64,000 nucleotides of DNA from a virus, in the IMG/VR virus record IMGVR_UViG_3300020421_002402, positions 32,001-96,000 of that record, one strand, 5' to 3'. The notes under the pieces were generated by a model that was not told the DNA's origin, ran no database searches, and saw nothing but the letters and a program-made list of their open reading frames with translations. How positions within the stretch are numbered: the first letter of the stretch is position 1; each line of letters starts with the position of its first letter. Below are positions 1 through 64,000 of this stretch, one piece after another. The translations under genes and the position numbers were made by a program.

Positions 1-2
1 TA

Positions 3-122
3 GGAGATTTCACTCCTAAAGAAGCACTCATCAAATTAGAAGAAACAGACAACATGAAAGAGTTTGTAGAACAACTAAAAATCAAACATGCTTTTGATGA
101 TGTAGACGAAAAAAAGTCTTGA
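3..122 (+). CDS. 3' end of hypothetical protein (partial)
   Basis: Open frame GDFTPKEALIKLEETDNMKEFVEQLKIKHAFDDVDEKKS ending TGA 120-122. Confidence 0.6.
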   Translation, partial: GDFTPKEALIKLEETDNMKEFVEQLKIKHAFDDVDEKKS

Positions 123-146
123 CATTTAACTTATAATCAGTATAAT
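119..146 (+). promoter_or_regulatory. sigma70-type promoter for ncRNA/tRNA operon
   Basis: TTGACA 119-124, 16 nt, TATAAT 141-146. Confidence 0.8.
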
Positions 147-152
147 AAACAT

Positions 153-278
153 ATTAGTAAGTATCCGAGTGGTATTTCGTATATTAGGTGGGGTTGTGTG
201 GTAAAACACACCACGATATTTAGAGTTGATAATAAGACCGTGCCCAGCAAAGTCCTTAAGTGTACTATACTTACTAAT
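153..278 (+). ncRNA. candidate structured RNA (~126 nt) preceding tRNAs
   Basis: Perfect 12-bp terminal pairing ATTAGTAAGTAT(153-164)/ATACTTACTAAT(267-278); starts 7 nt after the -10 box; internal GTGTG/CACAC hairpin; no ORF. Confidence 0.55.
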
Positions 279-282
279 CCGA

Positions 283-358
283 GCTCGGATAGCTCAGTTG
301 GTAGAGCAGGGGTTTTGTAAACCTCAGGTCGGAGGTTCGAATCCTCTTCCGAGCTCCA
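283..358 (+). tRNA. tRNA-Thr(TGT)
   Basis: Acceptor GCTCGGA/TCCGAGC, D-arm AGCTCAGTTGGTAGAGC, anticodon loop TTTGTAA, GGTTCGAATCC, encoded CCA. Confidence 0.95.
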
Positions 359-363
359 CTCAT

Positions 364-438
<75 letters not shown>

Positions 439-466
439 TTTTTACCAAAAAAAGTGGAAAAAAAGG

Positions 467-495
467 TTGACATTGACCTTAAAATTGCATATAAT
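467..495 (+). promoter_or_regulatory. sigma70-type early promoter with A-tract UP element
   Basis: TTGACA-17-TATAAT; upstream TTTACCAAAAAAA-TGG-AAAAAGG block recurs at ~32307. Confidence 0.85.
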
Positions 496-530
496 ATATG
501 TATATTAAATAAAAAAGGTAGGAGTTTTTT

Positions 531-1049
531 ATGCAAACATTAGTAATTAAAACACAATACAGAGAAAACTATGGTGCCCATGATTGGGACGGCAAAGGCG
601 AGTGTCCTCAGTATTGGAAGTTCAAAGGTGGTGACACTTATTTTGTTACTGGTTTAACTTCTAGGCAAATCAATAAGATTGCTAGTGGTGGTATTCCAAC
701 TCTTTCTGCTCTTATTGAGTATTCAAACGACGCCAGTGAAGAGTATATTTTGGATTGGGAGATTCGTGACCTTGGTAAAAACGGCGACGGTAAAGGTCCA
801 ATTTGCGAGCCTTGGGAAACTCCTGTAGAGTTTTACTACAAGGACGGTTGGAAATGTCGTACCCATCACACTCCTAGCCCAGAATACTCTCACTGGAATA
901 GGGCCATCATAGGTAAGGCTCAACAGTGGACTCCATCTGCTGAAGGCAACAGAGTAGAAGGCACTTACAAGTGTCAGTATAAAACCAAAAATGGTTGGTT
1001 TGATTATAACCACCCTCAACTCAAAAAAGAGTGTGAGCAAGCCGCATAA
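531..1049 (+). CDS. phage hypothetical protein (TQYRENYGAHDWDG..CPQYWKFKGG type)
   Basis: AGGAG RBS; motif recalled from T4-like phage hypotheticals. Confidence 0.75.
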   Translation: MQTLVIKTQYRENYGAHDWDGKGECPQYWKFKGGDTYFVTGLTSRQINKIASGGIPTLSALIEYSNDASEEYILDWEIRDLGKNGDGKGPICEPWETPVEFYYKDGWKCRTHHTPSPEYSHWNRAIIGKAQQWTPSAEGNRVEGTYKCQYKTKNGWFDYNHPQLKKECEQAA

Positions 1050-1057
1050 ATAATAGT

Positions 1058-1333
1058 ATGGGTGAATTTGACCACAGAGTAGAAAGGCAAAGACTTTTGC
1101 TTGAAGCAGAGGAATGGTCAAGAACCATTTCCTCTTTGCATGTCCATAGGCTAACATCCATGTGGTACGAAACAGAAGAATCTAAAAAGGATTTAGAAAA
1201 AGGTGGTGTTACTGATATCAGGTATAATGACAGCACCGTTGAAAGACAACAAAACGGCAAAACAATTAGAATTTTTGGTAAAAAACTAAAAGGAGATGAC
1301 CTAATTGATGCCTACTGTAGAGCAGGATCATAA
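1058..1333 (+). CDS. hypothetical protein
   Basis: ORF; ATAAATA 5 nt upstream of ATG. Confidence 0.7.
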   Translation: MGEFDHRVERQRLLLEAEEWSRTISSLHVHRLTSMWYETEESKKDLEKGGVTDIRYNDSTVERQQNGKTIRIFGKKLKGDDLIDAYCRAGS

Positions 1334-1366
1334 TAAATACTTACATAATAACAGTAGGGACTTATT

Positions 1367-1585
1367 ATGTCATTCAAGAGAACTCAGTTTCATCCAGAAA
1401 CAGATCCGGGCTCAGTTAGATTTCACGATTATCAATTTAGATTAAAAAGCAACGGCACAATAGAATTTGACGATGAGATTACATCAGACCAACTCAAATG
1501 TCAAATGGGAGATTTGTATGTCGTTATTGAAGACGAAGGTGTTGTAAAATTTGTACCAACCCATTTAGTTCCTGATAAATATTAG
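1367..1585 (+). CDS. hypothetical protein
   Basis: ORF with AGGGA RBS. Confidence 0.65.
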   Translation: MSFKRTQFHPETDPGSVRFHDYQFRLKSNGTIEFDDEITSDQLKCQMGDLYVVIEDEGVVKFVPTHLVPDKY

Positions 1586-1586
1586 C

Positions 1587-2123
1587 ATGAAAGACTTCTT
1601 CAAGAGTGCAGGAATGCTAATTGGTTGTATTGCATTAGCAAGGTTTATCTTACCAGCAAACTTTACACCATTACTTGCTATGGCAGTATTCATGCCGTTC
1701 CTAACAAATAACAAGCATTTAACAATGTTTTTGCCTGTTGGAATATTATTAGCAACAGACATTTTCCTTGGCTTATACGGCACTACAATGCTTTTTGTGT
1801 ACGGTACAATGCTCTTAATTGGTCTTTTAAGTAGGTATTTACATAAAGATAACTTACAAACAGTATTGGGTACTTCTGTGTTAAGTGTTGTTTTATGGCA
1901 TTTAATTGTAAACTTTGGGGTATATTTAAACGGTTTAGGTACTGTATCTTTACTGCAAACATACGCATTAGCAATACCTTTTGATTTTAGATTATTGACT
2001 AGTACCGTATTTTTTGCTACAATATTCTACAGTATTAAACAACTTACAACACAATCAGATTTAGCAGAAATAATACCTTTATATAACAAACAAAACAAAA
2101 AGAAACATGTCGGAAGATTTTAA
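1587..2123 (+). CDS. DUF6580-like membrane protein (ECF S-component-like)
   Basis: ~5-6 hydrophobic helices; PANFTPLLAMAVF and NFGV..Y..AIPF motifs. Confidence 0.6.
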   Translation: MKDFFKSAGMLIGCIALARFILPANFTPLLAMAVFMPFLTNNKHLTMFLPVGILLATDIFLGLYGTTMLFVYGTMLLIGLLSRYLHKDNLQTVLGTSVLSVVLWHLIVNFGVYLNGLGTVSLLQTYALAIPFDFRLLTSTVFFATIFYSIKQLTTQSDLAEIIPLYNKQNKKKHVGRF

Positions 2124-2658
2124 ATTAGAATTAGTTGAACCAAGAAACCCTGCACTTCACATAGTCGCAAGTGTAAATCCATTTGATGATAAAGAAGCAG
2201 ATTGGGAAAAACGCGAAGAAGAAATGATACAACTTATGAAAGATAGGTTTGGTATTGGACTTGCTTCACCGCAACTAGGTATGGGTTATAGAATGTTTGT
2301 TATGACTTTTGCAACAGGTGAAGACATTGGCGTTTACAATCCTGAAATATTAGAGTTCAGCGAAGAAACAGTAGGTATGGAAGAAGGTTGTTTAACATTT
2401 CCTCTGTTATACTTTATTGTAACTAGACCAGCAAAAGTTAAAGTAAGATTCCAAACAGCAAACCAAGAAGTAGTTGAAGATTGGTTAGAAGGAATGGATG
2501 CAAGGTGTTTCCAACATGAGTTAGACCATTTAAATGGTAAACTATATTTGGAATATGCAAGTGATATGAAACTTAAACGTGCTATGAAAAAACGTGACAA
2601 AAAGTTTAAAATATTACAAAATGACTTAGCCTTGCAACAATTAGAAAATGGCACTTAA
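2107..2658 (+). CDS. def: peptide deformylase
   Basis: GIGLASPQ, EGCLT, QHELDHLNG motifs. Confidence 0.95.
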   Translation: MSEDFKLELVEPRNPALHIVASVNPFDDKEADWEKREEEMIQLMKDRFGIGLASPQLGMGYRMFVMTFATGEDIGVYNPEILEFSEETVGMEEGCLTFPLLYFIVTRPAKVKVRFQTANQEVVEDWLEGMDARCFQHELDHLNGKLYLEYASDMKLKRAMKKRDKKFKILQNDLALQQLENGT

Positions 2659-3604
2659 TTATCCTTTCTGGGTAAACGATTTCGACAGAGTCAAAGACCA
2701 CAGAATAAATTTTCCTTTATCAAGTAAAATATTTGAACACCCAGTTGCATTCTGGTATGGTTCTAAAAAAGGAAAACCTGTAAAAAAATTAGAAAAAAGT
2801 CTTAAAAGATTTCTTAAAAGAACTGCACCAAACTTACCATACTTTGTAATATACAATTTGCCCAATAGAGATATGGGTCATTATAGCAAAGGTGGTGCCA
2901 AAGATGCTAGTGAATATTTAATGTTTATACACGAGTTCTGTGAGGGTATAAAAGGGCATAAACCTATAGTTATATACGAACCAGATGCATTACCACATAC
3001 AACGCATATGGAATCTATACAATCAGAATATAGATTAAACTTAATTAAAGAAGGATTAAAAGTACTCACCGAAGAAAGTGATGCACATGTTTATGTAGAC
3101 ATTGGGCATAGTAATTGGTTAAGTCCTAAAGAAGCGGCAAGTCTTTTAGATAATGTAAGCAATGATAAAGTAAGAGGATTTGCAGTAAATGTAAGCAACT
3201 ACAGAAGCACAGATGAATCTATGGAATGGAGTTTAAAAGTATGTGAACATAGACCTAATGATTACTTTGTTATTGATACAAGTAGAAATGGCAATGGACC
3301 ACTTGGCAACGAATGGTGTAATCCACCTGGTAGAGCATTAGGAATACCACCTACATGCAATACAGAAGTAGAACAATGTGATGCTTTTCTATGGGTAAAA
3401 ATACCAGGTGAGAGTGACGGCAAAAGAAATAAAGGTCCAAAAGCAGGAAAATTTTGGGGTACTATGGCAGAAGAATTAGTAAGTAATGCTGTTCAAAGTC
3501 CTTCATTTTGGGTACACCGTTGCGAAAAAAGAGGATATATAGTACATACACCAGTAGATAAAAAATGTATGTACTGCGGATTAAAGAATGATAGAAGTTT
3601 TTAA
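2648..3604 (+). CDS. glycoside hydrolase family 6 with C-terminal His/Cys tail
   Basis: YNLPNRD, YEPDAL, NVSNY, DTSRNG, WCNPPG, DAFLWVKIPGESDG. Confidence 0.9.
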   Translation: MALNYPFWVNDFDRVKDHRINFPLSSKIFEHPVAFWYGSKKGKPVKKLEKSLKRFLKRTAPNLPYFVIYNLPNRDMGHYSKGGAKDASEYLMFIHEFCEGIKGHKPIVIYEPDALPHTTHMESIQSEYRLNLIKEGLKVLTEESDAHVYVDIGHSNWLSPKEAASLLDNVSNDKVRGFAVNVSNYRSTDESMEWSLKVCEHRPNDYFVIDTSRNGNGPLGNEWCNPPGRALGIPPTCNTEVEQCDAFLWVKIPGESDGKRNKGPKAGKFWGTMAEELVSNAVQSPSFWVHRCEKRGYIVHTPVDKKCMYCGLKNDRSF

Positions 3605-4286
3605 AAAGATAAATGTAGACTTTGATTATATGAAGTTGCGTAATGATGTGAATCATGTATATCATACTATCAAAGAACAAGCAGTAGACACGCAATACGA
3701 GGCTCTAGCATACCGTAATATATGTATTACTGCATCTAATCCTAACAGTGATGATTGGACAGATGGCATAGCAGGTAAAACCTATGTAAACAAAACAGGT
3801 GCACAAGGTAAACAAGGTGTACTAACATCACAAGTAGGCGATGATTCTAATGAAATGTTAGATGAAACAAAATTTATTCATCCTATTAAACAAATACAAG
3901 GACTATATTTAGAAGAATTTATTAAAAGTTTTAAAGATGTTTACAGATGGAGAATAAGTATTTTACCTCCTAGAACAACTTTAAGCATACACAAAGACGG
4001 AAGTTTTTTAATGCAAACACTTAATACAACAGGTGCTATATTAGATTGGAGATTACATTTTCCAATAGTAACAAACAACAGATGTTTTCTTGTAAACTGG
4101 CCCGATAACTTTGGAACACCCAGTGATGAAGGAGAAACTGTGCCTTTAGAGTTAGCACACTTCAAAGCAGGTAGCAGTTACCTACTTAATACAAGTAAAA
4201 TACATTGTGCTACTAATTATAGTGATTCAGAAAGAATACACTTAATTGCCAGTCTTGGCAAAGATACTATTCAGGCTTTTCAATAA
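3588..4286 (+). CDS. 2OG-Fe(II) oxygenase (Asp/Asn beta-hydroxylase-like)
   Basis: IHKD, RLHFPI, HCATN..ERIHLI. Confidence 0.7.
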   Translation: MIEVFKKINVDFDYMKLRNDVNHVYHTIKEQAVDTQYEALAYRNICITASNPNSDDWTDGIAGKTYVNKTGAQGKQGVLTSQVGDDSNEMLDETKFIHPIKQIQGLYLEEFIKSFKDVYRWRISILPPRTTLSIHKDGSFLMQTLNTTGAILDWRLHFPIVTNNRCFLVNWPDNFGTPSDEGETVPLELAHFKAGSSYLLNTSKIHCATNYSDSERIHLIASLGKDTIQAFQ

Positions 4287-5019
4287 CTAACGGATTTTGT
4301 AGTGTCCACATAGGAGGAAGTCTTCTTGTGTGAACAGTTGCATCTGGAAATGTTGTTTTTAATTTGTTAGTTAATGCTTTATTATTCCAAAACCATGTAA
4401 AGTGTGTTGCTTCAACAACAGCATCATCACCTTCTGTAGGAACTCTATCAACATCAACTCTTACATCATCATTGTTAATTAAACAGAACACATCACTATT
4501 TTCTGTACTTTCTACTAGTGTTGGTTCTAACATACCATATTCATGTGTACGTCTAACAACAAAATAATTTAGTGCTACTTCACGCATGAATACACCAATA
4601 CAAATTACTCCGCCTGGATTAAGATGGTCATAACAGGATTGTAAATCAGCCATTAAAATTTCAGGATCTACATTAGCAGTTTTCATATATGAAAAAATTA
4701 AATCAAACATTTCACCTTCTTTGAAAGGCATAGGTTCATCAACATTACCACTAGGATGATTCATTTGATTGTGTCTATTCCACATTCTAAAATCAGCATT
4801 CGGAAAATCTTCCTTACCTTGGTCTATTGCTTCTTGGTCACTATCAAATACAGTATAGTTTTCTTCTTTAACTTTGTTGTCTGGATCATTTAAAAGTGTA
4901 CCAGCATTACCATAAAGTTCTAATACTTTTGCATTTTCATATTTTTCTGCACCAATATTTGTTGGAGTTAAAGAAGTTGAGAAATATGCATGTTTAGGTA
5001 TGTATGCTTCAATTGTCAT
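4267..5019 (-). CDS. class I SAM-methyltransferase-like protein
   Basis: KVLELYGNAG, FDLIFS, HLNPGGVICI. Confidence 0.6.
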   Translation of the reverse strand: MTIEAYIPKHAYFSTSLTPTNIGAEKYENAKVLELYGNAGTLLNDPDNKVKEENYTVFDSDQEAIDQGKEDFPNADFRMWNRHNQMNHPSGNVDEPMPFKEGEMFDLIFSYMKTANVDPEILMADLQSCYDHLNPGGVICIGVFMREVALNYFVVRRTHEYGMLEPTLVESTENSDVFCLINNDDVRVDVDRVPTEGDDAVVEATHFTWFWNNKALTNKLKTTFPDATVHTRRLPPMWTLQNPLVIEKPE

Positions 5020-5065
5020 AAGTGTTTCCTGTTATGTAATTATAACAGTATTTATTAAGATTGGA

Positions 5066-5836
5066 TTAGACGCCTGAAGGATTTAGGTCGTCTTTGTCAT
5101 CTGGAATTGGTGATTCTTCTTCAGGTGCAAACATTTCACCTTCCAAGTAATGTTTAGCAGAACCAATGTATTCTCCTGCTTTAATTACCTTACCTTGCCA
5201 CCAATGTGGGAAATCTCCGTCAGGTAATTCACCTAACATTTTGTATAATTCTACACTATACTTTCCAATTTTGTATAGTTCTTTTCTCAACATGTCTGCT
5301 TCGTTGTCAACATGTCCTATTGCTATTTTAGTAACTGAGCCTTCTTCTTCCATCATTGGAAGTCCTGCTAGTTTTCTAATTCTGTTTAAATCTTCGTATG
5401 CTTTAGTACCACCGAAACCTGGATCTTCTCCGTCTCCGTCACATACTTTACATGCATCGCCTTTGTTGTCCATGCCTGTTCCATCACATGGTTCACAGTC
5501 GCCTTTACTCATTGGATCTTTTGTGCCTTCAAAAGCATCTGGCATTTCAATACCTTTTGCTTTTAATCTTTCTTTTTCATCATCAAATGCTGGACTAACA
5601 GAAGGAACTTCATCTGGACGTTCTTTTCTCATAGCCTTTTCTTGTCCGTATTCTCTTTCTAAACTAGGCATTTTTGCTTCTAGTTGTCCTAATGTCATTT
5701 GAGGATATTTTTCCATTGCCCAACTAAAGAAGTTTCCAATACCAAATTGCTTACCTTTGGATTGTGCTTTATCTCTTTCACCAGCACGTTTCATGCCAGC
5801 AGTTTTGAAATCAATTACGTTTTTATCTTCTGGCAT
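5066..5836 (-). CDS. hypothetical protein with paired CxxCxGxG and RKLAGL motif
   Basis: CEPCDGTG..CKVCDGDG; DLNRIRKLAGL. Confidence 0.7.
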   Translation of the reverse strand: MPEDKNVIDFKTAGMKRAGERDKAQSKGKQFGIGNFFSWAMEKYPQMTLGQLEAKMPSLEREYGQEKAMRKERPDEVPSVSPAFDDEKERLKAKGIEMPDAFEGTKDPMSKGDCEPCDGTGMDNKGDACKVCDGDGEDPGFGGTKAYEDLNRIRKLAGLPMMEEEGSVTKIAIGHVDNEADMLRKELYKIGKYSVELYKMLGELPDGDFPHWWQGKVIKAGEYIGSAKHYLEGEMFAPEEESPIPDDKDDLNPSGV

Positions 5837-5837
5837 T

Positions 5838-7406
5838 TTATAATCCTGCTAGTTTTTTCATTTCTGCCATGTCTCTGTCAAAATCCATTTCACCATGGTC
5901 TTTATAGTCTGCATTTTGAACAGTATCTTCGATATATTTTTGTACTATGTCATCTCTGTCATCGTCCATATGTAAACCAGTTTCTAAAGAAATATCAGTA
6001 AGTTCACCATCAAGTTCTTCCATGCTCATACCTAATACTTCTGCTAGGTCTTCTTCACCGTTCTCGTATGCAGTAATTAATTTATTGTACATCTCTTCTT
6101 CTTGACTTGGTTCTCCAAATGGAGCACTTTCGTATGCATCTGAAGGAACATACTCTGGATGTTCTTCGTTGTATGTTTTGTTGATTTCGTCGTAATCATA
6201 TGATCCTTTATATTCAGCATCAAATTCTTCTTTGCTCATTTCCATAGCATCGATGATTACATCTTTAAGTTTACCCTCTTCCAGTTCTTCTTCTTCAACT
6301 GTATAATCTGCTTTAATATCTGATAAGTCAATTTGTGGTAATTCTGAAGTTTCTTCTACTAAGCCTTTTGATTTTGCGAAATCTAACATATTTTCCAATC
6401 CTTCGGAGTTTTGGATTGCGTCTAAGAATTTTTCTCTAGGTGATTGTTCTTCGCCACCTCTGTTAGTAGGTAGCATGTCCATCATTTTCTTTAATGCTTT
6501 TGCTTGTGCAGGACTAACATCTACTTCTTTACCGTCGTCAGTTTTAACACTTGTTACTGGTTTGAAGTTTTTAATTTTCATGTCTTCTGCATCTTTGCCT
6601 GCTTCTTCACTGTCAATTACTTTGCCTAATTGATTAATCATGCTGTCTTGGTCATAGCCAGGCTTTGTTGCATATTCATCTTCATCGCCGTCTGTCATAC
6701 CTGTATCAACATCTAAGTCTCCGTATTGTACAGGAGCGGCTTCAGATAAACCTGCTAAGTATTTCATTATATCTATCATTTCGCTCATTTGTTCACCTAT
6801 TAATTTGTTATTGAAAAGTTTAAAAACCTTTTCATTAAAAGTACCCATATAGTTATTAAATACTTCTTTTCTCTTTTCAGCGTCTTCAACACTTGTGAAT
6901 GCTTTTCTAAAAGCACTTGCACTTGCAACTTCATCACCACCTTTTACAGTTGGTGCTATATGAATATATCCTCTTTCACTCATTGGTAAAGCAGGATGTT
7001 GCTCTAATGTATTTATCATCTGATAGTACTTTGGACGAGTTTCTCCACGCACAGTCATGTCTAATCCAGTTTTTTCATCTACATTATTCATAGGAAAACG
7101 TTCTGTATCTTTTTCACCAACAGCAAAAATAACCATAGTATTATCCATATCAAAGTTCTTTTTGTAAGAATCTACTAGGTAAGGTTGAGGTGCAAGTATA
7201 ACTTTATCAGCAGGTATGTCAAACAACTGTGTCATTATTTCTGCTTTTTCTTTAAAATTGAAAGGACTCTTAGTGCCTTCTACTTTGTCTGATGATGCAA
7301 TATATACATCTGCATCAGGAAATTCAGCCTGTAGTTTTTTGTACACTATCTCATGATGAGGTAGCATAGGTTGAAATCTTCCTGGATATATTACGACTTT
7401 TTTCAT
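5838..7406 (-). CDS. cytidyltransferase-like (HIGH superfamily) domain plus long acidic C-terminus
   Basis: YPGRFQPMLPHH, SPFNFKEK, SASAFR; two LAGL motifs. Confidence 0.7.
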   Translation of the reverse strand: MKKVVIYPGRFQPMLPHHEIVYKKLQAEFPDADVYIASSDKVEGTKSPFNFKEKAEIMTQLFDIPADKVILAPQPYLVDSYKKNFDMDNTMVIFAVGEKDTERFPMNNVDEKTGLDMTVRGETRPKYYQMINTLEQHPALPMSERGYIHIAPTVKGGDEVASASAFRKAFTSVEDAEKRKEVFNNYMGTFNEKVFKLFNNKLIGEQMSEMIDIMKYLAGLSEAAPVQYGDLDVDTGMTDGDEDEYATKPGYDQDSMINQLGKVIDSEEAGKDAEDMKIKNFKPVTSVKTDDGKEVDVSPAQAKALKKMMDMLPTNRGGEEQSPREKFLDAIQNSEGLENMLDFAKSKGLVEETSELPQIDLSDIKADYTVEEEELEEGKLKDVIIDAMEMSKEEFDAEYKGSYDYDEINKTYNEEHPEYVPSDAYESAPFGEPSQEEEMYNKLITAYENGEEDLAEVLGMSMEELDGELTDISLETGLHMDDDRDDIVQKYIEDTVQNADYKDHGEMDFDRDMAEMKKLAGL

Positions 7407-7672
7407 AGTTCTACAATTCTAACCTTTAATGGTGTTGAACCTTTTATTAATCTATGATAACATCTTTTGTTTATATGTATAGTGGAACCTGGGCCTATTT
7501 CTTTTGGTAGTTCGTTATCAAATTGAAATTTCCAACCAACACCTTCTAACACTTTTACAAATCTTGTTCTTCTATCTCTATGCCAAACAAGTTCTTCGTT
7601 GTCTACTGATAAATCAAATACTCTTTCAAATGTGTTTTCAGATATGTTTGTTTGAGTGTAAGGTTCTGACAT
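7403..7672 (-). CDS. small cupin-like phage protein
   Basis: ELVWHRD..WKFQFDNELP..YHRLIKG. Confidence 0.65.
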   Translation of the reverse strand: MSEPYTQTNISENTFERVFDLSVDNEELVWHRDRRTRFVKVLEGVGWKFQFDNELPKEIGPGSTIHINKRCYHRLIKGSTPLKVRIVEL

Positions 7673-7675
7673 AGC

Positions 7676-9619
7676 CTACCACCACTTACCGCCTTTGACC
7701 AGACCGTAACGTGGCAAACGACATGCCCAATAACCTGCCTTCATTTTGTCGTTTTTCTTTTCGCAATTATGTCTTGCGGCAAATGATTTTGCTCTTTTCT
7801 TGTTTCCTGATTTTGTTTTTAATCCTGCGTCACCAAAACTAATTTTTTTAACTCTGCCTGTTTTAGGATTTTTAACATAAACTTTATATTTTTTACCACC
7901 ACCTGAACTTCTTGTTGGCTTGTTGAGTTTTACTTTTTTGCCTTGATATTCTGCTTCGTTGGTAACACTTTCACCGGCATGCATAGCCGCCATGTGTTTT
8001 TTATATTTCTTTGTGCCTTTCTTGTGAGGTGATTTGCCTTCGTCAAAATCTTCCATGTCATTTAAGTTTATATGCTGTAATGCGTCTTCTATAACTTCAT
8101 TTGCACTGACAACATCTAACACTCTACCACTGGCAAAGTCTCCTATTGGTTGTCCGCCTACTTCCATTCTTGGATCAACAACATCTTCAACATGTAGTGC
8201 TTCTAGGTCTGAATACATTTTTGCTTCTAGGTCTTCTTTATTGTCTGCATACAAACCTGGTGATTCACCAAATGTATCTACTAGTTGTTGTACTACGGCA
8301 TCACGTATAATACTTCTTTCTTCACCTTCACTAATTGCGTCATTAAAAAGTTTAAAAGGATTAAATCCACCTTTCTTAGGTTCAGGAGGTCTTTCCATAG
8401 GCTTTGTTCCTCTCTTCACCCCTTTTTGCTTTAATTTTTTTCTTAGTTTATCACTAATATCTGCTGGGTGGTCTGGATTGTCTTTATCTAATGAATAGTA
8501 TCCAGGGCCTTTAAGTCCTTTGACTAAATCTTTTATACCTTCTTCTAATTGTACTTTGTAAACAATCTTAGCAATTTTGGCAATGTCATCTGCTAGTGCT
8601 GGATTTTCACTTTCTAATTCTGAAAATAATTCTTGTGGTGAATATTTTGACCAATCCTTTTTCATTAATGCTCTACCAAGTATTTTTCCTACTGCATTTT
8701 CTTCTGGTGTGTTGTATGATTTAATCATTGGTAAATCATCTAGTTCACGTGCTGATTTCCAATCCATATCCATTACACCTTCACCAAATGCCATTTTAGA
8801 TGCTTTACCTAATATTTCACTTCGTTGTCCTCTACCCATGTGTGGGAAGTCTGCCTGCATTTGTTGATATGCCATTCTAGGATCATCCATTCGTTTCATA
8901 TAACTAGCAACTTGTTTAATAACTTCTTCGTCACCTGGATATTCGTCTCTTGATTTTTTTCTTTGTGCATTACCTTCGTCATGCTTTGTTATCTCTACCC
9001 AACTAGGTTGACCATTACCATAAGTCATTTCACCTTCATCACAACCATAGTTGCCAAAGCCATCGCACTCTGAACTTTCTTCCTCTTCACCGTCATCATT
9101 GGTAAATGTTTCTTCACCGTCCATGTAACCTGAACCACCACATGCTGGACAATCGCCATCTTTGATATAGTCGTCCATGTAATTGCCTTGTAGTGCATCT
9201 TGTAAATCGTTAAATGCTTCTGTTCTTTCTTCAGCATCATAGTAATCATCAGGCTCGCCAATCATTCCTCGTTCTGCTTCGTCTTCATCTTCTATTAAGT
9301 ATGGAATATCTAGCCAAACTTTTTCACCACCTTTAAGTGTTACCTGTTCGCCTATGTCTGTGGCAAGCATTTCTTCACTTTCCCAATCAAGTTCAGGTAA
9401 AGATCCTGCTTCACGTAATTTTTTTGCTAGTTGGAATGTTTCGATGTATGCTTTACTACCATGTCTAAAAGGACTATCACATAGTGCAGTACCTTCATTT
9501 ACATGTGTTGCTAATGCTTGAAGTGATTCATTTATAGACTCTTCTTTGTTTACAGAAACACTTTCTGTGATTTGTGATGAGAGTTTATTTTTATCTGCTG
9601 TAAAATCGAATAGTTTCAT
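7676..9619 (-). CDS. modular protein with C-terminal DUF6321-like domain
   Basis: AEYQGKKVKLNKP..KISFGD..SFAARHNC..AGYWAC; internal CPACGGSG. Confidence 0.7.
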   Translation of the reverse strand: MKLFDFTADKNKLSSQITESVSVNKEESINESLQALATHVNEGTALCDSPFRHGSKAYIETFQLAKKLREAGSLPELDWESEEMLATDIGEQVTLKGGEKVWLDIPYLIEDEDEAERGMIGEPDDYYDAEERTEAFNDLQDALQGNYMDDYIKDGDCPACGGSGYMDGEETFTNDDGEEEESSECDGFGNYGCDEGEMTYGNGQPSWVEITKHDEGNAQRKKSRDEYPGDEEVIKQVASYMKRMDDPRMAYQQMQADFPHMGRGQRSEILGKASKMAFGEGVMDMDWKSARELDDLPMIKSYNTPEENAVGKILGRALMKKDWSKYSPQELFSELESENPALADDIAKIAKIVYKVQLEEGIKDLVKGLKGPGYYSLDKDNPDHPADISDKLRKKLKQKGVKRGTKPMERPPEPKKGGFNPFKLFNDAISEGEERSIIRDAVVQQLVDTFGESPGLYADNKEDLEAKMYSDLEALHVEDVVDPRMEVGGQPIGDFASGRVLDVVSANEVIEDALQHINLNDMEDFDEGKSPHKKGTKKYKKHMAAMHAGESVTNEAEYQGKKVKLNKPTRSSGGGKKYKVYVKNPKTGRVKKISFGDAGLKTKSGNKKRAKSFAARHNCEKKNDKMKAGYWACRLPRYGLVKGGKWW

Positions 9620-9646
9620 ATAAACTATTTATCACTTTTGGCAAAT

Positions 9647-9874
9647 TTATTCGCTTTCTTGTGTTTCAGACTTAGGTGTCCACTGAATGTTAATGCCTCT
9701 ACGTTCTAACTCTTTTAAGCATTTAATTCTAGTTTTAGGTTTAGCACCTTCTTTATTGATGTATTCGAATAAAAATTCTTTTGATTTTGCTTTGATGTAA
9801 TCGTGTTCCCAATGCCATTTAGTACGGCTACCTTTAGCATATTTTTTAATTGATGGTCCAAATTTAACTGGCAT
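9647..9874 (-). CDS. hypothetical protein
   Basis: ORF; GGAG upstream. Confidence 0.65.
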   Translation of the reverse strand: MPVKFGPSIKKYAKGSRTKWHWEHDYIKAKSKEFLFEYINKEGAKPKTRIKCLKELERRGINIQWTPKSETQESE

Positions 9875-9876
9875 AA

Positions 9877-10035
9877 CTATCTCCCTTGTCCTCTATACTT
9901 CTTGTGGGAACGACGTTTATGCTTGTTCATTGTTGATGTAGATATTTTAGTTCTTCTACCACGTCCACCTTTTCCTATGGAACTACATTTCCTTGTAGGC
10001 GTTATTGTCGATGTCTTTCTTGCCGCTCTAGCCAT
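9877..10035 (-). CDS. small very basic protein (..MNKHKRRSHKKYRGQGR)
   Basis: Probable start MARAARK after GAGG; Arg/Lys-rich. Confidence 0.65.
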   Translation of the reverse strand: MARAARKTSTITPTRKCSSIGKGGRGRRTKISTSTMNKHKRRSHKKYRGQGR

Positions 10036-10112
10036 TACCCCTCGGTGTGACAACACATACATCAGTGTTGTTTTGATGTTTGTATTTAGTTAAAAACAGT
10101 TTTAATAGAACT

Positions 10113-10370
10113 TTATTTGGATTTTTTTAGTTTAGCAACTTGTTTTTCAAGGTCTACAATTCTTTTTGCAAGTAATGGATACTGTGCTAACCATTTCTCT
10201 TCTCTACTAGCAATTTCGATGTCATATCTTTTTGCTACCCACTCCATAGTGTTGTCCATTTTTACTTGGAACCATACACCTACTTTTGTGTTTTTAAACC
10301 ATTGATAGAAACTACTGCCTATAATACTCGATAGAATACTTTTTAATGTTAAAATGAATAACCAATGCAT
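10113..10370 (-). CDS. hypothetical membrane-associated protein
   Basis: Hydrophobic N-terminus; abuts upstream gene. Confidence 0.65.
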   Translation of the reverse strand: MHWLFILTLKSILSSIIGSSFYQWFKNTKVGVWFQVKMDNTMEWVAKRYDIEIASREEKWLAQYPLLAKRIVDLEKQVAKLKKSK

Positions 10371-11486
10371 TTACTTTCCTTTGGTGTTGCTAACGTTCTT
10401 AGCCTTACCTTTTCTATTTTTATTAGGATCTTTCCTACGTTTTTTACTAACTGCGGAACCAATGGCTTTTTTACCACCTTTGGCTCTTAGGCTTGCGGCT
10501 TTTGATTTGCTCAAACATTTAGGTTTGCCTTCACCTTTTTTGCTGTCACCACACTTACCAATTCTTTCACCTTTGGTATTGTAACGGTCCCAGCCTCCGC
10601 CTCCAGCACCACCTTTTTTGCCTTTGCCAAACCAAGCACGTAGGTTATCGTTTAATTCTTGTTTTCTGTTAGCAAGGTCTTCTTCAATGCCATTTAATAA
10701 TGCATTAAAGTCTTGTGCAAACTCTAAAGTTTCATTTACTTTCATCTTTTCAAGTTTGTTTCTTAAATCTTTTATATCTGCTTCTAAGTCATACATTCTA
10801 AACTTATTAACTTTATCCATCATACCATCAAGTTCAGGATGAAATTTCATAGTAACTACTTTAGCATCTTTCTTTACAGACTTGCCGTCTACTAATACTT
10901 CTACTTCAAACGGTACATGCTTTTCATACCAGTATGCCATATCGTAACCACCGTCATCTAATAGTGTTACTAAAAGTCCTCTATCATAATCTTCGTCTTC
11001 TGCTTTGAGAACTTTCATTTCGTCTCTTGGCAATGTAAGTGCAATATTTCTGTCACCTGATGTAACTTCTTCTTCCTCATTAAAAATTGATTCATTCTTA
11101 ACACAATTAGGTACACGTTTGCCAAACATTGTTTTCATGCCTTTCTTCTTGTAACCTTTCCAGCATTTTTCAACTATTGCTTCTACAAGGTCTGGGTCTA
11201 ATTCGATTGGAGTAAATTGTTGCATTAAATCAACTATGTCTGAATCGTGGTCTAATATTTTATGGTCCTGACTGATAATAAGTGCTTCGCTATCATCGTA
11301 TCCGTGATTTTCACCACTTAAAATATGCATGCCATTACTTAATTCAATATGGTCATCTTGATTGACCCATCTAGATATTGCACTTTCTACTTCGTCGTGT
11401 GGTATTTTCCATTCTTTTTTAAATGCACCAGGCTCTGCCAGTTGAGTGACATTGTCTTCTGCTTGATATACTTCAAATAAACGCAT
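10371..11486 (-). CDS. modular phage protein with CWKGY..VPNCV and basic Cys-containing C-terminal modules
   Basis: CWKGYKKKGMKTMFGKRVPNCVK; LRAWFGKG..GWDRY..KCG..KPKCL. Confidence 0.75.
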   Translation of the reverse strand: MRLFEVYQAEDNVTQLAEPGAFKKEWKIPHDEVESAISRWVNQDDHIELSNGMHILSGENHGYDDSEALIISQDHKILDHDSDIVDLMQQFTPIELDPDLVEAIVEKCWKGYKKKGMKTMFGKRVPNCVKNESIFNEEEEVTSGDRNIALTLPRDEMKVLKAEDEDYDRGLLVTLLDDGGYDMAYWYEKHVPFEVEVLVDGKSVKKDAKVVTMKFHPELDGMMDKVNKFRMYDLEADIKDLRNKLEKMKVNETLEFAQDFNALLNGIEEDLANRKQELNDNLRAWFGKGKKGGAGGGGWDRYNTKGERIGKCGDSKKGEGKPKCLSKSKAASLRAKGGKKAIGSAVSKKRRKDPNKNRKGKAKNVSNTKGK

Positions 11487-12142
11487 TACTTTTTCTTCTT
11501 TTTAGAGTTGCCCCAATTAGCCGCACCTTTTTTTCTGCATTGTACTAATGCACCACTGGCGTAGGCACTGGGCCAAACTTTATATCTAGATTTTACTTTG
11601 TGATAGCAGGCATCTTTTTTACCTGCCGCTTCGTCAAATTCTTCTTCTGTCATTATTTGACGTACTTCCCAAACATTTTTCATTTCTTCCTCTAAAGGAG
11701 TTAATTGAAATCTTCCATCTGGTTTGTTATGATATCTTGGTCTAGCATCTTTCTTAACAAGTTTTGCTAAATGTTTTAACAATTTGTCATCTTCTTGTGC
11801 TTCGTCTTTTAATTTTTTTAGAATGGAATCTATTATTGCTGATTTTGATGCAACAAATTCTCCTTCATCAAAATTAAAACTTTTTAATTCTTGCTTTTGT
11901 TTTTTTCTATCGTAATCTTTTGGTGACTTGTGAGCACCAGCACCACTCATATTGCGTGAGTTCTTTGCTACTGGATTATTTAGTTTAGGCATTTTAGGTT
12001 TTTTCTTTTGCTCGCCTACTAGTTTGCCTTGAAAAGGATGTGGACTTTCATGTCCCATGTTAGGTTTAATTAACTTAGGTTTTTTGCTAGTTGCTTTAAC
12101 TTGTTTCTTTTTGCCTTCTACTATAAAGTCTGTTAGTTTCAT
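11486..12142 (-). CDS. basic phage protein with KKDACYHKVK..WPSAYASG module
   Basis: C-terminal module recalled from phage proteins; family name uncertain. Confidence 0.7.
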   Translation of the reverse strand: MKLTDFIVEGKKKQVKATSKKPKLIKPNMGHESPHPFQGKLVGEQKKKPKMPKLNNPVAKNSRNMSGAGAHKSPKDYDRKKQKQELKSFNFDEGEFVASKSAIIDSILKKLKDEAQEDDKLLKHLAKLVKKDARPRYHNKPDGRFQLTPLEEEMKNVWEVRQIMTEEEFDEAAGKKDACYHKVKSRYKVWPSAYASGALVQCRKKGAANWGNSKKKKK

Positions 12143-12510
12143 CGTCTTTTCTCATATTCTAAATCTTCTAAATCCATTTCAAGTTCATCAATTTTGGTTG
12201 TTACATCTCTGTACTTGTCTGCAAATACTTCTTCCATTTCATATACTGCAGACTCTAATTGATTTCTTGCATCACGTACTTTGCTTTCGTAATAGTCCAA
12301 CTCTCTTTCATCGATGCCAAGTTTTTCTGCAAGTCCATTTAAACCAATCATTATTTCACTTGTTGTGTTTTCGTACTTGATTGCTTTAGTGATATCTCTT
12401 GCTTCTTGTTGTGCAAATTCTAACTTATCAGCAATAGGCTCAAGCCTTTTCAACTCTGCTTTTATTTCTTCTTCGTTTTGCTCTTGAACTATTACTTCAT
12501 TAAGTTTCAT
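12139..12510 (-). CDS. coiled-coil acidic protein
   Basis: Heptad-like, overlapping stop/start with neighbours. Confidence 0.7.
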   Translation of the reverse strand: MKLNEVIVQEQNEEEIKAELKRLEPIADKLEFAQQEARDITKAIKYENTTSEIMIGLNGLAEKLGIDERELDYYESKVRDARNQLESAVYEMEEVFADKYRDVTTKIDELEMDLEDLEYEKRR

Positions 12511-12956
12511 TACACTTCCTCTAATCTCTTCATTAATCTTTCTGCTCTATTAGTAACTTGTTTGTGCCAACGTGAATCTCTGCCTTCAACTGCGGCTTCT
12601 TTCCAGTTACTTTCTAATATAGCGGCATGCATTTTTTTAAATTTGCTTAATCTTGTTCTACCCATATTGAACATCATATTAACCAGGATCTGCTGGACTT
12701 CGTCAGGTAGTTCTCCAAAACGCCCTGCTTCGTATAAAAGTTCACACTCGGCGATGGCAATATCAAGGTCTCGTTCGAAACATGACCTGACACGTTCTTC
12801 GTCAACTGGAGTTCCAATTGGTTTTCCGTGTTCCGGATCACTCTCCTGGACAAGGTGACCGACTCCAAAGGTTGCGTACCCAAGATGGTCGTTATAGAGT
12901 TCATAAACTACTCCTTCATCAATTTTAAGTTGTTCAAATACTGCTTGTCTATTCAT
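12510..12956 (-). CDS. T4-type lysozyme (GH24)
   Basis: IDEG..YNDHLGYATFGVGHL, NMMFNMG, DSRWHKQV.NRA. Confidence 0.9.
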   Translation of the reverse strand: MNRQAVFEQLKIDEGVVYELYNDHLGYATFGVGHLVQESDPEHGKPIGTPVDEERVRSCFERDLDIAIAECELLYEAGRFGELPDEVQQILVNMMFNMGRTRLSKFKKMHAAILESNWKEAAVEGRDSRWHKQVTNRAERLMKRLEEV

Positions 12957-13013
12957 ATTATTTCCAATTCCAAATAATTTATATGTGTATTTATCTGATT
13001 AAGGTATTTTGCC

Positions 13014-13040
13014 AAAAAAAAGCACACCCGAAGGTGTGCT
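13014..13040 (-). terminator. intrinsic terminator, UUCG loop
   Basis: Minus strand AGCACACC-TTCG-GGTGTGCT followed by T7. Confidence 0.85.
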
Positions 13041-13062
13041 CTTTTAAATTCATTTCTACTTA

Positions 13063-13650
13063 CTATGAAGCAACTGAGCCGTAATCTCTAGCAATATTAC
13101 TTGTAATACCTGCCGCAACAATTACGATTGCTGTAATAACTGCTGTACCACTACTGGCACTACCTGCCGTGATAGTCGCCTTTACATCTGTTGCTGAGGT
13201 GTAAATGTGTTGATGAGTACTTTGAAATTGGAATGTTTGCGTCATATCAGCATCACCGGTTCCAAAGTGTCTATCAGTATCACTATCATCTCCAACAATT
13301 ACAGTTGTTGTGTCATCAGCACTTACCCAAGGACTACCAACATCAATATTGACACTATAAATCATAGAGTCTGCTGGTGCAGTGAATAGTGTTGTAGTAC
13401 CCGTATTATATTGTACTTCTGTACTAACATATTGTGCAACTGTTTGAGTAGCACTATCAAATTGTCCTTTTGTAAAGAATGCAGTAGCCTGGGTTGCATC
13501 TGCACCCTTAACTTCAACGAGAGTAGAACCGTCATTGTCAGTGAATGTAAATTCGTTATCTGTGGTGTTTGTGAGAAGTTTTAATCCGCGTTTTCCGAAC
13601 TGCACTAAATTAGCGATGCCCTTCAAACCAAAATTGTTTACGTCTGCCAT
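13063..13650 (-). CDS. putative virion structural protein
   Basis: Thr/Ser/Gly-rich; shares modules with 59438..60505 and 60505..63132; late motif at ~13698. Confidence 0.65.
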   Translation of the reverse strand: MADVNNFGLKGIANLVQFGKRGLKLLTNTTDNEFTFTDNDGSTLVEVKGADATQATAFFTKGQFDSATQTVAQYVSTEVQYNTGTTTLFTAPADSMIYSVNIDVGSPWVSADDTTTVIVGDDSDTDRHFGTGDADMTQTFQFQSTHQHIYTSATDVKATITAGSASSGTAVITAIVIVAAGITSNIARDYGSVAS

Positions 13651-13713
13651 GTGGTTACTCCAAATTATAATCGATTATTGTAGTTTCCTACTACACATAT
13701 TTATCGAAAGTTG

Positions 13714-13742
13714 TTGACATTGACTACTTTATATCGTATAAT
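13714..13742 (+). promoter_or_regulatory. sigma70 promoter, leaderless uvsE
   Basis: TTGACA-17-TATAAT, ATG 6 nt downstream. Confidence 0.8.
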
Positions 13743-13748
13743 ATCAGC

Positions 13749-14801
13749 ATGTTTGATCCTAATGTAAAAAGAATTGGCTTTTGTTGTAAGTATATGGACC
13801 CTGACCAGAGTCAGAAACCTAAACTTCTCAAGGAGATACAGCAAAATTACACAGAACGCATGACAACTATTACTTGGCTTGATAGACAAGAAAAGTCTGT
13901 AGCAGAAGAACGTATGCTTGAACTTGTTACTCATAACATGCAGGCGGCATACAATCTTGTAGAATTGGTAAGCAAACTTCCAGCAGAACGTAGAATGGTT
14001 AGGCTAGGCAGTAATCAATTGCCAGGTGCTACACAAGAAGATTGGAAATACATGTGGCAAGACCCTACTAATATTAAAATGCTAGAAGAAGGCTTTGCTA
14101 AAGTGGGGAAACTTGCTAGAGATAAAGATGTTCGTATTAGTTTTCATCCTGGGCAGTTTTGTGTACTTGCTAGTGATAAGCCTGATGTAGTAGAACGTAG
14201 TTTAGACGAGTTCGAGTATCATGCTAACATGGCACGTTGGATGGGGTATGGTAAAGAGTTCATGGACATGAAACTCAATATACACATATCTGGACGTCAA
14301 GGAGCACAAGGTATTATAAATATACTACCTAAATTATCACCTGAGGCTCGTAACACTATTGCAATCGAAAATGATGAGATGTGTCACGGACTCGATGAAT
14401 CATTAAAATTGGAGAAACATTTGGCATTGGTGTTGGACATACATCACCATTGGATTAGAGATGAAGAATATATACAAGCAAATGATGACCGTGTTAAAAG
14501 GGTCATTGATAGTTGGCGCGGTGTTAGGCCTACTTTACATTACAGTTACAGCAGAAATGAATGGCTGGATCAATCAAGCAGAATTGATGAAGGAAACAGG
14601 CATGATTCCTTACATTCCATATCTGACCTTTTAGAGTCTGGTGCTAAGAAACAAAAACTTAGAGCACATTCAGATTTTTACCCTAATGAAAAAGTTAATG
14701 AATGGGCATTGAGTTTCTTTGATAATTTTGACATTCAATGCGAAGCAAAGGCTAAGAATTTAGCCAGTGAAGAATTATACCTGCAATATATAAACACATA
14801 A
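13749..14801 (+). CDS. uvsE: UV damage endonuclease (UVDE)
   Basis: RIGFCC, RISFHPGQF, NIH, IENDE, VLDIHHHW, LHYS, RAHSD, CEAKAK. Confidence 0.9.
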   Translation: MFDPNVKRIGFCCKYMDPDQSQKPKLLKEIQQNYTERMTTITWLDRQEKSVAEERMLELVTHNMQAAYNLVELVSKLPAERRMVRLGSNQLPGATQEDWKYMWQDPTNIKMLEEGFAKVGKLARDKDVRISFHPGQFCVLASDKPDVVERSLDEFEYHANMARWMGYGKEFMDMKLNIHISGRQGAQGIINILPKLSPEARNTIAIENDEMCHGLDESLKLEKHLALVLDIHHHWIRDEEYIQANDDRVKRVIDSWRGVRPTLHYSYSRNEWLDQSSRIDEGNRHDSLHSISDLLESGAKKQKLRAHSDFYPNEKVNEWALSFFDNFDIQCEAKAKNLASEELYLQYINT

Positions 14802-14825
14802 ATTGACTCCGGAGTCTTTTTGTGT

Positions 14826-14923
14826 TGACTGTTTGGGGAACACCGAGTTCCTTTTCTATCTATCACATCTTAATGAGCGGTGAAATACTTAATGTTGTCA
14901 ACTGGTTCATTACCAAACAGTTG
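14826..14923 (+). ncRNA. candidate three-way-junction RNA
   Basis: TGACTGTTTGG/CCAAACAGTTG closing stem; GGAAC/GTTCC and TAATGAGC/GTTCATTA arms; strand inferred from G-U pairs. Confidence 0.5.
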
Positions 14924-15003
14924 CTAATATTTAATCGTTTGCTAGAAAAGTATGTTGAAATAGTGTATTTTGAGTAAATATTGGTGTTAAAAGGAGTTTT
15001 AAT

Positions 15004-15357
15004 TTGACTTATGTAGTAAAGGGTGAATGCGTAGATTGTAAACATACTACCTGTGTGAAAGTGTGTCCTGTTGACTGTTTCCATGAAGGTGAAAATACAG
15101 TTGTTATAGACCCAGACGTCTGTATCGATTGTGCTATCTGTGAACCTGAATGCCCAGTAAATGCTATTGTGTCAGACAGAAAACTTGAAACAGAATCAGA
15201 CCAAGAGTGGCTAAAGTTTAACACAGACATGAGTAAAGAATGGCCCGTAATAACCAAAGTAAAAGACCCCTTACCTACTTACGAAGAAGCGGCTAATTAT
15301 ACCGATGATGAAAATTGGAGTAAAGTGAGTAGAATACCAGCCAAGCAAATCGATTAA
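15004..15357 (+). CDS. fdxA: 7Fe ferredoxin (FdxA type), TTG start
   Basis: TYVV..CVDCK.T.CVKVCPVDCF.EG..IDPDVCIDCAICEPECP; AAGGAG RBS. Confidence 0.9.
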   Translation: MTYVVKGECVDCKHTTCVKVCPVDCFHEGENTVVIDPDVCIDCAICEPECPVNAIVSDRKLETESDQEWLKFNTDMSKEWPVITKVKDPLPTYEEAANYTDDENWSKVSRIPAKQID

Positions 15358-15395
15358 ATAAGTTCAAATACGCCAAAAAAACAGGCACAAAATAC

Positions 15396-15424
15396 TTGAC
15401 ATATCACCTTAATGTTAGTATAAT
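15396..15424 (+). promoter_or_regulatory. sigma70 promoter
   Basis: TTGACA-17-TATAAT. Confidence 0.8.
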
Positions 15425-15455
15425 ATATGTATATTTTAAATAAGGAGAGGGGAGT

Positions 15456-16001
15456 ATGGAAACATTATACGCAGTATTAACATCCATGATGTTAAGTTAT
15501 GCACCCTACAATGCTACAGACGTTCTTATTGATAGAGACGAAGCATTTTGTTTAGCACAAAATGTTTACCACGAAGCCAAAGGTGAAAACCTAGCAGGTA
15601 AATCAGCAGTTGCTCATGTAACTCTAAACAGAGTTGCACATGAAAAATATCCTAACACTATATGTGGTGTTACAAAACAAGCAAAGTATAGAACCAATTG
15701 GAGAGGAAATGAAACACCTATCATAGGTATGTGTCAATTCAGTTGGTACTGTGATGGCAAATCTGACGACATACAAATTGTTTATAGAAAAAGTTATCCA
15801 GGAAAACCTATTGGTCCTAATATGGAAGCCTGGAAACAAAGTGTTCAAGTTTCTTTATTGGCAATGTATGGCACAACAATAGATCCAACAAGTGGTGCAA
15901 CACATTATTATAATCATAATATCAGTCAGCCAACTTGGGGTCAGGTATATCCAGTTGTTGCAGTTCTAAGCAATCATACTTTCTTAGTTAGGAACGATTA
16001 A
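15456..16001 (+). CDS. cell wall hydrolase (SleB/Hydrolase_2)
   Basis: CLAQNVYHEAKGE, V.LNRV, CQFSWYCDG, GATHYY, HTF. Confidence 0.9.
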   Translation: METLYAVLTSMMLSYAPYNATDVLIDRDEAFCLAQNVYHEAKGENLAGKSAVAHVTLNRVAHEKYPNTICGVTKQAKYRTNWRGNETPIIGMCQFSWYCDGKSDDIQIVYRKSYPGKPIGPNMEAWKQSVQVSLLAMYGTTIDPTSGATHYYNHNISQPTWGQVYPVVAVLSNHTFLVRND

Positions 16002-16048
16002 AACAGTATATTAAGATAAATACTCTTGTAGGAAACACAGGAGTAATT

Positions 16049-16507
16049 ATGTACGAGTATAGATGTAAAGTCATCAGAGTAATTGATGGCGACACGGTTG
16101 ACGTGGACATAGATTTAGGTTTTGATATTATGCTCAGAGACGAAAGAGTTCGTATCATGGGTATAGACACACCAGAAAGTAGAACCAGAGATAAAGTTGA
16201 AAAGAAATTTGGTTTGGCAAGTAAAGTTAGATTAAAAGAACTTATTGGTGGAAAGTCAGGACCAATTCTCAAAACACAGATTAATAAAAAAGGCGAAGAT
16301 ATGCGAGGTAAGTTTGGACGTATATTAGGTGACTTTGTTACTGATGATGGCAGACTTGTTACTGACATATTAGTTGAAGAAGGACATGCAGTTGCATACT
16401 TCGGAGGCAGTAAAGAAGAAATACAAGACAAGCATATGGCTAATCGTAAAAAATTAATCAGAGAAGGTCTTGTTGATGTAACTTTGGAAGAAGCCGGAAT
16501 TCAATAA
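16049..16507 (+). CDS. thermonuclease (SNase-like)
   Basis: RVIDGDTVD, RVRIMGIDTPES, GKFGRILG. Confidence 0.85.
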   Translation: MYEYRCKVIRVIDGDTVDVDIDLGFDIMLRDERVRIMGIDTPESRTRDKVEKKFGLASKVRLKELIGGKSGPILKTQINKKGEDMRGKFGRILGDFVTDDGRLVTDILVEEGHAVAYFGGSKEEIQDKHMANRKKLIREGLVDVTLEEAGIQ

Positions 16508-16565
16508 AAAATAGGTTGACATTTCATAACTATTCTGTATAATACAAATATTACAGGATAGAAGT

Positions 16566-16862
16566 ATGCTTATTGAAGTTATTAAAGAAAACGAAGTTGT
16601 TAGTTGCAGACTTACAACAGGCGAAGAATTAGTCGCACGACTAAAAAAAGACAGACGAGATAAAGACAATCTCGTGGAATTATCACAACCCCTCATAGTT
16701 GGTAGAAGTGCAGAAGGCTTTGGACTTATGCCATATATGATGACAGTCAATCCAGAATCCACAGTAACTATTAAGATGGAACATATTTTGAGTATGGCTA
16801 AGACTAATGATGAAATAAGTAAAGGCTACACAAAACAAACAAGCAAAATAGAGACATTATAA
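16566..16862 (+). CDS. Sm-like fold phage protein (putative)
   Basis: VSCRLTTGEELVARL..LSQP..LMPY; promoter TTGACA-16-TATAAT 16516-16543. Confidence 0.5.
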   Translation: MLIEVIKENEVVSCRLTTGEELVARLKKDRRDKDNLVELSQPLIVGRSAEGFGLMPYMMTVNPESTVTIKMEHILSMAKTNDEISKGYTKQTSKIETL

Positions 16863-17332
16863 TGGTAAACAAAAGATTTTATTCAGGAAAAACTTATTCA
16901 CATGCAACTGGACATAGTTGTGCATTTAGACAATGGCGAGCAGACAGCCATTGTAATTTAATACATGGATATGCATTACAGTTTGAACTTAAATTTGGTG
17001 GCGAACTAGATGATAGGAATTGGATTGTAGACTTTGGTGGACTAAAGCCACTGAAAGAATGGTTGAAGTATATGTTCGACCACACATATCTAGTTGCAGA
17101 AGATGATCCAGAATTAGAAACAGTCAAAATGTTACAAGAGAAAAATCTTATTGACATGAGACTTTTACCAGCAGTTGGTTGCGAACGTTTTGCAGAGCAA
17201 GTATTTGACTATGCACAAAACTTAGTTGATGAATTAACTGATGGTAGATGTTGGGTACAAGAAGTTACAGTTAGAGAACATGAACACAATTCTGCGACAG
17301 TAGAACGTAATGACCATCAAAAAGTTGTTTAA
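16862..17332 (+). CDS. queD: 6-carboxytetrahydropterin synthase (QueD/PTPS)
   Basis: HSCAFRQ, HCNLIHGY, VDFGGLK, FDH, GCE, VREH. Confidence 0.85.
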   Translation: MVNKRFYSGKTYSHATGHSCAFRQWRADSHCNLIHGYALQFELKFGGELDDRNWIVDFGGLKPLKEWLKYMFDHTYLVAEDDPELETVKMLQEKNLIDMRLLPAVGCERFAEQVFDYAQNLVDELTDGRCWVQEVTVREHEHNSATVERNDHQKVV

Positions 17333-17352
17333 AAAATAAATTAAAACATAAT

Positions 17353-17377
17353 AGAACCCCCTGTTTTGGGGGTTTTG
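17353..17377 (+). terminator. intrinsic terminator
   Basis: AACCCCC-TGTTTT-GGGGGTT then TT. Confidence 0.6.
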
Positions 17378-17445
17378 TACATTAACAGGATAGTTTATGT
17401 AATCAGTATTGTTTAATTGGTTACGAAAATACGATAAATATTGGT

Positions 17446-18861
17446 ATGCTATTCGGTATATTCACATTAATAACAGCCTTAGCCATTGCCGGAGTTGCGG
17501 CATGGTTTTCCATTGAAGGACTAATGGCAATTTTCAGTGCCTCAGCACTTCCTATTGCAATAATGGCTGGAACACTTGAAGTTGGTAAGTTACTTACTGC
17601 AAGTTGGCTGTATAGATATTGGCATGAAACTTCATTGCTATTAAAAACATACTTGTCCATAGCCGTGGTTGTTTTGATGTTAATCACAAGTATGGGTATC
17701 TTTGGATATCTATCTAAAGCACACTTGGACCAAGCAGGTGAAACAGGTGATGCTTTTGCAACAGTAGAAAGAATAGATGGACAAATACAAAGAGAAGAAA
17801 ACAAAATTGCACTACTCGAAGATAGAATATTAGGAGTAGGTGGTAGTATAGATGTTTCCGAAAGTATTAAACAACAAGAAGAAATAAGAGATGGTGCTTG
17901 GGCAAGAGTTCAAGGTGATATAGATTATGCAAATGGTCAAATAGATAGATTAAGAGACCAACTAGCAGTATTAGACAAAGCAGTAAATGACCTTAGAGAG
18001 AAAGGTGTTGAAGTTGTAACACTAGATGAAGGTGGTGCTTTTAGACAAGCAGAAACTGAAAAGATTGATTATGTAGCACAGGCAAATGAATTATTTGCAC
18101 AACAAAAAGAACAACGAGACGAAATTAGAGCAGATATACAAGTTCAACAAGACAACATTGACAAGTATAGAGCACAGGCACAGAAAACAATTGATGATGC
18201 CAATGCTGAAATTAATAAATTAAGAAATCAAAACAGCAGTCAACAAGATGAAAACATCATAAAGATAGATGAATACAATACACAAATTGATAGTATATTT
18301 GATAATATTGTAATATTAAAAGATGAAAAGTTTGAAGCAGAAAGTATTGTACGAAACTTAGAAAAAGAAGTAGGTCCTATTAAGTATGTTGCACAATTAA
18401 TATATGGCGACGATACAGAAAGTTATTTGGATCAAGCAGTAAGACTGTTTATTTTAATGCTAGTGTTTGTATTCGATCCACTAGCAGTTGTATTAATCAT
18501 AGCCGCTAACCAAACATTATTACGTTATGGCATTAACTTGGAAAAAACAGGACCTGATTTAAGAGACCAATTAAAAGACGATAGTCCTCCAGATTTACCA
18601 AGACAACCTAGTCCACCAAGTGCGGTTGATGATGCGGCAGATGTTATGTCAGGTTATAAACAACCTGCACCTATAATTGTAGAAAAAGAAGTTATCAAAG
18701 AAGTACCAGTAGAAGTCATTAAGGAAGTAGAAAAAGAAGTTGTTGTTGAAAAAGAAGTTGAAGCAGAAATAGATTTGAGTACACCTCCTGCTATTAAAGA
18801 ATTGGAAAAACGACTAGCAAAGAAACTGAAAAAAGATGGCAAAAAAGAAGATAACAGTTAA
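17446..18861 (+). CDS. membrane protein with long coiled coil and VEKE repeats
   Basis: 3 N-terminal TMs, LEVGKL, EVGPIKY, VFDPLAV. Confidence 0.8.
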   Translation: MLFGIFTLITALAIAGVAAWFSIEGLMAIFSASALPIAIMAGTLEVGKLLTASWLYRYWHETSLLLKTYLSIAVVVLMLITSMGIFGYLSKAHLDQAGETGDAFATVERIDGQIQREENKIALLEDRILGVGGSIDVSESIKQQEEIRDGAWARVQGDIDYANGQIDRLRDQLAVLDKAVNDLREKGVEVVTLDEGGAFRQAETEKIDYVAQANELFAQQKEQRDEIRADIQVQQDNIDKYRAQAQKTIDDANAEINKLRNQNSSQQDENIIKIDEYNTQIDSIFDNIVILKDEKFEAESIVRNLEKEVGPIKYVAQLIYGDDTESYLDQAVRLFILMLVFVFDPLAVVLIIAANQTLLRYGINLEKTGPDLRDQLKDDSPPDLPRQPSPPSAVDDAADVMSGYKQPAPIIVEKEVIKEVPVEVIKEVEKEVVVEKEVEAEIDLSTPPAIKELEKRLAKKLKKDGKKEDNS

Positions 18862-19618
18862 AGAAGCATTAAATGTATTAAATACAAAGTATGCTAACAC
18901 ATTAGAAATGTTAGATGATGCTTTGGATCAAATAGAAGATTTAGAAAACGAACTGGCTAAAAAGCCTAAGGAAGTGCAAGTTGAGGTCGAAAAGGTTGTC
19001 ACAGTTGAGAAGGAGATCCTTGTCCCAGAGGAGAAGTTGGTCACTATCGAAAAGGAGGTCCCAGGACCAGAACGAGTTGTCGAAGTGCCAGGACCAGAAC
19101 GAGTCGTCGAAGTCCCCGTCGAAGTAATTAAGGAAGTAGAAGTTATAAAAGAGGTAGAAGTGCCTGTTGAAGTTCCTGTTGAAAAGATAGTGGAAAAGAT
19201 AGTTGAAAAAGAAATTAAAATAGAAGTACCTGTAGAAAAAGTTGTAGAAAAACTTATACAAGGTCCTGAAAGAGTTGTTGTAAGAACTGACAATAGAGAA
19301 ATAGACAGACTTACAGCCTTAGTAGCAGAGTTAGAAAATAGATTAGAACAGAGACCTATCAAAGAAAAAATTGTTGAAGGTCCTAGACGTGCAGTCAGAG
19401 TAGAACTACCAAACACCGGTGACCTCAGGACTGCGGCAACACTTATAGCAAATAGTGAAATGAATATAAATGATTTATCCACAGATGAAATACTCAGTAT
19501 GTTGCAAGAATTAAGTGAAGAAGATGTAAATAAACAGTTGGGAGGTTTTTGGGCAGTCCCATTACCAAACGATACAGATGACGACACAACAGACACAAAC
19601 TATGTTACGAGGAAATAA
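18836..19618 (+). CDS. V/E/K/P repeat protein (articulin/IMCp-like repeats)
   Basis: VEVPVEKIVEK and VPGPERVVE repeats. Confidence 0.75.
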   Translation: MAKKKITVKEALNVLNTKYANTLEMLDDALDQIEDLENELAKKPKEVQVEVEKVVTVEKEILVPEEKLVTIEKEVPGPERVVEVPGPERVVEVPVEVIKEVEVIKEVEVPVEVPVEKIVEKIVEKEIKIEVPVEKVVEKLIQGPERVVVRTDNREIDRLTALVAELENRLEQRPIKEKIVEGPRRAVRVELPNTGDLRTAATLIANSEMNINDLSTDEILSMLQELSEEDVNKQLGGFWAVPLPNDTDDDTTDTNYVTRK

Positions 19619-20886
19619 TGCCCGGTGATAAAGAACACGAACAAAATCTAAGTTGTAGTTTTTGTGGAAAAAAGCGAACTGAAGTAAAAAAGTTAATCGC
19701 TGGACCTAATTCATACATTTGTAATGAATGTATCAATATTAGTCACAAAATTATTAATGAAGAAGATTCATTAGAAGATTTAACCTTCGAAGATATACCA
19801 ACACCAGAAGAAATCAAAGCACACCTTGATGACTATGTTATTAGTCAAGAATATGCAAAAGAAATTTTGTCAGTCTGTGCATACAATCATTACAAAACAA
19901 TTTACAACGACAGTGATACTCATATAGAAAAAAGTAACATTGTTATATTAGGTAATACAGGAACAGGTAAAACACTTTTAGCAAAAACATTAGCAGAAAA
20001 ATTAAGTGTACCTTTTGCAATAGCAGATGCAACAACATTAACTGAAGCAGGATATGTTGGCGAAGATGTTGAAAGCATGTTAGAGAGATTACTTAATATG
20101 TGTGATTGGAATTTAGAATTAGCACAAAAAGGTATAGTGTTTATAGATGAGATAGATAAAAAGGCTCGTAAGGGCGAGTCTAACACCGGCACAAAGGATA
20201 TAAGTGGGCAAGGTGTACAACAAGCACTTTTAAGACTAATAGAAGGTACAGTAGTTAAAGTATCTTCAAATGGTTCAAAACGTATGGATCAATACGTTGA
20301 ATTTGATACTACTAATGTACTTTTTATATGTAGTGGTGCATTTGTGGGATTAGAAAAACAAGTAAACACAAAAGCAAACAAAAAGAATATTGGATTCAAC
20401 AAACAATTAAAAACACCAGCAAAGAAAAATACATGGCAACACAAAGTAGAGCATGACGATTTAATCACGTATGGTCTTATCCCTGAACTGGTTGGTAGAT
20501 TACCAAACATAGTTCCTTTAGAACCTTTAACACAATCTGATATGAAAACAATTTTGAAATCATCAAAAGCAAGTGTATTACCACAAGTTAAAAAACTTAT
20601 GGAGTTCGATGATATACAACTAGAATTTAATGATGAGTATATAGATGACATTGCCAAAATGGCTAGTAAAACAAAAACTGGTGCTAGGGGATTGAAATCT
20701 ATAGTAGAAAACAGTTTACATAATATAATGTTTAGGGCACCTAAACTAAAAGAAAATGGAGTTAAAACCGTACGTTTCAACAAATACCCTACAAAAGATG
20801 TTGACACTTACCCTGTTTTCATATATACTAACGGTAATGAAAAATCAGATAATGATTATAAAATAAAAATTAGAGGTAAAAGTTGA
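19618..20886 (+). CDS. clpX: Clp protease ATPase subunit ClpX
   Basis: CSFC..CNEC zinc domain, GNTGTGKT, IDEIDK, GVQQALL, IGF loop, GARGL. Confidence 0.95.
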   Translation: MPGDKEHEQNLSCSFCGKKRTEVKKLIAGPNSYICNECINISHKIINEEDSLEDLTFEDIPTPEEIKAHLDDYVISQEYAKEILSVCAYNHYKTIYNDSDTHIEKSNIVILGNTGTGKTLLAKTLAEKLSVPFAIADATTLTEAGYVGEDVESMLERLLNMCDWNLELAQKGIVFIDEIDKKARKGESNTGTKDISGQGVQQALLRLIEGTVVKVSSNGSKRMDQYVEFDTTNVLFICSGAFVGLEKQVNTKANKKNIGFNKQLKTPAKKNTWQHKVEHDDLITYGLIPELVGRLPNIVPLEPLTQSDMKTILKSSKASVLPQVKKLMEFDDIQLEFNDEYIDDIAKMASKTKTGARGLKSIVENSLHNIMFRAPKLKENGVKTVRFNKYPTKDVDTYPVFIYTNGNEKSDNDYKIKIRGKS

Positions 20887-21311
20887 ACAACAAATCACAA
20901 GGCAGACAACAAAGTCGAAAAATGACTCAGGGTTGGAATTCTCAAAAGAGAAAAGAGCAACCTAAAAAACCACAACACTATTTAGATAAATTTAGTGGGA
21001 CCGTAGAAGTACGAAACAACGACGTAAATAAGGCATTGAGAGTTTTGAAAAAGAGATTGGAAAAAGCAGAATTTCAGAAAGAATTGGCGAAGCAACAATA
21101 TTACGAAAAGCCTAGTGCAAAAAGAAATCGTAAAAAGAAGCAAGCCAAGAAGAGATGGGACAAGTATGTTAGAGAAGCCGAAGCAAGAGGTGATTTTAAA
21201 CAATACATGCCCACTGGTTCAAAATGGATGAAGTCCAAACGTAAAACAAGGCGAGTAAGAGAATACAACGAAAGGATAGCCGCCATGCAGAGAAGTCGTG
21301 GTAACTTCTAA
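20883..21311 (+). CDS. rpsU: ribosomal protein bS21 with basic extensions
   Basis: VEVRNNDVNKALRVLKK..YYEKPSAKRNRKK; TTG start uncertain. Confidence 0.85.
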   Translation: MNNKSQGRQQSRKMTQGWNSQKRKEQPKKPQHYLDKFSGTVEVRNNDVNKALRVLKKRLEKAEFQKELAKQQYYEKPSAKRNRKKKQAKKRWDKYVREAEARGDFKQYMPTGSKWMKSKRKTRRVREYNERIAAMQRSRGNF

Positions 21312-22081
21312 TGAGAGTGGTAGTCGTCAGTGGTGGTTTTGATCCACTGCATTCTGGACATATAGACTACTTAGAAGGAGCAAAACAATTAGGTGATAAA
21401 CTAGTTGTAGCACTTAACAGTGATGAATGGCTCACAAGAAAAAAAGGCAGGCCCTTTATGCCTTTCGAAGAGAGGGCAAGAATTCTAGAAACAATGGACA
21501 TGGTAGATAATGTTTGGGGTTTCGATGATAAAGACGGCTCAGCAGTTGTGGCTCTGGAAAATGCCAAGAAGGCATATGAACACGCAGAAATTATCTTTTG
21601 CAACGGAGGTGATAGAACAAAAGATAACATTCCAGAAATGATTGTTGAAGGCGTTGAATTTGTGTTTGGTGTTGGAGGTTCCAACAAATCAAACAGTAGC
21701 AGTTGGATACTAAAGGAATGGCAATATCCAACTACTAGAAGAGTTTGGGGCGAATTTAGTGATTTGTTCCAAGATGAAGTAGTTAAAGTAAAGGAGTTGA
21801 TAATTGAACCAGGGAAAGGTATAAGTTATCAACGGCACTTTAAAAGAAGTGAAATTTGGTTTGTCAGTAAAGGAGAATGCGAAGTAAAGTATAGTGCTAG
21901 TAATCCAGACAACTTTACAAATATAATTCTTAAACAAGATGATAACTTTCATGTAAAAGCAAATGAATGGCATCAAATTGTTAATAGAACTGATAAGCCA
22001 TGTCACATAATTGAAATACAATATGGCGATGAGACCAGTGAAGATGACATAGAACGTCTTCAATATTACAACGGAGAATAA
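21311..22081 (+). CDS. cytidylyltransferase fused to PMI type II-like cupin
   Basis: SGGFDPLHSGH, NGGDR, NSSS; RVWG..SYQRHFKRSEIW..IIEIQYG. Confidence 0.85.
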   Translation: MRVVVVSGGFDPLHSGHIDYLEGAKQLGDKLVVALNSDEWLTRKKGRPFMPFEERARILETMDMVDNVWGFDDKDGSAVVALENAKKAYEHAEIIFCNGGDRTKDNIPEMIVEGVEFVFGVGGSNKSNSSSWILKEWQYPTTRRVWGEFSDLFQDEVVKVKELIIEPGKGISYQRHFKRSEIWFVSKGECEVKYSASNPDNFTNIILKQDDNFHVKANEWHQIVNRTDKPCHIIEIQYGDETSEDDIERLQYYNGE

Positions 22082-22521
22082 TGGAATTGAAAGAATTAAA
22101 CCAGGGCAGAGCATGTGAGATACTTAATTCTATAGTAGAATATGAAATGGCTGGAGTTGTTAGATACGCACACAGTTCGTTAATGATTACAGGACCTTAT
22201 AGGATTCCTATTGTTACATTTTTACAAGAACAAGCAAACGAAAGTCTAGCACATGCCTTACAAGCCGGAGAACTAATTACGGGCTTAGACGGGCATCCTA
22301 GTCAAGTTATAGCACCAATTGAAGAATCACATGACCATAGTATTGTTCAAATACTTCAAGAAAGTTTAGAACATGAAACTCATGCAGTAAATTTATATAA
22401 AGAATTACTTTCTGAAGTAGAAGGTGCAAGTATATATTTAGAAGAATATGCTAGAGGGCAAATTGGACAAGAAGAACAACACGCATTAGAAATCAAAAAG
22501 ATGTTAAAGGACTTTGCATGA
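22081..22521 (+). CDS. ferritin-like (bacterioferritin-like) protein
   Basis: E..GVVRY, ESLAHA, EEQH diiron pattern. Confidence 0.8.
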   Translation: MELKELNQGRACEILNSIVEYEMAGVVRYAHSSLMITGPYRIPIVTFLQEQANESLAHALQAGELITGLDGHPSQVIAPIEESHDHSIVQILQESLEHETHAVNLYKELLSEVEGASIYLEEYARGQIGQEEQHALEIKKMLKDFA

Positions 22522-22964
22522 GACTCAGTTATAAAGATTGTGGCAAAATAGGATTTACATGTAGTACATTCGATTTGCTACATGCAGGACACATCACAAT
22601 GCTTGAAGAAGCAAAAAGACATTGTGATTTTTTGATAGTAGGATTGCAAACAGATCCTACAATAGACAGACCAGAAAATAAAAATCCGCCAGTACAAAGT
22701 TTAATAGAAAGACAAATACAGTTGGCGGCTGTAAAATATGTAGATGAAATAGTATGTTATGCAACAGAACAAGATTTAGAGGATTTACTTTTAACACTTC
22801 CTATAAATGTGAGAGTGTTAGGAGTTGAATACAAAGATAAACAATTCACTGGTAAGCAAATTTGCAAAGACAGGAATATTAAATTAGTATTCAATGGCAG
22901 AGACCATAGTTTTAGCAGTACCAGTCTCAGACAGAGAGTTGCAGAGCATGAAAAATCTACTTAG
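22518..22964 (+). CDS. glycerol-3-phosphate cytidylyltransferase-like
   Basis: STFDLLHAGH, IVGLQTD, YVDE, RDHSFSST. Confidence 0.85.
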   Translation: MRLSYKDCGKIGFTCSTFDLLHAGHITMLEEAKRHCDFLIVGLQTDPTIDRPENKNPPVQSLIERQIQLAAVKYVDEIVCYATEQDLEDLLLTLPINVRVLGVEYKDKQFTGKQICKDRNIKLVFNGRDHSFSSTSLRQRVAEHEKST

Positions 22965-23373
22965 ATTATTAGAAAGGTTTGATAGAAAACGAATTATATT
23001 GGACCGAATACACCAAGAACCATATCTAACTAGGTATTATCTATTCCTAAAAGATAGAAAATGGTTTCCTTTTAACTTTTTCCTACATAATTTTCATAAA
23101 GGTGATCCAGATGACCTACATGACCACCCTTGGAGTTATTTCACAATCATACTAAAAGGTGGATATTGGGAACATACACCCAAAGGAAAATTTTGGCGTA
23201 AAGCAGGAAGTATGAGATTTGCTGGTAGTAAGTCATTACACCGTATAGAATTAGAGCCTAATGTTGATGTTTGGACATTATTCTTTGTAGGACCACGTGT
23301 TAGAGAATGGGGTTTTATCAAGAAAAACAAGTGGATACATAATGAGACGTATTTATTGTCAAAAAAAGGTTGA
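22948..23373 (+). CDS. cupin-fold protein
   Basis: LHDHPW..ILKGGYWE..LHRIE; start moved to ATG 22948. Confidence 0.75.
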   Translation: MKNLLRLLERFDRKRIILDRIHQEPYLTRYYLFLKDRKWFPFNFFLHNFHKGDPDDLHDHPWSYFTIILKGGYWEHTPKGKFWRKAGSMRFAGSKSLHRIELEPNVDVWTLFFVGPRVREWGFIKKNKWIHNETYLLSKKG

Positions 23374-23426
23374 CATTGATACTAAAAGAAGTATAATAGT
23401 GTATAAGTTAAGGAATTGTCCTTAAC
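23370..23426 (+). promoter_or_regulatory. sigma70 promoter plus inverted repeat at transcript start
   Basis: TTGACA-16-TATAAT; GTTAAGGA-ATTG-TCCTTAAC 23407-23426. Confidence 0.7.
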
Positions 23427-23454
23427 ACAATCGACAATGTATATAGGAGGTCAT

Positions 23455-23715
23455 ATGACTACTACATTCGTAAGCAAAGAGCAGAAAGTACTTTCAGCTC
23501 TACAAGAAGGCAGAACATTAAGTTCAGCTCAAATGAAAGCACATTTTGGTGCTGGTAACCCACAAGCAGTGATTCAATCACTTCGTTTCAAAGGTTATTC
23601 AATTTATCTTAACACAGTAACTGATACTAAAGGTAGAAGCAGAAACGTTTATCGTTTAGGTACTCCTTCAAGAGCAGTTATTGCCGCAGGATACAAAGCA
23701 CTTGCCACTTCTTAA
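23455..23715 (+). CDS. winged-HTH DNA-binding protein
   Basis: AGGAGG RBS; VLSALQEG..LRFKGY.IY..YRLG. Confidence 0.7.
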   Translation: MTTTFVSKEQKVLSALQEGRTLSSAQMKAHFGAGNPQAVIQSLRFKGYSIYLNTVTDTKGRSRNVYRLGTPSRAVIAAGYKALATS

Positions 23716-23742
23716 GTAGCAAATAACCGACCACGGTTAAGT

Positions 23743-23771
23743 AAAAGCACACCTTCGGGTGTGCTTTTTTT
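23743..23771. terminator. bidirectional intrinsic terminator, UUCG loop
   Basis: AAA-AGCACACC-TTCG-GGTGTGCT-TTTTTT. Confidence 0.85.
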
Positions 23772-23772
23772 A

Positions 23773-24077
23773 TGATTGATTGAAAACACATATGGAAGAA
23801 AGAACACAAACAAATAATCATTAATATTGTGTTCGGCGTTTATTGTTGTTTTGTTGGATTAGACGTTGAAATAATGCATTCAAGTAGACGTAGAAGCAAC
23901 ACAGGCAATCTAATAGAAGAGAGTGTTGTTGATGAGTAACACTTTTTTCTAATGGTATTCCTATTACCTAAACAAAATTCAAACACATTTATTAGATAAG
24001 TATAATTCTCCAATCGAAAAAGACACACTTTTTGATTCCATATAACTAGAATATTGTTAATAATCTGTGGATATCTT
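23773..24077 (-). ncRNA. candidate ~300-nt structured RNA
   Basis: No credible ORF; minus-strand ATAAATA at 24083-24089; end-to-end pairing 23790-23797/24036-24043 and several hairpins. Confidence 0.4.
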
Positions 24078-24100
24078 GTTGATATTTATTGGATAAAAGG

Positions 24101-24129
24101 TTGACATATATTCCTACTTTGTGTATAAT
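24101..24129 (+). promoter_or_regulatory. sigma70 promoter
   Basis: TTGACA-17-TATAAT. Confidence 0.75.
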
Positions 24130-24205
24130 AATAGATTACTGTGACAAAACAGGCAGTTTTTCTGTCTGTGTTTATCAGTAATATAATAATAAGAAGGAGG
24201 ATTAA

Positions 24206-24850
24206 ATGAAAAATTTAATCAGTATTGAGAATGGATATAAGGCTTTAGTAGTTTTACTATTGTCTATTATGGCATTCGGAGCCCAAGCGGCTTCAGTGAG
24301 TGGAAATGTTGGTTACGGAAGTGATTACATTTTCAGAGGTCAATCTCAAACACAAGGCGATAGTGCATTGTCAATGGGTCTACATGTAGACGCAGGAGCA
24401 GGCGTATATGCTGGAGTTTGGGCATCGGAAGTTTCATATGCTGGCAGTAATGCTGACAGAGAAACTGACATGTATGTAGGTTGGGCAGGAGCAATCGGAA
24501 AAGACTTTGGTCTTAACGTGGCTTATATCGACTATGCATACAGTGGTGATGCTTCTTTAGACGGTTCAGAGATTTTTATCGAAGGATCATATAAAGATTT
24601 GACTATATCTCACAACATCGGAAACGATGACTTCAACGACTACACAGAAGTCTCATATAACATAATGAACGCAGTTGATGTGTCTTATGGTTCATGGGAT
24701 AATGTAGGCGACAACTGGTCAGTAAGTAGAAGTTTTGAATTACCTATGGGTATTGAAGGAACAGTTGCTTATGTAGACTTTGCCGCTGAAGACGGCTCAG
24801 GACTTGCAGACGAAGATACTTTTGTATTTTCAGTTAGCAAATCATTCTAA
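24206..24850 (+). CDS. TorF-family (TIGR02001-like) putative outer-membrane porin
   Basis: Signal peptide ..AQA, SDYIFRGQSQT, alternating beta strands, terminal Phe. Confidence 0.8.
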   Translation: MKNLISIENGYKALVVLLLSIMAFGAQAASVSGNVGYGSDYIFRGQSQTQGDSALSMGLHVDAGAGVYAGVWASEVSYAGSNADRETDMYVGWAGAIGKDFGLNVAYIDYAYSGDASLDGSEIFIEGSYKDLTISHNIGNDDFNDYTEVSYNIMNAVDVSYGSWDNVGDNWSVSRSFELPMGIEGTVAYVDFAAEDGSGLADEDTFVFSVSKSF

Positions 24851-24894
24851 GTAATTAGAAGTCCTTTACGTTATTAATAACTTTGGATAGGGTT

Positions 24895-25146
24895 TTATTT
24901 TATATAGGACCCTATTCTTTTATAAAAGTTCATAACAAATAAATTTAATTTTGGTTTTTCCCACATTCTTTCATGCCAATAGTATAGAACCATTTTAGTT
25001 AATACTTCTATACTCGCAATACTGGCACCAATAGCCGCACTACCTGTTAATAAGAAACTGATTAAAAAAGTATCAGCAGATGCTAATACACGCCATGTAC
25101 AGGCTTTTAATGTCGAGATAATTCTATGTCGCTTTCTCGTATTCAT
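24895..25146 (-). CDS. DUF2061 membrane protein
   Basis: KACTWRVLASADT..K.VLYYWHERMW. Confidence 0.8.
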   Translation of the reverse strand: MNTRKRHRIISTLKACTWRVLASADTFLISFLLTGSAAIGASIASIEVLTKMVLYYWHERMWEKPKLNLFVMNFYKRIGSYIK

Positions 25147-25208
25147 GTTACACTCCCTTCAAGTATTCACAGGGAGGGCGAATACAAGATGTTTTTCGAT
25201 ATATGGAT

Positions 25209-25445
25209 TTATAGTACTCTAGTGTTGTCTTTGGATTCTATAAACTGTTGTAGTATGTCCGCTTTTTCGTTTTTTATAACATCTATTATTGTGTTGGTTA
25301 GATTTATTTCCTTTCTAACCATTTGCATCTTGAACATGAGTTCCTGCATTACTTTTTGATAGTATAACAGTTCTTCTTCTTTCGCTTCTTTATCCTTTAT
25401 TAAATCGGATATTAGAATTATTCTAGCAAATTTGTCCTGTTGCAT
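25209..25445 (-). CDS. coiled-coil hypothetical protein
   Basis: ORF; ATAAGTA 5 nt upstream of ATG. Confidence 0.65.
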   Translation of the reverse strand: MQQDKFARIILISDLIKDKEAKEEELLYYQKVMQELMFKMQMVRKEINLTNTIIDVIKNEKADILQQFIESKDNTRVL

Positions 25446-25571
25446 ACAATTACTTATACCTACTAAAAGGCCCAGTTATAATAGTGTTTTATAAAAAAAT
25501 AAAAAAAAGATTGCAAAAAAGGTTGATTTTTGCCAAAAAAGTACTATATAATGTATATAGATTATAAATAT

Positions 25572-25900
25572 CTTTGCATTTTAAGAAATAAAGGAAGTGC
25601 AAGGGCGATAGAATCGTAAGAGACTAAAGTCTACTGTACAACTGCTATAACTAAAAATGCCGTGTATAATCAACTAAGGAAAAATACACAAGGTTTAAGG
25701 ATCGTAAGTGAAATAGACCGAATGGCATTAGTACTAAGAAGGCTATACATGATTGGGTCCACCAACAAAGGACCGGAGATGGTAACATCAAAGGAAACCA
25801 AGAAGATGGACAAGTGTCGTGAGGAGATACAGACACATACTAACAGAAACGACCTCACAATGCGACCTTTTAATTCGCCAAATGGGTTTTGAAAGGATGA
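25572..25900 (+). ncRNA. candidate large structured RNA / hsp20 leader
   Basis: After TATAAATA 25563-25570; about 10 hand-found helices incl. GNRA loop and possible pseudoknot. Confidence 0.55.
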
Positions 25901-25905
25901 GAAAG

Positions 25906-25931
25906 AATAACTTGCTATATAGGAGATTATT
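25906..25931 (+). promoter_or_regulatory. ROSE-like RNA thermometer hairpin
   Basis: AATAA-CTTGCT-ATAT-AGGAG-A-TTATT: UUGCU pairs with SD leaving a bulged G, directly before sHSP ATG. Confidence 0.65.
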
Positions 25932-26372
25932 ATGAATAAGCAAATCCGATTCACTACCGAATCACTTTCCCCACTATATAAAATGTCCGTAGGCTTTGAC
26001 AGACTTGCAGAGCAGTTTTTTAACGATCCTACGTTCACTAATAACGCAACAGGGTATCCACCCTTTAACATCAGCAAAGGCAAAGATGACATTTATGAAA
26101 TTACTTTAGCCGTTGCAGGTTTTAAGAAAGATGACATCGAAATTGAAATTGAAGATGGTACTTTGAAAATATCAGGTACATCTGCAGTATTAGATTCAGA
26201 TGAAATCGAATATCTTCACAAAGGTATTGCTGAAAGAAACTTTACTAGAACATTCAAACTAGCAGAGTTTGTAGAAGTAAAATCAGCAAAACTAGAAGAT
26301 GGTATTTTAAGAGTTTCATTATACAGGAACGTACCTGAAGCAATGAAACCACAAAAGATTAAAATATCATAA
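25932..26372 (+). CDS. small heat shock protein Hsp20 (IbpA-like)
   Basis: VGFDRL, YPPFNI, LAVAGF, YLHKGIAERNF.R.F.L, LEDGIL. Confidence 0.95.
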   Translation: MNKQIRFTTESLSPLYKMSVGFDRLAEQFFNDPTFTNNATGYPPFNISKGKDDIYEITLAVAGFKKDDIEIEIEDGTLKISGTSAVLDSDEIEYLHKGIAERNFTRTFKLAEFVEVKSAKLEDGILRVSLYRNVPEAMKPQKIKIS

Positions 26373-26390
26373 TCCTTGCGGTAAATATGT

Positions 26391-26417
26391 GGGTAGCAGT
26401 ATTTTCTGCTACCCTTT
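26391..26417 (+). terminator. hairpin (terminator or 5' leader of rpmG)
   Basis: GGGTAGCAG/CTGCTACCC then TTT; GTAAATA just upstream. Confidence 0.55.
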
Positions 26418-26423
26418 ATTATT

Positions 26424-26627
26424 ATGGCAAAGAAAGACAAAAGAAAAACATTATTGTATTTGATTCCAGAAGGTGAGACTAGAGATAGTCACACATATCA
26501 TTATACATTTGTCAAAACAAAAAACTTGACAATTGATAATAAGAAGTTAAAATTAAAGAAGTATAATCCAGTCAAAAGAAAACACGAATGGTTTATAGAG
26601 GCTAAGTTACCACCACATAGTAAATAA
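26424..26627 (+). CDS. rpmG: ribosomal protein bL33 (Cys-less type)
   Basis: MAKK..YHYT..K..KKLKLKKYNPVKRKH.WF.EAK. Confidence 0.75.
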   Translation: MAKKDKRKTLLYLIPEGETRDSHTYHYTFVKTKNLTIDNKKLKLKKYNPVKRKHEWFIEAKLPPHSK

Positions 26628-26628
26628 T

Positions 26629-26931
26629 ATGACAGAACAAGTTGAACAAAAGACTAGAACTAATGTAGGATTAAAATACCCACCAAGGTATGATGTTATT
26701 ATTTTTAATGACGATTTTACTCCAGTAGAGTTTGTAATAAAACTACTAGTGGAAATATTTAATAAAAATTTAAAGTCTGCAAAAGACTTAACATTAGAAG
26801 TTCATGAGTCGGGCTCAGCAGTTGCTGGAACATATTCACATGAAATTGCAGAACAAAAATGTGGAGAAGCAATCACTGTTTCCAGAGGACAAGGACATCC
26901 TTTGCAACTTAAAGTCAACAAGGTTGAGTAA
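26629..26931 (+). CDS. clpS: Clp adaptor ClpS
   Basis: [32 protein letters not shown]. Confidence 0.92.
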
Positions 26932-28388
26932 TGAGCATTGATAATTTTAATGAGAAATATTACAAAGAAGGATTCGTAACAGATTTAGAAAATGAAACCT
27001 TTCCCAAAGGTTTGAATGAAGACATTATAAAAAATATTAGTCTACTTAAAGATGAACCAGAGTGGTTACTTGAATACAGATTAAAAGCATTCAAAAGATG
27101 GGAGCAAATGAGTGAACCAGATTGGAGTGAACTGGATTATGAACCAGTTGACTATCAAGAATTAAGTTATTACTCTGCACCTAAAACAAGAAACAAAGAT
27201 GAAATACCACAAGAGATATTAGACACTTTTGAAAAGTTAGGTGTACCATTACATGAACGTGATGCACTTTTGGGTTTAGACACAGAAAAACCAAAACAAG
27301 AAAATCTCATTCCAACAGTAGCCGTTGATGCTGTCTTTGATAGTGTTAGTGTTGCTACAACATTTCAAAAAGAATTAAAGAAGCATGGCATTGTATTTTG
27401 CAGTATCAGTGAAGCAGTTAAAGACCATGAAGAACTAGTTAAAGAATATTTAGGTAGTGTCATACCTTACACAGACAATTACTTTGCTACACTGAACTCT
27501 GCTGTATTCACAGACGGTACTTTTGTGTACATTCCTAAAGGTGTAAAATGTCCTATGGAACTAAACACATACTTTAGAATAAATGCAAGAAACACAGGAC
27601 AATTTGAACGTACACTTATTATTGCAGACGAAGGCAGTTATGTAAGTTACTTAGAAGGTTGTACTGCACCAGCATATGATGAGAATACATTACATGCCGC
27701 CTGTGTAGAATTAATTACTAAAGACAATGCAGAAATAAAATACTCCACAGTACAAAATTGGTATCCAGGTAATGAAGATGGAGTAGGTGGTGTTTATAAC
27801 TTTGTAACAAAACGTGCTAAGTGTGAAGGTAAAAATAGTAAAGTTAGTTGGACCCAAGTAGAAACAGGTTCAGCAGTAACTTGGAAATATCCAAGTTGCA
27901 TTTTAAAAGGTGAAGGTAGTATTGGAGAGTTCTTTAGTGTTGCAGTAACAAAAGGCAAACAACAAGCAGACACAGGAACAAAAATGATACACTTAGGTAA
28001 GAATACCAAAAGCACCATTATATCCAAAGGTATAAGTTTTGGAGACAGCACAAATACATATAGGGGTTCAGTAAAAGTTAATCCAGGAGCCAAGAATGCG
28101 TCTAACTATACAAAGTGTGATAGTTTAATGTTACAAGACAGCAGAGCATTAACTATTCCTTATGTAACTAGTCAAAATGATAGTGCTATGATAGAGCATG
28201 AAGCAAGTGCTGGAAAAATTAGTGAAGAACAAATGTATTATCTAGCAACAAGAGGATTTAGTGAAGATGATGCAATGAATTTGGTTGTAAATGGATTTTG
28301 TAAAGATGTATTCCAAAAACTACCATTAGAGTTTGCCGCAGAAGCCAATCAGTTGTTAGCAGTACAACTGGAAGGTGCAGTTGGATAA
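26931..28388 (+). CDS. sufB: Fe-S cluster assembly protein SufB
   Basis: [48 protein letters not shown]. Confidence 0.97.
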
Positions 28389-28390
28389 TA

Positions 28391-28419
28391 TTGACAATAC
28401 ACACATAAGGTAGTATAAT
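28391..28419 (+). promoter_or_regulatory. internal sigma70 promoter, leaderless sufC
   Basis: TTGACA-17-TATAAT, ATG 6 nt downstream. Confidence 0.8.
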
Positions 28420-28425
28420 AACGGC

Positions 28426-29121
28426 ATGTTAAAATTAAAGAATTTTTCTGTAGAACATATACTTGAAGATATCACAACGACATTTGATTTAGGCAAGACT
28501 TATGTTGTAATGGGAAGTAATGGTGTAGGTAAAAGTACACTATTGCATGGCATTATGGGAAGACCTGACCTTAATGTATCTGGTGAAATAACTTTTTTGG
28601 GTAGTGACCTAACAGAGTTAGAGACAGATGAAAAAGCAAGGTTAGGAATGTTTGTTGGATTCCAAGCACCAACAAGTGTACCTGGTTTAAGTAATTTTCA
28701 ATTTATGAAACAAGCATTAAACATATCAGGTAAAGATATTGCAGAGACATTAAGAAATTTTAAAGACATAAGTGGTAAACTTAACTTGCCTGATAATTGG
28801 GACAAAAGAAACCTTAACACAGATGCTAGTGGTGGTGAGAAAAAGAAAAATGAACTTATTCAAATGAGTATGCTTAACACCAAACTGGCAATGCTTGATG
28901 AACCAGACAGTGGATTAGACGTTGATGGTATCAAAGCATTAATAGAACAACTTAACGAATGGCGTAATAATGATAACACTTTAATTGTTGTTACACACTA
29001 TCAAAAATTAGTTGAAGGCTTGAACCCAGACAAAGTATTAGTCTTGAAAAAAGACGGAGTTCTATCAGGCGGTATTGAACTTGCAGATAAAATATTTAGT
29101 CAAGGGTTTGAAAGTGTATAA
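28426..29121 (+). CDS. sufC: Fe-S assembly ATPase SufC
   Basis: GSNGVGKST, SGGEKKK, LDEPDSGLDVD, VTHY. Confidence 0.95.
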   Translation: MLKLKNFSVEHILEDITTTFDLGKTYVVMGSNGVGKSTLLHGIMGRPDLNVSGEITFLGSDLTELETDEKARLGMFVGFQAPTSVPGLSNFQFMKQALNISGKDIAETLRNFKDISGKLNLPDNWDKRNLNTDASGGEKKKNELIQMSMLNTKLAMLDEPDSGLDVDGIKALIEQLNEWRNNDNTLIVVTHYQKLVEGLNPDKVLVLKKDGVLSGGIELADKIFSQGFESV

Positions 29122-30391
29122 AAATTTATTCTATAGAGAAACATTAGAACCAACAAAATCTTATGATAGTTTCTACACTATACAAGACTTGTATGATTTT
29201 GTTACAGGCGAAAATACAAAAACCAAAGACTATCATCATTTAAAACACAAACTAAATAATTTTTACACAGGTTATAACAACAATGTAGATTATATTACAG
29301 GCACCGGTTTACCCAATCCAAAGTCTGAACAGTTTAACTTTGCAAACTTGCATAAATTTTATAACAAAGAAATACTGTGGTCAAGTTCTCCAGCAGAAAA
29401 ACAATACCTAGCAGACTTAGAACCTTTTGAAACAGTAGCATTCAAAAAGAATACATTATTGTTTAATGATGGTATGGTTTTTCCTAGCAACGATTTAGGA
29501 ATAAAGAAACCTTTTCAATTACAAATTTTAGACCAAATAAAAGTAAACAGAAACAAACAAGATGAATATGTAAAGTTAATTAGAAACACAGAAAACTTTT
29601 CTAACTTTACATACGCATTCTCGCCTTTTTTGAATACAATAATTATACCTTCTGGTGCTAATGGATCATTTATGAAAAATCCAATTAGTATTAATTATGT
29701 GAACAAAAATTCTAAAGGCATATTAGAATGCAATACAAATATTATAGATGTACAACACAAAACAAAAGTTCATTTAAAAGAGAATGTAAAATTACAATCT
29801 GGACAAATGAATAACATAATTTATGTTGTGAGAGAAAACAGTGAACTAGTCATAGATAGAGTTACAAATGATTTTGGTGGCTTCGGTATATTTGATAGCA
29901 AATTTATTTGCCACCCCAACAGTAAAATTACTATTAATTTTAAAAATACAGGATCCGACTATTATCAAGAAAACTTTTATTTTGATATGACTACAAATGT
30001 AGACTTAACACTAAATGGCAGGAATAACATTTACAAAGGACATGAATATCATCAATACGTTCATGTAGACAGTAGAAGTTCAGACAACAAAAGTACTATA
30101 GATATAAAAAATGTTGGAAATGAAAAAGTCAATACAAGTTTTATAGGAAGGTTTGATGTTAGTCCTAATAGTGTGGGTTTTGATGGTCACATGAAAAATG
30201 AAAATTTAATGTTGACTCCAAATACAAAAATGCACTCCAGACCCATACTAGATATACATACCAAAGAAATTGAGTGTACTCATGGTTGTACCATAAGTAA
30301 TATAGATAAAAGCAAATTATATTATTTGCAGAGCCGAGGCCTTCCAAAAGACATAGCCGAGGACGTATTAGTAAGTAGTTTTTTATGTTAA
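29114..30391 (+). CDS. sufD: SufD (divergent)
   Basis: C-terminal NLML..HSRPILDI..ECTHG.TI..LYYLQSRG; GTG start inferred. Confidence 0.85.
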   Translation: MYKNLFYRETLEPTKSYDSFYTIQDLYDFVTGENTKTKDYHHLKHKLNNFYTGYNNNVDYITGTGLPNPKSEQFNFANLHKFYNKEILWSSSPAEKQYLADLEPFETVAFKKNTLLFNDGMVFPSNDLGIKKPFQLQILDQIKVNRNKQDEYVKLIRNTENFSNFTYAFSPFLNTIIIPSGANGSFMKNPISINYVNKNSKGILECNTNIIDVQHKTKVHLKENVKLQSGQMNNIIYVVRENSELVIDRVTNDFGGFGIFDSKFICHPNSKITINFKNTGSDYYQENFYFDMTTNVDLTLNGRNNIYKGHEYHQYVHVDSRSSDNKSTIDIKNVGNEKVNTSFIGRFDVSPNSVGFDGHMKNENLMLTPNTKMHSRPILDIHTKEIECTHGCTISNIDKSKLYYLQSRGLPKDIAEDVLVSSFLC

Positions 30392-31599
30392 AAGTTTATA
30401 AAAAAGCAAAAGATATCAAACAGATTAGGAATTGTTTTCCTAGTTTAGCATATAGCGAATTGACATACTTGGACAATGCCGCAAGTAGTCAAACTGTTGA
30501 TAGTTCAATCAAAGCGGTAAGTGATTATCACTACAATTACAGAGCAAATGTTCATAGGGGAGACTTTAAGACTAGTACTATTGCAAGTGACAAGTATGAC
30601 GAAGCAAGAGTAGAAGTTGCAAAACTTATTAATGCTGAACCACATGAGATTGCTTTTACAAATGGTACAACTGCAAGTTTAAACATAATTGCAGATTGGA
30701 CTCCATTAGAGCCAGCAGTAATTATGACTGAGGTAGAGCATCACAGTAACATTTTACCTTGGATGCAACAAGGTAGAACAAAAGCAAACGGTCAATTAGT
30801 TATAGTACCAGGCAATGATGAAGGTAATGTAGATGTTAATGCTTGGTATGAAACAATAAAAGATAATCCAGGAAGTGTTTGCAGTTTCTTAACACAAAGT
30901 AATTTTACAGGACAAGAACTTCCTTGGCAACAAATGATAATGATTGCAAAGGAACATGACTGTGAAGTTGTAATAGATGCATGCCAAAGCATAGGACATA
31001 AACCGATAGATGTTAAAAAGAATGATATAGATTGGATGGCATTTAGTGGTCACAAGATGTATGCAAGTACAGGTACAGGAGTATTGTATCACAAAGGTGG
31101 ATTTGATGATGTTCAAACATGGTTAGGTGGAGGAACAATTACACAATGTGATTTTGATACATTCACTATGAAAAGAGGACCTGAAAGAATGGAAGCCGGT
31201 ACACCAAATGTTGCAGGTGTTCACAGTTTAGGTGCGGCGGCAAAATGGATACAAGATATCACATACAATGAAATACATGAATGTGAAACAGAATTTTTTA
31301 ATATGTTAAAAGACAAAGGTCTATTTGACATAGAACAAATGGAACTTATTGGACCTACTAAACCAAATAGTGTTTATAGTTTCAAAGTAAAAGGTACAAG
31401 TCCAAGTGACTTGGCAGGATTTTTAGACATGCAAAATGTTTGTGTGAGGACGGGCCATATGTGTGCCTATCCGGCAAGTTATAGATATACAAATAGTGAT
31501 GGGATTTTACGAGTTAGTTCAGCACCATATAATGATGAACATGATTGCGTAAAATTAGTTGAGGGATTATGGCAGGCGATAGAAAAGATGAAACTGTAG
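30385..31599 (+). CDS. sufS: cysteine desulfurase SufS
   Basis: YLDNAASSQ, EHHSN, FSGHKM, EAGTP, RTGHMCA. Confidence 0.93.
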   Translation: MLKVYKKAKDIKQIRNCFPSLAYSELTYLDNAASSQTVDSSIKAVSDYHYNYRANVHRGDFKTSTIASDKYDEARVEVAKLINAEPHEIAFTNGTTASLNIIADWTPLEPAVIMTEVEHHSNILPWMQQGRTKANGQLVIVPGNDEGNVDVNAWYETIKDNPGSVCSFLTQSNFTGQELPWQQMIMIAKEHDCEVVIDACQSIGHKPIDVKKNDIDWMAFSGHKMYASTGTGVLYHKGGFDDVQTWLGGGTITQCDFDTFTMKRGPERMEAGTPNVAGVHSLGAAAKWIQDITYNEIHECETEFFNMLKDKGLFDIEQMELIGPTKPNSVYSFKVKGTSPSDLAGFLDMQNVCVRTGHMCAYPASYRYTNSDGILRVSSAPYNDEHDCVKLVEGLWQAIEKMKL

Positions 31600-31925
31600 G
31601 ACCACCTGATAATTTACAGGACCAATTAGTAGAACAAATCATAGCAAACTTGCGTAGAGTTTACGATCCTGAATTAAACTTAAATGTTTACGATTTAGGT
31701 TTGATTTATGAAGTTGCAGTGAATAAAGAATATGACGCACAAGTTATCATGACACTTACTACACCTAATTGTCCAGCCGCAGAAATAATTCCAATGGAAA
31801 TAGAGTTTGCCACTAGAGCAGTTGAGTGCATTAATAAAGTGAACATTGTTTTAACCTTTGATCCACCCTGGGACCCCCATGTGATGGTAAGTGATGAAGG
31901 TAAGTACCAATTGGGACTACTATGA
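31569..31925 (+). CDS. sufT: DUF59/SufT Fe-S maturation protein
   Basis: VYDPEL..DLGLIY, MTLTTPNCP, FDPPW. Confidence 0.9.
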   Translation: MAGDRKDETVGPPDNLQDQLVEQIIANLRRVYDPELNLNVYDLGLIYEVAVNKEYDAQVIMTLTTPNCPAAEIIPMEIEFATRAVECINKVNIVLTFDPPWDPHVMVSDEGKYQLGLL

Positions 31926-32305
31926 GCATTAAGAAAGAATTTAATATACAAGAAACAACTACACCTAGTCCTGATACTGTAATCAAAACAGATAAGGGTG
32001 ATGAGTTTAGTATAGGTGAAATCCAACATTCAAAAAGGATAACTAAGAGTGCTACACCAAAAGGTGACCTAAGTTGGTATGTAAAATGGATAAGCAGTAT
32101 GTTTGTTCTATCGGCTGTGATGATGCGTTCTCAAGATGGCGATATGTTCCAAACAGCAGACAGAGTTCTTAGTTTGATAGGTTGTTTGGGTTGGACATGG
32201 GTTGGACTTTTGTGGAAGGATAGAGCCCTAATTATCCTGAATGCAATCATCGTATTTGCCCTTGGATCAGCACTTTTAGGGCAATTTTTCAGATATTTTA
32301 CATAA
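31922..32305 (+). CDS. small membrane protein (DUF6552-like)
   Basis: WYVKW..WKDRALIILN; 3 TMs. Confidence 0.6.
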   Translation: MSIKKEFNIQETTTPSPDTVIKTDKGDEFSIGEIQHSKRITKSATPKGDLSWYVKWISSMFVLSAVMMRSQDGDMFQTADRVLSLIGCLGWTWVGLLWKDRALIILNAIIVFALGSALLGQFFRYFT

Positions 32306-32331
32306 ATTTACCAAAAAAACTGGTAAAAAGG

Positions 32332-32359
32332 TTGACTTTACTCCAAAAAGACGTATAAT
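32332..32359 (+). promoter_or_regulatory. early promoter with conserved upstream block
   Basis: TTGACT-16-TATAAT; upstream resembles 441-466. Confidence 0.75.
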
Positions 32360-32391
32360 AGTATATGTAGGTTAAGGAAAAGGAGTAATTA

Positions 32392-32913
32392 ATGTATAAA
32401 GTATTTCAAATTAAAATCAACAGCGAAGTCCATAACTTTGTGAATAGCAATGACAGAGGACACACTGGTGCTGAAGAAAAGTATCCAATTTACGAAACAT
32501 ATATGAGATTGACTCATAGTTTCCGTGATGCTATTAAATTCAAAGATACTGACTTTCAACATTTTACCCATGTTGCTTCTGTAAAGAAGGACGCAGGTCT
32601 TGTTGATAGTTCCGGTGATAGTTGGCAGGTACGTGATTTGGAAGATGTGTTTGCTGTTTTAAACGGTAGATACTATGACGAGGATACTGAAAAAGATCCT
32701 GTGTTCGATGTTCATGTAAGCGATTACAAAATGAAAACTGTTACTCGCAAAGACGGTGAAGTAGTAACTTTCCGTGACATGCACTCTTTGAGTGTTGGTG
32801 ATATTGTTCAAGACGTTGACAACGGTACATTCCATATTGTTGCTAGTTTTGGATTTGAAGATGTTACTGACCAAATAAAAAATTATGTTGAACAATCACT
32901 AGAGGTGGCTTAA
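32392..32913 (+). CDS. hypothetical protein with HSLSVGD (YodL-like) motif
   Basis: MHSLSVGDIV..GF; AAGGAG RBS. Confidence 0.7.
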   Translation: MYKVFQIKINSEVHNFVNSNDRGHTGAEEKYPIYETYMRLTHSFRDAIKFKDTDFQHFTHVASVKKDAGLVDSSGDSWQVRDLEDVFAVLNGRYYDEDTEKDPVFDVHVSDYKMKTVTRKDGEVVTFRDMHSLSVGDIVQDVDNGTFHIVASFGFEDVTDQIKNYVEQSLEVA

Positions 32914-33152
32914 TGAAAGTAGATTTAAAAATGGCACAGTCCTTCAACAAGGCTGTAACAAATCCTGAAAATATTCAGGCTAATGGGCATGTCAACTGGA
33001 ACTTTGTAGATGCAGACGTTTACATGGATGTTGGTCCTCGTGACACAGATGGCAATCCTGCAAACAACCAAAAGCATTATGCGATGTTTGATGTTCTAGC
33101 AGATGCATTTGAAAAAGCAAATGGTAAACAAGTTCAATCAAGCATTCGATAA
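32913..33152 (+). CDS. hypothetical protein (NWNFVDAD motif)
   Basis: TAATG coupling, GAGG RBS. Confidence 0.7.
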   Translation: MKVDLKMAQSFNKAVTNPENIQANGHVNWNFVDADVYMDVGPRDTDGNPANNQKHYAMFDVLADAFEKANGKQVQSSIR

Positions 33153-33166
33153 AAACAAACCAACTC

Positions 33167-33195
33167 AATGCCCGGCACATGTCGGGCATTTTTTT
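33167..33195 (+). terminator. intrinsic terminator
   Basis: AATGCCCGGC-ACAT-GTCGGGCATT-T5. Confidence 0.85.
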
Positions 33196-33232
33196 CTTGA
33201 CATTTGCCACTTAATCCGGTAAAATACTAATT

Positions 33233-33676
33233 ATGACAATGCATTTAGCACAAGGTCTAACGACCATAAGAAATAAAAAGTACAAGCCTAAAATGACTAA
33301 GGCTAACATTGCCAAGTGGGAAGAAGGTTTGAGAAAGAAAAACAAAGAACACAAAAGGCTAGGTTTGCCCAAGTGGACTTTTGAACAGTATGTTGATTAC
33401 TGTCACGGTATATCGCCTAAAATAGATCCTAGGCGAAAAGAAGCATTCAAATCTGCTGTTCCTAATCATTTTCAAAATGAACGGTATAAGGAAATGCAAG
33501 AACATGCCAAGAAGTATCCTAGTATGCCTTTGACAAGTAGAGGCGGTACTGCTGAAGATATTGAGTGGCAAAAAGAAAAAGCAGAAATATGTAAGAATTA
33601 CACTATTGCTCCTGCTTACAACAAAGGTGCTTATCAAGTAATTGGTAAGAACAACATTAAAGATATAGGAAAATGA
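33233..33676 (+). CDS. phage hypothetical (APAYNKGAYQ motif)
   Basis: Leaderless after TTGACA-17-TAAAAT 33197-33225. Confidence 0.75.
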   Translation: MTMHLAQGLTTIRNKKYKPKMTKANIAKWEEGLRKKNKEHKRLGLPKWTFEQYVDYCHGISPKIDPRRKEAFKSAVPNHFQNERYKEMQEHAKKYPSMPLTSRGGTAEDIEWQKEKAEICKNYTIAPAYNKGAYQVIGKNNIKDIGK

Positions 33677-33873
33677 CTTTTACAGTAAAAGAAGCCCAAG
33701 CAGTAATAGGTAGACTTAAAGGAGACACTATAAGTTGCTGTCTTTGTGCTGAGCCTGTAAAAGAAATTGATAGTCATAATGCTTGGCCCGTTGTAGATGG
33801 TAGGTGTTGTGAAACTTGTAATTATGTTGTAGTTGTTCCTGCGAGATTAAAAGCAGTTGATGGACAGGACTGA
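33673..33873 (+). CDS. small Cys-rich protein
   Basis: CCLC..HNAWP..GRCCETCN. Confidence 0.65.
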   Translation: MTFTVKEAQAVIGRLKGDTISCCLCAEPVKEIDSHNAWPVVDGRCCETCNYVVVVPARLKAVDGQD

Positions 33874-33943
33874 TGCGTAACCCAATACCAGATATCATAA
33901 TAACACTCTTTATACTAACTTTAGTATATGTTGCAGTACATCA

Positions 33944-34264
33944 ATGGACAGGAGTAATGGTATGACATCAAATTGTATATCACATCAAGAAGTAGCAAAG
34001 GTATTACATGCAGATGGCAGTTCCTATAAAATGGGAACACTAGTATATGGTACCTATGAAGAAATAGAAGAATGGTGTGAAAAGAATAACATGTGGGTAG
34101 ACAAGTATATGGATCATGTTAATCCTAGCACATTATACAATACTGCTGAATGGGTAGGGACTGGATTATCAGATCCCTTTGCAGTCAGTGTTCCATTTGA
34201 TTATAGAAAGAGTAGAGCAATGGGCACATTCAATACTAGAGGTGTAAATTTAGACAAATGGTAG
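33944..34264 (+). CDS. hypothetical protein
   Basis: ORF; start may be ATG 33962. Confidence 0.6.
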   Translation: MDRSNGMTSNCISHQEVAKVLHADGSSYKMGTLVYGTYEEIEEWCEKNNMWVDKYMDHVNPSTLYNTAEWVGTGLSDPFAVSVPFDYRKSRAMGTFNTRGVNLDKW

Positions 34265-34419
34265 AAAGAATAAAACATTGGGCAGATGTATGTAAAATAC
34301 ATTGGAAAGAAATCATATCTCTTGCTATTGCTTTACATTGGCTTATGGATTTAATAATTATTATACCATTGTCATTAGCAATAGGATATTTTACAGGAGT
34401 ACATTTTGGCGGACACTAA
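34258..34419 (+). CDS. small membrane protein (below ORF-track cutoff)
   Basis: MVERIKHWADVCKIHWKEIISLAIALHWLMDLIIIIPLSLAIGYFTGVHFGGH. Confidence 0.55.
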   Translation: MVERIKHWADVCKIHWKEIISLAIALHWLMDLIIIIPLSLAIGYFTGVHFGGH

Positions 34420-34752
34420 ACACATAGGATATCCTTTACCGTCTGAAATGTTTCATGGAACGGTGAGAGAAGATTTTGTTAAGCACGAAGCAATAAGTGA
34501 ATTACTAGATATTGATTTAAAGTGTCCTTATTGTGAAAAAACTTTATTAACAGCAAATGAGAGAAACAAAAAAAGGTAGAAAACAATGAAAGAATATGAA
34601 AAAATTAAAAAACAGCAGTCTGAACAATTAGGTTCTATAGATGATGTACATCCTATGAAACAGGTTGCTATAATGTCAGTTATACAAATGCTAATGTTAG
34701 CAGGTGTAGGTATTGCGATGTATATGATTGCAATATCATTTTAGGAGAGAGA

Positions 34753-34956
34753 ATGGCAGAAGACAAAGATAAATCAAACAAAGGTCAATGGCATGGTGGC
34801 AAAGGTTCTGTGCAAAAACCTAATGACCAAGATAAATTTGCAGATGGCTGGGACGCCATATGGGGTAAGAATAAAGACACAGAATTAACAAGGAGAGAAC
34901 AAGTATTGTTAGATCCATTAGAAGCAAGTAAGCGAAGCGACAAAAGGAAAAAATGA
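34753..34956 (+). CDS. hypothetical protein
   Basis: AGGAG RBS; WHGGKGS..GWDAIWG. Confidence 0.65.
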   Translation: MAEDKDKSNKGQWHGGKGSVQKPNDQDKFADGWDAIWGKNKDTELTRREQVLLDPLEASKRSDKRKK

Positions 34957-35222
34957 CTTTACCAGATGTAATAGGACTAATAGGAGTTGCATTACTAATT
35001 GTCACTTATGCACTACTGCAATTAGATAGAATTGATCCTAAAGGATTTTGGTACAGTTTTAATAACTTATTGGTAGCAATACTTGTTACTGTAAGTTTAG
35101 TTTATACTCCAAACCTTGCTAGTATAGTAATTGAAGTATTTTGGTTCCTTATTAGTTTGTATGGAGTTGTTATGTTTTTTAAGAGAAAAGACTTGACAAA
35201 TAATAAAAATAGTATAACATAA
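34953..35222 (+). CDS. CBU_0592-like membrane protein
   Basis: IGLIGV..Y.LLQ..YSFNN..N..S..IE.FW.LIS.YG. Confidence 0.7.
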   Translation: MTLPDVIGLIGVALLIVTYALLQLDRIDPKGFWYSFNNLLVAILVTVSLVYTPNLASIVIEVFWFLISLYGVVMFFKRKDLTNNKNSIT

Positions 35223-35257
35223 GTTAATAACATAAAGACCGAGGAGGGTCGTTCACT

Positions 35258-36421
35258 ATGGAAATGAAAACTTATGCTGATAAGATAAATCAGCAATTCA
35301 CAGAAGAAGCAAGTAATCTTGTTTCATTACAACAACGTCTAAATGATGCACTAGAACTAAATCCAGTATTTGCAAAAATGCTAGATGGTGCAGTAGACGA
35401 ATTCAAACGTAGAAACAAACAATGGAAGTCATTTAATGATATGACATTGTGTAATGCCATACCGGCAAAACTTAGTGATGTGGTAATTGATACTACATTA
35501 CAACGTCCTTTAAACATTAGGCACATTATAAAGATACTTGGCTACTTTAGTCAAAGTATGGTTATGCCTATTCAAGTGTACAAAGAAGTGCCACCAGGAG
35601 CGGAATGGATTGCATGGGATGGACAACATACTGCTATTACATTATATATAATTGCAACAAAAGTTTTTGGCGAACGTCCTGCTAATGTAGAAATTCCAGT
35701 TGTGGAATATCCAGTAGACAACAAGTTAGAAATTAGACGTAACTTTATTTTATTAAATGGAGATGCTAAAGAACCACTAGACTTTATTGATACATTTAAA
35801 CAAATGGTATTTGGAGTTAGAGTAGATGGCGCAACTGATGAAGATTGGAAAGACTCAGAACAAAAACAACAATACTTAGAACAATCTGGTATTTTTGCTA
35901 CAAACAGTAAGTTTGGTGATGAAGATGAGAATGGTGCATTTACATTGTTAGCAGATACGTTAATGAGTAAAAGCCTTAAAACTAGAAAACATCCAGACAT
36001 TACTAAAATGTTTACTAGTTATTGGAGTTACTTAAACAATGACAGACCAGTACAAGCCAAGGAGGCTAGGCAGTTATACGAATACTTTGATGCATGTTAC
36101 TCACAAGGTATTACAGTAGATGATGATTACTGTAGAAAACTTGCAGACTTTACTAAAGAATACTTTGAAGCAGACTTTAGTGAGAATGGAATGTTTTGGG
36201 ATAAGGTAAAAATTAGTTATTCAAATTGGTATCGAGGTGCTAACAAGCATAGTGAAGATAAAAATGAGGATGGCGAAATTATTGTTAGAGGGTTTACTAC
36301 AGAATGGCGTTGTGGCGGACCTTTCCTTATTGCACAAATTAAGAAAAGTACAGACTTAAAAACTCCAACATACTCTCCTAATAATGGGTATAGTGTATTG
36401 GATTTTGAATTATGGCAATAA
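35258..36421 (+). CDS. ParB/DGQHR-like domain protein
   Basis: LQRPLN..H, IAWDGQHT, F..LN motifs; GAGGAGG RBS. Confidence 0.6.
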   Translation: MEMKTYADKINQQFTEEASNLVSLQQRLNDALELNPVFAKMLDGAVDEFKRRNKQWKSFNDMTLCNAIPAKLSDVVIDTTLQRPLNIRHIIKILGYFSQSMVMPIQVYKEVPPGAEWIAWDGQHTAITLYIIATKVFGERPANVEIPVVEYPVDNKLEIRRNFILLNGDAKEPLDFIDTFKQMVFGVRVDGATDEDWKDSEQKQQYLEQSGIFATNSKFGDEDENGAFTLLADTLMSKSLKTRKHPDITKMFTSYWSYLNNDRPVQAKEARQLYEYFDACYSQGITVDDDYCRKLADFTKEYFEADFSENGMFWDKVKISYSNWYRGANKHSEDKNEDGEIIVRGFTTEWRCGGPFLIAQIKKSTDLKTPTYSPNNGYSVLDFELWQ

Positions 36422-36855
36422 GAGATCCAAAAAAAGATAGGTTAAAGTCTAATTCAGTCTTAAAAGAACAATTAGACAAACCTTGTATGCTAGAGGACTG
36501 TGATAATACTATCAGTATATATGACGGTCCTGGTAGCAACGTCTTGTGTAGAGAGCATCAATTAGAATGTGTTGAATATGGAGGCATGGGTAAACCAGAA
36601 AGACCTTGGACATTTTATAGAACTATGGAATGTGCAAAGTGTGGATATAACCCAACTGAAGATACACAGTTTGATGAGATAGAAGATGAGTACCATAGAC
36701 TTCGTGTAATGCGAGCCATTATGCATGGTGACCATATACACCTAAAGAGCCAAGGTGGTGCTAATACGAAGGATAATATACAGACATTGTGTGTTAAATG
36801 CCATATGATAAAAACATACAAGGAGAAGGATTACTTAGGTGCCAAACAAAGATAG
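36412..36855 (+). CDS. HNH endonuclease with extra Cys clusters
   Basis: CAKCG..DHIHLKSQGGANTKDNIQTLCVKCH. Confidence 0.85.
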   Translation: MAIRDPKKDRLKSNSVLKEQLDKPCMLEDCDNTISIYDGPGSNVLCREHQLECVEYGGMGKPERPWTFYRTMECAKCGYNPTEDTQFDEIEDEYHRLRVMRAIMHGDHIHLKSQGGANTKDNIQTLCVKCHMIKTYKEKDYLGAKQR

Positions 36856-37231
36856 GCTAGAAATGGAGAACTTCTTGGAAGGTTCTGTAAACGAAGAACT
36901 AAAAGATTTGCAAGGAGCATTGTTGGTATTGAGTGCTCCTTGTAATGATGATGCTGACTATGAGCATATGACAGAAGCGGCTGTACACAATGCAATAAAA
37001 CCTTTTACTAAATGGTTTGACAATAATGAAATAGAGTATGAGATACGCATGAGTTATGGCAAGCCACATGCTAGTTATGGTATGGATAATGTTCAGTTTA
37101 GTGTGAATGTGTGGATAAGACCTTTGGGTAAAAAGTTCACTGAAGAAGAAAGAATGATATTTGAATTGAAGTTTGCAAATAAGTTTCCTATTAAAAGTTT
37201 ACAAAAATATATGGAAGACCTATTCAAATAA
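36839..37231 (+). CDS. hypothetical protein
   Basis: ORF; start uncertain. Confidence 0.6.
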   Translation: MPNKDRLEMENFLEGSVNEELKDLQGALLVLSAPCNDDADYEHMTEAAVHNAIKPFTKWFDNNEIEYEIRMSYGKPHASYGMDNVQFSVNVWIRPLGKKFTEEERMIFELKFANKFPIKSLQKYMEDLFK

Positions 37232-37277
37232 GTATAAATACACTTATCATTAAAACTAGTTTTAAAGGAGAAGTTTT

Positions 37278-37880
37278 ATGGCAGTAGAAATGACAGTTCC
37301 AATGGTAAAATGGAATAAACGTGCTATCCCTGAAGGCGAAACAGATTACGCATGGGTTGAAGAGGATAGTAAAGAAATTTTTGAAGGAAAACGTGTTGTA
37401 GTATTTGCACTACCTGGTGCTTTTACACCTACATGTAGTAGTACACATTTACCTGGATACGAAGCAAAATATGATGACATTATTGCTGAAGACGTAGATG
37501 CAGTATATTGCCTTAGTGTAAATGATTCTTTTGTAATGAATTCGTGGTTTGCAGACCAAGGTATTGTAAAAGTACAACCAATTGCAGATGGTAATGGTGA
37601 ATTTACACGTCATATGGGTATGCTTGTAGAAAAATCAGCAGTATGTTTTGGATTGAGAAGCCAAAGATATTCAATGGTTGTTGATAACGGCTTTATAGAA
37701 AATATCTTCTGTGAAGACGGAAAGGAAGATAACTTTGCAGGTGACCCTTTTGATATTAGTGATGCAGACACAATGCTTGAATATTTGCAAAATGTCAAAG
37801 AACTAAGACGTGAAGAAATTGCTAGGTTCCAAGAAGAACAAGAAAGAGCAGAAGCAGAAGAGATTGAAGAAGATGTCTAA
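37278..37880 (+). CDS. peroxiredoxin (Prx5 type)
   Basis: LPGAFTPTCS..HLPG, SVND.FVM..W, ADGNGEF. Confidence 0.92.
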   Translation: MAVEMTVPMVKWNKRAIPEGETDYAWVEEDSKEIFEGKRVVVFALPGAFTPTCSSTHLPGYEAKYDDIIAEDVDAVYCLSVNDSFVMNSWFADQGIVKVQPIADGNGEFTRHMGMLVEKSAVCFGLRSQRYSMVVDNGFIENIFCEDGKEDNFAGDPFDISDADTMLEYLQNVKELRREEIARFQEEQERAEAEEIEEDV

Positions 37881-38712
37881 TATTATTTTACCAACTGCGT
37901 CAGAAGTAGATGCTGTAGACGAATCAGCATTTATTTGGGACGATTTGTTAGATGGTATTTTAACACTCGAACAAGGTAAAGCAATTAAATGTATCACAGA
38001 CCAACTTGATGCTGATGATGTTTTGTCTATTAGAGAAGCCTATGCAGGTACAGGAAAAACTGCTAACTTCATTAGAGAAAATTCAACACATGGTGATAGT
38101 TTCAAAATTACAACAGTTGACCAATTTATAGACACATATCTATACACTGGAGACTATTTTGAAAACTGTGAAAATGCATCTAATGTTTATAAATTAGATG
38201 TAAGTGTTACAAGAGAGATTGTATTTGATGAAGATGGTACACCAACTGAAGTTAAAGTATATGATCCTTATTCAGAGAGTGAACCAAAGTTAATTAGAAC
38301 AATTGACTTAGCAGTACAACCTTCGTTTTTAACCAAACAAAAACTATCTGAAGTAGATCCTTTAATAGCACCTAAGTCTGCTATTGTGAATGCAGACGGT
38401 GATACGTTAGGAACTACTGGAGACTTTGAGCCTAAAGTCGTAATTTATATGACTTGGCCCATTACATTAGGTAGTGAAGAACATGAAAAGGATGCCTTAG
38501 ACAGAGAATTTGCCGCAGTATTAAAAGCATTACCCGTAGGAGGAGTATTGTTTGTTACGCACTTTCAACTACCTAAAACTAATGGTTGTTTTTGGAATGC
38601 ATACGAAGGTGTAAAACATGCAGGCTATACATTCGAAGAAAGTTGGGTTATAAATACAGAGCCAGATGGCAGTGGTCCTTGGACATGTGGTATTGTAAAA
38701 CGGCTCAGTTAA
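37873..38712 (+). CDS. divergent methyltransferase-fold protein, paralog A
   Basis: EAYAGTGKT, LKALPVGGVLF; start reassigned by alignment with paralog. Confidence 0.6.
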   Translation: MSNIILPTASEVDAVDESAFIWDDLLDGILTLEQGKAIKCITDQLDADDVLSIREAYAGTGKTANFIRENSTHGDSFKITTVDQFIDTYLYTGDYFENCENASNVYKLDVSVTREIVFDEDGTPTEVKVYDPYSESEPKLIRTIDLAVQPSFLTKQKLSEVDPLIAPKSAIVNADGDTLGTTGDFEPKVVIYMTWPITLGSEEHEKDALDREFAAVLKALPVGGVLFVTHFQLPKTNGCFWNAYEGVKHAGYTFEESWVINTEPDGSGPWTCGIVKRLS

Positions 38713-38760
38713 TGCTTTTTAGATAAATAGTTTAGTAAAATTATTAAATTGGAGTAAAGA

Positions 38761-39723
38761 ATGCCTAATATTACATTGCCTACTGAAGCAGAAAGAGCCG
38801 CAGTAGATACCTCATCATTTACTTGGTCAAATTCAGAACCAGGTTCATTAACTAAACCTCACGGTGCATTACTAAAACTTATTGGTGACCAACTAGAGTC
38901 CGGTGAATATGTACAAGTTATTTCAATGAGTAGAGGAACAGGCAAAACTCCAAAATTTATTGCTCAAAATACTACAAATGGTGCAGACCTTAAAATTGTA
39001 TTGAGAGACGATTTTGGTGAAAATAAAGGCGCCAACGCATTAGAACAAAATAAAGTAGGCTCGTTTTCAACTTTTGTAGACTCTACTTCTAGAGCAAATG
39101 TTAAAGTTTTATTAGGTTCTGTTGACAATGTTTATCTACAAGACTTAGATGGCGTTATTGTTAATAATAACTTCGTAGTTACATATACAAATACTGAAAC
39201 AGGTGCTGAGATTGTTACTCTTGATAAGTCAGGTGCATGTACACCATTCAACGATATGACCACTGAAGAACTCAATACAGAACTTGGATATCCTCTAGCA
39301 GACTTCCATACTAAAGAAGTATTGTTAAATAAAGATGATGCCAAATTAGACGGTGGCGGTGATAGACCTTCTTCATATGATGTTATATGTGTTTGTCCTC
39401 CACCTCATTTAACACAAACATTAATGAGGGAAGCCAATCACAGATTCGATTTAATTGATTCAGATGATGACGCAACTGAACAAGCAAGACTTGAAGCATG
39501 GATAAAACGTGACTTTACAATAGGATTTTTGAAAGTTTGGAATAAACTTCCTGTTGGTGGTGTTGCTATCTATGATAAAATACACCTTCCTGTAATCAAT
39601 CAAGCAATTTTAGACGGACAAGCACATTTAGATGCCGCAACATATGACTCATGTCTTTACAATAACACAGAGTCAGATTACACTGGTGCATATCAGTCGT
39701 TTGCTATCAAGAAATTGTCTTAA
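38761..39723 (+). CDS. divergent methyltransferase-fold protein, paralog B
   Basis: SRGTGKT, WNKLPVGGVAIYD. Confidence 0.6.
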   Translation: MPNITLPTEAERAAVDTSSFTWSNSEPGSLTKPHGALLKLIGDQLESGEYVQVISMSRGTGKTPKFIAQNTTNGADLKIVLRDDFGENKGANALEQNKVGSFSTFVDSTSRANVKVLLGSVDNVYLQDLDGVIVNNNFVVTYTNTETGAEIVTLDKSGACTPFNDMTTEELNTELGYPLADFHTKEVLLNKDDAKLDGGGDRPSSYDVICVCPPPHLTQTLMREANHRFDLIDSDDDATEQARLEAWIKRDFTIGFLKVWNKLPVGGVAIYDKIHLPVINQAILDGQAHLDAATYDSCLYNNTESDYTGAYQSFAIKKLS

Positions 39724-39750
39724 TAAACAAAATCATTCATAAATATCTGT

Positions 39751-40965
39751 ATGAAACTCGCTATCACTGGAGTGGGTATTGTCTCGCCTTTAGGCAATAG
39801 TCTCTCTGAAAACATACAAAATTTAAAGGCTTTACAAGTTCCTATTCAGGATTATAGACCACAAGGTCATTTTAGTGATTGGATTTTAAATGTTGAAAAA
39901 GCATTTCACACTAATTATGAAGATGTGGATTTAGAAGGTTTAATTGAACCTAAAAATAAACGTTGGTTAGATCCTACTGTTGTTACAAGCATGATTGCTG
40001 TAAATGAAGCAGTAGAAATGAGCGGCTTAGATTTTCCTGATGATACACCAGTTTTTGTAGGCACCATAAGAGGTGGTGCACCAAACTTAGCAAGGTATGG
40101 ACAAATACTGCATCAAAATAAACGTAAAGTACACCCCCAAATTTTATTAAGTAGTTCACATGAATACGTCAGTAATCATGTTAGCAGTCATTACAAATGG
40201 CATGGTGCTAGTATGGGTACAAGTGGTACATGTATTAGTGGAGTACAAGCATTAGACCTTGCCAAAAAGTATATGATGACAGAAGGTTATACTTGTGCTG
40301 TTGTAGGTGCAACAGACTTTATGACTAGTTCAATGAGTACTATATACTTTCAACTATTAGGTGCAATTAGTCCAACAGGTAGAAGTGTACCTTGGGACGA
40401 AAGTAGAGATGGTTTTGTAATGGGCGAAGGTACAGTTTATCTGGTAGTTGAGCCTTTAGAACTTGCTAGGGAGAGAGGAGCAAATATCAGATGGGTAGTA
40501 GATGGTATCGGGATAGCGAACGATGGTGCCCATGCTACCCAACCTGATTTGGAAGGCACTGGTGCCAGGATTGCTATTGATAAAGCATTATCACAAGCAG
40601 GCACCAGTGCTGTAGATTATACTGTATTGAATGCTCATGCTACTAGTACACCATTTGGTGACCCTGTAGAGTATAACGTGTTGAAAGATTACTTTCCAGA
40701 GGGAAGTCACTTGTATGGAAACAAAAGTCAAGTGGGCCATTTAATGGGTGCTAGTGGATTAGCAGAAGTAGTGTTAGGTGCAGAAGCAATGAAGCAAGGA
40801 TTTGTTCCTGCAAATGCAAATTTAGTGAAACCATTTACAGAAGATGGTTATTTTAATTTATTGTCTCAAATAGAAGAAAAAGAATACACAAGGCTGTTTA
40901 AAACTAGTTTTGGATTTGGTGGTAGAAGTGCCGCAGTGAGTGTAGTAGATGAAAGAGAAGTTTAA
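39751..40965 (+). CDS. fabF: beta-ketoacyl-ACP synthase (FabF/FabB-like)
   Basis: GTCISG, RDGFVMGEG, NAHATST, GHLMGASG, SFGFGG. Confidence 0.88.
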   Translation: MKLAITGVGIVSPLGNSLSENIQNLKALQVPIQDYRPQGHFSDWILNVEKAFHTNYEDVDLEGLIEPKNKRWLDPTVVTSMIAVNEAVEMSGLDFPDDTPVFVGTIRGGAPNLARYGQILHQNKRKVHPQILLSSSHEYVSNHVSSHYKWHGASMGTSGTCISGVQALDLAKKYMMTEGYTCAVVGATDFMTSSMSTIYFQLLGAISPTGRSVPWDESRDGFVMGEGTVYLVVEPLELARERGANIRWVVDGIGIANDGAHATQPDLEGTGARIAIDKALSQAGTSAVDYTVLNAHATSTPFGDPVEYNVLKDYFPEGSHLYGNKSQVGHLMGASGLAEVVLGAEAMKQGFVPANANLVKPFTEDGYFNLLSQIEEKEYTRLFKTSFGFGGRSAAVSVVDEREV

Positions 40966-41452
40966 ACATGCATTTATGGATTGTGCAGAAAGATTTGCAC
41001 AATTAAGTAGTGCCAAACGTGCCCAAGTAGGAGCATGTATTGTTAAAGACAATAGAATAATTAGTATTGGTTACAATGGCATGCCAAGTGGATGGACAAA
41101 TGATTGTGAAAACACAGACACCTGGAATGATATTCCTCACATGAGGCAAGAGTGGGAAAGTCAAGGAGCAAAGTTTCATGATTCGCCACACGGTGCTACT
41201 TGGAGTAGATTAAAAACAAAGCCAGAAGTATTACATGCAGAAACTAATGCTATTGCAAAGGTGGCACAAAGTAATGAAAACTGTAAAGATGCTACATTGT
41301 TTTGTACACATGAACCATGCATGGATTGTGCAAAGTTAATTTACCAGTCAGGTATTACAACAGTTATATTCAAACATACTTACCAAGCAGACAAAGGTTC
41401 GGGTAGAGAGTTTTTAGAAAAAAGTGGTTGCATTGTGGAACACATACAATGA
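40949..41452 (+). CDS. dCMP deaminase
   Basis: IGYNG, HAETNAI, PCMDC. Confidence 0.92.
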   Translation: MKEKFKHAFMDCAERFAQLSSAKRAQVGACIVKDNRIISIGYNGMPSGWTNDCENTDTWNDIPHMRQEWESQGAKFHDSPHGATWSRLKTKPEVLHAETNAIAKVAQSNENCKDATLFCTHEPCMDCAKLIYQSGITTVIFKHTYQADKGSGREFLEKSGCIVEHIQ

Positions 41453-42024
41453 AGATAGCAATCACAGGACATCTAAATGGTATAGGAAAAAGTTGCTATG
41501 AATTGCTTTCACATAAAGGACATAATGTAATTGGATTTGATGTAGAAGACAGTTCAGGTGATATTGCAAAAGACAGAGACGACATTATCTTAAAAGCAAA
41601 CAACTGTGAAGTATTCATAAACAATGCATTTACAATGTCAGGTGCTCAAATTGATATGTTCAATGAGATATATGAGAAGTGGAAAGATGAACCAAAGCAA
41701 ATAATAAATATTTGTAGTGCTTCAAAGTTTTACCCAAACATTTTTAGTGCAGGAATAGATTATAATTATATTGCTAAGAAAAAAGTTCTTTGGAAAAACA
41801 TTGTAAAGACACATTCAGACAAAATAATGCCTGATGTTAAAGTGAGAGTACATACTGTAAGTCCTGGACTTGTAGATACAAATATAACTAAACCTCTTAA
41901 AGACGATACATATAAAATGAGTCCGGATAGTGTTGCATTATATGTAGCATGGGTATTAGAGCAACCTGATGACATAGAAGTATTAGATGTTGCTGTGAGA
42001 AGAAAACCACATGAAGATAGATAA
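41449..42024 (+). CDS. short-chain dehydrogenase/reductase-like
   Basis: ITGHLNGIG, FINNA, YIAKK, VSPGLVDT. Confidence 0.8.
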   Translation: MKIAITGHLNGIGKSCYELLSHKGHNVIGFDVEDSSGDIAKDRDDIILKANNCEVFINNAFTMSGAQIDMFNEIYEKWKDEPKQIINICSASKFYPNIFSAGIDYNYIAKKKVLWKNIVKTHSDKIMPDVKVRVHTVSPGLVDTNITKPLKDDTYKMSPDSVALYVAWVLEQPDDIEVLDVAVRRKPHEDR

Positions 42025-42946
42025 AATAAAAGATGTAGCAGTAAGAATAAATTGCGATTTAGCAAAACTCACGGAACAAGATTATCAAGACATAAACGAA
42101 TTATATTTAAAAAACTTAATCATAGTTTTTGAAAACCAACCTTTTGAAACAATACCATTTGCAAAACTTATACATAAAATGGGTACATTTGCTAATTGGG
42201 AACAAATGCTATGGCATCAAGATGGTACAAGCAGACCTAAATCAGAATACTTAGATCCTTTCACATTTGAAGGTAGTGACAACGAATATCCTTTACAGCG
42301 AGTAACAGGTGAAAAAACTGAGAAAGGAATGGCTACAGGCATATTTGGTAATGGCGAATTAGATTGGCATAGCAATATGAATGGAGATATGGATAGAGCA
42401 AGAGGTGTTGCACTACAAGGTGCTTGGCACAGTGAAAACACTCATACTGCATTTATGAATACCGTAAGTGCATATAGAGATTTACCTGATGATGTTAAAC
42501 AAAGATGTGAAGGTGTAGTTGGAGACTTTGAGTATGCACCTGAGAACTGGGCAAAAGGCGTTCCTACACCACAACTAATGGCAATGAAAGGGTTTGGTAT
42601 AGTTAATCACAAGTACCAAATGAACCTTTTACACGAGTCCTTTGACGGCGGAAAGGGCCTATATTTACACTTTCATAATAATTGTAAGTTTCCTACAGAC
42701 CCAGAACTTAAGAATATACTAATAGAACATTGTTTACAAGACAAATATGTTTATGAACACAAATGGAATCCAGGTGATATTGTTGTAAGTGACCAAGTTC
42801 TTACATTACATAAAAGAGTAGAATGGGAACCTGAAATTATTGCAAAACGTGTATTACACAGGATTACATTCCATTATGATAGAATCATAGATAATTACTT
42901 TGACGAATATACTAAAATAAAGGAGTCAAATACGTTAGAATACTAG
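42011..42946 (+). CDS. TauD/TfdA-family dioxygenase
   Basis: WHSN, TAF..AY..LP, HKWNPGDIVVSD..LHKR, RVLHR. Confidence 0.8.
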   Translation: MKIDKIKDVAVRINCDLAKLTEQDYQDINELYLKNLIIVFENQPFETIPFAKLIHKMGTFANWEQMLWHQDGTSRPKSEYLDPFTFEGSDNEYPLQRVTGEKTEKGMATGIFGNGELDWHSNMNGDMDRARGVALQGAWHSENTHTAFMNTVSAYRDLPDDVKQRCEGVVGDFEYAPENWAKGVPTPQLMAMKGFGIVNHKYQMNLLHESFDGGKGLYLHFHNNCKFPTDPELKNILIEHCLQDKYVYEHKWNPGDIVVSDQVLTLHKRVEWEPEIIAKRVLHRITFHYDRIIDNYFDEYTKIKESNTLEY

Positions 42947-42981
42947 TTGACATTAGTATCAAAATACCGTATAATGTATAA

Positions 42982-43221
42982 ATGAGCAAAAAGTCTAAGA
43001 CACAAATGACTAAAGCAGAACTAATTGACCTTGCATACACATTAGAAAACAAGGTTAAAGAGTTAGAAGAACAAATAGAAACAATGCAAAACGATAGGAT
43101 TGCATTGGATACTATTATTGCTGACCAAGACACTAGTATGATTATTAGTGGAATGAATGCACGAATCAAAATGCTTGAGGACAAAATCTTAGACGTAGAA
43201 AGTAGGAAAAATTATGAATAA
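42982..43221 (+). CDS. coiled-coil protein
   Basis: Leaderless after TTGACA-17-TATAAT 42947-42975. Confidence 0.7.
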   Translation: MSKKSKTQMTKAELIDLAYTLENKVKELEEQIETMQNDRIALDTIIADQDTSMIISGMNARIKMLEDKILDVESRKNYE

Positions 43222-43594
43222 AGTATTTGTATATGGTTCACTTAAAAGTGGCGGAGAAATAAGAGGACTAAACCAATTTGGAGAAGGTGCTAGTATTGTT
43301 GGTAAAGCAAAAACACAATATCCGGATTATGAAATGTCTGACTTAGGAGCATTTCCAGGAGTTTTTTTGAATGGTAAATTTCACATACAAGGTGAAGTAT
43401 GGGAAGTCAGCGATGAAGTATTAGAACAACTGGATGCCATTGAAGGGTATCCTGAGTTTTATAATAGACAAATTGTACACACCACCGAAGGCAAAGCATT
43501 TATGTATTTTTTACCTGAAACAGGATATGAACAATACAAAGGTGTTAGAGGCGACAACGTAACTGAAGATGGAGATACATTGGTATGGCGTTAG
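43214..43594 (+). CDS. gamma-glutamylcyclotransferase (AIG2-like)
   Basis: VFVYGSLK, GEVWEV, LDAIEG..Y.R. Confidence 0.88.
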   Translation: MNKVFVYGSLKSGGEIRGLNQFGEGASIVGKAKTQYPDYEMSDLGAFPGVFLNGKFHIQGEVWEVSDEVLEQLDAIEGYPEFYNRQIVHTTEGKAFMYFLPETGYEQYKGVRGDNVTEDGDTLVWR

Positions 43595-43893
43595 ACACAT
43601 TGACACTTATAGATAAAATTGGACAATGGCATCATGATAGAAATCTTATAGAAGGTTCAGATGATAAATCACAATTTGCTAAACTTATTCAAGAAGCAGG
43701 TGAGTTATCTGATAACATTTGTAAAGGCAAAGACGTATCAGATGACATTGGTGATATGATTGTAGTATTGATTAATATAGCAGAGAGAAACAATCTCACT
43801 ATACAAGAATGTTTACAACAAGCATGGGACGACATCAAAGACCGTAAAGGCAAAATGGTCGATGGTGTCTTTGTGAAAGAAGGAGATAGTTAA
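43585..43893 (+). CDS. MazG-like nucleotide pyrophosphohydrolase
   Basis: KLIQEAGEL, DDIGD, IKDRKG..DGVFVKE. Confidence 0.85.
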   Translation: MALDTLTLIDKIGQWHHDRNLIEGSDDKSQFAKLIQEAGELSDNICKGKDVSDDIGDMIVVLINIAERNNLTIQECLQQAWDDIKDRKGKMVDGVFVKEGDS

Positions 43894-44031
43894 TGACAAC
43901 TTTTTTACTTATAGTGTTAGGAATCATCATAGGATGGTTTATACCTAGACCCTATCAAATTGGTGACCTTGAAGACAAATGGATAGGTCCACTGAAAGAA
44001 AAAGTTCCTTATCACTTACGTTGGTGGTAAG

Positions 44032-45288
44032 ATGATTGTCCGTGTAATTATACAAAACCAGTATAAAGAAGAACTGCATAACAATGAATGGTTTGCAGAC
44101 ATGGGAGATTGGAGAAATGCTGAAGGGTATGCATCTACAAAGTTATTTGGATTTTGGAGAAAAAAATACGAATACGGCACTATCTTAATGTCTGAGTTAC
44201 TAGATAATAGCATTAATAATGATGACAACTTATATGAAATAAGTGATGTTGAATGGTATTTACTGAAAGACGACATCAAAGAGCAGTTTGTCGACAACAG
44301 AAACATTGTAATTTCAAATAGTGCTGAAGCATTTTTATACGGTTTATCAAAATCAGACAAATATGATTTAAATGATTACACAATTCCATTAAACCCAAAC
44401 TACTTTGATAAGTCTGAACTTGCTAAAAAATTTATTGTGGTTTGGGATAATATAAACAAAACTGTTCCTAGTTTGTATCCACATATTCATTTTATAAACA
44501 CTGATTTCTTTTTATTAGAAGCAATATCACATCTAGATGCAGTTACAAGTAGATGGACTAAAACTGAAAACGGAAAGGTACTTGAAACTAGTCTTACAAA
44601 AATAAATCCTGTAGAGGAGTATGCACCTTGGATTAAAAAATTACCTAATTTTGCATACGGCTATGACAAGTTTATAGAACTTAATCTATCTAATTTATTA
44701 GCAAAGCAACATAACTTTGTATGTTTATTTGGTTTTGAAAAGCCACATAGACGAGATTTGTTTGATAAAATGATTGAAAACAATTTAGTAGAACGTAATG
44801 TAGTAGGATCCTATGATAAAAGATATCCAAATACACTATACGAACCAACAGAGTCAATGGTACGAGATGGAATAAGAGGACTCAATGACAGAATGATTGC
44901 ACCACAATGGATTCAAAATTGTAAAGTTTGGATTTCAAATGAAACATGGTGGGAAGGTACTGGAGCACATTTAGGACACATCACAGAAAAAACATATAAG
45001 CCTATACAATACGGAATGCCATTTTTAGTTAATGGTGCTCATGGTACTTTAGAGTATTTAGAAGATTTAGGTTTTAAAAGTTATAGAGATATTTTTGGTG
45101 ACTACATTGTAAAAGATGATTTAGAAAAAACAAATGATAATATCATAAACATTATAGAAAACTTACATCCATATATAAAAGATAATGTGGATTACATTAC
45201 AAAATGTGCAGTACATAATTGGCATAGATTAGAACAAATGACTATAGAACAACGACTACAGCAGGTTGAAAATAAGATATGGAATTAA
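44032..45288 (+). CDS. glycosyltransferase-like hypothetical protein
   Basis: NET..ITEKTYKPI..PFLV..L..LGF GT-B-like C-terminus. Confidence 0.55.
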   Translation: MIVRVIIQNQYKEELHNNEWFADMGDWRNAEGYASTKLFGFWRKKYEYGTILMSELLDNSINNDDNLYEISDVEWYLLKDDIKEQFVDNRNIVISNSAEAFLYGLSKSDKYDLNDYTIPLNPNYFDKSELAKKFIVVWDNINKTVPSLYPHIHFINTDFFLLEAISHLDAVTSRWTKTENGKVLETSLTKINPVEEYAPWIKKLPNFAYGYDKFIELNLSNLLAKQHNFVCLFGFEKPHRRDLFDKMIENNLVERNVVGSYDKRYPNTLYEPTESMVRDGIRGLNDRMIAPQWIQNCKVWISNETWWEGTGAHLGHITEKTYKPIQYGMPFLVNGAHGTLEYLEDLGFKSYRDIFGDYIVKDDLEKTNDNIINIIENLHPYIKDNVDYITKCAVHNWHRLEQMTIEQRLQQVENKIWN

Positions 45289-45638
45289 TGTTGATAACAT
45301 ATTTAATGATAAAACATGTAATTGCAGATTACTTTATGCAATACAGTTGGATGATAAAGGACAAAGGTACATATGGTGCCTGGGGAGGATTAGCACATAG
45401 TGGTTGGCATGGTATATTAACTGGCGCCGTTATTGTTTGGTTTGGACACCCTTTATTGTTTGCAATATTACTAGGTCTATTAGATAGTGCGATACATTAT
45501 CACGTAGACTATGTAAAGAGTAACTTCTGGAAGTCAAAGAAGTTAGGTCCTAGTGACCAAGTGTATTGGATAGCACATGGTGTTGACCAATTCTTACATT
45601 TTATGACATACGTTTTATTGGTGATTTTATGCAGATAG
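45279..45638 (+). CDS. DUF3307 membrane protein
   Basis: H.IADY..Q, HYHVD..K, GVDQFLH. Confidence 0.8.
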   Translation: MELMLITYLMIKHVIADYFMQYSWMIKDKGTYGAWGGLAHSGWHGILTGAVIVWFGHPLLFAILLGLLDSAIHYHVDYVKSNFWKSKKLGPSDQVYWIAHGVDQFLHFMTYVLLVILCR

Positions 45639-46687
45639 AAAGAGATATTAAATTAGATTATTCAGATGTATTGTTACGACCTAAAAGAAGCAGATTAGGA
45701 AGTAGAAAAAATGTTGAACTAAAAAGACAATATAAGTTCTTAAACAGTGGCAGAACATATGAAGGCATTCCAATTATAGCGGCTAACATGCAAGGTGTTG
45801 GCACATTTGGAATGGCAGAAGAACTTATTAAAGTACCAATGTTTACATGTTTAGATAAAAACTATCAACCTGCAGACATTTGGGATTGGCTCAGCAATCA
45901 TGTACATAAGCCTGACTTATGTAGAAACATAGCAGTAACAACAGGTATTACAGATGTAGACATTGAACGTATTGATGCTACACTAAAACTATGCAGAAGT
46001 ATAGACTATGTTTGTTTAGATGTTGCTAATGGTTATAGTGAACGTTTCTTAGACTATGTAGCACGTTTTAGAGAGAAGTATCCTAATATAGTTATTATTG
46101 CAGGTAATGTTGTAACTGCTGACATAACAGAAGAACTATTACTAAAAGGAGCAGATATTGTTAAAGTTGGCATTGGGCCTGGTAGTGTTTGTACTACTAG
46201 GATTAAGACTGGCGTTGGATATCCACAACTATCGGCTGTCATGGAATGTGCCGATGCCGCTCACGGTCTTGGTGGACACATCATTGCTGACGGCGGTTGT
46301 ACTAGTCCTGGAGATGTAGCAAAGGCATTTGGTGCCGGTGCAGATTTTGTAATGCTAGGAGGAATGTTAGCAGGTACAAAAGAAGGTATTGGCTACGATG
46401 TTAGGGACGGTGGTAAAGTAGAATTTTTTGGTAGCAGTACCACAGTAGCACAGGAGGAACTAGGCGGTGTACAAGAACATAGAACAAGTGAAGGCAGAGT
46501 TGTTGAGATACCTTTTAAAGGTTCCGTTAATGATGTGGTCACAGACATTTTGGGAGGCTTGCGTAGTGCTTGTACTTATGTTGGTGCTGATAAGTTAAAG
46601 AACTTATCTAAATGCACAACGTTCGTACAGGTTAATGGAGGCAAAACTTATAATCCTATATACGAAGGATTTCAAGTTTCCGAATAG
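45629..46687 (+). CDS. guaC: GMP reductase
   Basis: [42 protein letters not shown]. Confidence 0.95.
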
Positions 46688-46692
46688 GTGTT

Positions 46693-46962
46693 ATGAGCGA
46701 TAATGCACATAATGAAAGAATATATTACAATAGAGAAGGCATGATTATACCAGATAGCGAAAAAGCATGTCACATTATATGGGAACTAGAATTTGAAATG
46801 AAGAACCCACGTAATGATGGCTGGACAGGTTCAGATATGAAAAAACGATTATGGGACATTAAACATAAAGTTGATAAGGCTTTAGTAGATGCGCCAACAT
46901 ATACAGGCGAAGAACCATATGAAGATATATACTTAATGAACAGATTAAAAGGCAAAAATTAA
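46693..46962 (+). CDS. hypothetical protein
   Basis: ORF, NDGWT motif. Confidence 0.65.
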   Translation: MSDNAHNERIYYNREGMIIPDSEKACHIIWELEFEMKNPRNDGWTGSDMKKRLWDIKHKVDKALVDAPTYTGEEPYEDIYLMNRLKGKN

Positions 46963-47756
46963 TGAAATTAGGCATCATAGGAAAAGGCTTTGTAGGCTCA
47001 GCAGTTGCTAATGGCTTTGACCGTGATGTTGAACAGTTTGTGGTGGACCCACAATTCTCAGACAACACACTAGAACAACTTGTCAAATTTGGGCCACCAC
47101 TCCTTTTTATTTGTGTACCTACACCTATAGCAGATGACGGTAGTTGCGACACAACTATTGCAAAAAACGTACTTACTGAGCTTCATAGACTTCAATACAA
47201 GGGTGTTTGTGTTATAAAGAGTACTATTATACCAGACTATTTGCATGAGTTTAAAAGAGATTTTGACCTTAAAATAGTCTATAATCCAGAGTTTTTAACA
47301 GAATCAAATGCAAACGATGACTTTAAAAACCCTCCATTTCAAGTGTTTGGCGGTAAGTGGAAAGACTGTGAAGTAGTTGAAAAAGCATATTTAAGACATA
47401 GTTCTGTTAAGATAGTACCTACGTTTAAAGTAGATTTAACTACCGCAAGTTTATTGAAATACACTATAAACAGTTGGTTAGCAACTAAAGTAACATTCTT
47501 TAATGAATTAAAGTCTTTACATGATTTAGGTAGTAGTATGGTAAGTTGGGAACAATTCACAGACATGTTAAGCAGAGATGAACGTATAGGTAAAACACAC
47601 ATGCAAGTACCCGGACCAGATGGTAAAGAAGGTTTTGGTGGACATTGTTTCCCTAAAGACACAGAAGCATTATTAAATTATGCTGGTAAAAAGAACATTA
47701 AAATGAGTGTATTGCGTAAAGCAGTACATACCAATAAAAAAATTAGAGATAATTAA
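46962..47756 (+). CDS. UDP-glucose/GDP-mannose dehydrogenase-like (short form)
   Basis: GKGFVG, CVPTP, KSTI, NPEFL, GFGGHCFPKD. Confidence 0.88.
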   Translation: MKLGIIGKGFVGSAVANGFDRDVEQFVVDPQFSDNTLEQLVKFGPPLLFICVPTPIADDGSCDTTIAKNVLTELHRLQYKGVCVIKSTIIPDYLHEFKRDFDLKIVYNPEFLTESNANDDFKNPPFQVFGGKWKDCEVVEKAYLRHSSVKIVPTFKVDLTTASLLKYTINSWLATKVTFFNELKSLHDLGSSMVSWEQFTDMLSRDERIGKTHMQVPGPDGKEGFGGHCFPKDTEALLNYAGKKNIKMSVLRKAVHTNKKIRDN

Positions 47757-47915
47757 CAAATAATTTCACACTAATTAAGTAATTTCGGAGAAATTATTTA
47801 ATCTATATCTTTAAATTTTCCTTAATTTTTACTAAATACTAGTAACAAAGTAATTTAGAGTTAATAAAAAATGTAGTATTAACCTGATTACACTTAGAAA
47901 TTAAGGAGTCATAAA

Positions 47916-48284
47916 ATGGCACAAACTCAAAATACAGGAGCCGCAGTTGCTCCAGGTCACGTAGGTGGTAAAGTAATCGCTGGAATCCAAATAGATTTCG
48001 GTGCTGACGTTTCAGCAAAATTGGCTGTTGATGGAGCCGTAGACGCAACATTAAAAGCAATCATGAACGAAGGCTTAACAGCATTCGCAATTGGTACAGT
48101 TGATGCAACAGGTGGAACAGGACAAGGACTTAAAGTTCTTTTCGAAGGTGAACACGGAACAGATACATATGATGGATCTAACAGTGAATCACTAGCGGCT
48201 CACTTGGAAGACGTTGTACAAGCATTAGGCACAGTTGACGGAGTCAACCTAGCAAGTGCGGCAATTACAGCATTTGACCTATAA
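47916..48284 (+). CDS. putative virion protein
   Basis: Late motif CTAAATA, hairpin leader, AAGGAG, Ala/Gly-rich, own terminator. Confidence 0.6.
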   Translation: MAQTQNTGAAVAPGHVGGKVIAGIQIDFGADVSAKLAVDGAVDATLKAIMNEGLTAFAIGTVDATGGTGQGLKVLFEGEHGTDTYDGSNSESLAAHLEDVVQALGTVDGVNLASAAITAFDL

Positions 48285-48304
48285 GCCTTAAAACTTATAA
48301 ACTT

Positions 48305-48335
48305 AAGAAAGGTACCAAACGGTACCTTTCTTTTT
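48305..48335 (+). terminator. intrinsic terminator
   Basis: AAGAAAGGTACC-AAAC-GGTACCTTTCTT-TTT. Confidence 0.85.
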
Positions 48336-48359
48336 GAGTGAATTAAGTAAATAGTAATT

Positions 48360-49205
48360 ATGAAATATGTTATTACAGGACATACAAGAGGCATAGGCAA
48401 AAAATGTGCAGACTTATTTACTGCTGATGGACATGAAGTAATTGGTTTCAGTCGTGAAAATGGTTACGATATCAGAGATCCTGAACAAAGAAAACAAATA
48501 TTGGAACAATCGGTAGATGCAGACGTTTTTATAAACAATGCCGCTGGATATTTTTTAGCAAAAAGAAGTGAAGTTCCAGAAAAACAAAGAGAAGATTACA
48601 ATGCTGTTTGGGACGATGAAGGATATTTCCCACAAACTAGAATGTTTATGGAAATATGGAAACAGTTTTATAATCAAAAGAAAACAATAGTAAATGTTAA
48701 TAGTGCTATAAAATATAGTTCAGTAAATGCTTCAGCAAAAATCATAGTCACAGAACCACGTGAGATTCCTTTTCTTGTAACAGATGAAACTGTTTGGTCA
48801 GATATGCCTGCCATTGAAGCAAATCAAATTTATTTTAAAAGCAAAGAGCAACTCTTTGCCGTAGCATCAAATCTTGTAGGATTTGGCAACGCCGGTGGTG
48901 CTAAGAAGATAAGCAAAACTCAATTCGTTATAGATGCAAACGACAAAGAACACGAAATGGCAAACCTTATGTGTAGGTGTATAAATATTAATCCAGGTTG
49001 GGTAGATACTGAAATGTTTCCTCATTTTGCAAATGGCAGGAAACTACAACCAGAAGATATTGCAGAATTGATTAAATGGTCAATCAATATGCCTAAGAAT
49101 ATAGAAGTATTTGATTTAAGTGTGCGTAAAAAATTAAGCAATAAAGAGATAGGTTTAAGTTCAAAGGGTAAAGATTTTACCAGTATTCCGCCAATTAAGG
49201 CTTAG
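48360..49205 (+). CDS. SDR-like protein with insertions
   Basis: ITGHTRGIG, FINNA, YFKSK, INPGWVDT. Confidence 0.75.
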   Translation: MKYVITGHTRGIGKKCADLFTADGHEVIGFSRENGYDIRDPEQRKQILEQSVDADVFINNAAGYFLAKRSEVPEKQREDYNAVWDDEGYFPQTRMFMEIWKQFYNQKKTIVNVNSAIKYSSVNASAKIIVTEPREIPFLVTDETVWSDMPAIEANQIYFKSKEQLFAVASNLVGFGNAGGAKKISKTQFVIDANDKEHEMANLMCRCININPGWVDTEMFPHFANGRKLQPEDIAELIKWSINMPKNIEVFDLSVRKKLSNKEIGLSSKGKDFTSIPPIKA

Positions 49206-49216
49206 GATTTTTAGAT

Positions 49217-49735
49217 ATGTGGAAGAAGTTATTTTGGTACCTAGCAAAACGAAGAGGAACTGAAACATTAACAAATATATACACTGGGCAAGAGTATATG
49301 CACAGAGTATTTTTAGGTAGACAAATTTTTCAACAAGGAATTGCTGGAAAGTATGGTGCTGGTAGAGTTTGTTTTAACTTAATACTTGGTAGTGATTTAC
49401 CTGTAGAACATAATCACCCCTGGGGATATTTTACACTCATACTGTCGGGAGGATACTATGAGGTAAGAGGAGAGGAGAGAAAGTGGAGAGGTCCAGGCTG
49501 GTTTGCTTGGCGTTCACACAATGACTTCCATAGAGTTGAAATACCAGATGGTGGATATGCTATGACACTTTTTATTAAAGGACCTCATGGCAAAATGGGT
49601 TCTTTCTTTTTAGATGAAGGGAAACCTGTAAAAGATTTAAAGTTTTGGTTAAGAAGGAAAATTAGCCGAGACACAATTGGAGCGATGATAAAAATTAAGT
49701 CGCCCGAGGAGATACAACGTGAACATGAAGGATAA
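49217..49735 (+). CDS. cupin-fold protein (paralog of 22948..23373)
   Basis: HNHPW..ILSGGYYE..FHRVE. Confidence 0.7.
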   Translation: MWKKLFWYLAKRRGTETLTNIYTGQEYMHRVFLGRQIFQQGIAGKYGAGRVCFNLILGSDLPVEHNHPWGYFTLILSGGYYEVRGEERKWRGPGWFAWRSHNDFHRVEIPDGGYAMTLFIKGPHGKMGSFFLDEGKPVKDLKFWLRRKISRDTIGAMIKIKSPEEIQREHEG

Positions 49736-50678
49736 AATATTAGACATAACTCCAGGGATGGAAGAAGAAGTTGATAGTTGGTTTTTAGAAAAACTTGAAA
49801 CACAAATCAACAATGGTCTTTATCCAAATGAAGGTGAATTAGCCGCAATAAAACAAAGCATAGTAGATGACCTATCTGCATACTCTAATAAACATCGAAT
49901 AGAAGATGTTGTTGTAGGAATGAGTGGGGGTGTTGATAGTGCCTTAACTGCCGCATTGTTTAAAGAAGCAGGCTGGACAGTACATGGTGTAGTAATGCCT
50001 ATACATCAAAATCAAGAAGAAACTGATAGAGGATTAGAAAACGTAGAAGCACTTGGATTAGAATTACATAATTATGATTTAAGTGAACAGTTTGACAGTA
50101 TGCAACAGTTTATATTCAGTAAAGACGAATTAGAATCAAATACATATCGTGTACAACAAAGACAAGGTAACATTAGAGCAAGACTTAGAATGATTACTTT
50201 GTATAATCTTGCACATAAAGAAATGGGTATGGTAGGTAGTACTGACAACTTTAGTGAACTAGCCGCAGGGTTTTGGACACTACATGGTGATGTAGGTGAT
50301 GTTGCACCTATTCAATCTTTAAACAAAAGTTGGGAAGTTCCTATGTTAGCAAAGATGTTAGGTGTACCACAAGCAACAGTAGAAGCAGTTCCAACTGACG
50401 GTTTAGGCATATCAAAAAGTGATGCAGACCAACTAGGAATGAGTTACTTAGAGTTTGATATTGCTCTTTTTGAACTGTTATCTTTACCAAGATTAGATAA
50501 AAATACTATAGAAATATACATAAATAGTATTACGGATTTAAAAGTCAATAAAAAATTAACACTTGTTGCTAATAGAGTTGCAAGTACGACTTTTAAAAGA
50601 TTTAACCCTTACAACTTAAATCACCCAATATTTGGAAACAGATTTAAGTTGTTAGAAACATTAGACAGGAGTTTATAA
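49725..50678 (+). CDS. nadE: NH3-dependent NAD+ synthetase
   Basis: GMSGGVDS, NIRARLRM, STDNFSE, GFWTLHGD, PTDGL. Confidence 0.92.
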   Translation: MKDKILDITPGMEEEVDSWFLEKLETQINNGLYPNEGELAAIKQSIVDDLSAYSNKHRIEDVVVGMSGGVDSALTAALFKEAGWTVHGVVMPIHQNQEETDRGLENVEALGLELHNYDLSEQFDSMQQFIFSKDELESNTYRVQQRQGNIRARLRMITLYNLAHKEMGMVGSTDNFSELAAGFWTLHGDVGDVAPIQSLNKSWEVPMLAKMLGVPQATVEAVPTDGLGISKSDADQLGMSYLEFDIALFELLSLPRLDKNTIEIYINSITDLKVNKKLTLVANRVASTTFKRFNPYNLNHPIFGNRFKLLETLDRSL

Positions 50679-50679
50679 A

Positions 50680-50925
50680 ATGGGATTTTTCGAATGGATA
50701 ATCAGTTTTTTTAAGTCTGAAGAGCCTAAAGCAGTTGAACCTGTAAAGGCAAAAGCGAAAGCACCAGCGGCTCAACCTGCATCTGAGAAAGTGACTAAGG
50801 CAAGTTTGTCAAAACTTACTAAAGCACAAATCGAAGAGAAGGGAAGAGAGTTTGGCGTTGAAGTTGATAGACGTAAAAAGAAAGACGACATAGTGGCTGA
50901 AGTACTAAAAGCATCAAAGAAATAA
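50680..50925 (+). CDS. small protein with HeH/Rho-N-like C-terminus
   Basis: LSKLTKAQIEE.GRE.GVE.DRR.KK. Confidence 0.65.
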   Translation: MGFFEWIISFFKSEEPKAVEPVKAKAKAPAAQPASEKVTKASLSKLTKAQIEEKGREFGVEVDRRKKKDDIVAEVLKASKK

Positions 50926-50986
50926 TCATTTCGATTCAAAAGTACCACAAAACTTAACACTTGTTTTAACTTCTGATAAATAAGGT

Positions 50987-51158
50987 TGGAAGTTAAAGCA
51001 ATCCGACTTCCACAACAGAGGGTTGGCAACTGTCGGTGAGTTTTGTAGTATAAAATTCACAATACGAAGTTGATAAAAGTTGAGGAACTTTTACCCCTGA
51101 GCATTGTCCGTAAGGAAATGTGAACTGGAGTGCTATTAAATATAGACTACAGGAGTTC
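50987..51158 (+). ncRNA. candidate structured 5' leader RNA
   Basis: Starts 4 nt after GATAAATA; multibranch helices; alternative stem overlaps SD. Confidence 0.55.
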
Positions 51159-51162
51159 TAAG

Positions 51163-51342
51163 ATGAGCAGTTTAACACATACTGCGAAGTCAATAATTCA
51201 TGTTGCTAAAGACAGTTGGACTACTTTTAAAGAAAGGTACTGTCCCAGTGGGCAACTATGCAATGACATAGCCACATTGGGAAGTCTCGCCTTTATGGTG
51301 TGGTTCATGTATGTAGCAATGGAACCAATTCTTCGCTTTTAA
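51163..51342 (+). CDS. 59-aa single-TM protein
   Basis: AGGAG RBS; CPSGQLC then hydrophobic helix. Confidence 0.65.
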   Translation: MSSLTHTAKSIIHVAKDSWTTFKERYCPSGQLCNDIATLGSLAFMVWFMYVAMEPILRF

Positions 51343-51387
51343 CAATTTAAAAATTTAAGAATTTTATATTCTCCCAAACAATTTTAT

Positions 51388-51416
51388 GAAGCACTCTCCG
51401 GAGTGCTTCTTTTTTT
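51388..51416 (+). terminator. intrinsic terminator
   Basis: GAAGCACTC-TCCG-GAGTGCTTC-T7. Confidence 0.88.
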
Positions 51417-51455
51417 ATGGTTGACAACTATACTGTATTTGTGTATAATATACCT

Positions 51456-51647
51456 ATGAAACATCTAATTAAGTGGATGAAAATATCTGCATTTATTAAT
51501 TTTTACCTATGTGTAATTATGACTTTAGTATTGATTGCATTAATGGTAGATATTGGATTAGACAGTTATTGGCATGGTAATGATTTTAAAACAAAACTAC
51601 TTAATGAAGTAGAACAAATTGAATGCACGACAACAGGAAATTGCTAG
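51456..51647 (+). CDS. small membrane protein
   Basis: Leaderless after TTGACA-17-TATAAT 51421-51449; start reassigned. Confidence 0.6.
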   Translation: MKHLIKWMKISAFINFYLCVIMTLVLIALMVDIGLDSYWHGNDFKTKLLNEVEQIECTTTGNC

Positions 51648-51985
51648 TCAATAAAACAATCAATGAGTATGTACGTTCTGTACAAATTCAATTAGCAACA
51701 GTAATTGGTTTACATTGTTTAATTATTGGATACTTTTTTCCAATGTTTTTAGTAACAATTACTTTTGTTCCAGCAACCTTTTATATACTTTGGTGTTACA
51801 TAGCATTAATTTATGAAGTAGAAGGCACTAATAGAGATAACTTAATCGCTTTAATAAATGCTTCGGAACATGAACCTACACGAAAACTTCTATTGCAAGA
51901 GTTATGGTATGCTGACCTACATAGTTTGGGTGGCGTTACAGAAGATACAATAGACATGGCGACCTATGCCAATACACGAATATAG
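51623..51985 (+). CDS. membrane protein
   Basis: Two hydrophobic segments. Confidence 0.6.
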   Translation: MHDNRKLLVNKTINEYVRSVQIQLATVIGLHCLIIGYFFPMFLVTITFVPATFYILWCYIALIYEVEGTNRDNLIALINASEHEPTRKLLLQELWYADLHSLGGVTEDTIDMATYANTRI

Positions 51986-52057
51986 AATATAAACAGTTAT
52001 AAAGATAAATATTAGTGTTATATAGCAGATGGCTTATAACTTAAATCAGGAGAAGAT

Positions 52058-52339
52058 ATGAATAAACTTTATTCACTTCTTGCAATCCTTGGTTTAGTTT
52101 TCTTACCTTCATGTGCCTCAGTTGGAGCAGTTATAGAAGGTGGTAAAGATTTCACAACAGGTGTAATTGATGGATCTGTTAATGCGGTTGGAGGTATTAC
52201 CCAAGCCGCTTTACAAGATGTATCTAGCATTACGGCAACGGCGGCAGAGGCGGCTGGTGGTGTAGTTGAAACTGTTCGTAGTGAAATTGATGAACAAACC
52301 GATGAATTACAAGATACCACTCCGGAAAAAAAGGACTAA
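52058..52339 (+). CDS. lipoprotein (short form)
   Basis: MNK + hydrophobic core + LPS-C lipobox-like; AGGAG RBS; late motif ~52003. Confidence 0.8.
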   Translation: MNKLYSLLAILGLVFLPSCASVGAVIEGGKDFTTGVIDGSVNAVGGITQAALQDVSSITATAAEAAGGVVETVRSEIDEQTDELQDTTPEKKD

Positions 52340-52431
52340 GCCATTCACAACAGAATGGCATAGATGGTGATATAAAACTTTTGATTAAAGAATTAAAAAG
52401 ATATTGTAAAGCCAATCCTAAGGAGTGCTAA
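52327..52431 (+). other. programmed -1 frameshift signal and transframe extension
   Basis: A_AAA_AAG 52327-52333, 6-nt spacer, GCCATTC/GAATGGC stem, open -1 frame to TAA 52429-52431. Confidence 0.75.
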
Positions 52432-52455
52432 TTATTAACATAATTACATAACTAC

Positions 52456-52487
52456 AAAAAAGGGGGTCTAGTAAGGCCCCTTTTTTT
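52456..52487 (+). terminator. intrinsic terminator
   Basis: GGGGTCT-AGTA-AGGCCCC-T7, A-tract upstream. Confidence 0.8.
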
Positions 52488-52548
52488 ATGGACATCTAGA
52501 TAAATACTGCTATAATAGATTGTCTATTATGATTATGTAGGAGTAATT

Positions 52549-53340
52549 ATGGGATGGTTAGCAGACTGTTCTGAGTCCGAACGTGCGGCAGTTTTAGCCA
52601 AGTTGGCGGGCAGAGCATATCTCAGTGAGCAAGAGTTAAAAGACGCTCAAAATCAAATAAAAATGAAACGTAAGAAAGCAGTTCTTGTTAAGTCTGGCGA
52701 TGCTGAAGCATGGGTATTCTTTACAAGAGATGATGGTATTATTATTTCATGCAGAGGCACTGAACCTACTAAGTTTAGTGATATACTAGCAGACCTTAAA
52801 ACATATCCAGTAAGACATCCACGTAATGGTAGAGTACACAGAGGGTTTTATGATTACACTATGTTAGTGTTTCCTGAAATCTTAAAAACAGTACAAGCAA
52901 ACAGAAAGAAAGATGAAAACGTTTTTGTCGTTGGTCACAGTTTAGGTGGAGCAATGGCAGTTTTAGTAGCAGAGGCATTAACACACGAAGGTATTCCAGT
53001 GAAGGAACTTAGAACCTACGGGCAACCAAGAGTTGGAAATAGACAGTTCCGTCAGCACCTAGAAGGTTGCGATATCGGTGCATACGTTCGTTATGTTAAT
53101 AACAATGACATAGTTCCTAAAGTACCACCTAGTTGGTTAATGTTTGTACATGGTGGTAAACTGATGTATATAAACCATTTTGGAAATATAAGGATATTAA
53201 GTTTTTGGCAAAGGTTCAAAGACCAATGGAGAGGTTTTATATCTGCATTTAAAAGTTTCCAATTCTTTGATTTCGTATCGGATCATGGCATGCCTAAGTA
53301 CATAAAGTACACTAGCAAGTTAGAACAAAACGATAAATAG
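52549..53340 (+). CDS. lipase class 3
   Basis: RGTE, VHRGF, GHSLGGA, YGQPRVG, NDIVPKVP, DH. Confidence 0.92.
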   Translation: MGWLADCSESERAAVLAKLAGRAYLSEQELKDAQNQIKMKRKKAVLVKSGDAEAWVFFTRDDGIIISCRGTEPTKFSDILADLKTYPVRHPRNGRVHRGFYDYTMLVFPEILKTVQANRKKDENVFVVGHSLGGAMAVLVAEALTHEGIPVKELRTYGQPRVGNRQFRQHLEGCDIGAYVRYVNNNDIVPKVPPSWLMFVHGGKLMYINHFGNIRILSFWQRFKDQWRGFISAFKSFQFFDFVSDHGMPKYIKYTSKLEQNDK

Positions 53341-53361
53341 TATTTAACATAGGAGAACATT

Positions 53362-53526
53362 ATGTTAGATTATATAAAATCAAGAATTAAAGAAAGAACT
53401 AGTTGGGATGGTGGTGTTATCATTGCTGGCTCACTAGCAATTATATTGTTTGGTGGCATTGTTAAGATTGCGGCATGGGCCGGTTTAGCATATGGCATCT
53501 GGACAATAGTTAAGAAAGAGGATTAA
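53362..53526 (+). CDS. small two-TM (holin-like) protein
   Basis: AGGAG RBS; MLDYIKSRIKERTSWDGGVII..YGIWTIVKKED. Confidence 0.6.
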   Translation: MLDYIKSRIKERTSWDGGVIIAGSLAIILFGGIVKIAAWAGLAYGIWTIVKKED

Positions 53527-53529
53527 TAA

Positions 53530-53964
53530 ATGTCAACTTTTGCACAAGAAAAAATGATGAGGGCTCATCTACTTTTAATACAAGAAGATGGTGACTACGC
53601 AGATTACTTTTCTCAAGGAGAAAGTGGTATGTGGGCATTAACTAATGAAGCAGATAAAGATGCCGCACAGGCATTATTAGATGCCAAAGTTGCAAGTTTA
53701 GGTTCAAACACTATTTTAAAAGGACTAGGTCCTGAAAACAATGGTGGAGAAGGCCCAAGTGACTTTGATGATTATCAAGCAATACATTATGATGATAGTG
53801 TAAGTGGTGCTGATTACAGAACATGGTTTTACAAAGAAGTAGACGGTTCTGCAAAATACTACAAAGCAGATAATGGTAATAGTGATTCAATAGTAGAAAT
53901 AACTGAATCAAGTGAAATATCGACACTAATTACAGATAGTGGATTTGACCCAAGTCAACCATAA
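53530..53964 (+). CDS. acidic hypothetical protein
   Basis: ORF. Confidence 0.65.
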   Translation: MSTFAQEKMMRAHLLLIQEDGDYADYFSQGESGMWALTNEADKDAAQALLDAKVASLGSNTILKGLGPENNGGEGPSDFDDYQAIHYDDSVSGADYRTWFYKEVDGSAKYYKADNGNSDSIVEITESSEISTLITDSGFDPSQP

Positions 53965-53969
53965 ACACA

Positions 53970-54404
53970 ATGAAGTTAGCAGAACTTTTAGAAGCAGTAA
54001 AGCGAACTCGACTTAACGCAAACGCCGGTGGCGGCGGAGGCGGCGGTGGTGCTGGCGGCGGTGGAGCCGGCGGTGGCGGTGCTGGAGCAGGTGGCTCAGG
54101 TGGAGCAGGCGCAGGAAGTTCTGGAGGAGGCAGTGGTGCTACTGGTTCCGCAGGTAACGGTTCAAGCACATCAGGTTCTAGTGGAGACAGCGGCGGTTCT
54201 GCAGACTCTGGTGCTAGTGATAGCAGTAGTGATTCGTCCGCTGATTCCACACCATCACAAAGTGGAACAGGTGTAGGGTTAGGATATTTTGTACCATTCG
54301 GTAGCAGACCTTACAAAAAGAAAAAGAAAAAGAAGAAAAAGAAAACATCAAACACTGGTGCTCCTAAGGCGCCAAAAGGTGATCCATATAAAGACCATCG
54401 ATAG
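53970..54404 (+). CDS. Gly/Ser-rich protein with poly-Lys tract
   Basis: MKLAELLE, GGN repeats, K10. Confidence 0.65.
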   Translation: MKLAELLEAVKRTRLNANAGGGGGGGGAGGGGAGGGGAGAGGSGGAGAGSSGGGSGATGSAGNGSSTSGSSGDSGGSADSGASDSSSDSSADSTPSQSGTGVGLGYFVPFGSRPYKKKKKKKKKKTSNTGAPKAPKGDPYKDHR

Positions 54405-54452
54405 TAAATAATTACATTGACATTTGCTTAAAAAGGCAATATAATTATGACA

Positions 54453-54800
54453 ATGGAAATAGATTACTTAAACGAATTATCCCCAGAAGATTTTTACGAG
54501 ACTGTTATGGACTTAGCAGACCGTGAACACGTTAGGGAAATACAAGAGGACGAACATAAAGTGTACGGTTGTACAAGTAATGTTTGGGTTGTATTAGAAG
54601 ATGATAATTTAATATTTGATAGCAGTAGTGCATTTGTAAAAGGATTGCTTACTGTTATTTGTTCACAGTTAAACACCATAGAAGATATCAGAAATGTGAC
54701 CTTAGAACAGTATCCATTTTTAAATACTAATATAATATCTTATCAACGATTAAAAGGTGTTACAAGTTTCCTAAACCGAGTAAAGCAATTAGCAAATTAA
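54453..54800 (+). CDS. sufE: SufE sulfur acceptor
   Basis: KVYGCTSNVWV, FDS.S.FVKGL, QRLKG; leaderless after promoter 54417-54445. Confidence 0.85.
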   Translation: MEIDYLNELSPEDFYETVMDLADREHVREIQEDEHKVYGCTSNVWVVLEDDNLIFDSSSAFVKGLLTVICSQLNTIEDIRNVTLEQYPFLNTNIISYQRLKGVTSFLNRVKQLAN

Positions 54801-54827
54801 AATAAATATACTATATAAGAGGATAAT

Positions 54828-55448
54828 ATGAATTTTGTACCATATGTAATAGAAAAGACGTCAGCAGGAGAACGTAGTTATGATATCTACAGTAGACTGC
54901 TCAAAGAAAGAATTGTATTCTTAAATGGAGAAGTAACGGACCCAGTATCAAATAGTATCTGTGCCCAATTACTTTTCTTAGAAGCAGAGGATCCAAATGC
55001 TGATATCAGTTTTTACATTAACTCACCAGGAGGTGCAGTCACTAGTGGAATGGCTATGTATGATACCATGCAGTACATACAACCAGACATTTCTACTATC
55101 GTAATGGGACAGGCGGCATCAATGGGAAGTCTACTTGCTCAAGCAGGTACCAAAGGTAAAAGATTCTTATTGCCTAAAAGCAGGACTATGATACATCAAC
55201 CGTTAGGTGGTGCAAATGGTCAGGCTAGTGATGTGATAATTCGAGCCAGAGAGTTGGAAAGAATTAAAACAGAATTGACAGAAATATACGTCAAGCACAA
55301 CAGTAAAGGCAAAACTTTTGAAGAGTTTGAACTTGCTATGGATAGAGATAACTTTATGACTAGCGAAGAAGCACTGGAGTTCGGTCTTGCTGACGAAATC
55401 ATTGAGAAGAGGAGTGACGAAGGTGCAAGTAAAGAAGGTACAACTTAA
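54828..55448 (+). CDS. clpP: Clp protease proteolytic subunit
   Basis: [34 protein letters not shown]. Confidence 0.97.
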
Positions 55449-55677
55449 AAAGGATTTTAAGGAAGTTCAACAAGATGCGACTGAACTAAACGGCGACGGC
55501 AATAGAGACCGTGGACGTTATGGTGAGGATTTATCCAATTCCAAAAAGAAAGTTGACGAACATGGTTACGATGAAGATGGAGTATTACATGACAATTGTG
55601 GTACTGATGATTGTTGTAACAGTTGCGAAACATCTGATGAGGATTTAGGATTTGACCCAAACGATACTGGGTGCTAA
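55423..55677 (+). CDS. acidic Cys-containing hypothetical protein
   Basis: GTG after AGGAG; [13 protein letters not shown]. Confidence 0.55.
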
Positions 55678-56544
55678 ATGTCTGAACTAAACTTTGTAAA
55701 GTATAACATTAACGGTAAAACAGATATAACTGAAGACCTTGTTATACGTCTTAGAAATCTAGGTTTCAATATTATAAGTGAGTCTAAAGATTATAAGTCT
55801 ACTATGTGGGCATGTAATCAATGTATATTGCTTGTAGATAGAAATGATAATATGCCAACTGGTATAAACGGTTTTGGATTTAATTCATCAAACGCACCAG
55901 ATGGTAGTATGCATTGTAATACTACAGGCATGAACAAGTTCACTAATAAAAATGGACATGAAATATTTACATATCCTATAGAAAAATTCAAAGACAATTA
56001 TGATGAACACTTTACAACAGTAGACCCTGCAGGTGTTGATGTGCCTATAGAATATTTTGCAGGTGTTGTTTATAATACAACAAACCCACAATATATAAAC
56101 GAGTTCAATGATTCACTTAACTTTAGAACAGTTAAGAAAACAGATGATTATACAACGTCCGTATGTCCGCAGAATAGATTTTCTGTAATGTGGAATACAA
56201 ATGCTGATGCAAATAAAATTGATACATTAATAATAAAAACAGATGACATTGTAGATGTTGTTTCAAAATATGTAGCAAAAGGATATGAAACTGCAGATAT
56301 AACAGATGACCGTTTAATAGAAATAGAAAAGAAATACAAATCAAATGAACATGAATTACCACCAAGACATTTAGTAAATGGTTGGGAACTTAATATTGGC
56401 GGCAAGCCTAAGAGTTATGTACTAGAAAAATCATTCCCACAACTGCTACCAAATGTAAATGTTATAGTAAGTCAACGTCACAATCACAATGGGTTGAATG
56501 AAGAATCGATTAAATACTACAACGACGATACAGTAACAGTATGA
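55678..56544 (+). CDS. degenerate HPPD/VOC-fold protein (putative)
   Basis: LRNLGF..STMWACNQCILLV and VIVSQRHNHNGLNEESIK resemble HPPD termini. Confidence 0.45.
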   Translation: MSELNFVKYNINGKTDITEDLVIRLRNLGFNIISESKDYKSTMWACNQCILLVDRNDNMPTGINGFGFNSSNAPDGSMHCNTTGMNKFTNKNGHEIFTYPIEKFKDNYDEHFTTVDPAGVDVPIEYFAGVVYNTTNPQYINEFNDSLNFRTVKKTDDYTTSVCPQNRFSVMWNTNADANKIDTLIIKTDDIVDVVSKYVAKGYETADITDDRLIEIEKKYKSNEHELPPRHLVNGWELNIGGKPKSYVLEKSFPQLLPNVNVIVSQRHNHNGLNEESIKYYNDDTVTV

Positions 56545-56861
56545 TAAAGAAAATTAAAGACATATTTCCAGAAGATGAATGTTTAAAAGCATTTGGGAAA
56601 AAAGAACCTACAGTAAAAGAAAGAAGTGTTTTCTTTGGTAATCTCTGGGAAGAATGGAAAGACACCGAAATCAAATTAAAACCTATGGTACCAGATGCAC
56701 CTTATAGGTATCAAGGTGTTCCAAAAATAGAACCAGTAGAAGAAATTAAAAAGTTCTTATATAAGAATGGACAAAGAGAGTTTTGGGATTATCAAGTACA
56801 CGGATTAACATTGAGAATGAAGGATAAGGACCTTGCAATAATAGTTAGGCTAAAAGCATGA
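56541..56861 (+). CDS. hypothetical protein
   Basis: ORF, ATGA coupling. Confidence 0.65.
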   Translation: MIKKIKDIFPEDECLKAFGKKEPTVKERSVFFGNLWEEWKDTEIKLKPMVPDAPYRYQGVPKIEPVEEIKKFLYKNGQREFWDYQVHGLTLRMKDKDLAIIVRLKA

Positions 56862-57193
56862 GTAATCCGTTTATAGACTTTGATAGTATGACAGCAGAGC
56901 AACTGTTAGAAAAGAATAAAGAATACACAATGCAAATGCAAAAGATAAATGGTAATAGTCCTTTGTATCAACAAGTATTAGATTTACAAACACAATGTCA
57001 AATGGCATACAATGAAAAAATGTTTATGTCATTGCAAAAAGAAAAACTTAAAGAACCAGAAAAAATAATCGAGATTGGTGAAATAAAATCAGATGAGTAT
57101 TCACCTGACTATGATGATGTTGGTGATAAGTTAGCAAAAACAGTTGCGAACCTTTACAGGAGAAAAGATGGAAATGATGGGACCGGTAGTTAA
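56858..57193 (+). CDS. hypothetical protein
   Basis: ORF, ATGA coupling. Confidence 0.65.
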   Translation: MSNPFIDFDSMTAEQLLEKNKEYTMQMQKINGNSPLYQQVLDLQTQCQMAYNEKMFMSLQKEKLKEPEKIIEIGEIKSDEYSPDYDDVGDKLAKTVANLYRRKDGNDGTGS

Positions 57194-57944
57194 ATTAACA
57201 TGCCATAAAGAAGTTAGTGTTGTTACAATCTTTGGTAGCAAAAAAGAAATAGTTGCAGTACAACCTAATAGGTTTAAGATGAGTTGGGGAATGTTTGCAT
57301 CTTTACACCCAGACTCAGATGCTGATAAGTTAGCAATAGACCAAAACATATCATATCAAAAGATACATCATTTTTTAAGTTACTATGTAGACAATGCATT
57401 ATGGTATGCTCCAGAAAGTATGGAGTGTATGGATAATCATTTTAGTGCAACAGACAATGCATTAATTATTACACCTAGTACAAACATATCAATACTATCA
57501 AATTGTTTGTTTGCAAAATTTAATAGCATAAGCAAACCAGATATACATGTATGTGATTTAAATATATTTGATTATGCTACAAACATGTCATATGATTATA
57601 GTGATGAGGAGTATATTATACCTTCAGTATTACCACAACAAAAAGAATTCATGGGAGAACTAAGTGTGTACGAACAACCTTGGTGGGAACGTGATGATGT
57701 TAGCACATATGATAATAAAGCACTGAACACAGAAGAACTTACAAATATTAGAAAGAAGTTATTAGAAAGCGAAGACATATTAGAAAGAGACTTTAGAGAA
57801 ATAGAAGATGCAGTTACAATGCATTTAACTGATGCAGACATATCAAGTATGACTGAAGAAGAAATGCAAAAAACAGCAGAACTTATAAAGTTAGATGATA
57901 TTAGAAAGAAAAAGAAAAAAGCATGGAAACCAAAGTTAGTATAA
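57168..57944 (+). CDS. hypothetical protein
   Basis: AGGAG RBS before ATG 57168; PWW.R.D motif. Confidence 0.7.
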   Translation: MEMMGPVVKLTCHKEVSVVTIFGSKKEIVAVQPNRFKMSWGMFASLHPDSDADKLAIDQNISYQKIHHFLSYYVDNALWYAPESMECMDNHFSATDNALIITPSTNISILSNCLFAKFNSISKPDIHVCDLNIFDYATNMSYDYSDEEYIIPSVLPQQKEFMGELSVYEQPWWERDDVSTYDNKALNTEELTNIRKKLLESEDILERDFREIEDAVTMHLTDADISSMTEEEMQKTAELIKLDDIRKKKKKAWKPKLV

Positions 57945-57984
57945 AACGGTTGACAAATACATATAAATCCCTTATAATGCAAAG

Positions 57985-58470
57985 ATGTTAGATAAACTTA
58001 ATAGATATCAAAGTGATGAAAACACAGGCTTAGAAATGCTCTACAAGGGTAAGAGCCTACATTCTACTGAGTTTACTACAACAGAAGACATAGACAAGTT
58101 TAATAACTTTTGTAATGAATTTGATATAAATGTGCTAAAAAAATTAGGTGATAGTGACTTCGACCGTATAAATACATATAACATTCCAGAACACTATCAA
58201 ACAATAGATGTAAAGGAATATGTTAGAAAGTTAGTAACGCAAGGTGAAAACCTAGCAAGAGTAGAAATGGAACTAACGGAATTCGAAGCCAGGAATTTGT
58301 TTCCTGTACTTAGGATACTAATATATATTATAGAGACCATGCGTAAGCATGAACTTGTTTGGGGTGTTGGAAGAGGTAGTAGTGTAGCCAGTTATGTATT
58401 ATACTTACTTGGTGTACACAAAGTAAATAGTCTAAAGTATAATTTAGACATAAAAGAATTCTTAAAGTAG
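57985..58470 (+). CDS. DNA polymerase III alpha (DnaE) fragment
   Basis: RV..EL..WGVGRGSSVASYVLYLLGVHKVNSLKYNL..EFL; leaderless after promoter 57950-57978. Confidence 0.85.
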   Translation: MLDKLNRYQSDENTGLEMLYKGKSLHSTEFTTTEDIDKFNNFCNEFDINVLKKLGDSDFDRINTYNIPEHYQTIDVKEYVRKLVTQGENLARVEMELTEFEARNLFPVLRILIYIIETMRKHELVWGVGRGSSVASYVLYLLGVHKVNSLKYNLDIKEFLK

Positions 58471-58478
58471 AGGATAAG

Positions 58479-58928
58479 ATGGTACAAAGAAGAACAAACA
58501 AAGGCGTTGTAATTGATATGGAAGCCTTACTTGCTCAAAATCAAGATGCACCAGCAATGGGTAACATGAGAGTAAATGCCAAAGGCGATGTTATCGGTAA
58601 GAATGGAGAAATAATCCAAACTGCTGAAGACAGAGCAAGAGCATACTATACAGAAAACCCTAAGTCAAGTACTGCTAAATCTACTCTTAAAGGCGCACAG
58701 CCTGACCAACCGGCACAAACAGAATCGGACATGGAGCCTGAAGTTAAGACTGCAGAAGCAGAAAAGACTGAAGCAAATCAAAGTGTAATTGACCAAGTAG
58801 ATCCAGCAAGTGTTCCAGAGAAAAGAGAACCTGTAGGATATAAAGAAGTTGAACAGCCTAACGGCGACATTGAAATGGTTCCAATATATGATGATGAGGA
58901 CGATTGGGAAGACGATGCCAACTCTTAA
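58479..58928 (+). CDS. phage hypothetical (GNMRVNAKGD motif)
   Basis: GAGG RBS; acidic tail. Confidence 0.7.
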   Translation: MVQRRTNKGVVIDMEALLAQNQDAPAMGNMRVNAKGDVIGKNGEIIQTAEDRARAYYTENPKSSTAKSTLKGAQPDQPAQTESDMEPEVKTAEAEKTEANQSVIDQVDPASVPEKREPVGYKEVEQPNGDIEMVPIYDDEDDWEDDANS

Positions 58929-59274
58929 AGCATACAAAGACAACATACTTTGCATAGAAGGTGATTTTGGAGACAAGACCACTGAAGCAGGTATCATTAT
59001 TAAATCAACAATTGGTAAAGACGAAGGAATAACTCCACGTTGGTTCAAAGCATTTGAAGTTGGACCAGACATTGATTGGGTAAAACCAGGTCAGTGGCTA
59101 TATGTATCATATGGTAGATGGACTGAAGGCTTTACTGTTAGAGATGATAGACTAGAAGAAGGTGCAAAACTTTGGAAAGTAGACCCAGAAGGTTGTCTGC
59201 TTATTTCAGATGAAGTACCAGAAGGACAAGTTAATGTTGGCGGTCTAACATCTATTAAACCAGACGCAGTATGA
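58915..59274 (+). CDS. GroES-like co-chaperonin
   Basis: LKAYKDNIL..TTEAGIII..EVGP..VKPG. Confidence 0.65.
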   Translation: MPTLKAYKDNILCIEGDFGDKTTEAGIIIKSTIGKDEGITPRWFKAFEVGPDIDWVKPGQWLYVSYGRWTEGFTVRDDRLEEGAKLWKVDPEGCLLISDEVPEGQVNVGGLTSIKPDAV

Positions 59275-59441
59275 AATTTCCAAGCACAGAAAATAGAACA
59301 GGATTATCCACAATAGGACTTGCAGGCTGTATTGTATTAGCAGGCGTAGTATTCAATGCAATTAATCCATGGTGGATTATTGCTGGTATCTTTTTAATTC
59401 TTATGGGAACTGGATTAGAAAGCGGTAAGTCTAACGATTAG
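59271..59441 (+). CDS. small two-TM protein
   Basis: ATGA coupling; GLSTIGLAGCIVL..WWIIAGIFLIL. Confidence 0.5.
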   Translation: MKFPSTENRTGLSTIGLAGCIVLAGVVFNAINPWWIIAGIFLILMGTGLESGKSND

Positions 59442-60505
59442 GCGTAACTAATTGTAATAACAGCAGTACCTGTCGTACTACTATCAGCATTAAAATAAGC
59501 CAATATATCAGTATCAGCGGCATTAGTATATGTGAAGTTAGGTTGTACTTCGTATATTGCAATATCTTTTAAATCTATATAATCGTTTGACAACAACCTA
59601 TCATTATCACCTGCATCACCAACTGTAAGTGTTGGAGCACTACCATCAAATGCAGTAGTAACATCAACAGTAACAGATTGTACTTTTTTGTTTTGACTTA
59701 TATTACCAATTACAACACTAGCACCAGTTGTATGTACAATAGTTGTTGTAAGTGTACCAGCATCAGTAACGGCACTATCGGCTGTACCAATTAATGTAAG
59801 ATGACTTGTTTGACTTGGGTCTGCTTGATTGGAAACATATAATCTATATTCACCATCACCACCATCGTCAACTTTAACAAAGTCACCTGCTTCAACAGTA
59901 GTTGCGGCAAATAAGGCAGTTAGGTTTGCAAAAGTGTGATACACCATATTACTACCAGTTGATGTAACACCTGTATTACCAACATAAACTGCACCAGCAA
60001 CAAATATAACATTACTTGTGCCTGTGCCTATTGCACTTGGTAAGTTACTTCCTATGAAGTTTAGTATGCCTGATTGATAATCAAAGTACCATTCGTCATT
60101 ACTACCTGAACCTGTTTCAAACAGTTGTGTACCATTTGTTTGTGGATTGTTTGTACCACTAGCCGCGGCATATACTTTTAATTGATATGTTGAACCAAAT
60201 GTTGGTGGTATCCAATTAGTTGTACTTGTTTTCCAAGTTCTATTATCACTTGCTGATCCATCTTCAGTTGTTTCTAAAGCACCACTTACACTATCAAGAT
60301 ACACATTAGCAATACTGCTATTAGCACTTGGTATGGTTGCTGGAATACTTGCTGACTGATTCCAAATGTCTGAGTCTTTAATAATAAAGTTACTTGCATT
60401 TGGTTCGTTAGGTGCTTTTTTATTTGCATTGGTATCTGTCTTAGTTTTACCAAAACCAATCTTCTTCCAAAGTAAATCAATTTTTTGACTATCTGATATT
60501 GCCAT
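59438..60505 (-). CDS. putative tail/virion structural protein
   Basis: KIDLLWKK, WYFDYQSGILNF; Thr/Ser-rich. Confidence 0.7.
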   Translation of the reverse strand: MAISDSQKIDLLWKKIGFGKTKTDTNANKKAPNEPNASNFIIKDSDIWNQSASIPATIPSANSSIANVYLDSVSGALETTEDGSASDNRTWKTSTTNWIPPTFGSTYQLKVYAAASGTNNPQTNGTQLFETGSGSNDEWYFDYQSGILNFIGSNLPSAIGTGTSNVIFVAGAVYVGNTGVTSTGSNMVYHTFANLTALFAATTVEAGDFVKVDDGGDGEYRLYVSNQADPSQTSHLTLIGTADSAVTDAGTLTTTIVHTTGASVVIGNISQNKKVQSVTVDVTTAFDGSAPTLTVGDAGDNDRLLSNDYIDLKDIAIYEVQPNFTYTNAADTDILAYFNADSSTTGTAVITISYA

Positions 60506-63132
60506 TATTCAATACTCAATGCTGTTAAGGAGTCACCGTCCTCTAGTTTTATTCTTACAAGTATATTATTACCTGTACTGTTTGATGCATTCTGGTCACC
60601 TAATGTAAGTGTAAATGTATCATTACTATAACTTGTTCCGTCAATAATTCTATCACCTGAAGTAAATGCAACACCATTTGAACCATTACCACCGTTGCCT
60701 GTGTCAGCACCTGGAGTACCTGATCCACCATATGTTATTCCTGCATCTACCCAACCATTTAGTGTACTTGCACTATCTATGCTTGTGCCTGGAGCGGCTA
60801 TAAAGAAGCCACTTACTGTACCTGAAAGTCTTATAGTAAAGTTACTCATTGTACTTCTTCTAAATGCAAAAGTAAAATATTGTGCTCCACTTCTACCTGT
60901 ATTCAAATCTGGTCCTGCTGGCAAGTATGCACTACTGCTTAAATCTGTATCAAAATGTTTAATACTACCCCAACGTGTAATTGCTTCTGGAGTACCTGCT
61001 ACTGTTTGTGAACCTGTCCATACATTTGCTGTATAGTTGTTCACACTACTATCAAATGCTGGAGTATCTGCAACTCCACTAAATCCTGTAATTCTTTTAC
61101 CATCGTCATCATGTGTAGCACCTAAACTATCACTTACTGCTATTGCTTCTTCGTCAATGCCTGTGCTACCATTAAATGCTTGTATATATTTGCCTGTAAG
61201 TTCTGCATAAGATCCATTGCCATTTACACTAAACGTTCTTGCTTTTAATTGTTCTATACCTATACCGCCACCATTTACATTTACTGTTAAGTCACCTAAT
61301 GTATATGCGGCTCCACTGTTTGGACCTGTATTTGCTTTAGGTGTACTACCACTTAAAAATGTAGTAGTGCCATCTATGTTTGCGTAAGTATAAGTTTGTG
61401 TGCCAATTGCACTACCACTTGTACTTTCTTGATTTGTTCCATTTGTTACAGTGAATGGTGAACTAGTATCTGCATAACATTGTCCAATCCAATCATGTAC
61501 TGTAACACCACCTAATGTAAGTGTTGCATCATTTGTGTAATAAGGAACACCTGAAATGTATTTTAATGTACCAGCACTTGCTTGAACTAATGTTGCACCT
61601 GTCATACTAGTTGTTGGACTTGATGTAACATCATCTTTAGTAAAACTTAAAATATTTGTATTACCACTTGTACTATGAGACAGTTTATAACTGTGAGTAC
61701 CAACACCTAAACTTGTAGTTGTTGAACTTATTCTTGCTTTGAAACCTTGATGTAATCCTGGAGAATAAATTGAACTACTAAATGATGTACTACTACCTGC
61801 AGTACTTAAAAATTGATAATCACTTTCGTCTGTTACTACTAAGTTGCCTGATGTACCACTGTCATCAGCATTACTGAATGTTATTGAGCCTGCATCTGCT
61901 CCATCTACTATTGCTTTTAATGTTCCAGCATCACCATTAAAAGCAAATGATGTTAAAGTATTTGTTTGCGTATCTGCACCTGCACTACTATTTGTTATCC
62001 TTGTAACACTTGAGCCTGCAGTCTGTGAATCTTCTGCACTATTGTCTGTAAAACCATGTGCAAGTTTTGGACTACTGCCTGAACTACTTTCACCAAACGT
62101 AATTGTTTTACTGCTTAATCCACTTGGTGCGGCAATACTTGGATCATAAACTTTTAACGAATCTGTTGTTGTACTGCCAACCTCTGCCGGATCTGCTGTA
62201 CTGTGAGCAGTCTGTTGTAATGTAATTGTTCTTACTGAACTACCACTGTCTGCGGTATATGTATGACTTGCTCTTGCTTGTCCAACGTCACCTGTACCAC
62301 CGGAACTTACTGAAGTATTAGCACTACCATCGCCCCAATTAATTTCATATGTACAAGTTGCTGAACCTGAATTTGTTGTTGTATTTTTTAAATAAATTGT
62401 TTCACCAGCATCTATTTCTCTACTGTTACCTGTTAATGCACTACCGCCTGAACTTGCTGTATATAGTTCAAAGTCTGCTACAGGAGTTGCTGTATATAAA
62501 GTAATAAAGTTTGTTTTTGTAATACTTGCAGTTGAACCTTCTCCAGAACCACTGTTATTAAATGCTGTAATTACTACATCATATGGTGAATTTGTATTAT
62601 CAGTATATGTATGACTTGGGGTACTATCAGTTGTTGCTGTATCAGTATCTCCATCTCCCCAATCAATAGTGTATCTATCTGCATTACCAACTACTGTTGT
62701 TGTTAATGTAACACTTAATGGGTTACCACCTGAACTTGCACTAGTTGAAGCATCAACACTTTTAACGTAAGTATTGTTTCTAATATTCTCTGTGACTTCA
62801 TTTAATCTATCTATTGCTTCTGAAACAGTTGTTGAACTTGTTAAACTTGTTACACTACCTGGACTACTAAAACTGCCATCACCACCAGAACCTAGTGTTA
62901 TATTATAAGCATTTGTGGAAACATTGGCTACACTGGCGTCTAATTGTGCTTTATTAACAGCATCTGAATCTATAATAGCATTAGCAACTCTTAAGTTACT
63001 TAAAGTTGTACCATCAGCCGCAGTCACCTGTAATGCTGATGTTGTTGCGTTTGCTACTACTCTTGGTCCACGTTTACCAAATTGAATGTCGGTTGATACA
63101 CCCTTTTGACCATATCTATATTCGTTTGCCAC
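60505..63132 (-). CDS. tail fibre/virion protein with PKD domains
   Basis: Two WGDG..HTY PKD repeats, DAVNKAQLD, S/T/G-rich; GTG start, late motif ~63161. Confidence 0.75.
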   Translation of the reverse strand: MANEYRYGQKGVSTDIQFGKRGPRVVANATTSALQVTAADGTTLSNLRVANAIIDSDAVNKAQLDASVANVSTNAYNITLGSGGDGSFSSPGSVTSLTSSTTVSEAIDRLNEVTENIRNNTYVKSVDASTSASSGGNPLSVTLTTTVVGNADRYTIDWGDGDTDTATTDSTPSHTYTDNTNSPYDVVITAFNNSGSGEGSTASITKTNFITLYTATPVADFELYTASSGGSALTGNSREIDAGETIYLKNTTTNSGSATCTYEINWGDGSANTSVSSGGTGDVGQARASHTYTADSGSSVRTITLQQTAHSTADPAEVGSTTTDSLKVYDPSIAAPSGLSSKTITFGESSSGSSPKLAHGFTDNSAEDSQTAGSSVTRITNSSAGADTQTNTLTSFAFNGDAGTLKAIVDGADAGSITFSNADDSGTSGNLVVTDESDYQFLSTAGSSTSFSSSIYSPGLHQGFKARISSTTTSLGVGTHSYKLSHSTSGNTNILSFTKDDVTSSPTTSMTGATLVQASAGTLKYISGVPYYTNDATLTLGGVTVHDWIGQCYADTSSPFTVTNGTNQESTSGSAIGTQTYTYANIDGTTTFLSGSTPKANTGPNSGAAYTLGDLTVNVNGGGIGIEQLKARTFSVNGNGSYAELTGKYIQAFNGSTGIDEEAIAVSDSLGATHDDDGKRITGFSGVADTPAFDSSVNNYTANVWTGSQTVAGTPEAITRWGSIKHFDTDLSSSAYLPAGPDLNTGRSGAQYFTFAFRRSTMSNFTIRLSGTVSGFFIAAPGTSIDSASTLNGWVDAGITYGGSGTPGADTGNGGNGSNGVAFTSGDRIIDGTSYSNDTFTLTLGDQNASNSTGNNILVRIKLEDGDSLTALSIE

Positions 63133-63234
63133 TAAATGCTCCTACGGATCTTATACAAACTATTTATCAAAATACCACTTGACATTGGTTCTATGATGTA
63201 CTATAATAAAAGCAGTTATAGATGGAGATAATAA

Positions 63235-63465
63235 ATGAGCAAAGAATTTACAACACAGGCAACATTTTCAAAGGGTGCAAGGGTCGTATCAGACTATAAA
63301 CATGATATGATTTTTGAACAACCAAGGGAAGGTTTAGTTCAACAAGAGTTTGTATCATACGAACATTGTGAAGCAGGTATGAAACGTACTACTGTCACAA
63401 GGAAGTTTACCAGTAATGGTGGATATGACGATGTTGAAGCGATAACTATTTTGCCTAAAGGATAA
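63235..63465 (+). CDS. hypothetical protein
   Basis: GGAG RBS; promoter TTGACA-17-TATAAT 63179-63207. Confidence 0.65.
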   Translation: MSKEFTTQATFSKGARVVSDYKHDMIFEQPREGLVQQEFVSYEHCEAGMKRTTVTRKFTSNGGYDDVEAITILPKG

Positions 63466-63469
63466 TAAT

Positions 63470-64000
63470 ATGAAAGATTTGTGGGTAGAAAAATATCGTC
63501 CTAGTAGCATAGACACTTATGTTTTTAGAGATGATAATCAGCACAGGCAAGTTGCAGGTTGGTTAGGAGACGGAGCACTACCACATTTGCTGTTTAGCGG
63601 AGCACCAGGTACTGGTAAAACAACACTTGCAAAAGTGTTATTGAAAGAACTTGATGTAGACAGCATGGATATACTAGAAATAAACGCAAGTAATGAAAAT
63701 AGTGTCGAAACGATTCGAAGTAAAATTACTAACTTCAGTGGCACTATGCCGTTTGGTGACATGAAGTATGTGTTACTCGATGAGGCTGATTATATTACCC
63801 CTAATGGGCAGGCGGCTCTACGTGGTGTTATGGAAATGTATCACACGTCCTGTCGCTTCATACTAACTTGCAACTACCCACAAAGAATTATTCCTGCATT
63901 ACATAGTAGGTGCCAAGGATTTCATATTGAAAAACTAGACATAAATGAGTTTACGGCTCGTATTGCAACAATTTGTATTGAAGAAGGTGTTGAAGTAGAT
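63470..64000 (+). CDS. clamp loader AAA+ subunit (RFC/gp44-like), partial; absent from ORF track
   Basis: LWVEKYRP, PHLLFSGAPGTGKTT, INAS, LLDEAD, SRC. Confidence 0.92.
   Translation, partial: MKDLWVEKYRPSSIDTYVFRDDNQHRQVAGWLGDGALPHLLFSGAPGTGKTTLAKVLLKELDVDSMDILEINASNENSVETIRSKITNFSGTMPFGDMKYVLLDEADYITPNGQAALRGVMEMYHTSCRFILTCNYPQRIIPALHSRCQGFHIEKLDINEFTARIATICIEEGVEVD

What the first reader, a model, noticed from the sequence alone, without database searches (positions are those of the whole stretch)
25563..25931. ~330-nt highly structured RNA between a late promoter and hsp20
Seen after TATAAATA: hairpin 25572-82/25594-604. A multibranch domain is closed by AATCGT(25612-17)/ATGATT(25749-54) and contains AGAC/GTCT and AATGCC(25656-61)/GGCATT(25724-29), the latter enclosing GTGTAT/ATACAC and GGTTTA/TAGACC. 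Then come GGTCC-ACCAACAAA-GGACC, GATG-GTAA-CATC (GNRA), a possible H-type pseudoknot GTGTC(25814-18)/GACAC(25832-36) with GTGAGG(25819-24)/CCTCAC(25853-58), and CCTTTTAA/TTGAAAGG. This is much larger than typical ROSE leaders, in a genome with little spare DNA. Inference: a novel large ncRNA or a complex leader heading the hsp20-rpmG-clpS-suf cluster.
Basis: partly seen in the sequence, partly recalled or inferred. Interest (0 to 1): 0.75.

Follow-up and report, generated by a model that had tools for sequence, protein, structure and literature searches.

The report
Giant structured leader on phage hsp20
The roughly 360 bases in front of this marine jumbo phage's small heat-shock gene form a real, conserved, multi-helix RNA: its last 70 bases resemble the bacterial ROSE RNA thermometer that hides the ribosome-binding site, and the 300 bases upstream are a structured extension that matches no family in the RNA database.

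Summary
The finding is real. More than 100 distinct relatives from marine viral and metagenome contigs carry the same RNA, and wherever the downstream ORF is complete (99 of 99) it is an hsp20 gene. Hand-drawn helices are strongly supported by compensatory changes. In the 3' domain 89.6% of cells are paired, against 38-50% in slid controls, and 28 of 42 pairs show double changes. In the 5' domain the figures are 90% against 33-38%, and 15 of 24 pairs.

No ORF is conserved. Rfam has no match, and the RNA was not found in about 185,000 prokaryote genomes.

The last two hairpins (25866-25931) form a ROSE-type module, with an invariant UUGCU opposite the SD and a G.G mismatch. A covariance model of this module finds minimal 60-nt leaders on distant and cultured phage hsp20 genes, and one of those scores 34 bits against Rfam ROSE_3 (cut-off 43).

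This scan had already noted the short ROSE-like leader on many other phages. What is new here is the clade-specific upstream extension. It consists of two tandem GUAA-loop hairpin units, a branched Pa-Pc domain and a long helix Pd with a conserved 28-nt loop. Relatives add further optional modules.

Its pseudoknot and its closing helix do not. Temperature response and the role of the extension remain untested.

The parts
25523..25552 (+). Sigma-70-like promoter: TTGATT 25523-28, an 18-nt spacer, TATAAT 25547-52, preceded by an A-tract
   Evidence: Conserved in the window's subclass. Similar A-tract/GGTTGAC/TATAAT promoters recur at window 447-507 and 32296-32366. Absent in compact relatives. 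That it acts as a promoter is inferred.
25563..25570 (+). TATAAATA box, matching the T4-type late promoter consensus; the inferred transcription start is near 25576
   Evidence: (T/G/C)ATAAATA lies directly before the first helix in nearly all relatives. It also lies directly before the minimal leaders of distant phages, in L319 and Melnitz. Promoter function is inferred from established knowledge of T4 late promoters.
25576..25660 (+). P1: GCAUUUU 25576-82 pairs with AAAAUGC 25654-60 and encloses unit A
   Evidence: helix 1: 83.5% of cells paired, 4 of 5 pairs with double changes (C-G to U-A in 6 sequences). The window's subclass is shifted by one column in the alignment, so the count is an underestimate.
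25597..25639 (+). Unit A. It comprises P1a (GUGCA 25597-601 / UGUAC 25635-39), GGGC 25603-06 / GUCU 25629-32, AG 25610-11 / CU 24-25, an AA/GA internal loop, UC/GA, and a GUAA tetraloop at 25616-19
   Evidence: helix 2: 13 pairs, 9 with double changes, 89.5% of cells paired.
25661..25691 (+). Variable hairpin region P2 (GUGUAU 25662-67 / AUACAC 25684-89 in the window). The 5' arm can also pair distally with UAUACAU 25744-50 (candidate P3)
   Evidence: Relatives carry different local hairpins at this position: CCUU/AAGG, AGGA/UCCU, UAUC/GGUA. The distal P3 is seen in many relatives but is not significant against shuffles.
25692..25725 (+). Unit B, a tandem repeat of the unit A motif. It comprises GGUUUA 25692-97 / UAGACC 25714-19, a purine internal loop, C25703-G25708, a GUAA loop at 25704-07, and the conserved flank GAAUGG
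   Evidence: helices 3 and 4: 95.8% of cells paired, 2 pairs with double changes. Copy number ranges from 0 to 3 among relatives.
25726..25756 (+). Linker. In many relatives this is the site of a 90-250-nt insertion (optional domain O and UUCG/GNRA hairpins), which the window lacks
   Evidence: In domain O the helix GAGCAC/GUGCUC is swapped to GUGCUC/GAGCAC or GAGCUC/GAGCUC in different relatives.
25757..25811 (+). Pa-Pb-Pc branch. Pa is GUCCA 25757-61 / UGGAC 25807-11. Pb is GG 25770-71 / CC 25798-99. Pc is CCGGAGAUG 25773-81 / CAUCAAAGG 25786-94 with a GNRA loop GUAA 25782-85. The conserved junctions are CCAACAAA and AAGAAG
   Evidence: helices 1-3. All 5 Pa pairs show double changes, across at least 8 different stem sequences. 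Pb switches G-C to C-G. In Pc 7 of 9 pairs show double changes.
25814..25863 (+). Pd: a long helix (G25814-C25863 up to G25824-C25853) with mismatches. It caps a conserved 28-nt loop, 25825-52 (AGAUACAGACACAUACUAACAGAAACGA)
   Evidence: helices 4 and 5: 9 of 9 upper pairs show double changes. The loop sequence comes in two conserved types.
25866..25896 (+). Pe: the lower stem CCUUUUAA/UUGAAAGG, a UU/UU internal loop, an apex C(G)CC/GGG, and a variable tetraloop. It is the counterpart of ROSE_3 hairpin I
   Evidence: helix 6: 98.7% of cells paired, 5 pairs with double changes. One further covarying pair is shown. Model R1 and ROSE_3 align this hairpin in distant phages.
25906..25931 (+). Pf: the hairpin that masks the SD. 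It comprises AAUAA 25906-10 / UUAUU 25927-31, a C.A mismatch, the anti-SD UUGCU 25912-16 opposite the SD AGGAG 25921-25 with G25914.G25923, and the loop AUAU
   Evidence: UUGCU and AGGAG are invariant in A4 (part of it by construction of the search pattern). The upper pair switches between U-A (42 sequences) and A-U (36) (helix 7). Predicted dG is -7.8, -5.9, -4.0 and -1.7 kcal/mol at 5, 15, 25 and 37 C. It matches the ROSE definition in PMC3669281.
25932..26372 (+). hsp20 (146 aa), the gene served by the leader
   Evidence: Pfam HSP20, 3.6e-18. In all 99 relatives with a complete downstream ORF, that ORF is a 145-156-aa protein 60-100% identical to the window's hsp20.

Best explanation
The stretch 25576-25931 is the cis-acting 5' leader of the phage hsp20 mRNA. 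It is transcribed from a T4-type late promoter box (TATAAATA) and, in this subclass, also from a sigma-70-like promoter just upstream.

Its 3' end (Pe plus Pf, 25866-25931) is a ROSE-type two-hairpin RNA thermometer. The invariant UUGCU pairs imperfectly with the SD AGGAG, with a G.G and a C.A mismatch. At low temperature the ribosome-binding site would therefore be hidden, and it would open as the weak hairpin melts.

The 290 nt upstream are a clade-specific, modular elaboration built on that core. They comprise P1, the tandem GUAA-loop units A and B, the Pa-Pc branch and Pd with its conserved loop.

I think the extension most likely folds into a compact scaffold, since it has three GNRA loops and conserved internal loops. 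Such a scaffold could protect the 5' end of the transcript and tune the stability or set-point of the SD hairpin.

Shown: the RNA family, its helices, its linkage to hsp20, and its likeness to ROSE_3. Inferred: the transcription start, temperature gating, and the scaffold or tuning role of the extension.
For: Family and linkage:
- There are 108 distinct homologs. Where complete, the downstream ORF is hsp20 in 99 of 99.
- The record holds a single copy, and the modules occur nowhere else in the DNA fetched.

Structure:
- 3' domain: 89.6% of cells paired against 38-50% when slid, 28 of 42 pairs with double changes, 0 of 500 shuffles reaching the observed value.
- 5' domain: 90% against 33-38%, and 15 of 24 pairs.
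- Invariant G.U pairs fix the + strand.
- Mean pairwise identity of the 3' domain is 72%, against 52% at hsp20 third codon positions.

ROSE link:
- The definition of ROSE-like thermometers comes from PMC3669281.
- An hsp20-based fetch that does not depend on the RNA pattern shows a gradient. Minimal 60-nt leaders carry Pe plus Pf only; other relatives carry the full domain.
- Model R1, built from the Pe and Pf of the window's clade, finds 49 leaders in 63 distant hsp20 loci. Twenty-seven have E < 0.003, and cultured Melnitz is among them.
- Rfam ROSE_3 aligns end to end with these leaders: Melnitz 34.1 bits (E 7e-4), L361 23 bits, L319 20 bits.

Promoter: the TATAAATA-type box sits directly before the first helix in all architectures.

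RNA libraries: near-identical pieces of the leader occur in runs from three studies.
Against: - The window itself gives no ROSE hit in Rfam even at E <= 10. Relatives stay below the gathering score of 43.
- The predicted unpaired fraction of the SD changes only modestly with temperature (0.48 at 5 C to 0.63 at 37 C for the window) and inconsistently among relatives.
- The extension is far more conserved in loops and junctions than ROSE upstream hairpins are said to be, which fits a more specific function than scaffolding.
- Sister jumbo-phage contigs (L301, L302) lack the extension, so it is not needed for hsp20 expression as such.
- No experiment on temperature response exists.
- Part of the sequence invariance (ATTCGCC, GGGTTT, AACTTGCT) was imposed by the search pattern.
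Confidence: 0.55

Rival explanations
1. The extension is a sensor in its own right, so the leader is a two-input gate. The Pa-Pd core and the tandem units A and B would bind a small molecule or a protein (a phage or host factor, possibly Hsp20 itself). Alternatively they would switch between alternative helices. Either event would be passed on to the ROSE-type SD hairpin.
For: - Junctions and loops are conserved: CCAACAAA, AAGAAG, the 28-nt Pd loop and the Pe internal loop AUUCGCC/GGGUUU.
- The tandem near-identical hairpin units recall tandem aptamers.
- There are mutually exclusive pairings, P1 against AAUGCC/GGCAUU and local P2 against distal P3.
- CAAGU 25811-15, GCAAG 25599-603 and the GUAAG loops are complementary to the anti-SD strand ACUUGC.
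Against: - Unit copy number varies from 0 to 3, and whole modules come and go among close relatives. That is unusual for a ligand pocket.
- No riboswitch family matches.
- The alternative helices are invariant or not significant against shuffles.
- No candidate ligand follows from the gene context.
Confidence: 0.22
2. The 5' 280 nt (about 25576-25860) is a stable non-coding RNA with a function of its own, in trans. It would be produced by processing or by accumulation of the leader, and hsp20 merely lies downstream.
For: Contigs from RNA libraries of three studies match 25585-25855 with a single difference. Pieces from relatives that cover Pa-Pc have word depths of 333 and 598. Large GNRA-rich RNAs of unknown function occur on phages (GOLLD, ROOL; PMC12286853, listed).
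Against: - Between Pd and Pe there is no terminator-like U-run and no TATAAATA box.
- The RNA is always directly fused to the hsp20 leader, and its modules occur nowhere else.
- The contig ends fall inside the 3' strand of Pd and may be assembly breaks.
- Contigs cannot show RNA ends, strand or level, and DNA can be present in RNA libraries (the caveats given).
Confidence: 0.12
3. The region encodes a small protein (ORF 25662-25892, or ATG 25722-25892) and the apparent structure is incidental.
For: In the window the ORF is open for 76 codons from GTG, or 56 from ATG.
Against: In 65 of 85 relatives all three frames of the conserved core carry stops. Core lengths run from 141 to 147 nt, so indels are not multiples of three. 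The median longest ATG ORF in the leaders is 28 codons. Pfam finds nothing. Substitutions are compensatory in helices.
Confidence: 0.02

Closest known systems
Short ROSE-like RNA thermometers of Pseudomonas ibpA (Rfam ROSE_3, RF02523; Krajewski et al. 2013, PMC3669281)
   Same: Both have two hairpins in front of a small heat-shock gene. Hairpin I has a GCC...GGG apex. Hairpin II carries U(U/C)GCU imperfectly paired with the SD. Hairpin energies are of a few kcal/mol. ROSE_3 aligns end to end with the minimal phage leaders that model R1 links to the window's Pe and Pf.
   Different: The window gives no ROSE_3 hit at E <= 10, and relatives score 14-34 bits against a cut-off of 43. An 18-nt spacer separates the two hairpins. 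The leader is about 360 nt rather than about 60, with at least eight further helices. It lies on a phage behind a T4-type late promoter box rather than a sigma-32 promoter. Temperature response is untested.
Classical ROSE elements (ROSE1 of Bradyrhizobium japonicum hspA; E. coli ibpA), with three to four hairpins
   Same: They have several upstream hairpins before the thermosensing SD hairpin. According to PMC3669281, deleting the upstream hairpins of ROSE1 reduced temperature responsiveness, so they count as folding helpers.
   Different: By recollection, not checked here, those leaders are about 100-120 nt, and their upstream hairpins are only moderately conserved. Here the upstream part is 290 nt, branched and rich in GNRA loops. 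It has invariant loops and junctions and exchangeable modules.
ROSE-like sHSP leader of Anabaena variabilis with an extra extended hairpin (Cimdins et al. 2014, as summarised in PMC4166951)
   Same: It has a ROSE-like SD block plus an additional structured element suspected of tertiary RNA-RNA contacts.
   Different: That leader has a single extra hairpin, is cyanobacterial, and has no evident sequence relation. I did not compare the sequences.
Large ornate phage-associated RNAs (GOLLD, ROOL; PMC12286853)
   Same: They are large, covariation-supported, multi-helix RNAs of unknown function that are often phage-borne.
   Different: Rfam models give no match. Those RNAs are free-standing genes of about 600-800 nt near tRNAs. 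This RNA is shorter and always fused to the hsp20 translation start.

Membership tests
ROSE-like RNA thermometer (as defined in PMC3669281) | Lies in the 5' UTR of a small heat-shock protein gene | tested here: met
   Pfam HSP20 for 25932-26372. The downstream ORF is an hsp20 homolog in 99 of 99 relatives.
ROSE-like RNA thermometer (as defined in PMC3669281) | [quoted passage not shown] | tested here: met
   UUGCU 25912-16 lies opposite AGGAG 25921-25, with G.G and C.A mismatches. The motif is invariant, and the upper pair covaries between U-A (42) and A-U (36).
ROSE-like RNA thermometer (as defined in PMC3669281) | Overall architecture of two to four hairpins | tested here: not met
   The leader is about 360 nt with at least ten helices, including two multi-helix domains. 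Only Pe plus Pf fit the two-hairpin plan.
ROSE-like RNA thermometer (as defined in PMC3669281) | Translation or 30S binding depends on temperature | not testable with these tools
   Only nearest-neighbour energies are available: Pf has dG -7.8 at 5 C and -1.7 at 37 C.
Rfam ROSE_3 (RF02523) | Score at or above the gathering cut-off of 43 bits | tested here: not met
   The window gives no hit at E <= 10. L035 scores 14 bits, L319 20.1, L361 23 and Melnitz 34.1.
   The window scores 82.9 bits, by construction. There are 49 matches in 63 independent distant hsp20 loci, all covering model positions 1-82 but one cut at a contig end. They include cultured Melnitz (31.8 bits) and HTVC115P (23 bits).
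Known large or other structured RNA families in Rfam 15 (GOLLD, ROOL, OLE, HEARO, raiA, riboswitches, ribozymes, tmRNA, RNase P, 6S) | A covariance-model match | tested here: not met
   At the gathering score the window gives only two tRNAs elsewhere. Permissive scans of the window region and of the longer relatives L035 and L061 give only chance-level hits.
Riboswitch | A conserved aptamer that binds a ligand and an expression platform that switches | tested here: inconclusive
   An SD hairpin is present as an expression platform, and conserved junctions and tandem units exist. Modules vary in copy number. The alternative helices are not significant. Ligand binding cannot be tested here.

The most novel reading that the evidence does not exclude
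The Pa-Pd core with its tandem GUAA-hairpin units would be a new class of large, tertiary-folded sensory RNA grafted onto a ROSE thermometer. It would give jumbo phages a two-input translational gate for a chaperone gene: temperature plus a ligand, a protein or the folding state of the RNA. Alternatively, it would be a stable RNA with a function of its own.
Probability: 0.3. Interest if true: 0.85.

Novelty: new variant of a known kind. Interest (0 to 1): 0.6.

Why it matters
Three points make this matter.

First, it adds a well-supported RNA family of 300-600 nt, with no Rfam entry, from abundant uncultured marine jumbo phages. It offers more than 100 natural variants and clear modularity, which suits structure work.

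Second, it shows how a simple bacterial-type RNA thermometer can be elaborated step by step. The series runs from a 60-nt two-hairpin leader, through an enclosed hairpin, to a 180-nt core and then to leaders of up to about 600 nt with exchangeable modules. That makes the question of what upstream domains do for thermometers directly testable.

Third, it suggests that phages control their own chaperone synthesis after transcription during late infection. That bears on how temperature shapes infection in the ocean.

I found no paper that describes ROSE-like leaders on phage hsp20. The search was limited.

Tried and rejected
- **Rfam.** The gathering scan of the window and permissive scans of 25300-26100, L035 and L061 gave nothing but chance-level hits.
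- **Cultured phages.** blastn of the leader against 50,697 phage records found no match. tblastn with Hsp20 found no cultured phage above 50% identity.
- **Loose DNA pattern.** ATTCGCCANNNGGGTTT in viral contigs gave mostly chance hits.
- **Prokaryote genomes.** The pattern scan of genome contigs gave 4 hits in MAGs. nhmmer confirmed none of them, and about 8 were expected by chance.
- **RNAalifold.** On 57 or 85 sequences it gave almost no structure. Hand-drawn structures were therefore counted instead.
- **Pc loop against anti-SD.** The alifold proposal of a helix between the Pc loop GGCAA and UUGCU was rejected. The loop varies as GCAA, GUAA or GAAA, which is how a GNRA tetraloop varies, not a pairing partner.
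- **Candidate P3.** The distal helix closing unit B is seen by eye in many relatives. The longest complementary run averages 6.8, against 6.1 in shuffles, and only 12% of sequences reach p < 0.05. It is not established.
- **SD accessibility.** Thermodynamic profiles against temperature are inconsistent among relatives.
- **RNA libraries.**
  - In X16, X18 and X20 no contig at 88% or more identity covers the hsp20 coding sequence.
  - The near-identical contigs end at 25585-89 and at 25853-55.
  - A part without cover and contig ends are not evidence of processing or of relative level, and no DNA run was laid for comparison.
- **Second R1 hit.** The hit in the record (window 54392-54455, E 0.93) is a sigma-70-like promoter, not a leader.
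- **Protein reading.** The ORF reading was rejected.

Full report
**Where the window lies.** The window is bases 32001-96000 of a 110-kb IMG/VR virus record that CheckV rates 31% complete. That implies a genome of about 350 kb. GC content is about 33%. Around the finding lie a divergent 78-aa ORF (25209-25445, minus strand) and, on the plus strand, hsp20 (25932-26372), L33, ClpS, SufB and SufC. The intergenic gap is 486 nt.

**The observation itself.** Folded alone, the plus strand gives -75.7 kcal/mol and z = -2.4, with 3 of 100 shuffles as good. The minus strand gives z = -1.2. That is suggestive, no more. Rfam 15 has no match at the gathering score or at E <= 10.

**Relatives.**
- A search of viral contigs with the Hsp20 protein gave eight close loci. 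All carry a similar upstream element, with conserved blocks broken by variable insertions.
- DNA patterns and nhmmer added more.
- A 21-base gapped pattern taken from the 3' end recovered 112 marine metagenome loci, nearly all confirmed by nhmmer.
- After removing duplicates there are 108 distinct elements.
- In all 99 with a complete downstream ORF, that ORF is a 145-156-aa Hsp20, 60-100% identical to the window's.
- The record has one copy. The sub-modules occur nowhere else in the record or in about 2 Mb of fetched loci.
- The same pattern gave only four unconfirmed hits in 185,579 prokaryote genomes. No cultured phage matches the leader at the DNA level.

**Structure of the universal 3' domain (window 25757-25931; alignment A4, 85 distinct sequences).**
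- Pa (GUCCA/UGGAC) closes a branch. The branch contains the 2-bp Pb and the hairpin Pc with a GNRA loop.
- Pd is a 12-pair helix with mismatches under a conserved 28-nt loop.
- Pe has a U-rich lower stem, a UU/UU loop, a C(G)CC/GGG apex and a variable tetraloop.
- Pf hides the SD.
- Counted on A4, 89.6% of cells are standard pairs, against 38-50% when the 3' partners are slid by 1-3 columns.
- Twenty-eight of 42 pairs show double changes, in 556 cells against at most 108 in the controls. No shuffle of 500 reaches the observed covariation score.
- Most of the top mutual-information pairs lie in this structure, and they add one more Pe pair.

**Structure of the 5' domain (25576-25725; alignment A5, 57 sequences).**
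- P1 encloses unit A. Unit B follows after a variable hairpin.
- The two units are tandem copies of one motif. Each has an outer stem, a short middle stem, an A/G-rich internal loop, a C-G pair and a GUAA tetraloop. Each has the flanks CAAGG and (C/A)UG.
- Ninety percent of cells are paired, against 33-38% when slid, and 15 of 24 pairs show double changes.
- Invariant G.U pairs place the RNA on the plus strand.

**No protein is encoded.** Sixty-five of 85 relatives have stops in all three frames of the conserved core. Core length varies from 141 to 147 nt. Pfam finds nothing for the ORFs.

**Selection.** Mean pairwise identity of the 3' domain is 72%. For the hsp20 coding sequence it is 71%, and at third codon positions 52%. 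Twenty-one of about 185 positions were fixed by the search pattern. Without them the figure is still about 69%.

**Modularity.**
- Relatives carry 0-3 units.
- They carry 0-2 copies of an inserted domain O. In its central helix GAGCAC/GUGCUC is swapped to GUGCUC/GAGCAC or GAGCUC/GAGCUC.
- They also carry UUCG or GNRA hairpins.
- Leaders therefore range from about 300 to about 600 nt. The window has one of the shorter forms.
- A compact class starts with a TATAAATA-type box directly after the upstream gene and has no sigma-70-like promoter.
- The box lies directly before the first helix in every class.

**The link to ROSE.**
- Pf reads AAUAA-C-UUGCU-AUAU-AGGAG-A-UUAUU, with G.G and C.A mismatches. 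Its predicted dG is -7.8, -5.9, -4.0 and -1.7 kcal/mol at 5, 15, 25 and 37 C.
[quoted passage not shown] They lie upstream of small heat-shock genes, have two to four hairpins, and have hairpin energies of -4.1 to -7.6 kcal/mol.
- To remove ascertainment bias I fetched 80 viral loci by Hsp20 similarity alone.
  - Above about 70% identity nearly all have the full 3' domain, including loci that do not match my DNA pattern.
  - Several at 53-71% have only Pe plus Pf. Among them are contigs of 216 and 340 kb.
  - Loci at 44-48% have a 60-nt leader consisting of TATAAATA, a GAUACGCC-N4-GGGUAUC hairpin and AAUCUUGCU...AGGAG.
- Covariance model R1, built from the Pe and Pf of the window's clade, finds such leaders in front of hsp20 in 49 places among 63 distant loci, 27 of them with E < 0.003. 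Cultured Methylophilales phage Melnitz is among these 27. Pelagibacter phage HTVC115P matches more weakly, with 23 bits and E 0.07.
- Prochlorococcus phage P-SSM3 shows the same plan by eye.
- Rfam ROSE_3 aligns end to end with these minimal leaders: Melnitz 34.1 bits (E 7e-4), L361 23 and L319 20. All are below the cut-off of 43.
- Pe and Pf are therefore the counterparts of ROSE_3 hairpins I and II. The window's RNA is an enlarged member of a wider phage hsp20 leader family.

**Earlier notes of this scan.** They had already recorded the short ROSE-like leader on hsp20 of many other phages, and at 25906-25934 of this window. My tests agree with them and were made independently. One note flags a look-alike 290-nt RNA in another genome. 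Two literature searches found no paper on such leaders in phages.

**RNA libraries.** Contigs from metatranscriptomes of three studies match 25585-25855 with one difference. Pieces of relatives' leaders reach word depths of 333 and 598. This shows that the sequence is present in RNA libraries. Contigs cannot give ends, strand or level.

**Mechanism.**
- Shown: a conserved multi-domain RNA fused to the hsp20 start, whose last hairpin pairs the SD with a ROSE-type anti-SD.
- Inferred: transcription from the late-type box starting near 25576, so that the 5' end lies in P1.
- Inferred: melting of Pf with rising temperature frees the SD.
- Inferred: the extension acts as a compact scaffold that protects the transcript and tunes Pf.
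- The strong conservation of loops and junctions, the tandem units and several mutually exclusive pairings keep a sensor reading alive.
- The loss of the extension in sister phages and the variable module content argue against a single fixed ligand pocket.

**Verdict.** The feature is real. It is a new, large variant of a known kind of regulator. The function of the extension is open.

Noticed in passing
L363 340-402 (Prochlorococcus phage P-SSM3), L364 283-355 (Methylophilales phage Melnitz-3), L365 338-400 (Pelagibacter phage HTVC115P): Cultured marine phages carry a minimal two-hairpin leader with U(U/C)GCU opposite the SD in front of hsp20. Melnitz scores 34.1 bits against Rfam ROSE_3 and 31.8 bits against my model R1. 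None of the three records annotates it.
   Followed up: partly
window 447-507, 25487-25564, 32296-32366: A recurring strong sigma-70-like promoter consisting of an A-tract, AAAAAGGTTGA(C/T), a 17-18-nt spacer and TATAAT. Two of the three copies lie close in front of an ATG. This looks like the phage's early or middle promoter class.
   Followed up: partly
relatives, e.g. L061 13620-13720, L273, L274 (absent from the window; insertion site 25726-25756): An optional 90-nt domain O with the twice-repeated motif UCUUCAAAAG(A/U)GC(A/U)CGG. Its central helix is swapped (GAGCAC/GUGCUC, GUGCUC/GAGCAC, GAGCUC/GAGCUC) among relatives. This is clear covariation in a module of unknown role.
   Followed up: partly
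L301 (contig of 216,820 bases) and L302 (contig of 339,794 bases): Large contigs with Hsp20 71% identical to the window's, probably phages of the same kind. One is close to the size implied for this genome. They have only Pe plus Pf enclosed by one extra helix and lack Pa-Pd and the units.
   Followed up: partly
window 25882-25935: A 17-codon upstream ORF. Its ATG lies in the variable tetraloop of Pe, and its TGA overlaps the hsp20 ATG (ATGA). The ATG is missing in several relatives, for example L004, L010 and L011, so it is probably incidental.
   Followed up: yes
window 54392-54455: The second, weak hit of model R1 (16.6 bits, E 0.93). It is a TTGACA/TATAAT promoter 6 nt before an ATG, not a ROSE-like leader.
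   Followed up: yes
window 25599-25603, 25616-25620, 25704-25709, 25811-25815 versus 25910-25915: GCAAG, two GUAAG(U) loops and CAAGU are all complementary to the anti-SD strand ACUUGC. All are invariant, so pairing cannot be tested by covariation. They could act as anti-anti-SD elements or could be chance in an A/G-rich RNA.
   Followed up: no

Follow-up and report, generated by a model that had tools for sequence, protein, structure and literature searches.

Comparative evidence for a conserved programmed -1 ribosomal frameshift in a lipoprotein gene of uncultured marine jumbo and T4-like phages

A small lipoprotein gene of an uncultured phage ends in the codons CCG GAA AAA AAG GAC TAA, and an earlier note on this DNA read the end of the gene as a programmed -1 frameshift site that adds a cysteine-ended tail to the protein. 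Whether the gene carries a genuine recoding signal, and what such a signal would mean for a phage envelope protein, is the question addressed here. To our knowledge, few programmed frameshifts have good support in bacteria and phages beyond those of tail-assembly chaperones, capsid genes, dnaX, and insertion sequences. Full-text literature searches returned no report of a frameshift in a phage lipoprotein or for this lipoprotein family. The gene lies in the window, by which we mean the whole 64,000-nucleotide stretch that was analyzed, positions 32,001-96,000 of IMG/VR record IMGVR_UViG_3300020421_002402. The parent viral record is 110 kb long and was rated 31% complete by CheckV, so the phage genome is estimated at ~350 kb.

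The lipoprotein ORF occupies 52058-52339 on the plus strand and encodes a 93-aa precursor, as given by the ORF list and the homologues. Direct reading placed the slippery heptamer A_AAA_AAG at 52327-52333 (plus strand), in the X_XXY_YYZ phase of this ORF, so the site claimed at the end of the gene was exact to the base. The 0-frame stop TAA (52337-52339) stands one codon past the heptamer, inside the 6-nt spacer that leads to a predicted hairpin. Both A_AAA_AAG and G_GGA_AAG, a second heptamer found in some homologues, are highly shift-prone in E. coli (Atkins et al. 2016, PMC5009743). Just four in-phase copies of A_AAA_AAG occur in the ~18,700 codons of the window, and only the one in the lipoprotein gene precedes a long -1 frame. 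This rarity, together with the conservation of the arrangement in homologues, indicates that the lipoprotein signal is more than chance. The length of the open -1 frame after stop codons was unusable as a null, with 45% of genes having at least 30 open codons there because the next gene follows in a tightly packed genome. The other three in-phase heptamers lie near the 5' ends of two adjacent genes (18836-19618 and 19618-20886), where slipping would abort the protein because the -1 frames close after 2-5 codons. Elsewhere in the window, a 144-aa ORF (53970-54404) consists largely of Gly, Ser, and Ala and has a ten-lysine run near its end; the lysines are encoded by a long A-rich tract, which could be slippery as well, and the opposite strand of the ORF carries a long proline-rich ORF.

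The 93-aa protein has 182 related protein clusters, nearly all of them 88-97 aa long and from marine metagenomes, and some are on contigs of 320-345 kb. We collected 80 loci from viral contigs and 80 from metagenome contigs, which left 110 distinct loci after duplicates were removed; all of these homologous sequences are metagenome assemblies of uncultured phages. No relative turned up among 50,697 GenBank phage records, searched at the DNA and protein levels, or in a pattern scan of GTDB species genomes, so the family is known only from uncultured viral and metagenome contigs. Among the loci with an in-phase heptamer near the stop, a -1 tail with the terminal motif [Y]CxxxPxxC is present in every one of the 95 that could be judged. 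This count includes two apparent exceptions, in which the motif search had matched the next gene first and the -1 tail is present; it leaves out five further loci of the 110 in which the contig carries a heptamer and ends before the tail can be judged. All 10 loci that lack the heptamer also lack the tail, and in these a terminator or the next gene comes directly after the stop.

The heptamer and the extension have thus been gained or lost together. In a tree built from the protein body, at least two switches of heptamer type and at least two changes in the presence of the tail were counted. The contrast is clearest between close relatives: L028 and L029 read CCA AAA AAG GAC TAA and have the tail, whereas L023-L026 have nearly the same body but read CCT AAA CAG GAC TGA, followed at once by a terminator.

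The slip site itself is kept in the homologues in two interchangeable types. All 84 distinct shift-site contexts have the heptamer in phase, as A_AAA_AAG in 76 and as G_GGA_AAG in 8. The codon before A_AAA_AAG in these contexts is CCA, GAA, GCA, or TCA. The last codon of the heptamer is AAG in 84/84 contexts, in contrast to the lysine codons elsewhere in the genes, which are AAG in 16% and AAA in 84%. The 0-frame stop is also present in every context, either directly after the heptamer (0 nt, 26 contexts) or 3 nt later (58 contexts). Runs of 6 A occur in 52 contexts and runs of 7 A, as in the window, in 24; the 8 contexts with G_GGA_AAG have runs of 3 A.

The predicted stimulatory hairpin was located at 52336-52363 (plus strand) by folding and covariation. 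Its core pairs GCCATTC (52340-52346) with GAATGGC (52353-52359) and begins 6 nt after the heptamer, and the perfect 7-bp stem with a 6-nt loop described in the earlier note is correct as stated. Three further outer pairs are possible between 52336-38 and 52361-63. The 74 nt starting from the heptamer fold at -15 kcal/mol (z = -4.45), and 1 of 200 shuffles was as good. In 62 distinct homologous sequences, a hairpin follows the heptamer with a modal spacer of 6 nt and a mean z of -3.0 against shuffles; lineage L065 is an exception, with the hairpin ~29 nt downstream of the heptamer. The stems differ in sequence by lineage and include GCCATTC/GAATGGC, GCCAGCC/GGTTGGC, GCCTATTCTCC/GGAGAAT-AGGC, and GCCTTTTCTC/GAGAAAAGGC, and the clade with G_GGA_AAG has CTTCATC/GATGAAG. 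A different, two-tier structure is found in the clade in which A_AAA_AAG is followed by TAG.

Compensatory changes are present in these stems. When a subgroup with the same geometry was aligned, 93.7% of the cells could pair, compared with 40-54% when the partners were slid, and four pairs showed compensatory changes. A covariance-model alignment of 42 distinct sequences gave 94.5% pairing cells, compared with 50-60% for slid partners, and compensatory changes in 8/11 pairs, values that were reached in 0/500 shuffles; this alignment was fitted to the structure, so these best covariation figures are favored by it. When 48 shift sites were simply aligned with MAFFT, the alignment contained no gaps and yielded no consensus structure, since the loops differ in length. 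The stem sits where the tail peptide is least conserved, which points to selection on the RNA. A stable structure 5-9 nt downstream of the heptamer has been kept by selection.

The -1 extension covers 52333-52431 (plus strand), with 32 sense codons and a TAA at 52429-52431, as supported by alignment and pN/pS. From 52333 this frame reads GLSHSQQNGIDGDIKLLIKELKRYCKANPKEC; reading also confirmed that it is closed upstream by an in-frame TGA (52303-52305) and ends just before the terminator. The tail is made up of a variable linker, the amphipathic helix DIKLLIKELKRY, and a C-x6-C terminus. In an alignment of 29 distinct tails, a tyrosine, a cysteine, a proline, and a second cysteine are invariant, with the amphipathic helix ahead of them; in the window, these residues are encoded at 52402-04, 52405-07, 52417-19, and 52426-28. 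Across the family, the extension is 31-51 aa long. AlphaFold2 modeled the tail alone with a mean pLDDT of 83, as a helix at residues 4-27 followed by a short turn holding the second Cys, and the conserved part of the tail was modeled as a helix with pLDDT >90.

The extension is conserved as protein in the -1 frame. Among 70 distinct tail DNAs, pN/pS is 0.43 in the -1 frame versus 1.02 and 1.40 in the other two frames, and variation is highest at third codon positions, so that the expected homologue signature of purifying selection on the -1 peptide is present. The -1 ORF opens 2-15 codons before the shift site in the homologous loci. The absence of its own start, claimed for the window, extends to 77/80 loci; in only three does an SD-like motif accompany an ATG, GTG, or TTG start codon before the conserved helix. 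The -1 frame therefore appears to be coding while having no initiation signal of its own. A continuous fused ORF was looked for in homologues and not seen. An in-frame fused form was absent among the 120 related clusters that were listed, in which the few longer members are mis-called starts or aberrant ends, and among 46 representatives at 50% identity from 1.84 billion proteins; a tail-profile search of longer proteins likewise gave no in-frame fusion, which is weak evidence.

Two likenesses to the tail were seen in downstream proteins. In one subclade (L135:1513-1696 and L138:411-570), a protein with a signal peptide lies right after the tail and has F-C-x3-P-x2-C near its N-terminus. In other lineages, a downstream DUF5658-like protein has Y-D-C-x-x-E-x-N-P, which recalls the Y-C-S-E-N-P of the tail. 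These likenesses may be coincidence.

The same layout could be explained in other ways. RNA polymerase might add one A within the A-run, so that an edited mRNA encodes the long protein. Such transcriptional slippage would give exactly the same product, and the run in the window is 7 A long; productive slippage in bacteria has been reported for runs of ~8-9 or more (An, n > 7; Antonov et al. 2013, PMC3711429). However, the tail is kept in the 52/84 contexts in which the run has only 6 A and also in the eight G_GGA_AAG contexts with a run of 3 A, to which slippage cannot apply. The heptamer is strictly in phase, its AAG does not vary, and a covarying hairpin stands at 6 nt, all of which are marks of a ribosomal signal; we regard slippage as very improbable. 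It is equally improbable that the shift occurs but the short form is the sole functional product, with the downstream DNA kept for RNA reasons such as mRNA stability or termination. The hairpin and the terminator are indeed RNA elements, and the tail-less lineages show that the body can work alone. The purifying selection is frame-specific, however, the invariant Y, C, P, and C lie well beyond the hairpin, and the conserved part of the tail is modeled as a confident helix (pLDDT >90 with AlphaFold2).

The tail might instead be a separate small gene, translated either from a start of its own or through termination-reinitiation at the end of the lipoprotein ORF; such coupling could be supported by the position of the 0-frame stop, which falls within the -1 ORF. 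We consider this extremely unlikely. Start codons with SD-like motifs were seen in only 3/80 loci, and the loss of the tail accompanies the loss of the heptamer, which an independent gene would not need. The product would also be a free peptide of 20-30 aa with no signal peptide, yet its paired cysteines suggest an oxidizing compartment. The least probable explanation, to which we give almost no weight, is an assembly or sequencing indel in the homopolymer or a decaying pseudogene, so that the gene is truly one continuous ORF or the tail is dead. Homopolymers are error-prone, and the sequence comes from a metagenome contig. The two-frame layout, however, recurs in ~95 independent assemblies from many samples and technologies, including sites free of homopolymers; no continuous ORF was seen, and the tail is under purifying selection.

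Programmed -1 frameshifting is well supported because the heptamer and the tail co-occur, selection acts on the tail in the -1 frame only, the hairpin covaries, and neither a fusion nor a start of its own was found. With high confidence on these comparative grounds, we propose that ribosomes undergo a programmed -1 shift of the dnaX/IS3 type on the lipoprotein gene. The mechanism is classical. Most ribosomes would read ...GAA AAA AAG GAC and stop at the TAA at 52337, giving the 93-aa prolipoprotein and a mature protein of 75 aa. Some ribosomes would be held by the hairpin 6 nt downstream with two tRNA-Lys on AAA AAG, slip back by one base to A AAA AA, and continue with GGA CUA AGC... through 32 further codons. 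The shifted product would be a 124-aa precursor with a mature form of 106 aa, and its predicted junction peptide is ...PEKK/GLSHSQQNGIDGDIK (...EKK-GLSHSQQ...). The isoform sizes of 93 aa and ~124 aa proposed earlier agree with these two precursors, and the two isoforms might be made at a fixed ratio. We infer shifting in the real host and its efficiency, as well as the localization, disulfide, and function of the products.

The proposed signal can be compared with known frameshifts. The closest likeness in signal is to E. coli dnaX (tau/gamma), which has the identical A_AAA_AAG, a hairpin ~6 nt downstream, and a tRNA-Lys slip from AAG to AAA. In dnaX, two products are made from one gene in a set proportion (summarized in PMC3711429). 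The genes are unrelated, and the shifted product of dnaX is the shorter one, whereas the shift in the lipoprotein gene extends the protein. An upstream SD-like enhancer raises the efficiency of dnaX frameshifting to about 50%, and no enhancer of this kind was seen at the lipoprotein shift site. IS3 and IS911 (orfA-orfAB) also share A_AAA_AAG, the downstream hairpin, and an orfA stop near the slip site, but there the shift makes transposase fusions in mobile elements and here it would add a short tail to an envelope protein.

Among phage genes, T7 gene 10A/10B is alike in that a -1 shift in the last codons adds a C-terminal extension. As reportedly described by Condron, Atkins, and Gesteland in 1991, the shift in 10A/10B gives a minor long form of the abundant major capsid protein. 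The T7 slip is of the G_GUU_UUC type in a cytoplasmic structural protein, in contrast to the predicted exported lipoprotein. The lambda G/GT tail assembly chaperone uses G_GGA_AAG, which some lipoprotein lineages also have, with the 0-frame stop adjacent; in both cases, very divergent phages have kept the signal, and the presumed role of the long form is that of an adaptor. The lipoprotein, however, is not a tail gene, does not precede a tape-measure gene, and has no sequence similarity to G/GT, and its extension of 31-51 aa differs from the whole domain added in lambda. As a small phage lipoprotein with important cysteines and a predicted outer-membrane location, it resembles T5 Llp, Cor-type exclusion proteins, and Rz1-type o-spanins. 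It has no detectable homology to these proteins and is not proline-rich, and no long i-spanin lies beside the gene, where neither an endolysin nor a holin was identified. We know of none of these lipoproteins, T5 Llp, Cor-type, or Rz1-type, in two frameshift-made forms.

The features of the precursor are those of a bacterial lipoprotein processed by signal peptidase II. It has a basic N-terminus (MNK...), a hydrophobic stretch (LLAILGLVFL), and then PSC, with a predicted 18-aa signal peptide, the lipobox LPSC, and Cys19 encoded at 52112-52114. The Pro at -2 of the lipobox is unusual. In a 29-sequence alignment, the lipobox Cys is invariant with S or G before it, and the variants are LPSC, VSC, TSC, IGC, QSC, and ASC. 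A Shine-Dalgarno sequence AGGAG was read directly at 52048-52052 (plus strand), 5 nt before the ATG, and GGAG is kept at this position among the homologues. The signal peptide and Cys19 are common to both forms, so both are expected to be exported and lipid-anchored in a Gram-negative envelope, and the E. coli +2 rule, given an Ala at +2, would place the anchor in the outer membrane.

The mature short form of 75 aa has about six eleven-residue amphipathic repeats and an acidic end, EIDEQTDELQD. Within the body, CASVGAVIEGGK is nearly invariant across the 182 related clusters. The hydrophobic periodicity of the mature body is sharp at 3.67 residues, which is the basis for six 11-residue repeats, and the common body would form a ~60-residue amphipathic helix. 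AlphaFold2 modeled the body as a single long helix (residues 24-85) at low confidence, with a mean pLDDT of 57.5. The long form alone would have the flexible linker, the short amphipathic helix, and the C-x6-C end, which the oxidizing periplasm would probably close into a disulfide loop.

The body, the tail, the neighboring membrane proteins tm63 and tm120, and a 54-aa ORF could not be assigned to any usable family in Pfam, PHROGs, or NCBIfam. The best PHROG match of the lipoprotein is a family of unknown function (E = 4.5e-4), no Pfam or NCBIfam match was above threshold, and membership in known families of these databases, including Lpp and the exclusion lipoproteins, was not found. The protein atlas returned viral hypothetical clusters only and offered DUF6726 at a score of 0.87, which is a lead only. 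The body profile also matched repeated stretches of a YadA-type autotransporter stalk, which we read as similar periodicity and not homology. Two PPR-repeat proteins matched in the representative search were regarded as repeat or composition artefacts, and a 28-nt match found elsewhere in the genome falls within a Clp-type ATPase gene and was attributed to chance.

In the window, the lipoprotein gene appears to be the last of a co-oriented three-gene unit running from a promoter through tm63, tm120, and the lipoprotein gene to a terminator. The putative sigma-70-like promoter at 51421-51449 (plus strand) is a pattern match only, TTGACA-17-TATAAT, and agrees with the consensus at 12/12 positions. 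It lies inside the longest ORF call for tm63, so tm63 probably starts at 51456. By the ORF list, the first gene, tm63 (51456-51647, plus strand), encodes a small single-pass membrane protein, with a predicted periplasmic C-terminus of ~30 aa that ends in C-x5-C in the phage of the window, and the second, tm120 (51623-51985, plus strand), encodes a small multi-pass membrane protein. The intrinsic terminator (52452-52491, plus strand) has a GC-rich stem with an A-run and a U7 run, folds at -20.4 kcal/mol (z = -4.9), and begins 20 nt after the end of the -1 frame; a simple scanner did not list it.

A leader hairpin (52017-52040, plus strand) lies upstream of the lipoprotein Shine-Dalgarno sequence and has an apical GCAGWTGGC and a covarying lower stem. 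It is kept in 31/82 distinct upstream regions with eight different complementary lower stems, and its apical sequence across leaders is given as GCAG(A/T)T(G/T)GC; other lineages have different hairpins at this position. This element could be a processing site, an mRNA stabilizer, or a translational control element.

The conserved partners of the lipoprotein are the two small membrane proteins upstream, present in about half of the lineages. When only loci with at least 700 nt of upstream DNA were counted, a homologue of tm63 was found upstream of the lipoprotein in 48/83 tail-bearing loci versus 0/8 tail-less loci, and tm63 and tm120 were found together in 37/83 tail-bearing loci. The pair was found only beside tail-bearing lipoproteins. 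The lipase and the holin-like gene that the earlier note had placed in the same module did not hold up as partners. The lipase, assigned to class 3 by Pfam (E = 2e-25), is preceded by a separate promoter-like site and adjoins the lipoprotein in the closest relative only, and the supposed holin-like gene is the 54-aa membrane ORF that matches no family.

The setting of the gene varies among phages. In L005, L008, and L012, the lipoprotein gene comes after a curlin-repeat protein (PF07012); on its 3' side lies a DUF5658-like membrane protein in L005 and L012 and a CHASE2 adenylate/guanylate cyclase in L008, the only locus tested for it, and a FecR-domain protein lies further upstream in L005. 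This curlin/CHASE2 setting is the 'curli' region of pelagimyophages described by Zaragoza-Solas et al. 2020 (PMC7029224), where neither the lipoprotein nor a frameshift is mentioned. In another setting, the gene follows a T4-type major capsid gene whose product is ~70% identical to the capsids of Methylophilales phage Melnitz and Pelagibacter phage HTVC008M. It also occurs after a gp32-like gene or between a DNA polymerase and a uvsX-like gene, as named by eye. Because the neighbors are so varied, we suggest that the lipoprotein gene is a self-contained small gene. A T4-late-promoter-like TATAAATA was observed ~53 nt before the lipoprotein start in L023, L028, L029, and L153, where the gene comes after the major capsid gene. 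The timing of expression may thus differ between phages, with a late-like promoter there and a sigma-70-like one in the window; when the regions upstream of the lipoprotein were surveyed for promoters, neither an early nor a late signal appeared consistently.

The role first proposed, in the envelope, lysis, or exclusion, is a guess. Tentatively, and with the balance somewhat against it, the lipoprotein may be a self-contained envelope protein of which the minor long form is an adaptor docking onto a partner, with a role in superinfection exclusion or envelope remodeling or, less likely, in lysis. A more specific scheme is unlikely as it stands: the frameshift would set the share of the minor adaptor isoform, and through its disulfide-looped tail the helical lipoprotein, anchored in the outer membrane, would dock onto a partner in the inner membrane or periplasm; in about half of the lineages this partner would be tm63/tm120. 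The result would be a novel type of trans-envelope tether, built by the phage, that blocks the entry of DNA from rival phages or prepares the envelope for lysis.

Spanins were considered and rejected on the features examined. In a lysis cassette, the partner of an o-spanin is an i-spanin with a long coiled coil in the periplasm, encoded by a neighboring or embedded gene, and a u-spanin has a C-terminal TM segment. As the i-spanin of a two-component spanin, tm63 has only ~30 periplasmic residues and is absent from 35/83 tail-bearing loci, and this tells against a two-component or unimolecular spanin. A u-spanin was also set aside, the long form having no C-terminal TM segment. No endolysin or holin family was found among the neighbors searched.

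In summary, the aim of this analysis was to determine whether the end of this lipoprotein gene carries a programmed frameshift signal. From comparative sequence analysis, we conclude that the frameshift in the jumbo-phage lipoprotein is real and strongly conserved, and that a short protein and a longer protein with a two-cysteine tail are very probably both made. The support is unusually clean for a comparative case, with two interchangeable heptamers, a covarying hairpin, and the joint loss of signal and tail, and the family offers a natural test set for frameshift predictors. The protein concerned is a predicted exported envelope protein of abundant uncultured ocean phages, and its carriers include relatives of SAR11 and OM43 myophages, T4-like phages, and jumbo phages of ~350 kb. 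In thousands of marine viral contigs, the long isoform is at present absent from the gene calls, and the shift site described here offers a correction. The helix and the C-x6-C loop provide a lead to a periplasmic module, and if the tether reading were true, the lipoprotein would be the first recoding-controlled envelope protein known in phages.
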